Shown here one piece after another: positions 1-64,000 of a stretch of DNA of 64,000 bases; the first letter of the stretch is position 1, and every line of letters starts with the position of its first letter. The stretch lies in NCBI RefSeq assembly GCF_009914755.1, contig NC_060939.1; one strand, 5' to 3'. The notes under the pieces are model-generated. The model saw nothing but the letters and a program-made list of their open reading frames with translations. It made no database searches and was not told where the DNA came from. Both the position numbers and the translations under genes were made by a program. The DNA is from the human T2T-CHM13v2.0 reference genome, Homo sapiens.

Positions 1-186
1 CACTATAACCACTGAAGTAAGACATGGAGGTGTGATTGACAGCCCATAAGAAGCATTATCAGATATCCACAAACTCCAGAAATATTTGAATTTCATGTTG
101 CTCTTGTAGGTTCTCAAAACATTCCATTTTTAAAGAGGCAATATTTTGATATTGTAGTTATTGATTTAAAGTAGACATTAAAAGAT

Positions 187-412
<226 letters not shown>

Positions 413-429
413 GACCTCACTACTGTTGT

Positions 430-1020
430 AAAGGCAAGAAGTGTTTGGAGACATTTGATGGACCCCTGGGACAAGGTGGTGAAGATGGAGGGGAACCATT
501 GAAGGAATTTCCACCAGAATGAGGTAGTATCAGATTTGCCACAATGTGGTGAATTACGAGATATTAGGGTGGGAGGTGGGTGGCCTGGAAGATGGAAGAA
601 GAATTAAATTTTATTGCAACAATCTAAAAATGAGATGGTAACAACCTGAACTAAGATGGTAACAGGATTTGGAGAACTGGATAGATTCTAAACAAAACGT
701 GGAAGGAATACCTTTACCTTTGGTAATTGCTTGCTTGTGGAGGGTGGGGGTGAAGCAGAGGACAAAGATGATGTGAAAGTCTGGTTTGGGTCACAAATTA
801 AATATGGTGTCACTCACTGAGATAAGGATGACAGGAAGAAAATTAGGAATAGGTTTTTATAGGAAAAAAAAAACTTCAGTTTGCAATATTTTCAGTTTGG
901 GTATTTGTGGTTAATTCAAGAAGCTATGTCACCTGAGGGCATTTCCACAGGTTTCTGGAGAGAAGAGTAGGAATAATTAGAATTGATGATCTTGGTTAGT
1001 ACTCTGTAAGGCATCACCAT
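430..1020 (-). mobile_element. L2 LINE relic
   Basis: Degenerate antisense L2 motifs, e.g. GATGATGTGAAAGTCTGGTTTGGG...GGTGTCACTCACTGAGATAAGGA; boundaries approximate. Confidence 0.6.
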
Positions 1021-3029
1021 ACAAGGGACTCACCATCAACTGCTGGTTACCACTCTCTGAACATAATACTCATCTTATAGATTAATTTAGGCGTTTTGAC
1101 TTAAGTGTTAAATTCTGTCAGGATTACATGTGTTTATTACCTATCCCAAGTAATATACAAAACAATAGAAATTAAGACAAACCTTAGAAGTTCCATTACC
1201 TATATCTTCTTGCATCTCATGAAATAAGATCTATGTCACTAACCTCTGTTAAAATAACTTCTTAAAACTAACTTTTTAAGCTCTTTCATAAATTCTTTAA
1301 GCTAATCTCTTTGAAAAATTCTCCATTTATCCTAAACTGAGCCAGTTAATAAAAATGAGAAAAAATGAGAATTTGGAGAAAATTTCATGATGAGAACAGA
1401 CTGTAGAGCTCAGTGGTATCTCACATTTTTCCAGCCCTTTCAAGTAAGGCTGATGCTCTTGCTAAATGTAAAATCCTATATTAATTTCCCATATCTTACA
1501 CCACTGCATCGTTTCTGCAATCAGTAAAGTACTGGATAATTTAAAACACTAAAATATGCCATTTTTCTCATGCCAATAAACCAAAGAAAAATCCACTGAT
1601 AGAGATGATAACAGTGTGAAGAACATGACAGGGAGATCAGAACAGAGGAAATAGCATGCTAATGACATTCAATATTCTCCCTGTGTGAAGTCATCAGCAT
1701 TTTTATTGCAACTATTTCTCAGCATACACTATTAGAATTTATTGAGTCAATCTGTCTCCATCACCTGTGATATAATATATTTTATTCAATAAGATATGAA
1801 ATAATATTTATCTTTCAACTCCAATGACTGGTTTTCAGGACAATAACTGCCTATCAACCAAGCATTACAAGAGTAGGAGAAGTTGTACATTTTAATATCT
1901 GACCGGAGAGTTGTCATTTTAGCATCTGCACATTTGGTATTAAGAAGGGTGCAGACTTCAAGAAATCACTCAGATTCAACAGTTATGGCAAAGGATGGCA
2001 TCAAATTATGTTTTAAATCAGTAGCACGGTGAAGCATACTGCGTGAAGTTGAGGAAGGAAAAGAGTCGACTCTGAAGTTAACTCTACAAGACAGTTATAC
2101 TAGAATCTCTATACCAGAAATAAGAATTAAGCTCACGACTGAGCTCATTCATCTCATAAAAAAAATGGGAAGGGAAAAAATTTTTTTTAATGTCTCAAAT
2201 AGCCCTCATTTAAAATTGAGACAGAAATGAATCTGTAAGTTATGTTTTCAAGTTGTCTGTCTGAATCTGGGGCATTCAGGGAAGCACATTGTGTCTGATT
2301 TTCCATGTCAGCCACTTGGAAGGAAAACTAGACTGTTGATGGCTGCGTGGTTCTTTGGAGGGCGGCGTGTAGGTTTCAGTCAGCCACGCGATAGAATTAA
2401 CCAAGTTCCCAACTTTCTGCACTGTTCAGCTCCCTGGTGGTCTGTCACCTCAGGTAATTTTGAGAAAAGAAAGAATTGAGTCTTTTATTCCCCTATGTGC
2501 TTTGATAAACATTTATTTCATATCCGCTTTTTTCCAGCTTTCCCCTCAGAAACCCCATGTCAACCTGTGACAAAGAGGTGTCACAGCACTGACATGATTG
2601 AGTTGGTATTTGGTGGTTTCACCTCAGAAACGAAGGGGTCCACAACTCCTGCTGGTAAAAAGCACTAATTCATCTGCTGTTAGCTTTACTCACCAGGAAG
2701 TCCCCTCTCCCAGTCAGAGAGCATAGAAGTGCACAGAAGCTACTTCCTGTCAGGCAGTTCATTGCTTGATTGTGTCAACTATTGCCGGCCTGCATGAGTG
2801 GGTCAGGCAGCAGGTAAAATACAGAAATATCTGCCTTCCAACAAGCTGTTGAGATGTCATCTCAACACGTGTCCTGGTGACACCATGTGTGCCCAAGGCA
2901 GCCATCTTTACCACTCTCTGCCTCCTTTTTTTTTTTTTAACTGTAGCCTGAGTTTTATTAAAATTAAACAAATTTAAAAAGTCAACTTTCTATGCCCCAA
3001 CCTACATGTGCTTACTTATTTATTGCATA

Positions 3030-3250
3030 TTAGAAGAAAGTGGAAAAATGTGGATGTTGAAATCATCGTATTTGAATTTGAATCCCAGTTGAGTTATTTA
3101 CTGGCTGTTTCATCTTAAGTGAACTCCCTGAGCTGCATTCTCTTTATCATTAATGCCTGCATTTAAAGGCCCATGGTAAAGACAAATGAAATCATATATA
3201 TAAAGGAATCGCCTCTCTGTGTGACTCATAAGTAGGTGCACTTGCTTTCC
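3030..3250 (+). mobile_element. MIR SINE
   Basis: TTTGAATCCCAG B-box remnant, CCCTGAGCTGCATTCTCTTTATC core-like, AAATGAAATCATATATATAAAG tail. Confidence 0.6.
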
Positions 3251-3814
3251 TCAGCGGGGGCAAAATGAAACAATTAAACTTTTAGGTTATATTATTCTCT
3301 CAAAAGAAAACATAGGAGAGTGCGGCTTGTTGGTTCATTTATTTACTTATTACTGCACAGGAAGAGGGAGACAGGAAGGAGGAAGTGTGGTCAGGAGAGA
3401 TCATGCATTAACCCCATTGAGAATTGCTCTAAGTGTGTGTTTTGTGTATCCTACTTATATCTTCTTAGTGTCCCCATTTTAAAAGCACGTCCTTTCTTTA
3501 CTTTGCCACTGCACAGGATGGTAACAATCAGATTAAAAGGAGTGTATGAGGTTTAAGATTTGTGTTGAAGCTTTACTGAAGTCAAAAGAAGGTGTTATAT
3601 TCCCAGCTTAGTGGGAGAGTGCTTGGCACAGGAAACCTCAGCCTCAAATCCTTGGCTGTCCTCCATAGATTTGAGGTTGCTTTGTTGTGTGTGTGTACTT
3701 TTGTGTATTGGAGGGGAAGGGGAGGTGCTGGAATTGGGGTGTGACTTTGGGGAAAGTGAATGGAGTGGGGATATCTGATAAAGAGATGTGTGGGTTTGGA
3801 TGAGTTCCCATTTT

Positions 3815-4030
3815 TTGTGCTCTGGCTTCAGGACTAGACAGTCATATGTACCAATGTTAGCTCTACCAATCGGAGCAGGTATTACTGTGGCCAAGTGCTT
3901 CAACCACAAGGCACTTGACTTATCTGTTGGTTGGGGAGAAGAATATCTATCTTATGGAAACTAAATGAGGAAATATATGTAAGGTACATGGAGCAGTGAC
4001 TGTTCATCGCTCATTACATGTTAGTTTCCT
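3815..4030 (+). mobile_element. MIR SINE (degenerate)
   Basis: CTCTGGCTTCAGGACTAGAC...TAAATGAGGAAATATATGTAAGGTAC...CTCATTACATGTTAG. Confidence 0.5.
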
Positions 4031-4367
4031 TTTTAAAATGTGGCTTCTTACCTTATATCCTGATGTAATTGAATCAAGGAGAATGACACTGTGACATCTA
4101 TTCCCCTTGCAAAAATGCTGAGCAATGAAACAGCCACTTTAGACCTTAAGCTTTCTCATAGACAATCTATCTCAAAACTTCTCTCCCATTAAATAAAACT
4201 ACACTTCCTTGGACCATATGTCCTGATTAGATGTTCAAATGATATGGTTCTATGAAACCTACATGACACCCTTTATTGTATATGAAAATGAACAATCCAA
4301 TTAATCATCAAGACTGAAGCCAGCTCCCAATCGCTCAGATGGCCCTAATGGAATGGTAGGTTATTGG

Positions 4368-5380
4368 ATATTTATTTAATGAGTTATTGAGAACCTACAA
4401 AGTGCCAGACACTGTTCTAGGTGCTGGGGATACAGAAATAAATAAGATGTGAGAAGTCCCTGAACTTCAGAACTTGCAGGACAGTGATGGAACCATACAA
4501 ACTATCAAATACCTGCACGAAGTGGTGTCTGGTCCTGATTAAATTCTAAGAAGAAAACCAAGGCAGGATACAGGGATAGACAGTAAAAGAGGGGAAAGGT
4601 CTACTATAGATAGGAATGGTCAAGGAAGTCGTCTTGGAAGAGGTAATGTATCTGAGATCTTAATGAGGTAAAGGAGAAATCCAGGCAATGAACTGGAGGA
4701 ATAATATTTCAGAAAGAGAGGACAAACTAACCTGAGACAGGAGAAGACTAATACAAAGAATACTGTGGTTGGGGCTTGAGAGAGCCAACATATGAGGAAG
4801 AGAGATCTGTCAGGTAGGATATAGGTGATAGAGATGTATTAGTCCATTCTCACACTGCTATAAAGAACTACCTGAGACTGGGTAATTTATGAAGAAAAGA
4901 GGCTTAATTGACTCACAGTTTCACAGACCTAACAGGAAGCAGGCCTCAGGAAACTTACAATCATGGCTGATGGTAAAGGGGAAGCGAACACCTTCTTCAC
5001 ATGGCAGCAGGAGACAGAGAGTGAAGGGGGAAGTGCCACACACTTTTAAACCATCAGATCTCATGAGAACTCACTCACTACCACAAGAACGGCAAGGGGA
5101 AATCCACCCCCATGATCCAATCACCTCCCTCCAGACCCCTCCTCAAATTTGACATGAGATTTGGGTGGGGACACAAATTCAAACCATATCAAGAGATAAT
5201 CAGGAACCAGAGAGAGCCAGGCAATGTAGACTGGGCTTAACAATGTGGATTTTATCCCAAGTGCAACATAAAGCCATTGCCAGGTTTAGAACCTGAGACT
5301 GCTGTTATCTCCTTTATATTTTACCAAAATTACTCTGGCCACTCCATGTAGAACTGGCTGTTAGGGAACAACGGTGTACA
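4368..5380 (-). mobile_element. L2 3' region, interrupted by the MaLR LTR at 4835-5191
   Basis: TTATTGAGAACCTACAAAGTGCCAGACACTGTTCTAGGTGCTGGGGATACAG is the antisense L2 3' end; L2-like sequence resumes after 5196. Confidence 0.8.
4835..5191 (-). mobile_element. MaLR solo LTR, MSTA/THE1D-type
   Basis: TGTATTAGTCCATTCTCACACTGCTATAAAG...GGGACACAAATTCAAACCATATCA; exact 5-bp TSD AGAGA (4830-4834 / 5192-5196). Confidence 0.95.
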
Positions 5381-5409
5381 CATTTCTGCTGTAAGCATTG
5401 TTTAGTCAA

Positions 5410-5630
5410 TGCAGTGTGACTCAATGGTGAGCATGGACTGTGCAGCCTGCTCCTCACCAGTGGGCTGACTCTAGGCAAGGCACCGAACTTAGAGTCTTGG
5501 TGTTCACATACATAAATTGTGAGGAAGATGACCCACCCCCAGGACTATTCTGAGAAAGTAATAAAGGGCAAATGTGAAATGCTTGGCGGTGTGCCTGGAA
5601 AATAATAAGTGCTCAAAAGTGTTAATTCCT
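5410..5630 (+). mobile_element. MIR SINE
   Basis: GTGAGCATGGACTGTG...TGACTCTAGGCAAG...GTGAAATGCTTGGCGGTGTGCCTGGAAAATAATAAGTGCTCAAAAGTGTTA. Confidence 0.75.
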
Positions 5631-6106
5631 CCTTGCTCCTCATCTAATGACTCTTCAATTATTCAGCTACTTAAGGATAGTTAGCCTTTACAATAAGCAA
5701 GGGGCTTTGGTCATTACAGAGGGTATGGGATCTCACGTCTTCCCTTGGAGGACTCTCAGCCCAAAAGGATTGGTGGAGGGTAACATGGAAAAGTAGAAGG
5801 GCAGATCACAAAGTAATTGTTAATGTCAAATGATGCATGGAGTGAGTTCCAGGGAAATTCAGTGGAAAGACAATGACCACAGTGGAGTTGCCAGGGATAC
5901 CTTCGAGCCCCTGCAAACCTCAGGGCAGTGGGTGAGCAAAGGGCAGTTGAGTATTAACATTAGCCCACATGTTGAGCAACAAAAGATACTTAGTGAACAG
6001 AGTGGGAGAGAAAAAGTATTACGTTGGCAATGGTAGAAGATAAAGTTGGAAATATATGATAACTCCAGGCTGTGGAGATCTTGAGATACTGGGTAAAGAT
6101 GCTTGC

Positions 6107-6424
6107 TTTTTTGTTTCTTTGTTTGTTTGGTTGGTTGGTTGGTTTCTTAGACGGAGTCTTGCTCTGTCACCCAGGCTGGAGGCAATGGCACTGTCTTGGC
6201 TCACTGCAACCTCCGCCTCCTGGGTTCAAACAATTCTCCTGCCTCAGCCTCTCGAGTAGCTGGGACTACAGGCACATGCTACCACACCCAGCTAATTTTT
6301 GTATTTTTAGTAGAGACGGGGTTTCACTATGTTGGCCAGGCTGGTGTCAAACTCCTGACCTCGTGATCCACCTGCCTCGGCCTCCCAAAGTGCTGGTATT
6401 ACAGGCGTGAGCCACCTCGCTGGC
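6107..6424 (-). mobile_element. AluS (Sg/Sc-like)
   Basis: Full antisense dimer; GACCTCGTGATCC 2-bp deletion; TTTG/TTGG tail. Confidence 0.96.
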
Positions 6425-9400
6425 AGTTTCATCTTTATACTCCATGACCTGCAATTACCAACACTGAAGACAATTATCTTGAGTTAGAAACTATTCCATC
6501 TGTATGTTGCCCAGCTGAGATGAGATGAAAGGACTGATTGCCCTCAGGTGCCACAACATAAGGGAATCCCATTATTAGTGATGTCTCTGTGTGAACAAAC
6601 ACATCTCTCATTCTGCAACCCTTTAGTTAGACAGGGAGGAGTCATACAAAAGGGGTTGTATAGTCAGAGAAGGTGAGGAAGTAGAGAAGGTAGAAAAGCA
6701 TGCAAAGAGAAGAGAAGGTTCTGCCCAACCCTGCAACTGGTGTTTAGTGAACCACTGTGCAAACACACAGCCATGGGACCTCATAATGAATTTTTAACAC
6801 AATAAATCATTGTCATTTATGAAATTGTCACTGGTGAAGAAAATAGCCAAAAGATTCTTTGTGTAATTTCTTTTATGCATATTACCCATCACTAGGTCAA
6901 AAACATCATCATGGGTTCTTCTAACACAAATTTCAGAAAGCTGTGTGCTTCTGGACTGACAGCCACCTATTAATAGGTGTCTGGAAAACCCATTTTCTGT
7001 TATATTTGTTAATAAATCATAGTAAAGCATGAATTATAAAGAAATGTAATGTCTTAGCTAAAGAAATCAATAATGCTTTTAAACACAAACTCATTAGTAT
7101 TAAAGATTATTCCCATTTTTCATTATATTGAGAAAGAAAATGATAATCATATCAATGCGTGACATCCATTGAACTAACGTGATGTTAAATGCATTGTCTA
7201 AAAAATTTAAATGCCCTGTGCAAATCAGATATTATTTATTTACTGCCCCTCCTCCCAGCAATCCTTCTCCCATGTAGATACAATTATTTCCAAAGGGTAT
7301 TTGAGACAGCTTATAAAATATGCATACAATGAACTGAGACAAAAATAGGTAAATCAAGAAATCAGAGAATCATGTATTACTATTAAAAATAGCATGTCAT
7401 ATAAGTGAGAAAAGGAACAATTAATACATCATCTTCTTTGGAAGTGGTTGCTTCTCATCCCATAATCTAAAATACTCTGTAGCTACGATCCTATTAATAG
7501 TCCTATTTTTTTGTCCAAATAATTATTTTAGAAAAGATTAGTATTCAACCAAATATTGAGTAACTTGAGATGACTGTAGAAATAAGAAACATTCTGAAAA
7601 ACAGTTTTCAGAATATCTTGTAAGTCATTTAATCATTATATTTTCACCAGTGCAGGTAAGCAAGTATTAATAATAGTACTTGATGACAACAACGACAAAG
7701 TCACTGGAATATTGTTTGTGCATGCAAATCCAGAGCCCCAGTTATATTCACACATATTCACAGGGATTCACACGTATACATATGCTTGTGTTTCAGTATG
7801 CATAGTTTTATGTTTACTTGTTTTGTGTAAAGAAAGAGACAAAATTTTCCCAGAAGGCAACTACGGAAGGAGACTATCACATGTCTTAGTTCTTGCGGTA
7901 TGCAAGCCAGTACTGCTCCGAGACAACTAGACAAGTGGCTTTTTGCCAAAGCAGGATTTGAGCATCGTGTGCAGCTACTTGTCCTTACCTGTGACCACAT
8001 CCCAAAGTAATTTTAACCAGCTCTGGATTCCTTACAGGTGAAAGTGTGAGGCAGAGACAGTAGTATCCATGTACTCATGCTACTTAGGGAGAAGAATGAG
8101 GAGCATGGAAATTGTGCTAATGTTTTTATAAGGAATGCATAGCTACAAAGTGTTCCAATGCCACCCACTGCTCATTCATCCAATCGAAGAATACGATCCA
8201 CAGAAGTCCCTCAAGAAAGCAAAGTATAACTTTCTTAAAGCATTCTAAAAGTTTAGTGGTAGATTTGGCCTTCGTGGTGAATTTCACTTTAAATATTTAT
8301 TACAGAGTATTGCTATTTTCCCCCTTTTTCTGGTTGATCTTCAAAGGAGCATATTTTATTAACAAACCGTGGATATAAAATATGAAATCAAGATCACCTA
8401 CTGCAGAGGAGAAGCCAAACATCACTAAAAAGGATTAGTTTCTTTCACTGTCGGGAGATTTTTCATGGAAGACCTTGGCTGGCCTTTTGATATTAAAACT
8501 TCCTAACAAGTATTACACAGGAGTTTTAAATTAGAACTTGCTGTCACACAGACAGTTATAAACTGTTAAATATGTCCTTTCAATGCTAAGCTCCTGTAAA
8601 GTATGTACATGGCCACAGCCAAGAGACTCCCTGACAAGTAGCAGGGTGAGATCACAGAGATGTTTGCAAGCTGCCTGCAAGGCCCTGCAGGTGACCCTAT
8701 GTTATGTGTGTCTGTGCATGAGCGTATGTGCGTGCTCAAAAGAAGCTACACATTTCTGCTTCTCAAATCAGATACTTCCCTCCAATGAAAACTTCTAATA
8801 AAAATGCATGTCATATTTTGCAATGATATCTGCCAACCGAAGAGCGATGTTAAAACTCACGTTTCATGCATTGGACTAATTTAATGTTGCGTTTTCTCAA
8901 GTAGCAAGAACTCAAAACATCATTCTATCCTATCATTACAGATAAAGTAGAGACTCATAATTTTACACACTGTGTAAGTTATGGGTCATCCTTTAAAAAA
9001 GTGTTTTTTATTATTTCTTTATCATTCTTTTTTACAAAACAAAAAAGTTAACGTATGAGGTCAATGGCACATCACAGAAATTGGGCGGGGAAGGGGGAAG
9101 AGAAAGAAAACTTAACTTTTCACTTCTTTTATTCCATGTTTTATTTTGTTTATTTAATATTTTCCAATAGCGAAAGTCTCCTCCAAGGGCTTGTTCTGGA
9201 GGTTGCACAATGGACTCTGCTTTTTCCTATCTGACCAGTAGAGCCCGTAATTAGTACTTAATTGTGGTTTATATGGCTACTTTGACCAGGAAGAAAAGAG
9301 TAGCTTTGTTACAGTCAATGAAGTATTTAAAGCTATGCTCAGGATGAGGATGGGTTTATTAAACACTTGGGTAACCAATAATAAACTTACACTGATTGGG

Positions 9401-9855
9401 AAACTCGATACATTTCTTTCATGTGTTGCCTACAAAAAAAAGAATCCAGGTGGAATTGAAAATAGGAGCCCTGTTTGAATATACTAACAGTACCCAATTC
9501 TCTGCAAGGCCAACAGACTCTCCAAAAACACGAGATATTCCTACATCATGCTGACTTTGACAAAAATGATGGACACAGCTTAGATTATAAAATAATAGGT
9601 AATATGTCTTGAGAGCCAGGCCCGGGCTCAGCACTTCACCTGTGGATAAAGGTTAAGTAAATTGCCCAAGGTCACAGAAAAAGAATTCACACCAAGGGAG
9701 TTATATTTTACAACAGGATCACTTAAACTCTAAGTTTCTAAATTTACCTTCTTCAGACTATGTAAAGAAGGTTGCTGCTTGTGTGAATGTTAGCTTTTTA
9801 TTTAAAAAAAATTTTTAAATTATTCTTGTATGGCCTTTCTTCCAAAATGAAACAT

Positions 9856-10354
9856 TGTTAGGAGACAGCATCCCCTTTTCTCTATAGTAGTGAGAGAGAC
9901 TGGATGCTCATTTTCCCAGCTTCCCCTGTAGTAGGGGCACAAGCATGTGCCCTAGGGCCAGCCAGTGGCATCCCAGGACATGAATCGGGGGCTAATGATG
10001 CTCACAGGTGGAGCAGAGGACCATTCATTTTGGCAGCAGCAGATGCAGCAGTAGCAACATCTAATTACCTAGATGTAGAGGGAGCTGAGGTGCCAGAAAT
10101 GATGTGGAGGTGACAGGAGACAGAGCCAGGAGGGTTTGGTGATGGTGGGCAATGTGCTGCAGTGTCTGTGCTCATCAGGGCAAGAGTGGTGTGCTTACAA
10201 GCCTGGTCCTGACTGGTGCCCACCTTCTATTTGCCTCTATTTTCTATGTCTGCCTCTCCATTCTTCCCATTTTTCTGGTGGCTCAAAAAAATGTGTTCCC
10301 TATTTAAACCCACTCGCTTTGGTTTGATGCTTGCAACTGAGATCTCTGTTAAAC
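9856..10354 (+). mobile_element. Old ERVL solo LTR, LTR33-like
   Basis: TTTTCCCAGCTTCCCCTGTAGTAGGGGCACAAGCATGTGCCCTAGG and 3' TTGGTTTGATGCTTGCAACTGAGA resemble LTR33/LTR16 family motifs; TG...CA ends. Confidence 0.6.
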
Positions 10355-10789
10355 ACTAGATAGAATAATAAGGTGATGTGTTCATCTATTTCAGCATTCA
10401 ACAAAATAATTAAGTTTGTTGTATTTTGCAGAACAAGATGAATTTTAATACTTTGAGTCTGAAGAATGACATTTAAAGTTTCGTTATTTCTGTACTGCAT
10501 CTCACCCCTAGCAATCCAGTTCAATGCATGTATGGATAAAGGCGAGCACTCTAAGCCCGCTACTTTTGAGCCTGCACACCCTCTGACAAGGGTGAGAGAA
10601 GGATGTCAACATTGTCATGCTTTTTAGTTCTCTCCCAGGTGAACTAGAGGAGAAACACTGCTTGAGCAAAGGATTAGAATGAAAATGAAACTGGATAACA
10701 TAAAATACAAACCACTTCCTTCTACTTCCTTTCTTAACTCTAATGTTTTTTAGTACCAAAAATAATCACCACCAATACCTCTACGATAC

Positions 10790-11700
10790 TCACTCATTCA
10801 TTCATCCCTTCATTTATTCTTTGCCTTGGAGGAGCCATGGCCTTGCCTGCTTAATAGGAAATGTGGGAGCAGACAGCAGTCAAATGATCCCACAAATACG
10901 GTGTCAAATGGTTCCATGAGCTCCGAAGGGAAAGTCATGGGGACTATTTAAGATGGGAGGGGGGATCTGGTCTAATATGTAATGTCCTAAAAAGAATTTC
11001 TGGAAGAAATTGCACAGGAACAGAGAGGTTATTTAAGTATTATTAATTATTAATTGTTCCTTAGATATTAATTATTAGTTATTAATAACTGTTTATTAAT
11101 AGTTGCTGCCATAATAAATCACTACAAACTTAGTGACTTAAAACAATACATATGTCTTACATCCCTGCAGATCAGAGTTGGAAATGAGTCACATTGGGCT
11201 AAAATCAAGGTATGGACAGGACTCGTTTCTTCAGACTCTAAGGACAATTCATTCCCTTGCCTTTCCCAGTGTCTGAGGCTAGGGGGGTTCCTTGGCTCAT
11301 GGCTCCTTCCTCCATCTTCAAAGCCAGCAGTGTAGCATCTGCTCTCCTTTCTGACCTCTGCTTCCATCCTTACATCTTCTGTCTCTCATTCTGACCCTCC
11401 TGCCTCTTTCTCATAAGAATCCTTGTGATTACATTGGGCCCACCTGGAGTATCCGGGATAATCTCCTCCCCTCAAAATCCCTAACTGAATCACAACTGCA
11501 ACATTCCTTTTAGCATGTATGGTAACATATTCACAGGTTCCGGAGGTCAGGATGCAGAAGGGGCATTCTGTGCTAAGGCACTGAGACAGGCTGGGGCATG
11601 GTGCATTTGAGCAATGAAAGAAGGTCAAGTGGAGAAAATTGGGAAGAATGTGTCATGAAACAGCTTAACAGGAAACAAAAGCCAGTTGGCACAGGGCCAA
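10790..11700 (-). mobile_element. L2 relic interrupted by MLT1D
   Basis: CATTCATTCAT tail at left; AAGGCACTGAGACAGG...TGGTGCATTTGAGCAATGAAAGAAGG after the LTR. Confidence 0.55.
11090..11572 (-). mobile_element. MLT1D-type MaLR solo LTR
   Basis: CACTACAAACTTAGTGACTTAAAACAA...GGGCTAAAATCAAGGT...CCTCCATCTTCAAAGCCAGCA...GATTACATTGGGCCCACCTGGA. Confidence 0.88.
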
Positions 11701-12329
11701 TGTTCACCATCTTCCACAAGGTCCCTATGAATTTTGTAGAGAGAATATTTTTCTGATCACCTTTGGTTTTGACTTCCTTGATTATATGAATTAATTTAGT
11801 TTAAGCATTATCTCACTTTTCTGTGCACACTCCACTGGACCTTTGGTGCTTGTGCATTTAGAAAACTTTGCTGTACATTTTTGTTTGTTCATTTTTCGTA
11901 TGTGAAGAGGTCACTGGGAGGTATAATATGTTAGGAGAACAAAATAAAATAGTAACGTCAATTCAATACATTGTTACAATTCTGAGCTTCTTCCCATAAG
12001 TATCAGGAAACCAATTCATCTCCAGATATCATCAAAGACTCATTCCAGGAATATTTACTTATTTTTTTAAAACAAAAGATACTGGTGACTTTGGCATTGG
12101 CAAGAAGCATAGTTTGTCTCCCAAAAGAACCCACTCTGTGCTGCAACTGACTCATGGTGTTGCCAAAAATCCACTTGTGACCCCTTGTTGCCATTCTCCC
12201 ACTAGTTTGTCAGAGCAATGGATCTGGAGAGGTTGACTCCAATCATTGTCATGGGTCTCTTGTTTAATACTCTAATAGCACATCTGTGAGCTACTTCCTC
12301 CTTCAAGCACTCTCTTCCACTGATTTGTT

Positions 12330-13180
12330 CCACTGGTAAAACAGTGTGCTCTTTTGGTGTGCTCTGGGCCCTCTCATCCTCTTCAACTCAGCTATGACAT
12401 GTTGAGGGACCTCAAAACTCAGCCCCAAAACCCTTATCTCTTCTCTTTGTACATAACATCTTGTATCCTGATTGCTCAAGTCATACTTCGGCTCAAACAT
12501 CCCTTTGAGGTTTAGACCCAAAACTCATCTTCACCAGGATGTCCGCCATGTCCTTGAATGTCCTTCAGCTCTTTACAAAGTCATTTTCCAAACTTGGCTC
12601 TCTTCATGATTCTATTTCATCAGCGATTCATCTAGCTGGGTGAGTCAGGAACTTGATTGTCCTTCTTAATTCCCTTTTCTCACTAATGTCTGTCTCTTAT
12701 CTATTACCAAGACCTGTTGATTCTACCTCCTACATTCTACCTCCCTTAAAAGTCACTCATTTTTCTTCATCTTCACTGGTATTTTAGTCCATACTCTCTC
12801 ACTAGTACTACCAAAAGTCTTCCATTTCTTTATATGTAGCATGCTTCCATCTTTCCCCGGGACCTTTGCACATGCTCCTCTCATCACTTGGTTGACTCAG
12901 ATTTTCGATCTCAGCTCTATAGTCATATCCTTAGGGAAGATGTGGTTGACCTTCCCATCTAAATTAGCTCCTTTCTTTATATGTATTTTTGAGTCCTTAT
13001 TCTTTGTCTCACATTATTCAGTGTAAAATTTAGATTTATTTAATGGATAATTTAATATCTATCTTTCCCACTAGGCTATAACTTGCATAAGGGTAAGACT
13101 GTATTTTGTTCATTAGTACACCCAGCATCTTGCACAGAATTCGACATATAATAATATATTTTGTTAAAGAATAAATAAAT
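12330..13180 (+). mobile_element. L2 3' region
   Basis: Pyrimidine-rich L2 body, GGACCTTTGCACATGCT, CCCACTAGGCTATAACTTGCATAAGGG, terminal GAATAAATAAAT. Confidence 0.75.
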
Positions 13181-13216
13181 TAGTAGCTCAGATAATCATA
13201 ATAACATTTAACCTAA

Positions 13217-13448
13217 GTGGGAATCAACAAACTTTTTTGTAGAGACCGGATAGATATTAAATATTTCAGGCCCTGTGGTCTTTACAGTCTCTGTGGCAAC
13301 AATTCACTATGCCATCATAGTGGGAAATGAGCTACAGATAATCTGTAACCAAAAGGGCATGGCTGTGTCCCAGTAAACCGTATTAACAAAAACAGGCTGC
13401 AGGCTGAATTTGGTCCAACCAAGGGCTTACTTAGTTTGCTGATCCCTA
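13217..13448. mobile_element. MER58A (hAT-Charlie non-autonomous DNA transposon)
   Basis: CAACAAACTTTTTTGTAGAGACCGGATAG...GGGCATGGCTGTGTCCCAGTAAA...TAGTTTGCTGATCCCT with degenerate terminal inverted repeats. Confidence 0.85.
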
Positions 13449-13809
13449 ATCTAGGCTATTGAGTTTTTAAATAACTCCATGTAAAGAACATTACATTGTT
13501 CTTTTGGACTCTGCTTCCACCTTTTACAAGGGTTAAAGATTTCTCCAATTCACATTACTAAATAGTACTTTTAGAATCTTCATCTTAATAAGAACTGCAT
13601 TTAAATTTTAGAGGCTCTCACGGTTTTCTTCTAGAAAAATGAGTGGATGTTCACTTTTATTTTCACCAAATGGCCATACCTGGTTGTTTCCTAAACCAAA
13701 GGAAGTCAATAGTGAGGGCTTTGAGGGTTTTACCTTCAGCAAACTAAAGTAGTAGCTACCGCCAAATGACACTAAGCTAATGGAAAATAGTTTTTCAGTA
13801 ACGTTACTG

Positions 13810-14157
13810 TTCATGAATGACTGCTCCCTCTCATCTCAATGGGTGTGGATTGTATTTCCCCACCACTCCATGGCCAAATGTCTTTCTTTGGCCAATGTGT
13901 TCCAGTGCCAGGTTTCATTCCAAGCCAATGCTTTAAGAGATTGTGCCGCTTTTCTATTGCCCGTGATTGACACCAATGTGCTAGAGATAGATCTATCATC
14001 CTTGGGCCCAAGGAGAAGACAACTTGGAGTACAATTGCAGCCTAAAAATAATGACTATGTAATAGAAGTAAGAAATACATGTTTTGTTGTCATAGCCATT
14101 GATTTTACGGAGTCAACAGTTACTGTACCTTACCATAGCCTATACTGACCAATAAAC
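13810..14157 (+). mobile_element. Old MLT1-type LTR relic
   Basis: GGCCAAATGTCTTTCTTTGGCCAATG and 3' TTGTTGTCATAGCCATTGATTTT...GCCTATACTGACCAATA. Confidence 0.45.
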
Positions 14158-14168
14158 TGAAAATTTCC

Positions 14169-14819
14169 TGTGTTAGTCCATTTGAGCTATTATAAAGGAA
14201 TACCTGAGGCTGGGTAATTTATAAAGGAAAGAGGTAATTGGCTCATCGTTCTGCAGGCTGTACAAGCATGGTGCTGGCATCTGCTCAGCTTCTGTAGAGG
14301 CCTCAGGGAGCTTTTACTCATGACGGAGGCTAAGTGGGAGCAGACAGTCAGTCACATGGCAAGAAAAGTAGTGAGAGAGAGAGAGGGGAGGTGCCACAAA
14401 CTTTTAAACAACGAGATCTATCACTTCTTGGCCTTTTAGCTAAGATCAAGTGTAGTATCTGTTTTTATCAGTTTAATATATGATACATCTTCTATCCAAG
14501 GACAATATATTAAATGGATTTTTGGAGCAGAGAGATGGAATAGAAGCTTGCTCCATCCACTCCATGCATCGACCTGGTATTGCAGTACCTCCAGGAACAG
14601 TGCACCCCCTCGAGGTATTAAAAAAATAAAATAAAATAAACAACCAGATCTCAGGTGAACTCAGAGCGAGAACTCACTCATCACCAAGGGGATGACGCAA
14701 AGCCATTCATAAGGGATCCATCCCAATGACCTAAACACCTCCCACCATGTCCTGTCGGTAACACTGGGAATTCCATTTCAACATGAGGTTTGGAAGGGAC
14801 AAACATCCAAACCATGCTA
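14169..14819 (-). mobile_element. MSTB-type MaLR solo LTR interrupted by U2 retrocopy
   Basis: TGTGTTAGTCCATTTG...AAGGAATACCTGAGGCTGGGTAATTTATAAAG; LTR resumes at CAACCAGATCTCAGGTGAACTC and ends GGGACAAACATCCAAACCATGCTA. Confidence 0.92.
14420..14637 (+). pseudogene. Full-length U2 snRNA processed pseudogene (187-nt body, short 3' extension, A-rich tail)
   Basis: ATCACTTCTTGGCCTTTTAGCTAAGATCAAGTGTAGTATCTG...GGAACAGTGCACC; about 13 differences from the recalled human U2, 7 at CpGs; TSD AAACAACGAGATCT (14406-14419) / AAACAACCAGATCT (14638-14651). Confidence 0.97.
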
Positions 14820-15017
14820 CCTCTCTACTCAAACATAAAACATCATATTTAGAAAAGTCATTATTGTTGTGGCATAACTATATTCTACATTGATTTGAAA
14901 AGGCCCCTAATTATAGCCAGCAATCATATGATGAGATTAAATTGAATTGATGAACAGATTACATAACAAAGGGGACAAAACATGTTTTGTGAAAACACAC
15001 TTTCAATATTGAACCTA

Positions 15018-15314
15018 GGCCGGGTGTGGTGGCTCACGTCTGTAATCCCAGCACTTTGGGAAGCTGAGGCAGGCGAATCACTTGAGGTCAGGAGTTCAAA
15101 ACCAGCCTGGTCAACATGGAGAATCTCTGTCTCTACTAAAAATACAAAACATTAGCCAGGTGTGGTGGTGCACAGCTCTAATCCCAGCTACTCGGGAGGC
15201 TGAGGCAGGAGAATCGCTTGAACCCAGGAAGCAGAGGTTGAAGTAAGCCTAGATCGCATCATGGCATTCCAGCTTGGGGACAGAGTGAGACTCTATCTGA
15301 AATTTAAAAAAAAA
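15018..15314 (+). mobile_element. AluS (Sz/Sx-like)
   Basis: Full dimer; TSD ATTGAACCTA (15008-15017 / 15315-15324). Confidence 0.96.
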
Positions 15315-15584
15315 ATTGAACCTACATTAAATTATTTTACAATCTCTCATAAAATATAGATTTGCAAGCTTTCCTAACTGACACAATTAATTAACATTTC
15401 TATATAGCAAGGAAGGGCTGAATCTGGGTTTTGACTGCCCCTTTAAACAAGGCAACCACCATCGAATTTGCCTCAGCCCTTTCCATTGTCATCGTAAGTA
15501 CAAATGCTCTCCATCAACTTCCCCTGAGCCTCCACTTCTCATCTGCCATGCCAGGCTTTATATGTGCTGGGCACCAGGTCTGTA

Positions 15585-15700
15585 ACCTTAATCAGTGAGA
15601 CTCTTGAGACAAATGACTGTGCCTTGCTTCTTTTTTCACCCTCAGCCCTGAGCACAGTGCTTGGAATGTAAGACATGTTCGATATATGCTGGCTGTATAC
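15585..15700 (+). mobile_element. L2 3' end fragment
   Basis: GTGAGACTCTTGAGACAAATGACTGTG...CAGCCCTGAGCACAGTGCTTGGAATGTAAG. Confidence 0.65.
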
Positions 15701-17577
15701 ATAACTGCAAATGAACTTCTGTAACTAGAAGCTTCCATAGAGTTAAAGACTTAATAATCAACTAGGCTTCAGATTTACTTTGAAGTGATAAGCATATCGA
15801 CCCATATAAATATTAATTAAACCCAAAGAAATATGGAAGAGAATACGTGTATGAGATTGGGTAAACAGAACAGGGAGGCTGACGAGGTCAAAGGAATACA
15901 TATATGATATTGGCAAGTTCTGAAACCTGCACGGTATCTTCCAACACTCAGTTGAACTTCAAAGGTTTTTAAAAAGCAAAAAATTTAAGAACATTTTCAT
16001 TCCTGATATTTAGTATCATTTAGCATGAGACTCTTGCTCCAAGCCAGGAATAGTATGGTTCATCCAAATCTTAGGAAGAGAGAATAAAATTTGATGTCTG
16101 TGAGCTCAGAACTTTAATATTAATCACGAAAGCGATATCCTTTTCCCAAACCTGCTGTATTTCATTTCCCCATCCTTCCCTCTCCCCACCCTCCTCCTTG
16201 GTCCATTACACTTTATTCTCTTCTTGGGTGTGGGTGGCAGAGGGAGAGGTAATTCATCCTGCATCTTCAGACTGTGTGCAGAATGTGCCTCCCTTCAAGG
16301 TGAACGGCAGTAAGTGAAACTCTTTATTTAAGGGGAGAGAATAGGATCAACCGTAGGCAAAAAAATTATACACACAGATCAGCAGGACTGTGGCCAAAAA
16401 GGATCAAGTACAAACAGATCACTTTGATGTAGCATTTGTTTACTTTCCGATATATTTAAGAATAAATACGAAGACATGCACAAGATTCTGGAATTAAAAT
16501 TGGAAGACTATGGTTGTGAGTTTTTTTTTCATTCACAATTTTGTTTCTTTATAAAAATGAAGTGATGGAGTTAGTCTAAATTATTATGTTAAATTAAGAA
16601 ATATATATGCAGTCATTTTAATCATTTTATTTTCATTGTATACTTGACTTAATTTATTTACCACTATTACCACTTGCAGCATTTTATAAAGAGCAGCTTT
16701 TGAGTAGATCTCTGCATTCAAGTTCATTCTCTCCAGCGGTCTTACCATATATCTGCATTATGCATAGCTTTGCAACAGGAGAATCACAATATCTTGTAAA
16801 AAATATAAACTCAGTGAAAGGAACTTGTCCAGGGTGCCTGTACTTTATTCACAGGTGAATTTCTATTGTCCATTATCATTTATATCTTATATGAACCATT
16901 CTGCACTGCTTGCCTCTAATCCCCTTGCTTGTTAAGGCGCTTAAGAGGAGAATCAGTTGATTTCAAGGCCTTTTGGAGTTCAAGGGCAAAGTGATTATTT
17001 CCTTAAAGGAAAAAAGATCACGGACTCATCACAGTTTCCAAAGTTCAGCTCTTTTTTGTTTCACTAATTAGAAGCCAGACCAAATGCATATCTGGAAGCT
17101 TTTATACAAGCGATCAGCCCTTTGCCCTGGGACCAATTACAGAAAAGTGTCTTTTACACATTACTGCCTGTGACTATCTAGTGTTCATACAAGCTGTCAT
17201 GTTTCACCATGAGTCATGTTAAAACCATATAATCACATAGTTGAAGAGCTAATGATATGTTTGCTCTTCTCAGTTTAATTTACAAACATAACTGCACTCA
17301 TATGCCTATGGCTTATCTGTAGCTTAAACAGGAATTCATGTAAATATATACATAGATGTAGACATGTTAAAAGGCATTATTTAATCAGTAAATGAGATCA
17401 TGCTCTTCTGTCTGAAAACTGTAAGCTTCTATGTCTAATTCCTTCCATAGCAATATTTTTTTCTTGCAAAATGAAAGCAAAAGTTGTATGTATTTATAGA
17501 GAGATTTATTTGGATATCAACTTGAAACGTGTACTCTTTTCCTACACATTTTAGAGAGCTATTAATAACACTGGTTT

Positions 17578-17613
<36 letters not shown>

Positions 17614-17769
17614 TATGTGTGTATATATATACACATATATATGTGTGTATATATATACACATATATATGTGTGTGTATATATATATATACATATATATGT
17701 GTGTGTATATATATATACATATATATGTGTGTATATATATATATACATATATATGTGTGTATATATATA

Positions 17770-17805
<36 letters not shown>
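17578..17805. repeat. Compound (TA)n/(CA)n/(TG)n microsatellite
   Basis: About 228 bp of alternating purine-pyrimidine sequence, read directly. Confidence 0.98.
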
Positions 17806-17817
17806 AACCTTTTCAAC

Positions 17818-18511
<694 letters not shown>

Positions 18512-18794
18512 CCACTACTACTATGCTGATCAGAGTCTTCACATTTATCACATTCTGGTGGTCCAATAATGTCTAATATAAGTAAGTCATCTTTTAAAAG
18601 GGCTTAGATCTTGTTAGAGCTTTGAATATTTGAGCCAAATAAAATAACTTGCCCTTAAGAACAAGGCAAAGATACCGTCTTCACACAGTAGATTCTGTGG
18701 AATGAACATAGCTCTTTTACAAAGATGTCACTTTGAAATCTATAAAGGATTTATATTAAATGCCACCTGCATTTATCAACAATTCTACATTTTA

Positions 18795-19238
18795 TTACTA
18801 TCATAGAAACAGAATGAAACAGTAGTTACAAGAGACTGGGGAGGGGATAGGGAATAGAGGATGAGGAGAGGCTGGTCAACAGAGAGAAAGCTATATTCAG
18901 CTAGAAATAATAAATTCTGGTATAATTCTGGTATTCTATTGCACAGTAGGGTGACTATGGTTGGCAATAAAATATAGTATAATAGAAAATAGGTTATAAG
19001 AGGCTTTTGAATGTTCTCACTGCAAGGGAATGGTAAATGCATGGGGTGATGGATTCACTAATTACCTTGTCTTAGTCCATTTTTGTTGCTATAAAGGAAT
19101 AGCTGAGGCTGGGTAATTTACAAAGAGGTTTATTGGGCTCATGGTTCTGCACAAGAAGGATGGCACCAATATCTACTTTTGATGAGGGCTCAGGAAGCTT
19201 CCACTCACGGCAGAAGGTGAAGGGGAGGCTGCCAAATG

Positions 19239-19269
<31 letters not shown>

Positions 19270-19580
19270 GGAGAGAGAGAAGGTGCCAGGCTCTTTTCAA
19301 CAACTAGTTCTCAAGGGAACAAGAGTGAGAACTCACTCCTTTAAGAATGGCACCAAGCCATTCATGAGGAATCAGTCCCTATGACTCAAACACCTTCCAC
19401 CAGGCCCTACCTCCAACATTGGGGATCAAATTTTAACATGAGACTTAGTAGGAACAAACAAACCCTTTCCAAACTACAGCATACCCCGAGTGGATTATTA
19501 CATAACATAGATATGTACCGAAACATCAAACTGTATTCCATATATATGTGTTATTGCAATGTAGCAATTTTAAAAATAAG
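18795..19580 (+). mobile_element. L1MA-type 3' UTR interrupted by MST LTR
   Basis: TTCTATTGCACAGTAGGGTGACTATGGTT...TTTTGAATGTTCTCAC...GGTGATGGATTCACTAATTACC, resuming after 19486. Confidence 0.8.
19068..19481 (-). mobile_element. MSTB/MSTB1-type solo LTR with internal (GA)n
   Basis: TGTCTTAGTCCATTTTTGTTGCTATAAAGGAA...CCAAACTACAGCA; TSD TACCT/TACCC. Confidence 0.92.
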
Positions 19581-22500
19581 AAATTTTTAATTTCATTTTT
19601 TAGAAAAAGCCACCTAATTGTGACATTACAGGTGACTGTTCTCATTGAGTATTATTAATGATTAAGCGGGGAGAAACGTTACTCACCAAACAATTTTCTG
19701 TCTCCTCCACTAGAGAGGAGACAGATTATAGTTGATAAAGAAAAAAAGCCTCTTCTATCAATTATGGTGGCTAGAAAGTGGTTAATCTTTAAAGAGAAGA
19801 AAAAAATCTTTAATCAATGGCACACAAGTAAAAGCCATATCTTCCTAAAAGTGTCAAACAAGCATTCCAGGTCTTGGTCATTGTAGTACATGTCTCTGTC
19901 CATGCAACTTTAAGGCAACCCGCCTTACAAGAGTTTGGCTAGAGTTTTTACTAAAATTTTCTTACTTCGATACTGCAATGTCCATGTTTGTAAAATTAAA
20001 TATTACTTATAAGGATCACATTCTGGCTTTTATTTCATATAGGCAGTTCCATATTCAGGGTCTGCTATTGTTTTAAACAATAAAATGTCTAATTAAGTAA
20101 ATCATAGTTTATGGTGCTAATTGCTAGGGAATGCCAGATGAAATGAAAGGTGGTTAATTCTAAGTAGAGGGGACTAGGAGGGCTTCTGTGAGATTGTATT
20201 TGATCTGGGCCTCTAAGAATGAAGAGTTTTGTTTGACTGTGGAAAAATACACATAACATGAAAAATTCCATTTCACCACATTAATTACATAGATAGGATT
20301 TTTTAACAGAGTAAAGCTTTGAAGTCCAGGAATAGAGCACCTGCACACCATAACAGAAAATTTTGAAAGCACATGAATATTATTTATGAATGGCTGGGTG
20401 TGGAAAGTTTGGAAAACATTAGGTGACATAGGTAGTTTGATTTTCAAACTTACAATTTTGGAATTTATTTTGCAGACCATGAGGAAACACATGGCGTTTT
20501 TGTAGGATTTGAAAGCATGAAACTAGGAAAGGGCAGTCATCTTCTGTATTAGAGAAATTTAGGTGGAATTGGAGATACATGAAAGCCAAGAAGACAAGTT
20601 ATTTAATAATATTGCAAATGGCCAGATGAATAAAGTGAAAAAAAAAGGCAATAGACATGATGAATATAATGGCAATACCCATGGCACATTAAATAGAAAA
20701 GGCTGTTAAGGAAGGAAGGCCTGAGTAAACAAGATTTCAAAATATTACAGAATTTAGGATGTTGCAAACTGAATCAAAACTGAAACATCAAGGAAACCTA
20801 GACAAAAGGTAGTTGCAAGAATAAAAGAGTTTCAAGAGAATTATGGCAGTCGATAATATCAAATTCTTAAGAGATTTCAAGTGGGCTGAGAGGCCTCACC
20901 GTCTTTTTATACAACAAAAACAAAAACACTGTTTCATTGAGTATTATGACATTCAGCTGGGCCAGAAGCTTCCCAAATCTAAGGTTTTGAACTTTGAAAA
21001 TGGGAAGAATGATACTATTTAGAAGTCCAGAGGTAGGTCTAATTTAATAAAAGTCAAAGTAAGATAAGATATTGCAGTCAGCTCCGAAATTACAGGTTTA
21101 GTCAACATGGAAAAATGTATGTCACGCTTTACAAATTCTTTCAAATGACCCATAAATTCAGCATTAAGATAAACTAAATAGACAATATTGGATACCGAAT
21201 ACAGAATCTGGTAACAAATATCAAAGCTAGGTTGTTTTAAAATCACCACTCAAATCATGACAGTCTCTGAATCATAGATGTGGAAATAAGACATTGACTC
21301 AGAAATCAATTACAGAAGATATTAAAAAATATTTTGGGGAATTAGGGCAATGACAGAAAACAATACCAAAAAAAGTGGAAACCAATAGCAAATACCATAT
21401 AAAATCTTATCAAGAATGACACACAATAATAAAAATTAAGTAAACAGGATCCCAAAAAGATTTCCTAATTTAATGTATGCATATTATAACTGAATTTAAT
21501 ATTTCTTGTTATTCATTTGCTGCCTAAATGTAAATTAATTTATGAATTGATTTATAAGCCAAAATAAAGGCACAGATTGCTTTAATATATACAAAACAGA
21601 TGCTCCGAATATCCCTATGTGCAGATTTCATGTATACATGGTAAAGCTTGAGTTGTAAATACCCACTTAAGAACGCCTATTCATAATTTAGGGAATAAGT
21701 TCCACTTAAAACCATAATTCTGCCTCTGTGAAATAAACAGGAAGGTAGTCAACACTGGACATTGTGAGAAAACTGCCAAGATTTAATAAGTGTTAACTCA
21801 TCATGCTGCTGTTTTAGCAAATTTACCAGTAGGGAATAATCCTGGGAGAAGTGCATGGGGAAGCCGTATCTCAAACTGATAAATTGGTTATGTTCCTTTT
21901 TTCCCTCGCAGTGGACCTCAGGGAAGCCCGGTGACATCTCCACAGAATGACCATATCCCCCAACAATCACCTCCACTAAAACTTTAAAATCCCTGCTGAA
22001 ACCACCCAATCCTGCCAAATTAGTGCCTTAGGTGGTCCCACTATACTTTTTAGATGCCTTAGAATTTTCTTTAGCCTGATAACTGAAGAATAATGAAGGA
22101 CAACTCCTTATTTCAAATGGAGTCACCAGGATGATCAAGTGGCTGTGCCTTCTCTAATCTCTTAATCCTTCTCCCAAGGTAGCTTATTCATTACATGAGA
22201 GAACCCATTTTTGGCTATCCTTAGCACATGAAGGAACTACCCAGAGGAGGGAGTAAAGGGGAGGGTGGGGAAGCCAAAAGCCCTTTCCCTAAGAGAATCC
22301 ATAATCACAGAATAGAAACAGTTGAAATGGCCCTGAAATGAATATGGCGTAGATGAGATAAACTGACAAGAAGAGGATGTTGGCAGCTTGGATCAGAGGG
22401 TTCAGGAAGATATGAATTATTTCAAGAAGTGAAAGTGAGTCAAATATGAATGAATGACTGCCTCAGGAGGACAAAGAGAAAGAAGAATCTTGGAATTAAA

Positions 22501-24398
22501 GGATGCAAACATAATCTTCAGAACAAATTCAAGATAAAGTTGATTCCTTTACAAATGCTATTTCTTTTTCTTTTTTCTTTTCTTTTTTTTTTTTTTTTAC
22601 TTCTTTTAGAATTAGCAATTTTGAAACAGAAAATGAGGTGCAACTTTAGGTCTCACACCTTATACTCTCAGAGCTCCTCTCTATGCCAAGGTCCAGGGCC
22701 ATGTGTAGACTATCATCTTTGCATTCTGGCCATAGCTCACTGGGGTGCAGATGACCAACTGGCTGAATCTAGACCAATAAAATTTTCCTCTTAGAAGTAT
22801 GGAAATAGGACACAGAGCTGCTGGTAAGTTTCTGTTAATGAATTGGATTGGGAAGTGATGTATGTAAAACAGTAAAACAGATGCATGGTGGTACTGATTA
22901 CCCATTTGCTTGTCTAAGCTGAGAAACTATTCTACAAAAAAGGATGAGAAAAATGAAGCAGTTGGGAAGGAAACAATGGCGAAACTTCTGAGGCTCACAG
23001 AAACAGTATGTTTATTTTGGTTTCTGGCTTTCCAATCCCCAGTTCCATGGAAATGAAATATGGTTTTACATCTAACCCTAGATGTTATGAGATCTAAAAA
23101 ATAATCCCTTTTACTTTGTATATATTGGTTTAAATGGTCTTTCTTCCTTATAACCAAACAATTCCCAAAATATAGATGTAAATAATTTTGAAAGTTGCAG
23201 CATACATTTATTAAGTATACAGTATTTCAGTACAAAATATATATCCACTACACAATATTGCAAATTTGTTTTGGGGTTAAATAGGTTATTCTGAGATGTG
23301 CTCACCACCAGTTATGCCACTCTCTAAAATAGTGAGCAGGAGCCAAATCATGAAGAATACTAAATGTCATTCCTTAGAATATTTGAAAACCATTTGTAAG
23401 AGAGAATTATTTAAAACAAATCTTTTCTCTCTTGGGCATAAACATTTTCCTGCAATTAATTCCAAGTCCACATTTTCCATATGAATTTCAGAAAAGAAAT
23501 AGCCCCAAATACACCCATTTCTAAAAATGAGAACGATTATATTATTGATACTTTTTTAGAAAAAGGTACTGACTTTCCCAAAGGCCGGTTCAGATGCTTA
23601 GGGTGACACAAGACTCTTTTGTGTAACAGCCCCAAAACTGAACATGATTCGTGTTTGAGTAAAGAAATATAAAATTATCAAAGCAATTAATTAAAGGCTG
23701 TCAGAATCAGAAGGTTTAAATAGTGTAAATTTCTAATTGGTAAAGAAAGTTCCTTCTTTTGAAAGGGAAATACTAAAGGCAGTAGAGTTATCTCATAATC
23801 AGTAGATATTAGTGTTGGATAAATATTAGTGTCTAGACTTCGGGTTACAGTGCACTAGTTAATTTGCTCCAAATTTCTTGCTGAAGACAACTAGAAAAGT
23901 TGGGTAAAATATAAAAATCTATTCATTGGTGAAAACAATAGATACACAGAAAAATCTTTTTAAAAACTAACTATATAAGAAAGAAAAGACAGATTTCCTT
24001 TTAAGAAACAACAATAAGATATACATCTAACTTCTCAATAGAAACATAGGAGGCCGAGGACAAAGGAATATATTTTTGAAAGGTTGAAAAGAAGTAACTT
24101 CCAACTTAGAATTTTATATCCACTAAAAACTGTCCTTTCAAAATAAAAGAGAAGTATAGCAATTTTTAGAAAAATATGAAGAGGGTTTATTATCAGCATG
24201 CTTGCACAAAAGGGGGTGCTAAAAGGTGTGTTTGGACAGAAGAAAACTAATGTAGAATCAAAGATCAGAGATCCAGAAAACAATGAAAAGCACAGATAGA
24301 TAAATATTAATATCAACTGTAAGAAAAATGATAATAATGTCTTATTGTATTTTTATATTTAGAATTAAAATAAATTTCAAGAAATCATACTAACATGA

Positions 24399-24668
24399 TT
24401 TTTTTTTTTTTTTTCACATTCCGAGGCTCACTCTGTAACCCAGGCTGGAGTGCAGCACAGAATCATGGCTCAAACTTCTGGACTCAAGTGGTCCTCCCAC
24501 CTTAGCCTCCCATGTAGATAGTACTACAAGCATGCACTACTATGTCCAGCTAATTAAAACAAAATAGTAGAGATGGGGTTCTCACTATGTTGCCCAGGAT
24601 AGTCTTGATCCTCCTGCCTTGGCCTCCCAAAGCACTGAGATTATAGGCTTAACTATCTTGCTTTGACT
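24399..24668 (-). mobile_element. AluJ (degenerate, with internal deletions)
   Basis: GGACTCAAGTGGTCCTCCCACCTTAGCC and TCACTATGTTGCCCAGG are J-type; T tail. Confidence 0.88.
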
Positions 24669-26556
24669 AAAAAGAGAGTCAGAGTACCAACTAGTACATC
24701 TTTGCTAATCTAAAAAACACATTCTCTGATCTCTAGGCTAACCACTAATAAAATAGTGAAAGGAAAAATCACTTTCAACATGGTAGGGGAGAAATTAGAA
24801 TACAAAAATACTTTATAAGATGAAATATATACAGAGAGAAAAAGAAAGAGCATCAGGAAAAAATAGAACACACTTAGCAAAGCGATATGTTTAAGTAAAA
24901 TTCTACCAGCAGTTATATAAAATATAAATGCACAAAGTGCTCCAAATTTAAAAACTGTTTCTGTCAGTATTAAAAAATCTCAACTAAATGCTGTAAGTAA
25001 CATATCCATATTCTATCAAATATTAATAAGTTGAAAATAAGAATGGAGAAAGATATAACATGAAAATACTAACCATAAAGCGGAAAAAATACTCGTTTAC
25101 CTATATTAATAGAAGGCATTGCACTTTAAGGCAAGAAAATTCAAGCAGCATAATAATAATAATAGGTTCAATTTATCAAGAATTCAAACTAGAACAAATC
25201 TAATAACAAAGCCTAAAATATATAGAAAAGATGTGAACAAAATTTGAAGAATAAAAGACAAATCCACAATTCTAGTGGAAGATTTTAAAATACAAATGTC
25301 AGTAACTAAAATCAACCAAAATCAAAAAATAATAAGCGAACTAAAAAATTATTATGGATGTAAAAAATTTTAATAACAACATCCACAAAACTGACCTCAT
25401 GGAATTTTGTAGAGCCAATTCTGTGCATCCAATACCTTCAGAAGACATATTTTTGAGTACATATGAAACATTTCTGAAAACCATAGGGATGATAAAAACA
25501 AATTTCAAATAATTAAAATCAAGCAAAGAATATAATTTGACTGCAATACAATTTTTCTAGAAATCAATAAGAAAAAAGGAACTAGAAAACATACTTTGGA
25601 AAATTTAAAATAATTATTTATAACTAACCCACAGGTCAGAGAAGAAATACCATAGATTTTAGAAAATATTTTCAATTGAAAGAAAAATTTTAAATATCGT
25701 ATACTGAACGTGCAATGAAAGCTACTACCTAGTGTGATAGCTATAACCCAGAATACATATGTTAGGAAAAAAAGAAGCTAGAATTCAATCATCTCAAAAA
25801 TTTAGGGAAAATAAACCTGGCAAATTAAGCCCAAAGAAAGAAAAAGGATGAGAATAATGTACAAAAATTATCAGGTTAGGTAAAACTAATGTAAAATGGA
25901 GAAGACCAACAAAGCCAAAGTATGTTATCTGGACACACTAAAAAAAAAAAATTGAAAGACTTAGAGTAAGACTAATGAAAATGAAAGAGAGAAGTGAGAG
26001 TGTGTAAAAATGATCAGTGTCAGAAAGGAAAAGAGAGACATTACTACAGATGTTTTACACTTTTAAAAGAACACAGGAAATAGTATGAACATTTATTCTA
26101 ATAATCTCTAAAATTTAAATTACGCAAATAATTTTTTAAATAACTAAATGGACACAAGAAGAAGTAAAAAAACTTAATCCGTAAATAAATCATCTCACAA
26201 AAAAGAAAAGGAAAGATGAAGGAAAGAGAAGAAGGGGTGGGTAGGAGAGGGGAGGGCAGAATAAATGTGAAGACCCAGATAGCTTTACTGTTGATTTTAG
26301 GGAAGAAATTATGCCAGTTCTACTTATGCTGTTACACAGAAGAGTGAAAGAGGAACTTATTCTCCAACTCATTTTCTTGAGGACAGCATAGGTCTTGTAC
26401 CAAAATTTGATTAAAAGAACATAAAATTACAGTACCTAAATGTAAAAATTTTAGAAAACTGTAGTAAAATAGGAACATGATGGTCCACAGTAACTAATTT
26501 GGGCTCAATTTAGTTATTCAAAGTAGCTTTAATATTTAAAAGAAATCATTGTGTTC

Positions 26557-26831
26557 CAGGAACAGAAAATCAAACCCTGCATGTCCTCACTCATATTTGG
26601 TAGTTGAACAATGAGAACACATGGACACAGAGAGGGGAACATCACATACGGGGGCCTGTTGGCGGGTAGGGAGAAAGGGGAGGGAGAGCATTAGGACAAA
26701 TATCTAATGCATGCGGGGCTTAAAACCTAGATGACAACAAACACACCACCTTGGCACACGTATACCTATGTAACAAACCTGCACATTAAGCACTTGTATC
26801 CCAGAACTTAAAGTAAAATTAAAAAAAATAT
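26557..26831 (+). mobile_element. 5'-truncated L1PA (about PA8-like) 3' end inserted into the old L1M
   Basis: AATGAGAACACATGGACACAG...GCATGCGGGGCTTAAAACCTAGATGAC...CCAGAACTTAAAGT; TSD ATCATTGTGTTC (26545-26556 / 26832-26843). Confidence 0.93.
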
Positions 26832-27931
26832 ATCATTGTGTTCACAACATTAATCATATAAAAGAGAAAAACTGTAGGCATATTTCATCAGATGCAGAAA
26901 CAACATCTGGAAACTACTGAAATATGTATCAATAGTAAAATAGATAAAAATCATTGTGGTTTATTAATAGGTTGAAATATTACTCATCAACCCAAAATAA
27001 ACTAATTGGAGTTACACATACACAAGGAATAAGTCAGACAAAGATAATTCTGATTGAAAGAAGCCAGGTAAAAAAAAATGCTATTTATTTCCATTTATAA
27101 AAAGTGAAAAAAATAATTAAACCACAGTGTTTAGGATACTTGCTTAGATGGTAAAGCTTTAAAGACAAACAAAACTATGATTATATAAGCATACAGATAA
27201 TAACTACTTTGGGAAAGAGCAACAGGAATAGAAATTCAGAAGGGACAGCTTCTGGGATGTTGACCATGTTCTATTTCTGGACATGGGTGGTAACTTTTTA
27301 GTTGTTCATTTTTTGATAGCCATAGAGCTGCATACCTATGTTTGGTATAATTTTCTGCGTAATTTTCACCTATATTTTATTTTTAAAAGTCTTTGCCAAC
27401 TGTATTCCCCTCACAAAACAGAGACATAGATTATAGTATCAAATGTGCATATTGCAAATGTTAAAAACTGACATTTAAAGCATTCTAGTAATTCATGTTC
27501 ACTAATGCAAAACAGCACTTTTTGATCATCATTTATGATTTGCTTACATCCCAAGTAAGTGCTAAATCACTTGAGAGATGTGTAAAAAGTAAAACCTATA
27601 TCCAATAGGAAGCCAAATTCTTATTTAAGATCGTGTTGCTATTCTGGACATTTGATAGTTTAGGAAACAATTACCTCAGTCATTGAAAATGTACCAAAAA
27701 ATTTTGCTCGTGCTACAACTTTGAGAATCTATGCTTGAAGCATGGAACAGATAAAGGCATAGCAGATAATCTACAGTTAAATTATACTTGGGTGTATTAA
27801 TTTAATTGTTAAAACAACAAAAAGAAAATCATATGCAATCCATACCACTCTTAATCAATTTGGATGTGCAAATACTTTATGAAGCACTCCATTCACGAGT
27901 TACATTGACACTTCAGATCTATCAAAACTAA

Positions 27932-28310
<379 letters not shown>

Positions 28311-29278
28311 CATTACATTCCTTTTATTACTTCTAAAACATCACTCCTGGATACATGATAACTTGATGTACACTTGATTTTGAACAAACTAAATCGTAGG
28401 CAAAGTAGGGTAAGCATCAATACTTAGGCAATACTGAGAGAAGTCAGGAAAATCACAGATGAAAAGTGTAGCCTGGAAGAAAAGGCAGGACCATGCTAGG
28501 AAAACTCTAGAAAATACAGCTAGAAAATATAGTAGGACTAGAGAAGAGCTGATCAAAAATAGGGCTGATCCTGTCAGCTAGTGGACAGGACCAATAGAGA
28601 GTTCCACTAGAAATCACACATTTCAGAAATATTTAAGCTATAATTTATTTTGCAAAATTAACTTTAAAGGGGGGTGAGGAGTGAAAGAAAAAAGAAAGAA
28701 AAACAAACAAATAATAACATAAAAGAGAGAACTGAGGGAAATCTAAGAAGTGACACGGTTTTAGTGAGGACGACCACAGGAGGCCGATATACTGGGGAAC
28801 AGAAACAGGTATAAAATTATTTTAACTGAAACTAAACATAAAATCAACTAATTCCACACATGCATAATGATTTCTAACATTTTATGTTTTTAAAAGTTCT
28901 CTTCAATGTCACTTCAAAATTTTAGGGGGATGGGAATACTGTTTATTCCCATCCATATAATTATGGGAATAATAATTATAATTAAATGGCATCCATATAA
29001 TTAAATCAATTCATTTGACCCTCTTTTTTTCACTTTTGTACCAATTCTTTTAGAACCATGAAGACACAGATCTGACCAACTTTGATTAGCCAACAGAACT
29101 TTTTTTCCCCTTAGTGAATGGAAAGATGGTTTAAAATGGTTCCCTGGCAGGAATAGATCAAATTTTTGAAAATAGCACATGGGAACCATGCAGCAGTACA
29201 GGTCAAGCCATGTCATGGCTGGCCCTCCAAGCAATCTGTTCCTTCAGCAGAGAGATTAGGGACGCGCTTGGTCGAGGG

Positions 29279-29292
29279 GCAGCAGAGGGCAC
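29279..29292 (+). promoter_or_regulatory. Candidate CTCF binding motif
   Basis: GCAGCAGAGGGCAC is one mismatch from CCASYAGRKGGCRS and lies in a short GC/CpG-containing patch of unique DNA; motif match only. Confidence 0.45.
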
Positions 29293-29551
29293 TCCAGGCC
29301 AGAACAGGTTAAGTTGTGGTCACTTTATCTCTTGTTGTTGACGCAAAGTCCCGAGGCCATGGCCCAGGGTTTTCCTGCAGAAATGTGTTTACAAGCAGGT
29401 CAAGGACTTGTAGACAGATAACCATTAGCAAAACAACTTTTCTATTGACAACAGAGCAAAGAAAGGTGTGTTTGCAGATGAATTATCACTTGCTTCTTAA
29501 AGGAAAAAAAAAAAGAAAGTTCAATGAAATCACTAAATCCCAGCTTTCTTA

Positions 29552-29771
29552 CCCCCAAGACTGAAATTTCTCAAGAGTGTAAGGAGAGTTGCTTCTTGCT
29601 TTTCTCCCCCCAAGACTGAAATTTCTCAAGAGTGTAAGGAGAGTTGCTTCTTGCTTTTCTCCCCCCAAGACTGAAATTTCTCAAGAGTGTAAGGAGAGTT
29701 GCTTCTTGCTTTTCTCCCCCCAAGACTGAAATTTCTCAGGAGTGTAAGGAGAGTTGCTTCTTGCTTCTCTC
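29552..29771. repeat. Minisatellite, 4 x 55 bp
   Basis: Unit CCCCCAAGACTGAAATTTCTCAAGAGTGTAAGGAGAGTTGCTTCTTGCTTTTCTC; copies 1-3 identical, copy 4 has 2 substitutions. Confidence 0.98.
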
Positions 29772-31415
29772 ACAATTGCATTCACATCTTGCCAACTGCA
29801 AGTCAGTCTGTAATGACACATTTTAGCCTTCGCTGATATCTACAAATGATCCTTTTGGGTCTTCTAAAGACGAAGAAATGATTTTATACCAGAGTTAGAA
29901 AGAAAATTGGATAACTATTGAAATAGCATGAAAGCCTTTAAATCTCTCAGGCAAAGTTTGGGAGTGCCTTATTGCTGAGGAAAGTGAATTTTCAAAAATC
30001 AGCTGAAACTTCCTGGTTTGAACCTCTGTGCGATGACTTCTGAGCTGAAGGTATTTTTGGTGAAATCCTAAATTTGTAAGGACTAAAGAAAGAAGTAAGA
30101 AATAGACTCAATCCGCTGAGACAAGAGGGGGAAAAGCAAAACAAAACGAATCAACAAACTATAATAAATAAGTAAAAGACTTAAAATAAGTTTATCAGAA
30201 GCAACAGGAATAAGAAGGGCTTCACTAATGAACATGTTTCAAGCTTTGAAAACTGTAGCCTATTTCAGCTTGCCATGTGATGTAACTCTTGCATAGAAGC
30301 TGGGGGTAAAAAGCTTCTCATGGCATGTCTAGTCTTATGCTAAAGAAGGGCGCTCACATTTTCACTAAAGGAGAAAAATCTGAACTTGGGAATCTGCACA
30401 TGGATAAATATGAGCTGTCTCATTAGAAAGATACTTCTCAATTAGTTTTCTTTTCATCCCTCTTTCTTTCGGCTCTCAGCCTGCTTACGCTCACCCACAC
30501 AGACACACAGAGTCCTGCACTTGCGAAGGGTCAGAAAGGTTCCTGCGGATTTCTCTCCATAGAAGTCCTGACAATGTGGCATGTGCAGTCTCGACAATGA
30601 CATGCCACTCAAAATCCCTCCCTTCAGATTGTCCCTCCCTTTAAAGGAGACAGCTAACGTGAATGAAACACTTTTTTCCCCCTGGGGACGTCTGACTTGC
30701 TTTTATTAACCCAGATACAAAGTGCCACTCAGAGGCCTTGGACAGTAGAATTCTTTATTCTCTTAACTAGCAATTCATTTGACCCTCAAGAATAGTATGA
30801 AAGCTCCATGGTTTTCTATATTTCTTATTTATTTTATGTTCCCACTGCTCCATGAAGCATTCTTATAAAAATATTGCCGTGTACCATAAAGTCTTCATAT
30901 TAAAAGGACATTTTAAATGGTTTCATCTTAACATGATTCTGTCACTCAAATTGAAGAACTTTATGCTAGTTCTTTTCCAAGCTGTTAAAGATTAGCTTGA
31001 TGTAGATAAGGCTATTCCCCAAACTCATTATCTGTCTTCCAAATGCACCTTAAGGACTCCTTAATAAAGTCAAGGTTACATGAAGAGTATTTTACTGAAA
31101 ATCAGTGAATGACTATTAATAAATCTGCATTACAGATGAGTTATTTTGTCTCTGTCTCTCATCTTTACAATAGATGATCCTTCTTTTTTATTAGCTTTTT
31201 TTAACAATAAGGCTATTTCTTAATCTTACGTCATCAATGATTCCGTGATCATACTGGAGGGAAGTAGCTACAAAATATTTCTGCTGGTGTATAATTAAAT
31301 GTAGGCCATGCCTTCTGCTCTATGTATTACACAGATATCTTTGACCTCTATATCACCCCAAAATTAAAACTCTTCCATACCCCATCTCCTCTCTATTAAT
31401 ACTAGCATGTTAAAT

Positions 31416-31440
31416 ACACACACACACACACACACACACA
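31416..31440. repeat. (AC)n microsatellite
   Basis: About 12 uninterrupted units. Confidence 0.95.
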
Positions 31441-33088
31441 TGCAAACACACATACACATATCTCTTTCCAAAATGAGAACATGAATAGCTCCCATCTGAC
31501 CACGATGTTTTGAGTCCTGCTAAAACAAAATCCCAGCTCCTGTAATTAATATAGCAAATGCTTCACTGGCTCCTACAGGTCCAAAGGCACAACAGAATTG
31601 CAAACTTAGTAATTCCATTATGGTCCCTACCCCTAAGTAACTGGAGCTCCATCCCTGATGTTCCGCCCTGCACCACTATTGTTTATTCTTCCATTAAATT
31701 TTCATCTTCACTACCACACACAACAAATATCCCATGCTGCTTGCATAACAATCCCTTTTTTATTTTAAAATCAGGATTTCTAACTCCTGCACCTTCTCCT
31801 CCTTTTTACACCAAACTCAAGATCCCAGTATAATTTGGAATGTGGCTTTATTAATTTATAATAAGACAATAACAAAGGCAGCTCATAACGTAATATTTGT
31901 TCCTAGTGGAATTTTTACTAATTTGCTTTTATCACCCATAGCAAAGCTGTAAGCAAATCTTTTAATGTTTTCTGAGCAATAAAGAAATGTTTTCATCAGT
32001 TGCTCCTTTTAAACAAACCTGAGCCATATTCAAATCTTTTTGTTGGAAATTTTTACTGGAAATCTTCCAAGCTCTGGATTTCCAAGAGTGATTTTCTCAC
32101 CTTTCCAATGTAAGTCAGATTAAAATAAAGTGCATGTGAATCATCTATATTTATTGATATTATTGGCTCAAACCCAAATCACAAACTGCACACATATAAT
32201 CATAGTAATAGTGGTATAGGGAGGCCAACAAGATAATGGAATATTTAGAGGCTGCACGGTCTTGGCTTCCGGGAATTATATTAGTCACGTAATAATGCTG
32301 ATAAGATTGCACCTCCATGCTCTTAAATCTGAGTAAATGGCACGGTTTTTCCCTGGACCACACCTTCTCAATAGAGAGGCTCATCTACTGTTTAGCGCCT
32401 TCCTGGTTGCCTGAGTTCTACACTTTAATGTAGAGCCCAAGATCATCAACAGCTATTTCAATGGGAGGGGACAAATCTGGCTTCATGTTATAGGGAAAGG
32501 GACAAACTGAAAATTAATCTCTTAAAGTATCTTCTGTTCCATTCTTCCCCAAAGATTCCGGTATATTTTGGTTCTGTGATTGCATTGAAGGAGGCTATTC
32601 TTGCCCTGTGCTGTATCCAGTGTGACTCAGTGGAGACTAGAGACCAAAGAACCTAAGGCTCAGGTGACAGCAATCCAGTAGTGTCACTGCCTCCTGTCAA
32701 TGGCAGCATTTGCAGCAGTTTCCGAGGGTGTGGCTGAGCACGGATGCTCCTAATATTCACCACACAGCTCATTTCAATGACAGCGGGACTATCGGTTCTG
32801 ATGAAGAAATTAATATCTCCTGGAGAAAAAAAGGTTTAAAAGACAGAAGTTGCAGATGAACCTAAAACTGAAAGCCCTTAAAATATTTTTATGTCCTGTA
32901 AAAGAGAATCATAAAAGCAGCACATGACATAAAGAAAATATCAATGACATTTTATATATGTTAAATTAGTAATAATGGGCACTGCATATCTTAACTTCCA
33001 TTGGCCATCCTTCACTTGGTGTAAATTTTCAATACCTTCTTCTGGCTCCTGTGTCACTGAGAGACTTGGAAATTTGTTTTATCTTTTA

Positions 33089-33140
33089 TTAGGTTGATGC
33101 AAAAGTAATTGCAGCTTTGCCATTACTTTCAATACCAAAA
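33089..33140. mobile_element. MADE1 (Hsmar1-derived MITE) fragment with one terminal inverted repeat
   Basis: TTAGGTTGATGCAAAAGTAATTGCAGCTTTGCCATTACTTTCAAT matches the MADE1 left half. Confidence 0.85.
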
Positions 33141-33702
33141 TGTACTCTTAAAAAATTGACCATCCTACATACACTCAATGTCATGCTGATTTTATGACTC
33201 AAAATTATTGGCTTCCAACTTTTGAGTTACAGTGTGAATGCTGAGACCAGTCCTCAAGAATGTGCTTTTCCGCCAGGGTTCATGTCTGGCTCCTTGATCC
33301 ATTTTTGCACCATCAAATGAAGGGTAGAAACATATTGCGGTCAAGGAACTACACTTTGTGTTTAAACCTGAATTAAAAATCCAGATCACCATTTGCTGCC
33401 CATTTTTATGTTCTATAAAAGTGCATAATAAAAGTAGCCCTTAAGATAAAGAAAAAATGATATATTTTATATGACTAATCCTATGATTCCATTTTCTGAT
33501 CTGTAAAATTGGACAATATTACCAACTTCCAAAGTCCATTACGAGAATAAAATAAAACAAAATCAGCATCTAACAAATATCTCTCCTATGCCTTCTGTCA
33601 AAGCCAACAACTAATGACTCACCTTGCCCACACACAAACATATACAGACACAGCATATATGTAAAATAGATGTAGATGTATATACCAACTATTATACATA
33701 GT

Positions 33703-34076
33703 TGTATTAGCCCATTCTCACACTGCTATGAAGAAACACCCAAAACTGGGTAATTCATAAAGAAAAGAGGTTTAATTGACTCAGAGTTCAGCATGGCTTG
33801 GGAAGTCTTGGGAAACTTAGAATTATGGCAGAAGGCAAAGAAGAAGCAAGGCACCTTCTTCACAAGGCAGCAGGAAGAAGTGCTGAGCAAAGGGGAAAGG
33901 CCCCTTATAAAACCACCAAATCTTGTGAGAACCCACTCACTATCATGAGAACAGCATGGAGGTAACCGCCTCCATGACTCAATTACCTCCCACTAGGTCC
34001 CTCCCACGACATGTGGGGATTATGGGAACTACAATTCAAGATCAGATTTGGGTGGGGACAGAGCCAAAACACATCA
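33703..34076 (-). mobile_element. THE1C/THE1D solo LTR
   Basis: TGTATTAGCCCATTCTCACACTGCT...GGGGATTATGGGAACTACAATTCAAGAT...ACATCA; TSD ATAGT/ATTGT. Confidence 0.95.
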
Positions 34077-35246
34077 ATTGTGCACATGTACACTGTAGAA
34101 CTTATGTATCTATATTTACATTTACTTATATATGCATATGCATATATACACATAATAGTTATATGTGTTACATATAGTTAGGAGCAAATTCTTAATGTTG
34201 CCTGAACATATCCCTAATTAGACCTTCATTTACTGGATCTTACACAGGGCAGTTAGGGGATACTGTGGCTTCTAGCACCTCCCAGGTACCTGAAATCTGA
34301 AAAACCTGATTTGCTCCATCAACACAAACTGTAGACGGCACAGATCAAAGTCATGTGCCTAATAAGCCATTTGGTTTCTCCCTCTATGATTCAGACCAAA
34401 TCATTTCCCTCTGTAATTCTATATATAAAGTTAGCTTGGTATACAATATTATATACATTCATTTATATTATTGCTTTCTATATATTGGCATACATTAGGT
34501 GCATACCAATATAGAATTGGTGTCTCTACCTGATGAATTCTTATTTCTTCTTTCAGTGACTTTTTACCTCTGATAATTATTTTACTTTAAAGTAAATTTT
34601 ATCTGATATTAATAAAGTAAAATAGGTGTTTCTCCAAATGGATATCCAGTTGCTCTAGGAATATCTGTTTTTAAAAAATTCCCTTCCTTCACTGAAATTG
34701 GTCAAAAATCAATTTTCTCTCTATACGTGGATCTACTTATAGTACTTCATTCAGTTTCATTTATCTACATGTTCATCCTTAAGACAAAACTGCAATGCCT
34801 TGATTGCTGTAACTTTATGAATCTTTAAATCAGGTAGTATAAGAGCTCCAGCATTATCTTTTACAAAATGGTTTTGGTTACATAGATTCTTTGAATGTAC
34901 ATATGCATTGTGGAATCAGCTTATTAATTTCTACAGCCCACCTTCTAGGGTTTGGAATGGGATTGTGTTTAACCTATAGATTAATTTGAGGATGATTGAC
35001 ATCTTAACAATATTGGACTTTCCAGTTCATTAACATGATACATCCCCATTCATATTGAGTTCTTCTTTAATTTCTCTTACACATGATGTATAGTTTCAGC
35101 ATATAGATTTTACAGATGTTTTGTTAAATTTAGCCCCAAATATCTCATTGCTTTGGGGGCTAAAGAAAATGATACTGCTCTTAATATTTTATATTTTCCA
35201 AATGTGTTTTGCTGGAAAATAGAAATACAACTAAAATTGTATATTA

Positions 35247-35541
35247 GGCCAGGTATGGTGGCTCACTCCTATAATCCCAGCACTTTGGGAGGCCGAGGCA
35301 GGTGGATCACCTGAGGTCAGGAGTTCGAGACTAGTCAGGCCAACATGACGAAACCCTATCTTACTAAAAAATACAAAAATTAGCTGGGCGCAGTGGCAAG
35401 CACCTGTAATCCTACATACTTGGGAGGCTGAGGCAGGAGAATCTCTTGAACCCAGAAGGTGGAGGTTGCCGTGAGCTGAGATTGTTCCATTGCTCTCCTG
35501 CCTGGGAGACACAGCAAGACTCCATCTCAAAAAAAAAAAAA
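35247..35541 (+). mobile_element. AluS (Sq/Sx-like)
   Basis: Full dimer with A tail. Confidence 0.95.
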
Positions 35542-36144
35542 TGATATATTGGTCTTCTCTTCTCTGATATTGCTGAAATTACCTTTTTTCTAGACTTTTT
35601 GTAGATTTCATAAAAGTTTCTATGTATGTCATAATGTACACTGTAAATAACAAAGTTTCACTTCTTTTCTCCCAATATTTATGTCTTTTATTCCTTTTTC
35701 TTGCCCTATTGTATTGACTAGAACCTCCAGAAAAATTTCAAACAGAAACAGTAACAGAGAATATATTTGCCTTATTTCTGCTATTTGAATATTTCACCCA
35801 AAAGTGTGATGTTAACTGTAGGAATTCTGTAGATAACTTCTACATGAATAAGTCTTTTTTCTATGACAAATTTTTCAAGAGTTTCTCTTGAACAGGTATT
35901 CAATTTTTGCAAATGCATTTGTGAATCTTTTCATATCAGTGTATATTTATCTGTCCTTTAATCTGTTAATGCGTTGAATTGCACTGATTGATTTTTCAGT
36001 GCTAAACAACTAACTTTATATTTCTGGGATAAATCCCACTTGGACACCATATATTATGTTTTTTATATATGTCACGGTTTAATTTGCTAACATTTTGTTG
36101 AGGCTTTGTTAAGCCTATGTTCTTGAGAAAGAATGACCCTGCAA

Positions 36145-37016
<872 letters not shown>

Positions 37017-39549
37017 TAATCTTTAAATATATAAAGATTATATATTAATATATTTATATACATTTAATATTTATATTAATTTAATATTTATATTAAATGT
37101 ATATAAAATCTCAGCGAGGACCACAGTTTTATTACTATTGGTTCTCTTTCAATCTCTTTCTCTGTCTTTTTCTGAGTGTCTCTTTTTCTCTTCGTTCATT
37201 TTTGCTGTGGATTAATCAATATTATTAATCTTTTCAAAAATTATTTTTTGACTTGATTTTTATATTGTTTGCCTATTTTCTGTATCATTTATTTCTGCTG
37301 TTATTTTGATGATTTCTTTTGCTTTCCTTACTTTGGGTTTAATTTGCTTTTCCTTTCCAGTTTTTTAATGGAGGAATTTAAAATATTGATTTTATATCTT
37401 CCTTAATTTGTAATATAAGCGTTTAAAACGATAAATCTTCATCCAAGTATTACGCTTATACTCTCACTGCATCTAACAAGTTTTGATAGTGTGCTTTCAT
37501 TGCTTTTCAACCAAAAGTATTTTCTAATTTTTATTTGTGACTTATTTGTGGATTTATTGTTTATGTAGAGGTGTGTTAATACAATTCCAAATACTTAGGG
37601 ATGTTTAAATATGTCTTATCACTATTAATTTCTAATTAAATGCCATTGTGTTTAGATGGTATAAATGGAATGATTTCAAACTTTCAGTATTTGTTAAGAT
37701 ATGTTTCAATGCCCAGTCTACAGTCTATTTTAATGAATGTTCCACGTGTATTGATTAGTGGTAGCATTCACTAGGGGCCATCTAGATCATGTTGGTTGAT
37801 ACTGTTTCTCAAATCATCCATATTTTTACTGTTATTTTTTTGTCTGCCTGTTTTATCAAATATTTAGGGTTGATAAAAATCTCAAACTATGCTTTGCATT
37901 TGTTTATTTCTGCCTTTATTTTTGCCAAATTCCCCTTCATGTATATAGAAGTTTAAAGATAGACACACATTTAGTACCTTTATTGTTCTCTGTGAACTTG
38001 ATGATGCCTTCAACATTACAATTTTTTTTAACTTTTGGTAATTTTTTAATCAAAGTCTACTTTGTGTAATATTATAGCCACATTATGGTGTGCCATTTTT
38101 CACAGTTTTACATTCAAAATACTTGTTTGCTTATATTTTAAGTACATCTTATAAAAATACAGTTGGGTCTTCTATTAGTTTAAATCAATTTTTAAAAATT
38201 ATACCTCTTAATAAGTTGTCTAGTCAATTTCTAATGTAATTATCAATGATTCAGTTGAGCTCTTCCATCTTGAAATTTATGTTTATTCCATTTCTTTCCT
38301 GCCTTCTGTTGGGTAAGTTGTGTATATTTTTGTATTCTATGTGTGGTAACATTTAGCTACATTTTTGTGCAATTTTTGTTGATCACCTTAGTGATGACAT
38401 AAATTTTCTTTTAAGTAATCATGGTCTACATTCAAATAATTTTATATTATTTTTAAAACAATGTAAGAATCTTACAGCTATATAATTCAATTCATCCTCT
38501 CCCACTCTTTTTCTACTTTCTTATATTTTGTGGCTATAGACCCCACAATATATTATTATCATTTTTTGCTTTAAGCAGTCATTAGTTTTTAAAATATATA
38601 TGTATATAAAAAATGAAGGCTCTACAAAAATAATTCTTTTATGTTTACCAAGATACTTACCCTTTCTGCTATTCTTCATTCCTTCCTTCAGTGGATCCTG
38701 AGTTCCATCTGCTATCATTTTCTTTTGGCTAAAATAATTTATTTTTGAGTACATTATAGTGTTGAATTGTAAATGTTTCAATTGCTTGAGATTTAATTTC
38801 TACTAAAAAATACTAAAACTCTTCCTGTGGAAAACTTCTGCATTTGGAATGAAAAAGGACAGTGTGGGCTGCTGTTTTTTCCTTTACCTTCTCATACAAA
38901 AACTTGGAAAGAAATGCTCCATTTCCCCACCACACAGAACAATGAAAGTTAGTCAGTGATATTTCAGATACCAGGATAATTGCTCACCCTCTAGGCATGT
39001 AGGAATCCCTCTGGCATATGGGAGAGCCCCTCACCTCTGGGTGGCAAATACCTAAATGCCACAGGGGTCTAAGCTGGGCAGAAAAGACATTCAAATGTGC
39101 CAGGTTGTGTTGGGCAAACTCTTTGTCTGTGCCTAGCAAAGACATATTTGCATAAGAAGTTAGAGGCTTCTTAGGAAATAATTTACCTGGAAGGAAGAAG
39201 AAACTAAACACAAACATCACTAGCCAAAAGGGGAGCTGGCTCCCTCAGTGTTTCCTTTAGAGAAGGAAAATCTAAAGAAGTTCATAACACATTTAGAGAT
39301 AAGTGCTGACAAAAATATCACTGTGAATGTGATATCTGTAAGCAGGTCCTGATATGACAAAAAATATTTGATTTACAAAAAGATAAAGACGGAACTCTGA
39401 AGAAAAGACGGTTGGATTTGGCTGAATTGAAATGTGAACTTCTCTGTTCTAATTAAAACTTTGAAATTAACTTCAAGGTGAAATGAAACAAAAAAATTAC
39501 ATCCGAAAAGATCACAGAAAAGAATGCCTTTATTGAAAAATGTGTGAAA

Positions 39550-40150
39550 GCATGAAAAAGGGCCATTCACAAATGAAAAGAACATAGAAAAGAAACATAA
39601 AAGAGTGTTTTAAATGCCTGGTAATAAAAAATGGAAATTAATAACAATAGATACATTATTTCATTATTAATATTGGCAAAATGTTTTCATGATAATATCC
39701 AGTATCATGAAAGTCCATTCATGGATAAACTAAGGGACAAGTAAAACAGAATAATATTTCTGTGGAGCAAAATGGAGAAAGGTGTCACAGACCTTAAAGT
39801 GGTCCTATCTGTAGACCTTTTGATTGGACTTAGAGAAATATATATTAAAAACAAAAATTAAAAATATGCCCAAGATTTAAACTCAAAGTTATTAATTGTG
39901 GTTTTATTAATTAAGAAGAAAAATAGAGTTAAATGCAGTCTAATGATCTATAGAGTGGATGCCTTAATAAGCTATGGTTTCATTGATGAGATTCTATGGA
40001 GCCATTCATAATTATTAAAAGAAAACAGAACAGCATAAAAGAAAAATCCTATAGTAATTGTTAAAGAAAAGGCAAGTTATAAAATACAATGATTTCATTT
40101 TGTTTTTTTTTAAGTATAAATATATCAATGTAAAAAGGTATTTATATTTA
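39550..40150 (+). mobile_element. Ancient L1ME-type 3' region
   Basis: GGCCATTCACAAATG...ATAACAATAGATACATT...ATTGGCAAAAT...ATTCTATGGAGCCATT resemble the end of ORF2 and 3' UTR. Confidence 0.55.
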
Positions 40151-42390
40151 ATCCTTATCAATATGCTAGTTAAATTCCTGGTACTCTAATGAACGACAAA
40201 ACTATAATTATATCAGATGTTCATAGAAAATAAGGATTTTACTGGAAAATAGTAAAATGTACTACACTTGGAGCATAGAAAGTAATCTGTTGTGAAACGA
40301 AAGATACTACAGCATTAACAAATATCTACTTTGGAAGTTAACAATAGTGCTAATTTACTTTCTTCAATCTTCCAGGGAAATATTATTTTTAGCGCCCATT
40401 ATATGGTAAAGGCAATATGTTCCACTAATTTTATGTCATTTACAGGTTACTCCTGGTTGGATGTTTCAACCCCTGTTAGTGTTTTGTGTTTTCATTTTGT
40501 TTTAACAGATTTCAGCAACATAAATGCCCCTCCCCTGGTCTTTGTACAAAGGCAAAATTTTGCATATCTGTTCTTTCACTTTTATATCAAAGGAGTGTAA
40601 TTTAAAGAAATCTTGTCATTCTGCACTTGTTTAAGGATATTGAACTGAATCCTGTATATGTAAATAGGTTGTGGAATTTTAATTTTTGGCATAATGATGC
40701 AAAACAGTGTTATCTCAATACTTCAGTTGGCCAAGCTGGGGTTGGCAAGGGATTATTACACCGCAAAATATAAATCATGATTATCTGGGCAGACTTACAA
40801 ATGATTTTTTTCCTCCCACTGTAATTTTATGTAATTTTCCAAATTTCTACAATGTCATCAGAAGAAGAAATAATGAATGTTATATAGGAACATATACACA
40901 GACCTGTAGTTATTGGGGGGTTCAATCTATTTTAATAGAAATCATTTCGTGGATGTTCTAGCTGGCAGTAATTGGGTGTTTCCTGCACGAACCAGAAGAC
41001 ACAGCAGCTTATAATGTCTTTTGGGGGCAATAGAAAGAGATAAATTTGTGTCTTCTATCCCTGAAAATATCATATTTGTCTGGTTTCAAGAAGAAAAGTG
41101 TAATGTAATAATTTGAGAAGTCAATAGCAATAGCCCACATAGGTATGCCCAATTTCATGGTGTACTTAAAGCTTGGAGAAATTATTTAACTTGATGTTGG
41201 CATAAATGAAGTTTGATGTATGAGTATGCCAATTCCCATTGAGATTACCATTTTAAGAAATAGGAATAAAAACCCAAAAGGGGGAAGAAAAAAAGAAAAA
41301 GAAAACATCCCTTCCTTTAAAGCAAAATTGGATTTTCAGCATTTTGCAGTTTTGAATTTCACATGAAGATGACCTTAAAAACAGTGACCATTAAAACAGT
41401 TGTTAGAAAAATGTATTATTTACACACCATGCACTTTTGAAATAGAGGTTACAGGAAGACATAATCGTACTATACAATGTAACCTACTTTGAAAGGTGTA
41501 GGCAGCATAGCAAAAAACGTCCTTACATCACACTTGTCAAGAAACAGAAGTTTTATTACCAAGGAATTTCACTTTTTGCTGCTTATTCTTAACACTAGCC
41601 CAGGGACTGAGAGGATTTGTTGATCTAATATAGATAGCGATGTCTTGGGTTTGTTCAGATTTATATGGACAGCATCTGGGGATCAGGAATTACATTTAAA
41701 ATGTAATAAAATGTTCCTGTGCACTTTAACTTACAAATACTATACTTAAAAAAGTAAACATCAAATAATCTCAGGTATCTTTCAAGAAAATGTTGACATA
41801 GCTGAAGGAGCTCACACAGATATCTTTGAATCATTTCTAAGTAAACTTAATAAACTCATTTTCGTATTCTGTCGCTGTACAATAAACCATCATACCTGGG
41901 AGAAGAAGAGATACCAAGGCATAAGCTCTCATTTGCTCCAAAATGCATTTTTTTTCTAGTTTAAAAAATGTTTTTTCAAACACTATCAGTAAAGTCCATT
42001 CAAACTAAAAGTAAGCATTTATAAGGGATGATCTGTTACCAAGAGACCCTAAAAATATCAGTAATCACACGTAAAAGAGCCACCAACATTATTCTCATAT
42101 TATTTTCCAAAAGTGTTCATATCATGGTCAAAGTTACCATTAGACTCTGATACTACAGAACAAAGGGACTTTCAGGATTTAAAATTGTATTTAAACCTTG
42201 GGACTAAAAATCCTCCTTCCAAAATGTCTTTGAAGCCAAAGCAGGAAATTGATTTCATTGCAATTTAAAAATAACTGAAATACATACATAAATAAAAACT
42301 TCATTTTTCAAGTCACAAGGTTGATTTTTTTCTTTTATAGCTGAGTGAGTGTTAAGAAGAATCTCTTTCTCCCATTCAAATCTCAATGCA

Positions 42391-42761
<371 letters not shown>

Positions 42762-43213
42762 TCAATGCAGTCAATATTTCTGATGCGTTTAGATTTATGA
42801 CCAGACCACTGAGCATGCCACACTCTAGGTAGGAAAGTGGTAATGTGGGCTGGGAAGAAGGCTGCCCTATTTTGCACATTGGCAGAACCAAAAATAGGTG
42901 TCTGTAATGGAACCACCAAATTCAAACTTTGACAAACCACATTTGGAGAGATCATATTTTCAGTCAGGGTTTTTCACCTGAAGAACTTCACAGCAAAGTG
43001 AACAAGGACAAATAAACATCTTTTGTAATATTTTGAGGATCTTAATATTATTTTTCTTTTTAAATCACATTGGTAGAAGATTGTTAACTTCCAACAAACT
43101 GTTAGTGGTGTCGAAAGTTACTTTCTGACACCAAGCTACGAACTACCATTATCCTGTTCCAGAGTATTCTACTAATTTATTGCTGATTCTACTGGATTTA
43201 AAGGAAACAAATC

Positions 43214-44930
<1,717 letters not shown>

Positions 44931-46898
44931 TTAAAGAACTATATTACATTTTCTATACTTATATATCATATACATTTATATTACAAGATTATTGGTTTAT
45001 ATGGGTTTTATATTAGGCTCTTAGATATAAAAAGGAGTTTGACAGAGCTTATGTAGCCTTAGTTTTATTTTCTTTTAGAGAGAGAAAAAAAATTGTGGGT
45101 TTTGGGTATTAGGTTTTATTTTTAATAATGCGATTTTAAAGTTGATATCTTTCTGAAAAGATATTAAATGGTTTGAATTTGTATATAGATGTGTGTGTGA
45201 GAGAGAATGAAAAATGAGAACCAGATAAAGAAAGGACATAAAGTTCTCTTAGATTTTTTTCAATACAAAAGCAGTTTTCTGAATATTCTACAAAATTGTT
45301 TTTAATTTTACCACATGGAACTGGGAAGCCATATGCATGGTATATGGCTGAACTTTGTGTGGTTTGGAACACACAGACATTAAAGTAGCAGATTTTTAAA
45401 GCAGGGCTCACCATCCCTGAGTTGAGGGCATTTCTTCCAACATTTTGAACCAAACATGGATAGTTTGGCAGCTAAGATATTTCCCATTAGAACTCAATGA
45501 AATGAAATAGCTGCTATCTCTCCATAGCAAGCTGCAGGTTTCCATCTGTTGTGAGTACTCAGATGACTTCAAAGGAGCATTCTTATTTTTGAGCCCCTTT
45601 TGAAAACTTAAAAGGACATAAATAACTTCAATATGGTTAAATACTTATTTGGAAAACATGTCTTCCAAAGGTTTGTTAGCAACTTGCCACTCTATAAGTG
45701 GAAGAAAACAACCATGCCAATGTTATTTTGCATGGGACACCAATTTCTGCTAGGTGCAAATGAGTGTTGATGCCTTTCATTTATGCATCAAATTTTTATT
45801 GAAATCCTACTATGTGCCAGGCACAGTACCGAGCTCTTTTCAATTGCTCTGCCAGCAGAAATATGCAGCGTCCACTTGAAATTTACATCTATTCAGATAA
45901 CAATGAAACACGAATTGATGATAATCATCCGGTGGATATAAAGATACATACTTGACCAAAAATGAATTCACTAACTGGAAATAAAAGAAACTGCTATTTA
46001 ATTCAAAGAATCTTGGGAATTCCCATGTCCCTTGAAGCAAGCCTACCCTCCTAAGACAAAGCCGGCTGTAGGAGCTCTACCTGTCTTTGCTGCTATTACT
46101 CCAGTGTGAACAGCATTTTTGCCACTGTTGCAATCAACGTTGAGGGAATATGAAAGATGTCAGTCATGTTATCGTGTTCAAATCAGGCCACAATTACAAT
46201 ATACTATTTGTCGCCCGACACCAGTAATTTGCTCAACTAACTTAACTTTTACCTTAAGTAAGATTTTAAAACTTTGCATAACTATTTTTTCCAAAAATGT
46301 GGCCATCAATTTTTGCGTGAAAAATCAGAGTAAAACATATAATTATATTTGAGATTAGTATTTTTATATTCTGAGTACAATTGTTCATGGACATCTTTTG
46401 GGAGGAGATAAATAACATTTTTCAGATTATAAGTAAACATATGTCCCCAAAATAATTGGTAAATGAATATTTATTACTATGGACATTGTTTTGTTAAAGA
46501 AATGTTCAGAAACTTTTGATAGATTCCTCACCTGTCCTTAGCTTTTTCTAATCCAACTAACTGTAAACTAGCAAGATTTCACAATCTGAAAAAAATCTTT
46601 CTCTCAGACCCGTAGGTAAACTGCAGTAGCACTAATAGAATCAATGGACTTTAGATTTTACAATTATACAAACTCAATCCTCAAGTGATTCCAGAGTCAA
46701 GGCTATTATTTTTAAATTGCATGAGTGTTTACATTTATATATGATTAAATCCACTATTGTTTATCAATACTCAATTCTCCTTCAGTGCAGACTCACAAGA
46801 GGATTGCAGATCCCTGATCAGTAGAAGTGAGGCAAGGTTCTGAGATCACTCCTGGACAATGAAATAAAAATGAAAGTAATGTGCCTTGCTTTAGGAGG

Positions 46899-47399
46899 TA
46901 TCTTTTCCATTTGTGTTGCTGTAACAGAACACCTAAGACTAGGTAACTTATAAAGAACAAAAATTTATTTCTGACAATCTGGATGCTAACAAGTCCAAGA
47001 TCAAGCCTGCAGCATCTGGTGAGGACCTTCTAGCTGTATCCTCACTTGGAGGAAGGCGGAAGGACCACAGGGACCTACTGCCTTAACAATCCCCTTTATA
47101 AAGGCACCTAAGCCCAATCACAGGGGAGGAGCCCTCCCACAGTTTAATCACCTCTGAAAGGCCTTGCCTCTTAATAGTATCACACTGGCAACATTTGAAT
47201 TTTGGAAGGGACACTTTTTTTTTTTTTTTTACTTTTTCAAATGATATTTATTTAATTTCCCCAAAGTGCATATTCTGTTCTGATACACACACATACATCT
47301 GTGTAAATATAACTCCTCATGCAAAAACGTATTTTCATAAACATCTCTTTTGGTTACCAAATATCCAGGAGTCAGAAGGGACACATTTAAACTGTAGCA
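46899..47399 (-). mobile_element. MSTC/MSTD-type MaLR solo LTR interrupted by an anonymous retro-insertion
   Basis: TCCATTTGTGTTGCTGTAACAGAACACCTAAGACTAGGTAACTTATAAAGAAC...CCTCTTAATAGTATCACACTGGCA; terminal GAAGGGACACATTTAAACTGTAGCA after the insert. Confidence 0.85.
47215..47374 (-). pseudogene. Short polyadenylated retrocopy (3' end of an unidentified transcript, or orphan transduction)
   Basis: On the minus strand: 144-bp body, AATAAA (47247-47252) 16 nt before an A16 tail; TSD GAAGGGACAC (47205-47214 / 47375-47384). Confidence 0.85.
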
Positions 47400-47425
47400 G
47401 GAACTATGGCACTTACTTTCTGATT

Positions 47426-47709
47426 TTTATTTATTTATTTTGTGTGTGTGTGTTGGAGTCTCACTCTGTTGCCCAGGCTGGAGTGCAGTAGTGCAGTCCT
47501 TATGGGTTCAAGCAATTCTCCTGCCTCAGCCTCCAGAGTAGCTGGGATTACAGGCACGCACCATCACACCCAGCTAATTTGTGTCTTTTTAATAGAGACG
47601 GGGTTTCGCCGTGTTGGCCAGGGTGATCTCGAACTCCTGACTTCAGATGATCGCCCACCTCAGCCTCTCAAAGTGCTGGGATTACAGGCGTGAGCCACCG
47701 CACCCAGTC
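47426..47709 (-). mobile_element. AluS with a short deletion in the right arm
   Basis: TSD TACTTTCTGATT (47414-47425 / 47710-47721). Confidence 0.94.
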
Positions 47710-47721
47710 TACTTTCTGATT

Positions 47722-47950
47722 CTTAATGGCGCTTACTCTTTTCCTGCTGCAGTAATCGTGGAAGCAAGTGATGATACTGTGGTGTCCTAAAGCAAAGCAT
47801 CCTGGATCACTGTGCCAGCAGGTGGAGAACACCGCCCTGAAAATCTGCCTGGACTCCTAGTCCATTATGCGTGAAAATCACTCTTGCTGTGTGAAATTAC
47901 AGATATTCTGAGATTGTTACTGCAGCAAAGCTAGCCTCTGCTCACCGGTA
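47722..47950 (+). mobile_element. Old MLT1-type LTR 3' part (probably continuous with about 46810-46898)
   Basis: CTCTTGCTGTGTGAAATTACAGATATTCTGAGATTGTTACTGCAGCAAAGCTAGCC resembles an MLT1 LTR 3' end. Confidence 0.5.
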
Positions 47951-48927
47951 GATAAAGAAGATGCCCTTGGTTGCTTAGCATCTGCACTGAGGTTTTTTTA
48001 AGTCCCTCATTTTCTTGCCCTTCTTCTTACCCCCACATTTCCTTATCTTCTATTGTTGATAGAAAGAGTGGTTGGGTCTTATTAACTCAAGTAAGGTCAA
48101 AATGATGATACTTGAGTGTGGGAATGATACCAAGAGTTAAGGAGGAAAACTTTTCTACAGATCCAAGATATGAGAAATGGCACCAATGTTTCAAGGATGT
48201 TTCAAGACATAATTTTAAGCCATGAACAAAATAGTAGATGAGAATCTAGTTGATCAAAATTAACTTGATGAGAAAATATACACAGGTATATAGGTGTGGG
48301 GGTGTAAATATATATGTGTGTGTGTGTGTATCTATCTATATATATATATGTTAAGAGGAACATTAAAAAACACCTGATAAACTGCAATGAAATTCTGCCT
48401 TAATTACATCAAAATGTTATGGAATTTTAATAATCATAATTTTTATGTATTTATGATATTCTCTTTTTTCCCCTTGTGAGCCAAAACAAGATCAAACACC
48501 TTTCATTCCCTGCATTGGCTGCACTTGTGAGAAATATTAGTTGATTGGAAACATGGTCTCTATCAAGAGAGAAGTTACAAAGAAAGACCTAACACTCTCA
48601 CTTAATGGGATTATTTTCCTCTTGAGTCGCATGCGGTATTTAAAAAAGTATAACATAACTGGATATGCTTTGTATCAGAACTTATCGGTAACCTGTATTT
48701 CTCTACTGATATGTTACCCATGAAAATTCAGTTCTACTCTTTGGGCCTTAGTTTTTCATCTGTGAAATTAGGGTATTAGACAAGATGATGTGTTAGAGCA
48801 CTTCTCAACCCACAATACTGTTATATTGAGCCTACCTTTTCTTTATCAGATGTTTTTCATTTGATTTTTAATTATGATTTAATTCGGAAGATAGGGTAAG
48901 AAATTCCAGAGTGCTTAAGGTGGTATT

Positions 48928-49310
48928 ATTTTTTCTTTCTTTCTTTCTTTTCTTTCTTTTTCTTTCTTTCTTTTCTTTCTCTTTCTTTCTTTCTTTCTTT
49001 TTTGTTTGTTTGAGAAAGAGTCTCACTCTGTCACCCAGGCTGGAGTGCAGTGGCACGATCTCAGCTCACTGGCTCACTGGCTCACTGCAACCTCTGCCTC
49101 CCAGGTTGAAGTGATTCTTCTGCCTCAGCCTCCCAAGTAGCTGGGATTACAGGCATGTGCCATGACGCCTGGCTAATTTTTTGTATTTTTAGTAGAGGTA
49201 AGGTTTTACCATGTTGGCCAGGCTGGTCTTAAGCTCCTGACTTCAGGTGATCTGCCCACCTCAGCCTCCCAAAGTGCTGGGATTACAGGCGTAAGCCACC
49301 AAGCCCAGCC
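48928..49310 (-). mobile_element. AluSx-like with (TTTC)n tail and GCTCACTG x3 micro-triplication
   Basis: Full antisense dimer; triplication at 49064-49087. Confidence 0.96.
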
Positions 49311-50009
49311 TATTTTTTAAATGTCTATGCATTGCAAGCATGAACAACAAAAGTCGACCTCTGTAGGATTTACTAAATGTATTAGAATAGTAAAGATCTA
49401 TACGTACTTTGAGGACTTTTTAATTTTGTTTTTTAACTATTCTTAATTATTACATTATTAGGTGTCCTAGATTTCCCTTGCTTACTCCTCGGATAGTTCT
49501 TTTAAAACTGTAAGTTTTAGTTATAGCACATGTAGTGCTACAAAATTGGGGAAATTAAAATTGAAAATAAATGCAGGAACTTAATACTAGTCTAAGAAAG
49601 AGTGTCCCCTGAATATTTCTTTTTCTGTGCTTGCCCATTTATATGCAGGCATACATTTGCAGCAGTAATCATTTCACCGATAAAATTTTTGTGTTCTTCA
49701 TTTTTTACTTGTCTTCAATAATAGTAATTTTCTTATATTGTTCTGCCTTTTCTTATTCATCTTTAGGGCAGGTTACACTACTTAGAACTACCTCTGAATC
49801 TGAAAATATTCTTACATGGTAGCAGTTTGTCCACTTTTTCCCCTTGTTTTTACCATCATTTTTCTTATACTGCCTTATCCAAATACAGATAGGAATTCCC
49901 ATAACATATCAATAGCTATTTTAGATCTATTCCAATATATTCCAATATCTAACTTACAGATACATATTTTAAAAGGGATAGAAAAAATTAAAGTAGGTAC
50001 AGATGGGAA

Positions 50010-50340
50010 CAACAAAAATGATTAAAGCATGGGAAAATGGGACCTCTGGGGAAAGATAATAGGACATGAGATTGTTTGTTCTTTAGAAAAGAAAACCAAA
50101 AACTGAGGGGTAGTTTTAGAAGGTTCATGAGGAATGTGTGGAATTATCATAAGAATGAATGTTTCAGGTTTTTTATATATATTTTGTAATAGAACTTGGA
50201 TAAATGGGTTTACATTGTGATTAGGGTGGGCATAAAGATGCTATGATGGCATACCTCTGGGACACACCAATGAGAAACACTCATCAAGGAAACTTTTGAA
50301 GGCTATGAAATACTCAGGAGTTTCCCACTTCTAGTAAACA
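50010..50340 (+). mobile_element. L3/CR1 relic
   Basis: AAAAATGATTAAAGCATGGGAAAAT...GGGAAAGATAATAGGACATGAGATTGTTT...AGAAAAGAAAA...ACTGAGGGG resemble the CR1 RT end. Confidence 0.45.
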
Positions 50341-51519
50341 AGTATGTGTCTTTGTCATATGCCAGCTGTGAGTAGTTCCATTCAGGACACTATGTTTATT
50401 TTCCAGAGTATCATGTCTATTCTCAGTAATTATAGCCTCTGACGGACGCATCAATGTTGCAGACACCAAATATCCCTATAAAGAAGTCTTATCGCAATGA
50501 ATACTGAACTCATCCTTCAAAACAGATTTAGTCTCCAAATCCTACTCTTTTTCCCTGGAAGTTGGATGCCTTCACATGCCAAGATCGCAGGAAGCACAGA
50601 ATTCTCCCCACATTATTCCACCTGCCCCTCCATCTCTCTTCTTTCTTCAGTCTTGTAGATTTCACTAATAAAATCGTTTGAAGACCGGACAGTAAGAAAA
50701 AATATATGTATCAACTCGGTAATGTTTCAGGATGCTATAATTTTTTCATTGCAGTTTTATGAAAATTATTCTCCTGGAGTCATTTCTTGATCCCAATTTT
50801 AAGGTCCCTAACATTACTCACATTTCCCTTTGTCACAGGAAGAACAATCTTTTCTGCAAAGGCTGGGGAATTCTACTCATTTTTGTGTCCAAAATTGTTC
50901 CATTTATGCACTAAACTTCTTTGAAATATTAAAAGCAATAGGAATCCCATGGTTGTGGATTTTATAGCTGTCTACCATGTAGACCCTAGACTCAAACAAC
51001 ATGGGTTAAAATCCTGGCTGGAACACTGACTGGTTTGGAGGTACTGGGAAAATTTTTTTGTGATTCAGTTTCTTCGCTTGTCCATTTAAAGTCACAGTAT
51101 AACTCATTTCACATCATCATGGCTTTACGGTAATCCCTTTTTCTGAGTCCCCATAACCTTCCTAAGCAATGTTCTCTAGTCCTGCCATTTTTATGGCAAC
51201 ATAAAATTTGCTATTTGATGTCCACTACAAACACAAACAAACAAAACACCAAAATTTTAAGTTTAATAGGCTACAGTGATTTAGCATGAGGATGCCCTTC
51301 ACTCATTGAGCAGTGTTTCTTGGTTACTCATTCAATGTCTCTTCTCCCTTGCACATCATCAGCTACCCCACCTGCCCCATGGTATCAAGAAGCCCAAATG
51401 TTCCTCTGGTCTGAATGCAAGCCTACTGTGTCAAGCGTTTAGCAAAACATCCTTACTACCATTCTCTCCCTGTGAAGAATTTCAGTGCCAACTCTTAAAA
51501 TACAAACACTGTGCCTATC

Positions 51520-51720
51520 TCACTATCCTAGGTTTGAGTTCCAGCTCACCCACTCTGTGGCTATGTGGCCTCTGTCACACCACCATCTCCTCTCCAGACA
51601 TTAGTCTCTTCACCTGGAAAGCAAAAATTATAACACAAACGGTTTTAAATGGGTTAGTGCATGTGACATGTTCAGAAGAATATCTGGCAATGGAACATCC
51701 ATAATACATTTTAACCATCT
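51520..51720 (+). mobile_element. MIR SINE
   Basis: CTAGGTTTGAGTTCCAGCTC...GGCTATGTGGCCT...AGTCTCTTCACCTGGAAA. Confidence 0.65.
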
Positions 51721-53272
51721 TATCCCTAAACTTAAGGAGTTATTATAATAATCAAATTACACTAGGTATATGAAAGAATTTATCAGTGGAAAATCCCTGA
51801 GTGTTATTGACAATGTCTTAACCATTATTGGAAGTCACTCCCTTTCCTGGGTGCCTCTCTGTGCTTCTGTATCCTTAATACAAGGATTGTTGTGAACTGT
51901 GTGTCAGTCTTCATGCTGCATGTGAATTCACAGAAGAGAACGTGGGTACTTTTGTTTTGCAAAGTTCCAGGTCTGCCCTGGGGAAAGGGGCTGGCCACGT
52001 CTCTTCTGTTAAGTTCCCTCACAGATATAATCCAAGTTCTAGATAAAAGATCAGCTGGCAAGGTCAAGCTGACCGGAACCATGTCACAAAACAAAGTGCA
52101 GAACACGTCTTCTTTTCTTTATAAGGTAATTGACAAACCAGTAAATGTTGTAACTAATCTAACTTGGACTTGAGAAACTATTGGGTTTCTATTCCTTCAT
52201 TAATATCTCTATGGTCTTTGAGATGATTGCACAAAAAGTGACTTTAATAGGAAACAGGGACCAGTGATGTATTATTTATGTCATGCTAACCTTCCAGTAT
52301 TAAAGATTAAAAATTTAGGAGAGGAAAAGTCACATCACAGGACTCAGAAGTGGATTTTAATGGTTCAGGACAGGCCTACAAGGCGTGTTGCTAAACTTTG
52401 AGAAACGAGGGGAAGAGAAACATAACTTGATGGAAATTCTTTTAAATACTTCTGATTTGGCTGTGAATAAGAAAAAAATAAAAATGCATCAGTTAATGAA
52501 GAATGAACTGTGGAAGCTGTATTTTAAAATTCTTCATTAAAGGCATGTCAGCAGGGTGAGATTAAATTACCATTTACTGAGTGCCTATCAGGAGCTAAAA
52601 GATTTTGTTAATGATTTCTGGTGTAAAATTAAAAAGAAACATGTGAAATAGATATTGTTATTCTCAGGCTACAGATGCCAAACTGAAGCCCTAACATAAA
52701 AATCTATCAAACAAAACAAAAAACAACAACAACAGCAATAGCTTTGTAACAGATGGCCTAGCACTCTTTAGCCAAGTTCCCTCCTCTGCCTGAGTTAGCT
52801 CCTTTGCTTCTGGTCACAACTGTGTCCTTGATTGTGAGTATCAACAGTCTAAAGAAATGCATGCTGAAGAAAGACCCAAGGGTACTGAGCAAATCATTCT
52901 ACCCTAAATGATTAAGTTATTTCCAGATACAAGATCCTCTTCCTTATTCTTTAACTGTATCTCATTAGCAACTGGCTCATACACTGGACTCGAGTATGAA
53001 GTGGTCTGATTTGTACGGTGATGTGCCTGGGGCATAGTAGGTGATTAGCAAGCTTTATAATGTTGAACCTTTACGATTTCATCTATCTACCTTCAAAAAT
53101 ATGGATTTTAAATATACGTACACATTTTGATAAGTTGGAAAAATAACATATCAGAAGAAAAATATATCATTCTGACTCTGATAAACACTTTTAATTTTCT
53201 TGTATATTCTTCATCTATACTTTATGTGTATGTGTTTGGATCATAAAACTAGCATTAGACAGCACTGCACAG

Positions 53273-53337
53273 TCAGTCAGTAGAGCATGGGACTCTTAAT
53301 CCCAGGGTCGTGGGTTCAAGCCCCACGTTGGGCGCCA
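53273..53337 (+). pseudogene. DNA copy of mature tRNA-Lys(CUU) nt 12-76 including CCA; its last 18 nt are the LTR primer-binding site
   Basis: TCAGTCAGTAGAGCATGGGACTCTTAATCCCAGGGTCGTGGGTTCAAGCCCCACGTTGGGCGCCA; anticodon CTT at 53295-53297; only two CpG-type differences from the recalled tRNA-Lys-CTT; 5' acceptor strand missing. Confidence 0.95.
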
Positions 53338-53339
53338 GA

Positions 53340-54299
53340 TGAAGGGGGCCAGCCCTTCCACACCTGTGGGTGTTTCTTGTCAGGTGGGACAAGAGACTGA
53401 GAAAAGAAATAAGAGACAGAGACAAAGTATATAGAAAGAACAGTGGGCCCAGGGTACCAGCACTCAGCATATGGAGGACCCATGCCGGCACTGATCTCTG
53501 AGTTCCCTCAGTATTTATTGATCATTATCTCTGCTATCTCGGAGAGGGGGACGTGGCAGGACAATAGGGTAATAGTGGGGAGAGAGTCAGCAGGAAAACA
53601 TGTGAGCAAAGATCTCTGTGTCATAAATAAGTTTAAGGAAAGGTGATGTGTTTTGATGTGCACATACACAAACATCTCAGTGCATTAAAGAGCAGTATTA
53701 CCGCCAGCACATCTCACCTCCAGCCCTAAGGCGGTTTTCTCCTATCTCAGTAAATAGAACATACAATCGGGTTTTACACCGAGACATTCTATTCCCAGGG
53801 ACGAGCAGGAGACAGATGCCTTCCTCTTATCTCAACTGCAAAGAGGCCTTCCTCTTTTACTAATCCTCCTCAGACCCTTTATGGGTATTGGGCTGGGGGA
53901 CAGTCAGGTCTTTCCCTTCCCATGAGGCCATATCTCAGGCTATCACATGGGGAGAAACCTTGGACAATACCTGGCTTTCCTAGGCAGAGGCCCCTGCGGT
54001 CTTCCATAGTGTATTGTGTCCCTGGGTACTTGAGATTAGAGAATGCTGATGACTTTTAACAAGCATGCTGCCTTCAAGCACTTTTTTAACAAAGCACATC
54101 CTGCACAGCCCTAAATCCATTAAACCTTGAGTCAACACAGCACATGCCTCTGCAAGCACAGGGTTGGGGCAAGGGTTACAGATTAACAGCATCTCAAGTC
54201 AGAAGAATTTCTCTTAGTACAGAACAAATGGAGTCTCTTATGTCTACTTCTTTCTACGTAGACACAGTAACAGTCTGATCTCTCTTTCTTTTCCCCACA
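53340..54299 (-). mobile_element. HERV-K(HML-2) LTR, LTR5B-like, full length (960 bp)
   Basis: Minus strand starts TGTGGGGAAAAGAAAGAGAGATCAGACTGTTACTGTGTCT, contains GATCAATAAATACTGAGGGAACTCAGAG, ends GGCTGGCCCCCTTCA, followed by TC and PBS TGGCGCCCAACGTGGGGC. Confidence 0.96.
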
Positions 54300-55327
54300 G
54301 TGGCTATCTTCACATAGTCTATCATAAACATTTACCCATCTCATTAGATGATTTTTCATGGAGTGATTGTTAGCATCAGCAAGTCATTCTGCTTTTTCCA
54401 TAAAATTTAATGTTAAGAACTTCACATTGTTTTCATTGTTTTCAAATTTGCCAATGTTATATTTAGTGGTTGGGAAACTTTCACTTTTTTAACTTACTTC
54501 ACATCTAAGATTTCAAACACTTGATATATGTAACCAACTTAATAATGGATACCTAAATATTAATGCCAATATTAATAACTATTAAGTATTAATTGAAAAG
54601 AAAATATTACAACAATATGTAAAACCTGTCAGCCCTGGTGAATCCTCCTCTGTCCTTTTTTAAAGATAACTATCATGGTGAAGTCTGTGCAATCAGTCTG
54701 TGTCTGTTTCCTGAGGTTTTGTACACATGGTTGGATTCATTAATTACATACACCATTATTTTAGATTTTTTTAAAGTTATACACATATTGTCATATTGTA
54801 TATATCCTTTCTTTTGGCCAATTTTTTAAAGATTTGTATATATCAATACATGTCAACACATTCAATTCATTTAGCACATTTTAACTGTGAAAATTATGTT
54901 ATGGTATAAATTTTCCTACCAAATAATGTTGAACATCTTTTGGCCTTTTTGAGAATAAGTGTGAACATTTCTGAAGTGTAGGCAGCAAGAAGCAACAATG
55001 TGAGGCAATGAAGTACATTCTTCTTCAACTTTGATAGGTGTTACCCAAAGACTTTCTATATCAATTTAGCCAATTTCCATTCCACAAACAAAACATGAAT
55101 TGTTCCTTCCAACAAATTCTTTGCCGACACCTGGCATTATTTGACATTAAGTTTTGTCATTTTTTATTGTAGGGCTTTCTCATCTTATCCTCTTAAGCAT
55201 CTTTCTCGTCTTGTACTGTGTCACACACATTTACTGATGGCTATTATTTTATTGGCAGAGCAGACTTCTCCTCCTCTATGCTTCTTTTTATGTTTCAGAA
55301 GTATTTTGCCTACTTCCAGAACTCCAG

Positions 55328-55627
55328 GACCAGGCATGTTGGCTCACACCTGTAATCCCAGCACTTTGGGAGGCCACTTTTGGAGGGCGGATCACTTGAG
55401 CTTAGGAATTCAAGACCAGCCTGGCCAACATGATGAAAGACAGTCTCTACTAAAAATACAAAAATTAGTCAGGCATGGTGGTGCATGCCTGTAATCCCAG
55501 CTACTCTGGAGGCTGAGGCAGGAGAATCACTTGAACCTGTGGGGCAGAGGTTGCAATGAACTCAGAATGTGCCACTGCACTCCAGCCTGGGCGACAGAGT
55601 AGGATTCTATCAGGAAAAAAAAAAAAA
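55328..55627 (+). mobile_element. Alu (old S/J-like)
   Basis: Full dimer; small CACTTT(T)GGAGG duplication; flanking CTCCAG repeat. Confidence 0.94.
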
Positions 55628-56151
55628 GCTCCAGTTAGAATATTTGCCACTGTCTCTGACTCCTAGTTTGTACTGTGGTCTACAGTAGGTATTCAATAAG
55701 TAATCTGGAAGAAATGAATGAATGAACAAACAAAAAAATCATTGACATGTTATCAATTATCAATATTGATTCTTCCAACCCAGGAACCTTGCTATCTATT
55801 CATTTATTTACAATTTTTAAAAATTTCATTTTCCTGAGAAAAATTTTCTGACATTGTATGCCTAGGTTTTTTGCATGTTTGGTAAGCTTATTTCTTGAAT
55901 TTTTTTACTTTGTGTTACTTTTGTAAATAGGCTCTTTTTTGGGAGGGATTTATGACTGCTTATTTTTCAATATATAAGGAAAGTACAGGTTTGCTTATAT
56001 TTTATATATCCATACACTTTATAGGACGGCATTTATTTTATTTTCTTTACATGGCCAAAAATGACCTGCAAATAGTGATGTTTGTCTTCTTATTGCTAAC
56101 ATTTTGTTAGAATTGTTATCTCTTTTTCTTGTTATATAATATTGTCTAGAG

Positions 56152-56390
56152 ATTTTTTTTCTAAATAAATTGTATTGCGAATATTTAAGATATACAACAT
56201 GATGCCATGGCATATGTATAGATAGTAAAACGGTTACTGTAGTGAAGTAAATTAACATATCCATCATCTCACATAGTTACCCATTTTGTATGTGTGTGGC
56301 AAGAGCAGCTAAAATCTTCCTACTTCACAAAAATTATGAATATAATAAAATATTATTAACTATAGTCCTTATGTTGTATACTAGATCTCT
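56152..56390 (-). mobile_element. L1MA-type 3' end within older antisense L1M remnants (about 54600-59270)
   Basis: ATATTTAAGATATACAACATGATG...AATTAACATATCCATCATCTCACATAGTTACC...TATTATTAACTATAGTC. Confidence 0.8.
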
Positions 56391-56749
56391 AATATTTTAT
56401 TTTTAAAGTGCTAATAGTAAGTCTCTTTATCTTGCCCCAAACTTTAATTGGAATCACTCCAGAGCAGAAAATAGAAGTTCAAAAATGACAGGGGACCACC
56501 TGGCAACAGAAATAGGTGACATCAGCCAAGTATAAGATTGCTGGTTTTGAGCTTCACGTATTACCATCCGTTATAAGCCCCCTGTGGTTGTACACTGCCT
56601 TTTACAACTCCATGGGATCCAAACCAAACAGTTGTGCCTCACTCTGCTCTCTTTAGTGCATTCCCCTTAAGTGCCTACATGCTTGTGGCCTGCTACCGAT
56701 CATCTTAATGATGCTTTTAAAATTCCCTCTCTGCGTCAAATTTGCCTAG

Positions 56750-57184
<435 letters not shown>

Positions 57185-59284
57185 TAATATTAATAGGTTT
57201 CTACCAGGTAGTCCTTCTTGTCAGTTTTAATTAAATTCTGCTCATACATATTATATTATTGTTATGTTCATACTGACAAATACAATAAGCTAGGATTGTA
57301 TTTTGAAATTTTGCTTCTGAAATTTATGAAAGTTTATTAATCTTCATATGTGCACTTCGAAAAATGCTATTAACTTTTTAAACATGACATTGAAAGGGTT
57401 AACATCCTGTGTGTGAGTGTGTGTGTGTGGGTACACATGCATGCACATAAGCATGTATATGCCTGCTGAACTCGGCATTATTGGAATTATATACATGCGG
57501 AAATATGTTGAGAATTTTTCCATCTTTTTCTCTATTGCTATACCCTCTTTAATATCATATTTTCATTGATAAATTGAGTTTGGCATTCAAGCTATTTTGA
57601 CCAAGTGCAGTTTTTTGAGTCCTTGTTACATTACTCTAAGGTTATTGACATATTGATGTTTACAATTGCAATTTTGGTATTTGGTACTTTTTGTTCAATT
57701 TTTTTAAGAGATAGGGTCTATGTTTTCCAGGATGGTCTCTGTTCTTTCTTATAAAACTCTGTTATGTTAAGGTTTTCAAATTTAATAATATTGATTGATA
57801 AAAATTAAAATGTGGGTTTTTTTAATTTCCCCAGTGTCTGTGTTTAGAGCCCCTTTTCCATATACAATTTAATATATTTTCAGTTTTTGTTTTTAAAATT
57901 ATAATTCCTGAAGAGTCTTTTCCAAAATAATGATCAGGAAATTTATCTGTTTTAGAATTTTGAGGTATTTTGTCATCAGTACGATACATTTTAGTAAATT
58001 TTCTAAGGTACCTGAAAAAACATGTATTCTCTGATCTTGGAGAGTAAGTCTTAATACACTATTAAAGAATCGACATTCATTTGATAAATTCTTTTACCAC
58101 AGTTGTGGTTTTATTACATATTTATCTGATTTTTTTTCTAGACTTCCACAGATTGTTATTTGGCTCTGTGTTTTTTTAGTAATATAAAATTACCTATTTA
58201 ACATTGCATCCTGAATTTCACTTTTCCATTCCACTTGCGTTTGTTGGCGTGTGTTATATTGGTTTTTGTGATACACTGTTAGTCTTTATTTTTATTTTCT
58301 TTATATCTTAGCATGATTCCTTATAGTTAGTGTAATATGCTTCTTTGACTCAAAATTAAAATATTTTCCATTTAGTAGAAAAGTTGAAAGCAGTCATATT
58401 TATCAGATTGTATTTGTTTTTTACTATAGTTTGTGAAATTTTCTGCTTCTTCTATTTTCTCTCTCTTTACTTTTCTACGTCCCTGCAACTGGTTTTTTCA
58501 GAATAGTATCACTTTATTTATATTGATTACTGTTATGATGATCCCCAATCTACTTGAATCTATTTTTCTCTAATTATGCATGTCAAGAGTCAAGAGCCAT
58601 GGAGTTCATGCTGAGAAATTCAGTATGCCTTTTACATCTTTTTCCCATTCCTCTCACCAGTTGGCAGTTTTTATTCACATGATCTGGCATTTTACCTAAA
58701 TTCTAATTAAGAAATCATTGCTTTCACATGACTTACACTTCATATTTTCAGATTTTTTCTGGCATAGATGTTCATTCATGCAGATCTTTTCATATCTCAA
58801 AATTCCCATTGTAATAATTTTATTTCGATCCATCTCTGGGGCAGCTAAGCTATATCTCAAGTTTATCTTCTTCTCCCCAAAACTAATTGTCTGCTGAGTT
58901 CATCATGGCAGCATCCTTCTACCACTTGCATTTTCTGTTTATAAATGGAGGAATTTTCTTTCGTTCTCACCTTTCCCGCACACTCAGCTTTCAGCTGGTC
59001 ATTGCAATCTGCCGCACCTACCATACTCACCTGTCTGAGTCAAGAACTCATGTTTGTTTCCTTGCTTTCTCACAGGGATTGAAGCATTTTCTTCAGAGGT
59101 ATCCTCTTTTCTCATGGGAGAGGAATTGTGATTCAGCTCTTTGACTCTCCTAAGTGCTTCATTCTGGTATTATTTGCCCTTCACCTACAGAAATTCTTCA
59201 AAAGTCCTGCCATGCTGATACCAATTCCCTAACTTTAAGTGTTATTGTCTGCATTCTGTATAACCTATTGATCGTTTTTATGTT

Positions 59285-59365
59285 GAGCTACCAAATAAAA
59301 TCAATGATGCCCAGTTAAATTTGAAATGTAGACAGACAATGAGCAATTTTTTAGAATAAGCATGT
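59285..59365. mobile_element. MER53 half element
   Basis: CCAAATAAAATCAATGATGCCCAGTTAAATTTGAAATGTAGACAGACAATGAGCAATTTTTTAGAATAAGCATGT. Confidence 0.7.
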
Positions 59366-60560
59366 TCGCTTCTTTCTCTCTAAATCTGTCATTCTTACTT
59401 CCAATGGAAATCTGTGCCATCTACCCAAAAGTATATTACTCTATTCGGCACATTTTTGCTTTCTCTCTTTTCTCTCTCCTTTCTAACTTATTTGCTTATT
59501 TAGTATTTATTATTTAGCTTATAAGAAATAACAGATGTCATATGCTGGCTTAGGCTACTAATGGTTCCATTGCCCCATGTTTAAATTAAGTATCAAATTC
59601 TACTTCACCCAACTGCGTACTGTGCTTAGATACTAGTGGAGAACAATAAACTAGATTTTCCCTAACAATGTCCATAATTGTGTGTTGGTCACACAGTTCT
59701 TTCTTTTTATTACAGCTACAGCTCTGAAAAGCTTTGCAAAGATCTAACATCATCAAAGGGAAGAGAGTACAATCTAAAGCTGAAATTATGAGCTCCCTCA
59801 AGCTGGTGGATCACACACACTGCTCAATAGATACTGTTGTGGCTTCTTCCATTTAAAATAATTCTGTGGCGCCTTTGTAATTGTTCTGTGGTGCTCTGGA
59901 AGACCTTTGTGCACAATGTGGGAATCTCACTCTTAACACATCCACAGTTAATAAGTCTTTGGCAAAGACTTATTAACTTTGCCAAACTAGCAGATGTAAA
60001 ATGTTCTAACAAGATTTAGTTTGCATTTCCCAAATTATTAAATAGATTGAACATCTTTTCAAGTGTTTATCAGTTAACCTGATTCCCTATTCAGTGAATA
60101 TCTGTTAATTTCATTTGCACATTTTAATAAGTTTGTCTTTTATTGTGGTAAGTGTTCTTTATATATTCTAAAAACTTATTATCCCTGTACATTATATATG
60201 ATCAGATATATACTATCAGTGTATTTCTTACCTTTAACTTAGTTTATTTGTTTTGTTTTTTTACTAATACTATTTAAGCGAAATTCAGATTCAAGTAGAA
60301 TTCAGAACTTGAAAACTCAATAGATTTCTTTATTTCATACTACTGATTTTATGAAGAGTAAATTGAGAGTGAAGATATATGTATCTAAGTTTAGCCTGTT
60401 GGTTAGTGACACAAAGAAAATTAGAAATTGGGTCTTTTAATTTCTGTGCTAGTGATTGGGAATCATACCAACATATTCTCCACTGAGCTCTGGTTAAAGT
60501 TGTATTCTTAGGGGAACAAAAAAAAGATAAGACTCACACCCTGCTAATTCACTGGGTCTT

Positions 60561-60612
60561 TTTTTTTTTTTTTTTTTAGATGGAGTCTTGCTCTGTCACC
60601 CAAGCTAGAGTG
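60561..60612 (-). mobile_element. Extremely 5'-truncated Alu (about 35 bp plus tail)
   Basis: T tail then AGATGGAGTCTTGCTCTGTCACCCAAGCTAGAGTG; TSD CACTGGGTCTT (60550-60560) / CACTTGGTCTT (60613-60623). Confidence 0.9.
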
Positions 60613-62469
60613 CACTTGGTCTTGAATTATACATATACTGATTTTATTTTTTTAACAAAGGTTGCACTTAGGTGAAAAGTACCTTTTGAGAGTCCTCCTT
60701 TCTTCCTCTGTCTTTTCTCTCTGCTAGGTTTCATTTGATAGCCTTGAATGTGAATAAAGAATAAATACGGCTTTCCCGTACCCTAGGACTATCCTCTGCC
60801 TTATTTATGTCTGACCTGGTGCAGTACTGCTGACCTTGGAAAGTTTAATTGAGGCTAGAATTATATGGCACAGCTTGAGGCCACCTGAATTTAGAGGGTG
60901 TGACATACAGAAAGACACACACACGTTCACTGACAGTGTAAAGGCCTGATGAACAGGAGCATTTGTGTGTGTATATGTGTGCCTTTAGCTGCTGAAACGG
61001 CAGCAGTGGAAATAGCCTATTGTAAGTTTTTACTAGGCAGAGTTCTTATGAAACAATATAATATACCTACATTCCTCGATAATTAAAACACTGAATTCAT
61101 TTGTTAAATAAATGCAGAATTACTTAAATATGGAAACTATTAAGGTTAAAAAAATAGGTCTAATTCAAGACATAACTATTCTATAAAGTATTTTTTAGCA
61201 ATTTTATAACAGATCAAGTGCTAGATATATGATGACCCTTCCCTTATGTCATTAAAATAATTGAATAACATAAATCAAAGAAAAAGTTTTATTAATTGAT
61301 TTGTCTTATATAACTATTTAAATTTTTAAAGCTATCATAAATGGCCAATTACCCAAAAATCATCTATTACATTTAATAATATTATGACCAAGACTATCGG
61401 TATGACTTGTACATGAAAACAAAGGTGTTGCTATTGAGAAGAAAAAATTATTTTTGTTCACTAATTAACTAGATTTAAAATCAATTGCATTCCTACCCAT
61501 ATATTCCCCAATTATTATTTTAGTACATGGTATATTTTGAACTATTTTACCATGAATGTTGTTGTAGATAAATCTGAAAATCAAAGCAGTCAATTTTCAT
61601 TCATGCTACTTTTATCTAATTAAACAAATAATCATGTCATTATATTTAGAGACACTACTATATATCCTGAGCAATTAGTTAACAGCATGATAAAGCCCAA
61701 AAATATTTGACAAAATACTTCCATTTTGAACTACAAAAGCTATTTTTTGTTGTATCTAGCACAACTAAAACTAGTTCTAAAAATGATCTTTAAATAATGA
61801 CTAAGATTAAATGGATCAATACATGATATTTTCATATGTATAAAATATATATGTAAAGCATATGTATGTGAAACATATATATGAAAAGGCCTCTAGACAA
61901 CTTACCTTTAAATAACTAAAGTTTTAAGATAAAAATAATATTCTCTTTTTTTTTTTTGCATAGAGAATCTTATCCATATGTGAGCAATGCTCAGAATTTG
62001 TGAAACATGAAGGAAAATCTCAAGTTTGCCCACAGGGCATTCTAGATTCCCAAACGTAGAAGCTAGCCAGATAATTACACCCATATGTACCCATGTAAAC
62101 TCATTCACAAATGAGGTTTATAGCTTCAAGTGAAACTCAAGATGTCATCAAGTTGTAACATAGCTTCGTTAATCTGTATACTATATAAAATTATTTTAAA
62201 TTAATTCTTATAGTGACAAGATTTTCTTTAGAAAAATATTTCTCATACCATATACAGTTATGAATACATAAAACGTACAAATTAGTTTTAAAATTGAACA
62301 TCAGTGGTCAAATTTTATGTAAAGAAAGTAAGGACTTCTGTCCATATCCTGCCAACAATTTAAGGTTTTGTAAATTTCATTTTGCTAAGAGGCCTTGACA
62401 AATTACATGACCCTAATAATTGTATTTTAATCTAGAAATCTGAATTGAGAAATAAAAATAATAAATTAA

Positions 62470-62730
62470 CATTAAGTATGATAATCGGCACTTACACAGC
62501 ACCATGTGCTGGATGCTATCCTAAATACCTTACACATACTAATTTAATTGATTTAGTTGAAGTTACTCATCAATCCAATATTTTTGCATGGGATAAGAAG
62601 GAATTCCATGTGACTATTCTGAGATAATTCTGAGGAAGATTTTTCACTTAAATAGTAAGAAACAGGGAAAGCAAGGTGTTCAGTCTTTATCCAACCTCAC
62701 ATTCATTTCTTATTCTGGACCATAGTACAG
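62470..62730 (-). mobile_element. MIR SINE
   Basis: GCACTTACACAGCACCATGTGCTGGATGCTATCCTAAATACCTTACACATACTAATTTA resembles the antisense MIR 3' end. Confidence 0.55.
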
Positions 62731-64000
62731 AAGCCACAGAGATTTATGAGAACCCTGTTTATAAGTGAGTAGAAATGTTCTGTTTATACCAAATCTTAAA
62801 CTGTTTTCAGAAAGAAAACTATATAGTTTAAAAAGTGACTAACTTTTTTAAAGTGATTAGAGTTAGAATTTCTAGATGTAATGACCCTCTAAGCATCTTA
62901 ATAGTTAATTTGGGGAGATCTGGTCTTCATCCTTCATGTTCCACATAAGCCTGGATTCCTCAATGTCTTTTGTACACCAACATCTTCCTAGTCCCAGAAA
63001 ACCTAAGATATAATAATACAAAATATTCAAAACTTGAACTGATTTTTGAATTATGACATTATATATGTCACAAGTATTCACATAACCTATTCCTGAAGGA
63101 CTCTGGATTTGCTTATTGATAGCTATATTCACTCCTGACTTGATATCCAGAGCTATTAGTAGACTATTTATGGCATGGAATTTACAATGCTTATCTGTTG
63201 CCACATTCAATAGAAATCATTCCTGAAAGTTGATAATATTGTACCTCCATCCCCCAAGCTGGCAGAAACCCTAGAATAAAGAATTATATGAGGCTCATTT
63301 TTTTTTCAGTCTACTGAAATACATAATATGATGCTCTGAAATTATCTATAAATGCCTTAAAACATAAATTCAACTAGATGAAAGGTATATTTTCGCATAT
63401 CACATAAGAACAAAAGATAGAGTAAAATAAAATGGCTTGAAAACCTACTATCCAAATGGAGTAATCTTTTCCTTCTGTGAACCATCCCAAGATAGATATA
63501 AACTGAGCTTGAGGGATGCAGAGGCTGACAGACATGCCATATTATGCAGGGATACATTTTATGACTCAGGGCTATTGCCCTCTAGAGATAGAGCAGACAC
63601 CATGGTCCACTTCACCTGAGGCCACAGATCACACTCAAGTTGCAGGTCCCAGGGGTGCTGTCATCCCAGGGAACCACTAGAGTCCCTTTTTTGTCCAGAT
63701 CTCAATCTCTATCCCTCCTCTGGGGTCAGAAGAGCCAAAGGCACTGAGATGGTCTACATAAATCTATGCAAATTCATTGGGTGGGGCTGGGAGTTCACTT
63801 TATCGATTTAGGTCAATTTAAATTCAACAGCAGCACATGAAATATCAGTAAGATCCATTACTCACAGTATCTTGGGATCCTTAGAGAATTATCCTTAAGT
63901 GTGTAAATAAAGTCTATTTATTCAAATGATGAACTTTACTGAAAGACTCACAGGACTTCCATCTGAAGCTGCCACATCCTTAACATGACTTCAGCAAAGT

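What the first reader, a model, noticed from the sequence alone, without database searches (positions are those of the whole stretch)
47205..47388. Anonymous 144-bp polyadenylated retro-insertion hidden inside an MST LTR
Seen: the LTR is split near its end by a duplicated GAAGGGACAC (extendable to about 14 bp). The right copy ends ATTT|AA, resembling an L1 endonuclease site. Between the copies, on the minus strand, is sequence I do not recognise as any repeat, ending ...GGGGAAATTAAATAAATATCATTTGAAAAAGT-A16, with AATAAA 16 nt upstream of the tail. Established: TSD, poly(A) tail and endonuclease site are hallmarks of L1 target-primed reverse transcription. Inference: a heavily 5'-truncated processed copy of a cellular mRNA/lncRNA 3' end, or an orphan L1/SVA 3' transduction. 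With no coding sequence it would probably escape pseudogene annotation. The pure tail suggests it is fairly young.
Basis: partly seen in the sequence, partly recalled or inferred. Interest (0 to 1): 0.7.

Follow-up and report, generated by a model that had tools for sequence, protein, structure and literature searches.

The report
Old retro-copy of chromosome 8 RNA
A 144-base copy of DNA from just upstream of the EMC2 gene on chromosome 8 sits, with an added poly(A) tail, inside an old repeat on chromosome 15; it was likely pasted there from an RNA by the LINE-1 enzyme, probably 10-35 million years ago, and is an ordinary case of a known process.

Summary
The insertion is real. Window 47231-47374 (minus strand) plus A16 lies between duplicated targets (10/10 exact, 13/14 extended) with an ATTT/AA nick site. 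23 of 29 sister LTR copies are contiguous at this point and none carries the insert. Its one other genomic match is chr8:109,566,432-109,566,573 (8 substitutions in 142 columns plus a 2-nt indel), 5.6 kb upstream of EMC2's start codon, same strand. The tail is not templated there, so a real polyadenylation event was copied. Two corrections: the source signal is ATTAAA (the insert's AATAAA is a one-base difference), and the event is not young (5.6% diverged; pure A16 tails also occur on old Alus). No full-length same-strand L1 or SVA-like stretch lies in the 100 kb upstream of the source. Best reading: LINE-1 ORF2p copied in trans the 3' end of a non-coding RNA (0.55). Main rival: an orphan 3' transduction from an L1 that never fixed (0.33). 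It resembles a class 1 templated sequence insertion, probably fixed. New instance of a known kind; no function indicated.

The parts
47205..47218 (-). 3' copy of the target-site duplication (10 nt exact; the last 4 nt merge with the tail, one mismatch)
   Evidence: (family D5)
47215..47230 (-). poly(A) tail, A16, not templated at the source (source continues AGACTCTT; the first A could be templated)
47231..47373 (-). copied sequence, matching G000:C8:109566432-109566572 (+), 8 substitutions and one 2-nt TG gain or loss
47251..47256 (-). ATTAAA, 20 nt before the tail, shared with the source; likely the poly(A) signal used
47247..47252 (-). AATAAA present only in this copy (source AATACA; difference at 47248)
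47374..47374 (-). one base at the 5' junction that matches neither the duplication nor the source (untemplated, or a later substitution)
47375..47388 (-). 5' copy of the target-site duplication
47385..47390 (+). L1 endonuclease-like nick site ATTT/AA (one mismatch to TTTT/AA); only 2 of 29 sister LTRs have TTAAA here
46899..47399 (-). host solo LTR (MST-type MaLR by recall; left end approximate), 74-80% identical to sister copies, interrupted 12-25 nt from its 47399 end

Best explanation
A 144-base sequence whose only other genomic match lies 5.6 kb upstream of EMC2 on chromosome 8 sits in a chromosome 15 LTR with an A16 tail and a target duplication; it was likely reverse-transcribed there by LINE-1 ORF2p, likely acting in trans on a polyadenylated non-coding RNA, probably 10-35 million years ago. 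Steps: (1) RNA polymerase II read the chr8 + strand and the RNA was cleaved and polyadenylated 20 nt after ATTAAA (signal and untemplated tail shown; the transcript itself inferred, promoter unknown). (2) In a germ cell or early embryo ORF2p nicked ATTT/AA in the LTR and primed on the tail (site shown, enzyme inferred from established TPRT hallmarks). (3) Copying stopped after about 141 templated bases (shown); the second nick 14 nt away made the duplication (shown). (4) Both copies then drifted neutrally (differences shown; age inferred from recalled rates).
For: One other locus only: 2 of 2 candidates for the insert query, and the only non-self hit in that part of a 3.7-kb source query among 40 of 290 candidates scored. 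Direction: tail and duplication on chr15; chr8 flanks share only 5 nt, the chance level. Tail untemplated: 6 A in the next 20 source bases. ATTAAA 20 nt upstream: 5-7% of positions have AATAAA or ATTAAA so placed. TGTA 61 nt upstream; +51..+100 is 66% T+G. Downstream gene is EMC2: first-exon peptide 13/13 identical to PDB 6ww7_B, followed by GT (E 0.032 because short). No candidate cis driver: + strand L1 pieces in 100 kb upstream are short 3'-end pieces without RT-domain matches. 0 of 91 + strand stop-free frames of 75 aa or more hit Pfam, while a minus-strand control frame hit RVT_1 at 1.8e-34 (1 of 2 control frames). No CpG-rich stretch other than Alus and the EMC2 promoter. PMC5110952 describes this class: intronic or intergenic polyadenylated fragments inserted in trans.
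Against: No transcript is shown: I had no chr8 annotation, poly(A) atlas or RNA data. A canonical AATAAA lies 251 nt upstream of the cleavage site (read), and 32 AATAAA/ATTAAA lie in the 10.4 kb upstream. A long unspliced RNA would have had to pass them, which fits a nearby lost L1 or a spliced last exon better. Rare RNAs are poor trans substrates (general knowledge). A source L1 that never fixed would leave exactly this picture. +1..+50 downstream of the cleavage site is only 44% T+G. Age rests on 8 substitutions: 95% range about 8-65 My on all sites, 3-46 My on the 4 non-CpG ones.
Confidence: 0.55

Rival explanations
1. Orphan 3' transduction: an active full-length L1 once sat shortly upstream of the chr8 site, read through to the ATTAAA, and was so truncated on insertion that only the flank was copied; that L1 never fixed, so the genome now shows the empty allele.
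For: All hallmarks are the same. The used signal is the first AATAAA/ATTAAA after a canonical AATAAA 111 nt upstream of the copied part, as expected if transcription entered from an element inserted between them. Orphan events occur in the human germline: 48 beside 878 partnered transductions (PMC12350158, passages; their 'orphan' means only 'aligns outside exons'). Active L1s are often rare alleles (recalled).
Against: No L1 sequence in the insert. No sibling transductions among the 40 scored matches of the 3.7-kb source query. No full-length L1 remnant. It needs an element that cannot be seen.
Confidence: 0.33
2. Special case of the trans model: the RNA started in the + strand MLT2A1 LTR 10.4 kb upstream (C8:109555751-109556200), a family active in early embryos, and spliced or read through to this poly(A) site.
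For: 450-nt LTR with many 87-90% identical copies. It has a TGATTGGATT motif near its start, a GTGAGT donor at position 367 and no AATAAA or ATTAAA. PMC8559712 reports MLT2A1 donors near position 350, with about 97% of acceptors in unannotated or non-coding sequence (passages).
Against: The matching row of Table S1 of PMC8559712 (hg38 chr8:108427292-108427741, +; matched through a recalled hg38 offset, then by length and strand) is expressed in 0 four- or eight-cell samples, 0 TPM, not active. No splice junction is captured in the insert.
Confidence: 0.06
3. 3' transduction from an element still present upstream (L1, SVA or Alu).
For: A + strand L1 3' piece (about C8:109561960-109563290) ends about 3.1 kb upstream of the copied part.
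Against: It is about 1 kb of L1 without 5' end or RT match, only 71-74% identical to the larger neighbouring L1 pieces, and split by an Alu whose best partner is 77% identical: far older than a 94%-identical copy. Other + strand pieces lie 22-94 kb away and are short.
Confidence: 0.03
4. DNA-level or break-repair patch (class 2 templated insertion) with a chance T run and chance duplication.
For: One possibly untemplated base at the 5' junction; an 8-nt inverted repeat flanks the source segment (39 of 3000 random flank pairs reach 8 or more).
Against: Untemplated A16 exactly 20 nt after ATTAAA, a 10-14 nt duplication (chance about 1e-4) and an endonuclease-like site occur together.
Confidence: 0.02

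Closest known systems
Class 1 templated sequence insertion polymorphism (Onozawa and Aplan, PMC5110952)
   Same: Distant non-repeat donor left intact, duplication over 5 bp, untemplated tail of 10-40 A, poly(A) signal 10-30 nt upstream, TTTT/A-like site.
   Different: Those are polymorphic insertions found against the reference. This one is in the reference and 5.6% diverged, so probably fixed. The donor signal is ATTAAA, not AATAAA.
Orphan L1 3' transduction (PMC12350158 definition: polyadenylated insert aligning 75% or more outside exons)
   Same: Same anatomy; no mobile-element sequence; unique donor.
   Different: No source L1 or SVA at the donor in this genome; old rather than polymorphic.
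Monoexonic, 5'-truncated processed pseudogene
   Same: TPRT hallmarks; 3' end of a polyadenylated RNA.
   Different: No parent gene found: the donor lies upstream of EMC2; no coding sequence or splice junction.

Membership tests
L1 TPRT product | target-site duplication | tested here: met
   10/10 exact, 13/14 extended; single copy in 23 of 29 sister LTRs
L1 TPRT product | untemplated 3' poly(A) | tested here: met
   A16; source not A-rich after the junction
L1 TPRT product | endonuclease site like TTTT/AA | tested here: met
   ATTT/AA, one mismatch
Class 1 TSIP | distant, intact, non-repeat donor | tested here: met
   the search tool skips very common words, so rarity is not proven
Class 1 TSIP | poly(A) signal 10-30 nt upstream of the tail in the donor | tested here: met
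   ATTAAA at 20 nt, a variant signal; AATAAA absent in the donor
Class 1 TSIP | polymorphic in humans | tested here: inconclusive
   No hit for either coordinate in the held supplements of PMC12350158, but the table file was cut when stored and the transduction tables were not seen. Divergence argues for fixation.
Orphan 3' transduction | full-length same-strand L1 or SVA upstream of the donor | tested here: not met
   none in 100 kb of this genome (control 43); an unfixed source cannot be excluded
Orphan 3' transduction | source element in other primates, or sibling transductions | not testable with these tools
   no primate genomes available; no siblings among 40 of 290 candidates scored
Processed pseudogene | aligns to annotated exon(s) of a parent gene | not testable with these tools
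   no chr8 annotation; the donor is outside EMC2, upstream of its first coding exon
Known repeat or structured RNA 3' end | many copies or a family match | tested here: not met
   two loci only; 0 of 4 Rfam matches at E<=1 overlap the insert or source; Dfam not available
MST (ERVL-MaLR) LTR as host | match to the Dfam or Repbase consensus | not testable with these tools
   multi-copy LTR-sized repeat shown; name recalled

The most novel reading that the evidence does not exclude
The insert is the only surviving record of a 'ghost' LINE-1 that was active beside EMC2 in an ancestral ape or monkey population and never fixed. Reference-fixed orphan inserts of this kind could then be mined genome-wide to map vanished source elements and ancestral germline poly(A) sites that no repeat or pseudogene annotation holds.
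Probability: 0.33. Interest if true: 0.45.

Novelty: new member of a known kind. Interest (0 to 1): 0.27.

Why it matters
By itself little: a short, probably neutral insert in a gene-poor region. It is a clean dated fossil of an RNA 3' end: some + strand transcript was polyadenylated 5.6 kb upstream of EMC2 in the primate germline or early embryo. It is also a usable presence/absence marker for primate phylogeny. Such inserts carry no coding or repeat sequence, so gene tables miss them (the supplied RefSeq table has no row for it).

Tried and rejected
Young age from tail purity: rejected. EMC2 3' UTR retrocopy: rejected, the donor is upstream of the first coding exon. Extant L1, SVA or Alu driver: rejected. 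Insert as part of the LTR family: rejected, 0 of 29. Reverse direction (chr15 to chr8): rejected. Structured RNA: no Rfam match; the 201-nt source fold has z -0.54. MLT2A1 promoter: weakened by its inactivity in embryo data; sister copies of that LTR were not aligned, so whether its missing AATAAA is unusual was not checked. A simple acceptor scan found one site, 584 nt upstream of the copied part; uninformative. Literature: 10 searches showed no paper on this insert or on a + strand RNA ending at the donor, judged from listings; none used the coordinates as terms. Supplements: PMC3836709, 12 of 19 files searched, nothing; PMC12350158, nothing but the file was cut; the large isoform tables of PMC10616205 could not be read and could hold the donor transcript. 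Onozawa 2015 was not held. Earlier scan findings were not available.

Full report
Observation. On the minus strand it reads: LTR start, first target copy (47388-47375), one extra T (47374), 143 copied bases (47373-47231), A16 (47230-47215), second target copy (to 47205), rest of the LTR. The duplication is 10/10 exact and 13/14 when extended into the tail. The chance of that 10-mer recurring within 300 nt is about 1e-4. The nick site is ATTT/AA. Of 29 sister LTR loci (29 of 39 non-self matches; 40 of 2123 candidates were scored), 23 are contiguous here with one copy of the motif, 6 are uninformative, and none holds the insert. Most sisters read TTTGAAT or similar where this copy reads TTTAAAT; 2 of 29 have TTAAA. 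So a private change probably made the endonuclease site (inference). The name MST is recalled, not tested.

Source. The insert has one other match, G000:C8:109566432-109566573, + strand in the RNA sense (2 of 2 candidates; the only non-self hit to that part of a 3.7-kb query, 40 of 290 candidates scored). The tool skips very common words, so this is good but not absolute evidence of uniqueness. The alignment stops sharply at both junctions. The chr8 flanks share 5 nt directly, the chance level, and carry no tail, so chr8 is the donor. A CpG island and a first coding exon follow 5.6 kb downstream on the same strand. Its 13 codons match the N-terminus of EMC2 exactly (PDB 6ww7_B, E 0.032). The donor is thus upstream of EMC2, not its 3' UTR. 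No Rfam family overlaps insert or donor.

Poly(A) site. 5-7% of positions in the region have AATAAA or ATTAAA 10-30 nt upstream, so the signal is supportive, not decisive. TGTA lies 61 nt upstream. Downstream, +1..+50 is 44% T+G and +51..+100 is 66%.

Age. There are 8 substitutions in 142 columns (5.6%, 95% range 2.5-10.8%) and a 2-nt TG difference. Four of the eight sit at three inferred CpGs, with decay on both copies; one reads TG on chr15 and CA on chr8. The other four give 2.9% (0.8-7.4%). With recalled primate rates the point estimates are 20-33 My (all sites) and 11-18 My (non-CpG), with extremes of 3-65 My. Eight or more differences would have P about 6e-4 at the recalled human-chimp level; for non-CpG sites alone P is 0.048. 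Tail purity is a weak clock: 12 of 49 Alus found in the fetched DNA have 16 or more pure A, and 8 of those are under 90% identical to their best partner in the set. The host LTR is 74-80% identical to its sisters, so it is much older than the insert.

What drove the RNA. In 100 kb upstream of the donor, + strand L1 matches are short 3'-end pieces. The nearest ends about 3.1 kb upstream of the copied part, is about 1 kb of L1, and is split by an old Alu. 0 of 91 + strand stop-free frames of 75 aa or more matched Pfam; a minus-strand control matched RVT_1 (1 of 2 frames). The CpG profile shows no SVA-like stretch. So no extant element can have carried it in cis. A + strand LTR 10.4 kb upstream has the DUX4-like motif and splice donor described for MLT2A (PMC8559712 passages). 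The matching MLT2A1 row of that paper's Table S1 shows no expression in four- or eight-cell embryos. That match used a recalled hg38 offset, then length and strand. I give this promoter 0.06. Against any long unspliced RNA: a canonical AATAAA lies 251 nt upstream of the cleavage site and 32 signals lie between the LTR and the site. This fits either a spliced last exon or an L1 that sat close by and never fixed. One genome cannot separate these: trans 0.55, lost L1 0.33.

Comparison. It works like a class 1 templated sequence insertion (PMC5110952, parts 1-3 of 4 read) and meets its sequence criteria, with a variant signal. Polymorphism is untested and unlikely, so I do not file it as a TSIP. 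It meets the operational 'orphan transduction' definition of PMC12350158 (passages) if the donor is non-exonic, but fails the source-element test. TPRT hallmarks are as summarised in PMC12016303 (passages). PMC6155119 and PMC8298161 (passages) added nothing on the donor transcript; the latter lists LOC105375704 with EIF3E for one SNP, without strand. Ten searches showed no report of this insert, judged from listings. Supplements I could not see (isoform tables of PMC10616205; transduction tables of PMC12350158; 7 of 19 files of PMC3836709) could bear on the donor transcript or on polymorphism.

Verdict. Real, source located, probably fixed and neutral; a new instance of a known kind. Interest 0.27.

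Noticed in passing
L054:122-147 (C8:109566421-109566446): The 5' end of the copied part falls at the first loop base of a predicted 11-bp hairpin (4 G-U pairs, -9.8 kcal/mol). 126 of 5000 regional and 43 of 3000 local positions do as well. Found after the fact; it could mark where reverse transcription stopped.
   Followed up: partly
L054:118-125 and 276-283: An 8-nt inverted repeat flanks the donor segment; 39 of 3000 random flank pairs reach 8 or more. Probably chance.
   Followed up: partly
window 47414-47725: Minus-strand Alu with a 16-nt duplication (15/16) and a decayed tail, 15 nt beyond the LTR end.
   Followed up: no
L004:410-720 (C8:109567410-109567720): Tandem duplication of about 155 nt, about 0.85 kb downstream of the donor, read by eye.
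   Followed up: no
L005:8751-9200: + strand MLT2A1 solo LTR 16 kb upstream of EMC2, lacking AATAAA; listed as inactive in embryos.
   Followed up: partly
L005:2085-3075: Two adjacent minus-strand LTR-like repeats (LTR7-like and MER9-like by recall).
   Followed up: no
C8:109512127-109515921 (L049): L1 3' pieces in opposite orientations about 2.4 kb apart, 51-54 kb upstream of the donor; relation unclear.
   Followed up: no
window 22583-22598, 2926-2938, 61946-61957: T runs of 12-16 not followed by Alu-like sequence and without an exact 10-nt flanking duplication within 1 kb.
   Followed up: partly

What the first reader, a model, noticed from the sequence alone, without database searches (positions are those of the whole stretch)
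53273..54299. HERV-K LTR5B fused to a near-complete copy of its own tRNA-Lys(CUU) primer: probable fossil reverse-transcription intermediate
Seen: on the minus strand a complete 960-bp HML-2 LTR (TG...CA) is followed by TC and the 18-nt PBS (53320-53337, tRNA nt 59-76). Complementarity to tRNA-Lys(CUU) then continues for 47 more nt, past A58 (53319), through the T arm, anticodon arm and D loop to nt 12. There is no gag leader and no second LTR. The flanks (...GCACAG | GTGGCT...) show no TSD. Established: recombinational solo LTRs carry no PBS and keep a 5-6-bp TSD; proviruses carry only 18 nt of primer complement because plus-strand strong-stop synthesis halts at m1A58; CCA is not encoded in human tRNA genes. 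Inference: plus-strand strong-stop DNA read through position 58 (hypomodified primer or RT bypass), failed second-strand transfer, and entered the germ line with a precise U3 end and a repair-joined tRNA end. This would be a recombination-independent route to solo-like LTRs and a direct record of the primer isodecoder (GGGACTCTTAATCCC anticodon arm). I cannot tell whether this locus or class has already been described.
Basis: partly seen in the sequence, partly recalled or inferred. Interest (0 to 1): 0.92.

Follow-up and report, generated by a model that had tools for sequence, protein, structure and literature searches.

The report
HERV-K LTR fused to its tRNA primer
A lone retroviral LTR on human chromosome 15 is joined to a DNA copy of most of the lysine tRNA that primed its reverse transcription, a fossil of a copying accident that recurs at about ten other places in the same genome.

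Summary
On the minus strand there is a 960-bp HERV-K-type LTR (54299-53340). It is followed by TC, the 18-nt PBS (53337-53320) and 47 more nt of tRNA-Lys(CUU) complement (to 53273, tRNA nt 12). Over tRNA nt 12-73, 60 of 62 positions match real tRNA-Lys-CTT genes, and both differences are CpG G>A changes. CCA is present here and is not encoded in the three genes I checked. There is no TSD, no second LTR and no leader.

The locus is not unique. The same genome holds at least ten more LTR-spacer-CCA-tRNA read-through loci. They span three LTR families, two lysine tRNAs and two Lys-CTT isodecoders, and end at tRNA nt 1-3, 6, 11-14 or 27.
- Two loci regained a U5 end and have 5-6-bp TSDs, as integrase makes.
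- One locus that ends in tRNA has a 54-bp TSD.
- One sits in an Alu whose two halves are contiguous.
- Position 58 carries a transversion in 3 of 10 Lys-CTT loci (P about 2e-4).
- All 16 ordinary LTR+PBS copies leave the tRNA complement after 18 nt.

Best reading: plus-strand strong-stop DNA read through A58 and was inserted as a dead-end LTR-tRNA unit. The error is known for HIV-1. I found no description of germ-line ERV fossils of it.

The parts
53340..54299 (-). Complete HERV-K-type (betaretrovirus-like, LTR5-group) LTR, U3-R-U5, 960 nt, TGTGGGG...CCCCCTTCA
   Evidence: One search gives the sequence. One search aligns positions 1-960 to the 5' LTRs of ordinary copies. Searches show that the closest LTR with a PBS (L008) is followed by a Gag_p10 ORF.
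53338..53339 (-). TC dinucleotide between the U5 terminal CA and the PBS, the two bases that integrase would remove from a free U5 end
   Evidence: The same spacer (TC, or TT, CC, TA) lies between U5 and the PBS in 16 of 16 ordinary copies. That integrase removes these two bases is established knowledge, not tested here.
53320..53337 (-). 18-nt primer-binding site, the complement of tRNA-Lys(CUU) nt 59-76 including the non-encoded CCA (53335-53337 on the + strand)
   Evidence: It is identical to the PBS of L008, L009, L010 and L026 (18 of 18).
53273..53319 (-). 47 further nt of tRNA complement (nt 58 down to nt 12): T arm, variable loop, anticodon arm with anticodon CTT, D arm and loop
   Evidence: 2 differences from gene L011 over nt 12-73, both CpG G>A. 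The anticodon stem is of the L011/L018 isodecoder type.
53273..53337 (+). The same stretch read as tRNA sense: tRNA-Lys(CUU) nt 12-76. It is not a gene, because nt 1-11 are absent and CCA is present.
   Evidence: ARAGORN: no gene; Rfam tRNA, 31 bits.
53012..53272 (.). Flank on the tRNA side: single-copy, no leader or gag, no TSD
   Evidence: (the only match is the locus itself).
54300..54560 (.). Flank on the U3 side: single-copy, no polypurine tract or env, no TSD
   Evidence: (the only match is the locus itself).

Best explanation
The element is an inert fossil of an aberrant reverse-transcription intermediate of an HERV-K (HML-2-type) virus.

Proposed sequence of events:
1. Plus-strand DNA was primed at the polypurine tract and copied U3-R-U5 from the minus strand.
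2. It then copied the tRNA-Lys(CUU) primer still attached to that strand. It did not stop after 18 nt at position 58 but ran on to tRNA nt 12.
3. With 47 non-viral bases at its 3' end, this plus-strand strong-stop DNA could not make the second strand transfer.
4. The LTR-length duplex (exact U3 end on one side, tRNA copy on the other) entered germ-line DNA without a U5 attachment end on the right. The route was therefore non-canonical: host end-joining, possibly with integrase acting on the U3 end alone.

Shown: the architecture, the primer origin (CCA, spacer), the isodecoder, the recurrence and independence of such events, and that LTR+tRNA units were inserted as such at sister loci.

Inferred: the order of events, the joining pathway at this locus, and whether the primer lacked m1A58.
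For: Anatomy of the locus and primer origin.

Ordinary copies carry only 18 nt. In all 16 LTR+PBS loci, 3-8 of the next 20 nt match the tRNA complement, and 15 of the 16 continue with a shared leader. In one search, 18 of 41 places end at the PBS boundary.

Recurrence. In one search, 7 of 41 places carry an LTR5-type U5 plus the tRNA beyond A58: the window, chr18 L002, chr5 L003, chr1 L004/L005 (tandem), chr19 L006 and chr16 L007. add chr19 L078 (only about 19 nt of U5) and a second LTR family (L035, L046, L080). add L096, which has tRNA-Lys(UUU) nt 27-76 with CCA next to the U5 of a third LTR family.

Independence. tRNA end points are nt 1-3 (4 loci), 6 (2), 11-14 (4) and 27 (1). Two Lys-CTT isodecoders are recorded, 3 loci of the L011 type and 7 of the L038 type. 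The six LTR5-type LTRs need at least 4 changes on the LTR tree.

Insertion as a unit. L006 has a 54-bp TSD with 2 mismatches around LTR+tRNA (0 of 300 shuffles do as well). L035 splits an Alu whose halves abut within about 1 nt.

Deferred transfer with integrase. In L002 the tRNA copy is followed by the last 54 nt of U5 and the unit has a 6-bp TSD, CTTCCC. In L004/L005 the tRNA copy is followed by LTR positions 584-960 and the unit has a 5-bp TSD, AAGTG.

Mark of bypass of m1A58. There are transversions at position 58 in 3 of 10 Lys-CTT loci, against 7 in 580 elsewhere (P 2e-4). L096 also has A58>T.

[quoted passage not shown] HIV-1 proviruses with 7-54 nt of tRNA-Lys3 after the PBS are described (PMC12657518, passages).
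Against: - No empty site is available for this locus. Its junctions show neither a TSD nor provable microhomology, so the joining route is inferred by analogy with sister loci.
- A58 is unchanged here, so there is no direct mark of bypass at this copy.
- The U3 end is exact (TG), with no extra terminal dinucleotide. This fits integrase processing better than simple end-joining of an unprocessed end and leaves the pathway mixed or unclear.
- The set of ordinary LTRs in the tree is small and was picked by similarity to this U5 (19 rows).
- The genome searches scored only the best 40 candidates each. Counts are lower bounds, and one true member (L006) was missed by one search.
Confidence: 0.75

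Rival explanations
1. The same read-through error occurred, but the product first integrated as a 'mini-provirus'. After copying the tRNA, the plus strand jumped to a downstream viral acceptor and regained a U5 end, and integrase inserted the product with a 5-6-bp TSD. A later genomic deletion then removed the 3' viral end, the right-hand TSD copy and perhaps tRNA nt 1-11.
For: Two sister loci have exactly this form with intact TSDs: L002 and L004/L005. HIV-1 examples are all of this kind (PMC12657518, passages). The window lacks any TSD, as a one-sided deletion would leave it.
Against: It needs an extra event whose breakpoint falls inside the 76-nt tRNA copy. Four other loci (L003, L006, L007, L035) also end in tRNA with no viral 3' end. 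For L006 and L035 the flanks prove that nothing more was inserted. The nt 12 end point falls in the nt 11-14 cluster shared by three other loci.
Confidence: 0.17
2. An LTR or provirus landed beside, or recombined with, a tRNA-Lys gene or pseudogene that was already there. On this view the tRNA is genomic and not primer-derived.
For: tRNA genes and pseudogenes are common. The Rfam tRNA model scores the stretch above its gathering threshold (31 against 29 bits).
Against: CCA is present, whereas the representative tRNA-Lys-CTT genes have CGG, CTG and ACT at that place and the other gene loci printed also lack CCA there. The junction is exactly U5-CA + TC + CCA, as in every ordinary copy. tRNA nt 1-11 are missing and ARAGORN finds no gene. 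The same junction recurs at ten unlinked loci.
Confidence: 0.02
3. LINE-1 machinery retro-copied a chimeric RNA or RNA-DNA hybrid, as in tRNA retropseudogenes or template-switch chimeras.
For: tRNA copies with CCA followed by A-runs do exist in this genome (L079, L081, L084, L086).
Against: There is no poly(A), no TSD and no A-rich target at the junctions. A full U3 is present, and LTR transcripts lack the 5' U3 (established knowledge). The tRNA is antisense to the LTR with the primer junction intact. The TSD of L006 does not start at an A-rich site.
Confidence: 0.02
4. The locus is one copy of a single founder chimera spread by segmental duplication or as a small repeat family, and does not record an event of its own.
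For: L004 and L005 are a local tandem duplication of one unit.
Against: Both flanks of the window element are single-copy. Isodecoder, end point and LTR lineage differ among the loci.
Confidence: 0.01

Closest known systems
HIV-1 defective proviruses from 'deferred second-strand transfer' (Commun Biol 2025, PMC12657518; passages read)
   Same: The layout is 5' LTR, then PBS, then 7-54 further nt of the primer tRNA copied past position 58. The cause given is plus-strand strong-stop DNA that ignores the m1A58 stop. Changes at position 58 are reported in some copies.
   Different: The HIV-1 cases are somatic, and all continue into downstream viral sequence and a 3' LTR. The window element is germ-line and tens of millions of years old (age from the literature on this LTR group, not measured here). 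It ends in the tRNA copy with no viral 3' end and no TSD. The primer is tRNA-Lys(CUU), not Lys3.
Recombinational solo LTR
   Same: A single complete LTR with no internal genes.
   Different: A recombinational solo LTR has no PBS and keeps the 5-6-bp TSD. This element has a PBS plus 47 nt of tRNA and no TSD.
In-vitro read-through of unmodified primer tRNA (m1A58 needed for the plus-strand strong stop; PMC8599865, abstract read)
   Same: The same step of reverse transcription is affected.
   Different: That is a biochemical and cell-culture result for HIV-1. This is a natural genomic record for an HERV-K-type virus.
Strong-stop-DNA model for the origin of tRNA-derived SINEs, and tRNA inserts at retroviral circle junctions (both recalled from the older literature; not retrieved or any other search)
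   Same: The idea that a primer tRNA joined to nascent retroviral cDNA can end up in chromosomal or circular DNA. L078 (whole tRNA + CCA + about 19 nt of U5) looks like such a molecule.
   Different: The SINE model concerns minus-strand strong-stop DNA that later became a mobile family. These loci are single dead-end insertions, mostly with a whole LTR.
LINE-1-mediated tRNA retropseudogenes
   Same: They are copies of mature tRNA that include CCA.
   Different: They carry A-tails and no LTR (L079, L081, L084, L086).

Membership tests
Recombinational solo LTR | The LTR is flanked directly by a 5-6-bp target-site duplication | tested here: not met
   no repeat at the junctions; the best shared 8-mer lies 21-29 nt away and 50 of 300 shuffles do as well.
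Recombinational solo LTR | No PBS or other internal sequence after U5 | tested here: not met
   TC, an 18-nt PBS and 47 nt of tRNA complement follow U5.
Provirus (full or internally deleted) | A second LTR or U5 end and internal or leader sequence downstream of the PBS | tested here: not met
   no other LTR piece in the 64-kb window; the leader shared by 15 of 16 ordinary copies is absent here.
tRNA gene | Complete cloverleaf from nt 1 | tested here: not met
   ARAGORN finds no gene; the nt 1-11 equivalent matches at 5 of 11.
tRNA gene | CCA not encoded | tested here: not met
   CCA is present in the window; genes L011, L038 and L027 have CGG, CTG and ACT.
Read-through plus-strand strong-stop product (deferred second-strand transfer class, PMC12657518) | LTR, then spacer, then PBS, then primer tRNA complement continuing past position 58 | tested here: met
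   47 nt beyond the PBS, 60 of 62 gene-encoded positions identical.
Read-through plus-strand strong-stop product (deferred second-strand transfer class, PMC12657518) | The tRNA insert is followed by downstream viral sequence and a 3' LTR end, integrated with a short TSD | tested here: not met
   Window: host flank follows directly. The feature is met by sister loci L002 and L004/L005.
Read-through plus-strand strong-stop product (deferred second-strand transfer class, PMC12657518) | Misincorporation at position 58 as a mark of m1A bypass | tested here: inconclusive
   The window keeps A58. Three of 10 Lys-CTT loci have a transversion there, and L096 has A58>T.
HERV-K (HML-2) LTR5B subfamily | Subfamily-diagnostic insertions and deletions relative to the LTR5Hs and LTR5A consensus sequences (PMC3228705, methods passage) | not testable with these tools
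   No repeat library or consensus was available. Shown only: an LTR5-group LTR, with the nearest PBS-bearing relative followed by Gag_p10.
LINE-1-mediated retrocopy | Poly(A) or A-rich 3' end and a 7-20-bp TSD at an A-rich target | tested here: not met

The most novel reading that the evidence does not exclude
Dead-end reverse-transcription intermediates of HERV-K-type viruses (an LTR plus a read-through copy of the primer tRNA) were repeatedly fixed in the primate germ line. This makes them a small, previously unlisted class of 'pseudo-solo LTRs' that arise without LTR-LTR recombination and partly without integrase. Each one is a molecular snapshot of the actual primer in an ancestral germ cell. 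It records which tRNA-Lys isodecoder was used (both Lys-CTT types, and Lys-TTT for another family). It also records whether position 58 forced a misincorporation and where the reverse transcriptase finally stopped (clusters at nt 1-3, 6 and 11-14).
Probability: 0.6. Interest if true: 0.7.

Novelty: new variant of a known kind. Interest (0 to 1): 0.6.

Why it matters
- These elements are counted as ordinary solo LTRs in HML-2 catalogues, which take recombination as their origin (PMC3228705, passages). They show a second origin and should be separated out when solo-to-provirus ratios are used to estimate recombination rates.
- They give the only direct record of which tRNA molecule primed ancient HERV-K replication. 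The 18-nt PBS cannot tell isodecoders apart, but the 47-76-nt copies can. Primer isodecoder choice is a current question for HTLV-1 (PMC11251516, title and abstract seen in a search listing).
- They carry a natural read-out of m1A58 bypass by an extinct reverse transcriptase.
- The same error documented in HIV-1 reservoirs has left heritable traces for tens of millions of years.
- The locus itself has no evident cellular function.

Tried and rejected
1. Whole tRNA present? The Rfam alignment suggested a tRNA copy reaching nt 1 with D-loop deletions. Ungapped comparison with real genes shows an intact D loop with one CpG change, and homology ends at nt 12. Rejected.

2. Rebuilding the empty site from paralogues. 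Both 261-nt flanks match only themselves, so this failed. No primate genomes are held, so the orthologue test could not be run.

3. One search used a query that ran into an Alu and returned only Alu copies.

4. L003 and L007 looked by eye as if they had degenerate TSDs (about 17 bp; CTTTTT). Neither passed the shuffle test (279 of 300 and 73 of 300 shuffles do as well). Not claimed.

5. Generality to tRNA-His, the primer I recall for the HERV-H group. Of 23 places I looked at 3. Two are CCA plus A-tail retrocopies and one has no CCA. None has an LTR. Four chr1 places matching nt 11-66 were not examined.

6. tRNA-Lys-TTT. Of 37 places, 10 were examined. One (L096) is an LTR chimera. Three (L090, L092, L093) share a gene trailer with no CCA.

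7. Second LTR family. The search is swamped by ordinary LTR copies (1092 candidates, 40 scored). Only L046 reappeared, so no full count is possible.

9. Literature. Searches found no paper describing germ-line ERV LTR-tRNA read-through loci. The library lacks most subscription-journal papers, so earlier description cannot be excluded. No supplements were opened.

Full report
**What is in the window**

Read on the minus strand, a 960-nt LTR runs from TGTGGGG at 54299 to CCCCCTTCA at 53340. It is followed by TC (53339-53338), by the 18-nt primer-binding site (53337-53320), and by sequence that stays complementary to a lysine tRNA down to 53273.

I fetched real tRNA-Lys-CTT genes from the same assembly; ARAGORN confirms them. 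Compared without gaps, tRNA nt 12-73 differ from genes L011 and L018 at two positions only, G18>A and G57>A, both at CpG sites. The next three bases are CCA. The three representative genes have CGG, CTG and ACT there.

The 11 bases where nt 1-11 would lie match at 5 of 11, with several transversions, which is chance level. The Rfam hit that extends to 53267 over-reaches, and ARAGORN calls no gene.

- The LTR aligns end to end with the 5' LTRs of ordinary copies.
- Its nearest PBS-bearing relative, L008, continues into an ORF with Pfam Gag_p10 (E 1.4e-23). The family is thus betaretrovirus-like HERV-K.
- The label LTR5B could not be tested.
- There is no other LTR piece in the window and no TSD.
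- Both flanks are single-copy.

**Is the extension part of the family?**

No. In all 16 LTR+PBS loci in hand, the match to the tRNA complement falls to 3-8 of 20 immediately after the 18-nt PBS. Fifteen of the 16 continue with a shared leader. In the first genome search, 18 of 41 places ended at the PBS boundary, 8 were LTR only, 1 was a second partial U5 copy inside L002, 6 were tRNA genes, 7 carried LTR+tRNA beyond position 58, and 1 belonged to another LTR family.

**It is a class**

Six further places have a complete LTR5-type LTR, the spacer, CCA and the tRNA copy past A58:

| Locus | Position |
|---|---|
| L002 | chr18:46.28 Mb |
| L003 | chr5:26.30 Mb |
| L004/L005 | chr1:39.37 Mb, two places forming one tandemly duplicated unit |
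| L006 | chr19:55.01 Mb |
| L007 | chr16:2.95 Mb |

Searches with the tRNA part alone (sequences) add more:
- L078 (chr19:38.12 Mb) has the whole tRNA, CCA, the spacer and only about 19 nt of U5.
- Three loci belong to a second, abundant LTR family: L035 (chr7:98.37 Mb), L046 (chr11:54.70 Mb) and L080 (chr7:12.73 Mb).

A search with a tRNA-Lys-TTT gene adds L096 (chr2:61.65 Mb). It has nt 27-76 plus CCA next to the U5 of a third repeated LTR family, whose ordinary copies match only from the PBS onward.

A limited check with tRNA-His found no LTR chimera (3 of 23 places inspected). All counts are lower bounds, because each search scored at most 40 candidates and one search missed L006.

**The events are independent**

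- tRNA end points are nt 1-3 (L003, L007, L046, L078), nt 6 (L002, L006), nt 11-14 (window 12, L005 11, L035 14, L080 14) and nt 27 (L096).
- Two Lys-CTT isodecoders, which differ by a compensated pair in the anticodon stem, are recorded. The L011 type is in the window, L002 and L003. The L038 type is in the other seven. Each end-point class contains both types.
- On a maximum-likelihood tree of 19 LTRs, the six tRNA-bearing LTRs need at least 4 changes, forced by well-supported branches. The comparison set is small and was chosen by similarity.

**How the units entered the genome**

Two loci regained a viral right end.
- In L002 the tRNA copy (to nt 6) is followed by the last 54 nt of U5, and the whole unit is flanked by CTTCCC.
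- In L004/L005 the copy (to about nt 11, with a 4-nt overlap at the junction) is followed by LTR positions 584-960, and the unit is flanked by AAGTG.
- These are integrase-type insertions of products of a late, misplaced second strand transfer. This is the form described for HIV-1 (PMC12657518, passages: 44 proviruses with 7-54 nt of tRNA-Lys3).

The others, like the window, end in the tRNA copy.
- L006 is bracketed by a 54-bp duplication with 2 mismatches (0 of 300 shuffles do as well).
- L035 interrupts an Alu whose two halves abut to within about one base.
- In these cases exactly LTR+tRNA was inserted, and not by concerted integrase action.

The window has no TSD, and its empty site is not recoverable here. 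It could be a direct capture like L006 and L035. Less likely, it is an L002-like insertion that later lost its right end.

**A mark of the stop site**

I compared the ten Lys-CTT copies with their isodecoder genes over nt 15-73. This gave 27 CpG transitions, 14 other transitions and 10 transversions in 590 sites. Three of the ten transversions fall on A58: L006 to T, L007 to C and L078 to T. The background is 7 in 580, giving P of about 2e-4 for that pre-named site. L096 also reads A58>T.

[quoted passage not shown] The HIV-1 study reports changes at position 58 in 5 of 44 inserts. Some primers therefore carried the modification and were bypassed with an error. The window copy keeps A, so it may reflect an unmodified primer or an error-free bypass, and I cannot tell which.

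**Mechanism (inferred order)**

1. Plus-strand synthesis was primed at the polypurine tract and copied U3-R-U5.
2. It read on into the attached tRNA past position 58 to nt 12.
3. The non-viral 3' tail blocked the second transfer.
4. The LTR-length duplex was joined into a chromosomal break.

The exact TG start of U3 in the window, and in 5 of the 6 other loci whose U3 junction I read (L006 begins CA instead), would fit integrase acting on that end alone. This is not shown.

**Rivals**

- An LTR beside a pre-existing tRNA gene is excluded for practical purposes by the CCA, the exact spacer, the missing nt 1-11 and the recurrence.
- LINE-1 retrocopying is excluded by the lack of an A-tail and TSD and by the presence of a full U3.
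- A single duplicated founder is excluded by the unique flanks.

**Novelty**

The biochemical error and its HIV-1 proviral form are known. Eight full-text searches and passages read in four papers turned up no description of germ-line ERV fossils of this kind or of LTR-plus-tRNA 'pseudo-solo LTRs'. The HML-2 catalogue treats solo LTRs as recombination products (PMC3228705, passages). Older subscription literature is not covered, and I recall related ideas there: the strong-stop-DNA origin of tRNA SINEs and tRNA inserts at circle junctions. I therefore rate this a new variant of a known kind, of moderate to good interest.

Noticed in passing
L012 (G000 chr7:143.07 Mb), locus coordinates 584-1581: A complete LTR5-type LTR with TC and an 18-nt PBS (17 of 18) is followed at once by sequence that is not the shared leader. 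No TSD is obvious. It could be a captured normal-length strong-stop DNA or an internally deleted provirus.
   Followed up: partly
L078 (G000 chr19:38120700-38121000): A whole tRNA-Lys(CUU) copy with CCA, the spacer and only about 19 nt of U5 lies next to non-LTR flank. It looks like a primer tRNA with a very short nascent minus-strand cDNA, or a heavily 5'-truncated LTR-tRNA unit. A58 reads T.
   Followed up: partly
L096 (G000 chr2:61652942-61653065): tRNA-Lys(UUU) nt 27-76 with CCA is joined to the U5 of a third repeated LTR family (99 candidates). Ordinary copies of that family match only from the PBS. A58 reads T. The family name and the LTR's 5' end were not determined.
   Followed up: partly
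L079 (chr1:54.84 Mb), L081 (chr5:168.92 Mb), L084 (chr20:59.12 Mb), L086 (chr1:112.43 Mb): tRNA-Lys or tRNA-His copies that include CCA are followed, after 0-30 nt, by A-runs. They look like LINE-1-type retrocopies of mature tRNAs and are not LTR chimeras.
   Followed up: no
L090 (chr17:61.66 Mb), L092 (chr3:15.21 Mb), L093 (chr19:52.53 Mb): Three dispersed tRNA-Lys-TTT copies share the same roughly 45-nt 3' trailer, without CCA, ending in an A-rich run. This suggests retrocopies of one gene's read-through transcript.
   Followed up: no
L004/L005 (G000 chr1:39.37 Mb): The unit 'LTR positions 584-960 + TC + tRNA copy' is tandemly duplicated (period 459 bp). The two tRNA copies and their near flanks are identical over the stretches printed, so the duplication is later and local.
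   Followed up: partly
window 14420-14607: The hub's annotation lists a U2 snRNA pseudogene (RNU2-3P) here. I did not examine it.
   Followed up: no
L046 (G000 chr11:54.69 Mb), locus coordinates about 200-900: The 5'-truncated LTR of this LTR-tRNA unit abuts tandem repeats of about 171 bp, which I take to be satellite by eye.
   Followed up: no
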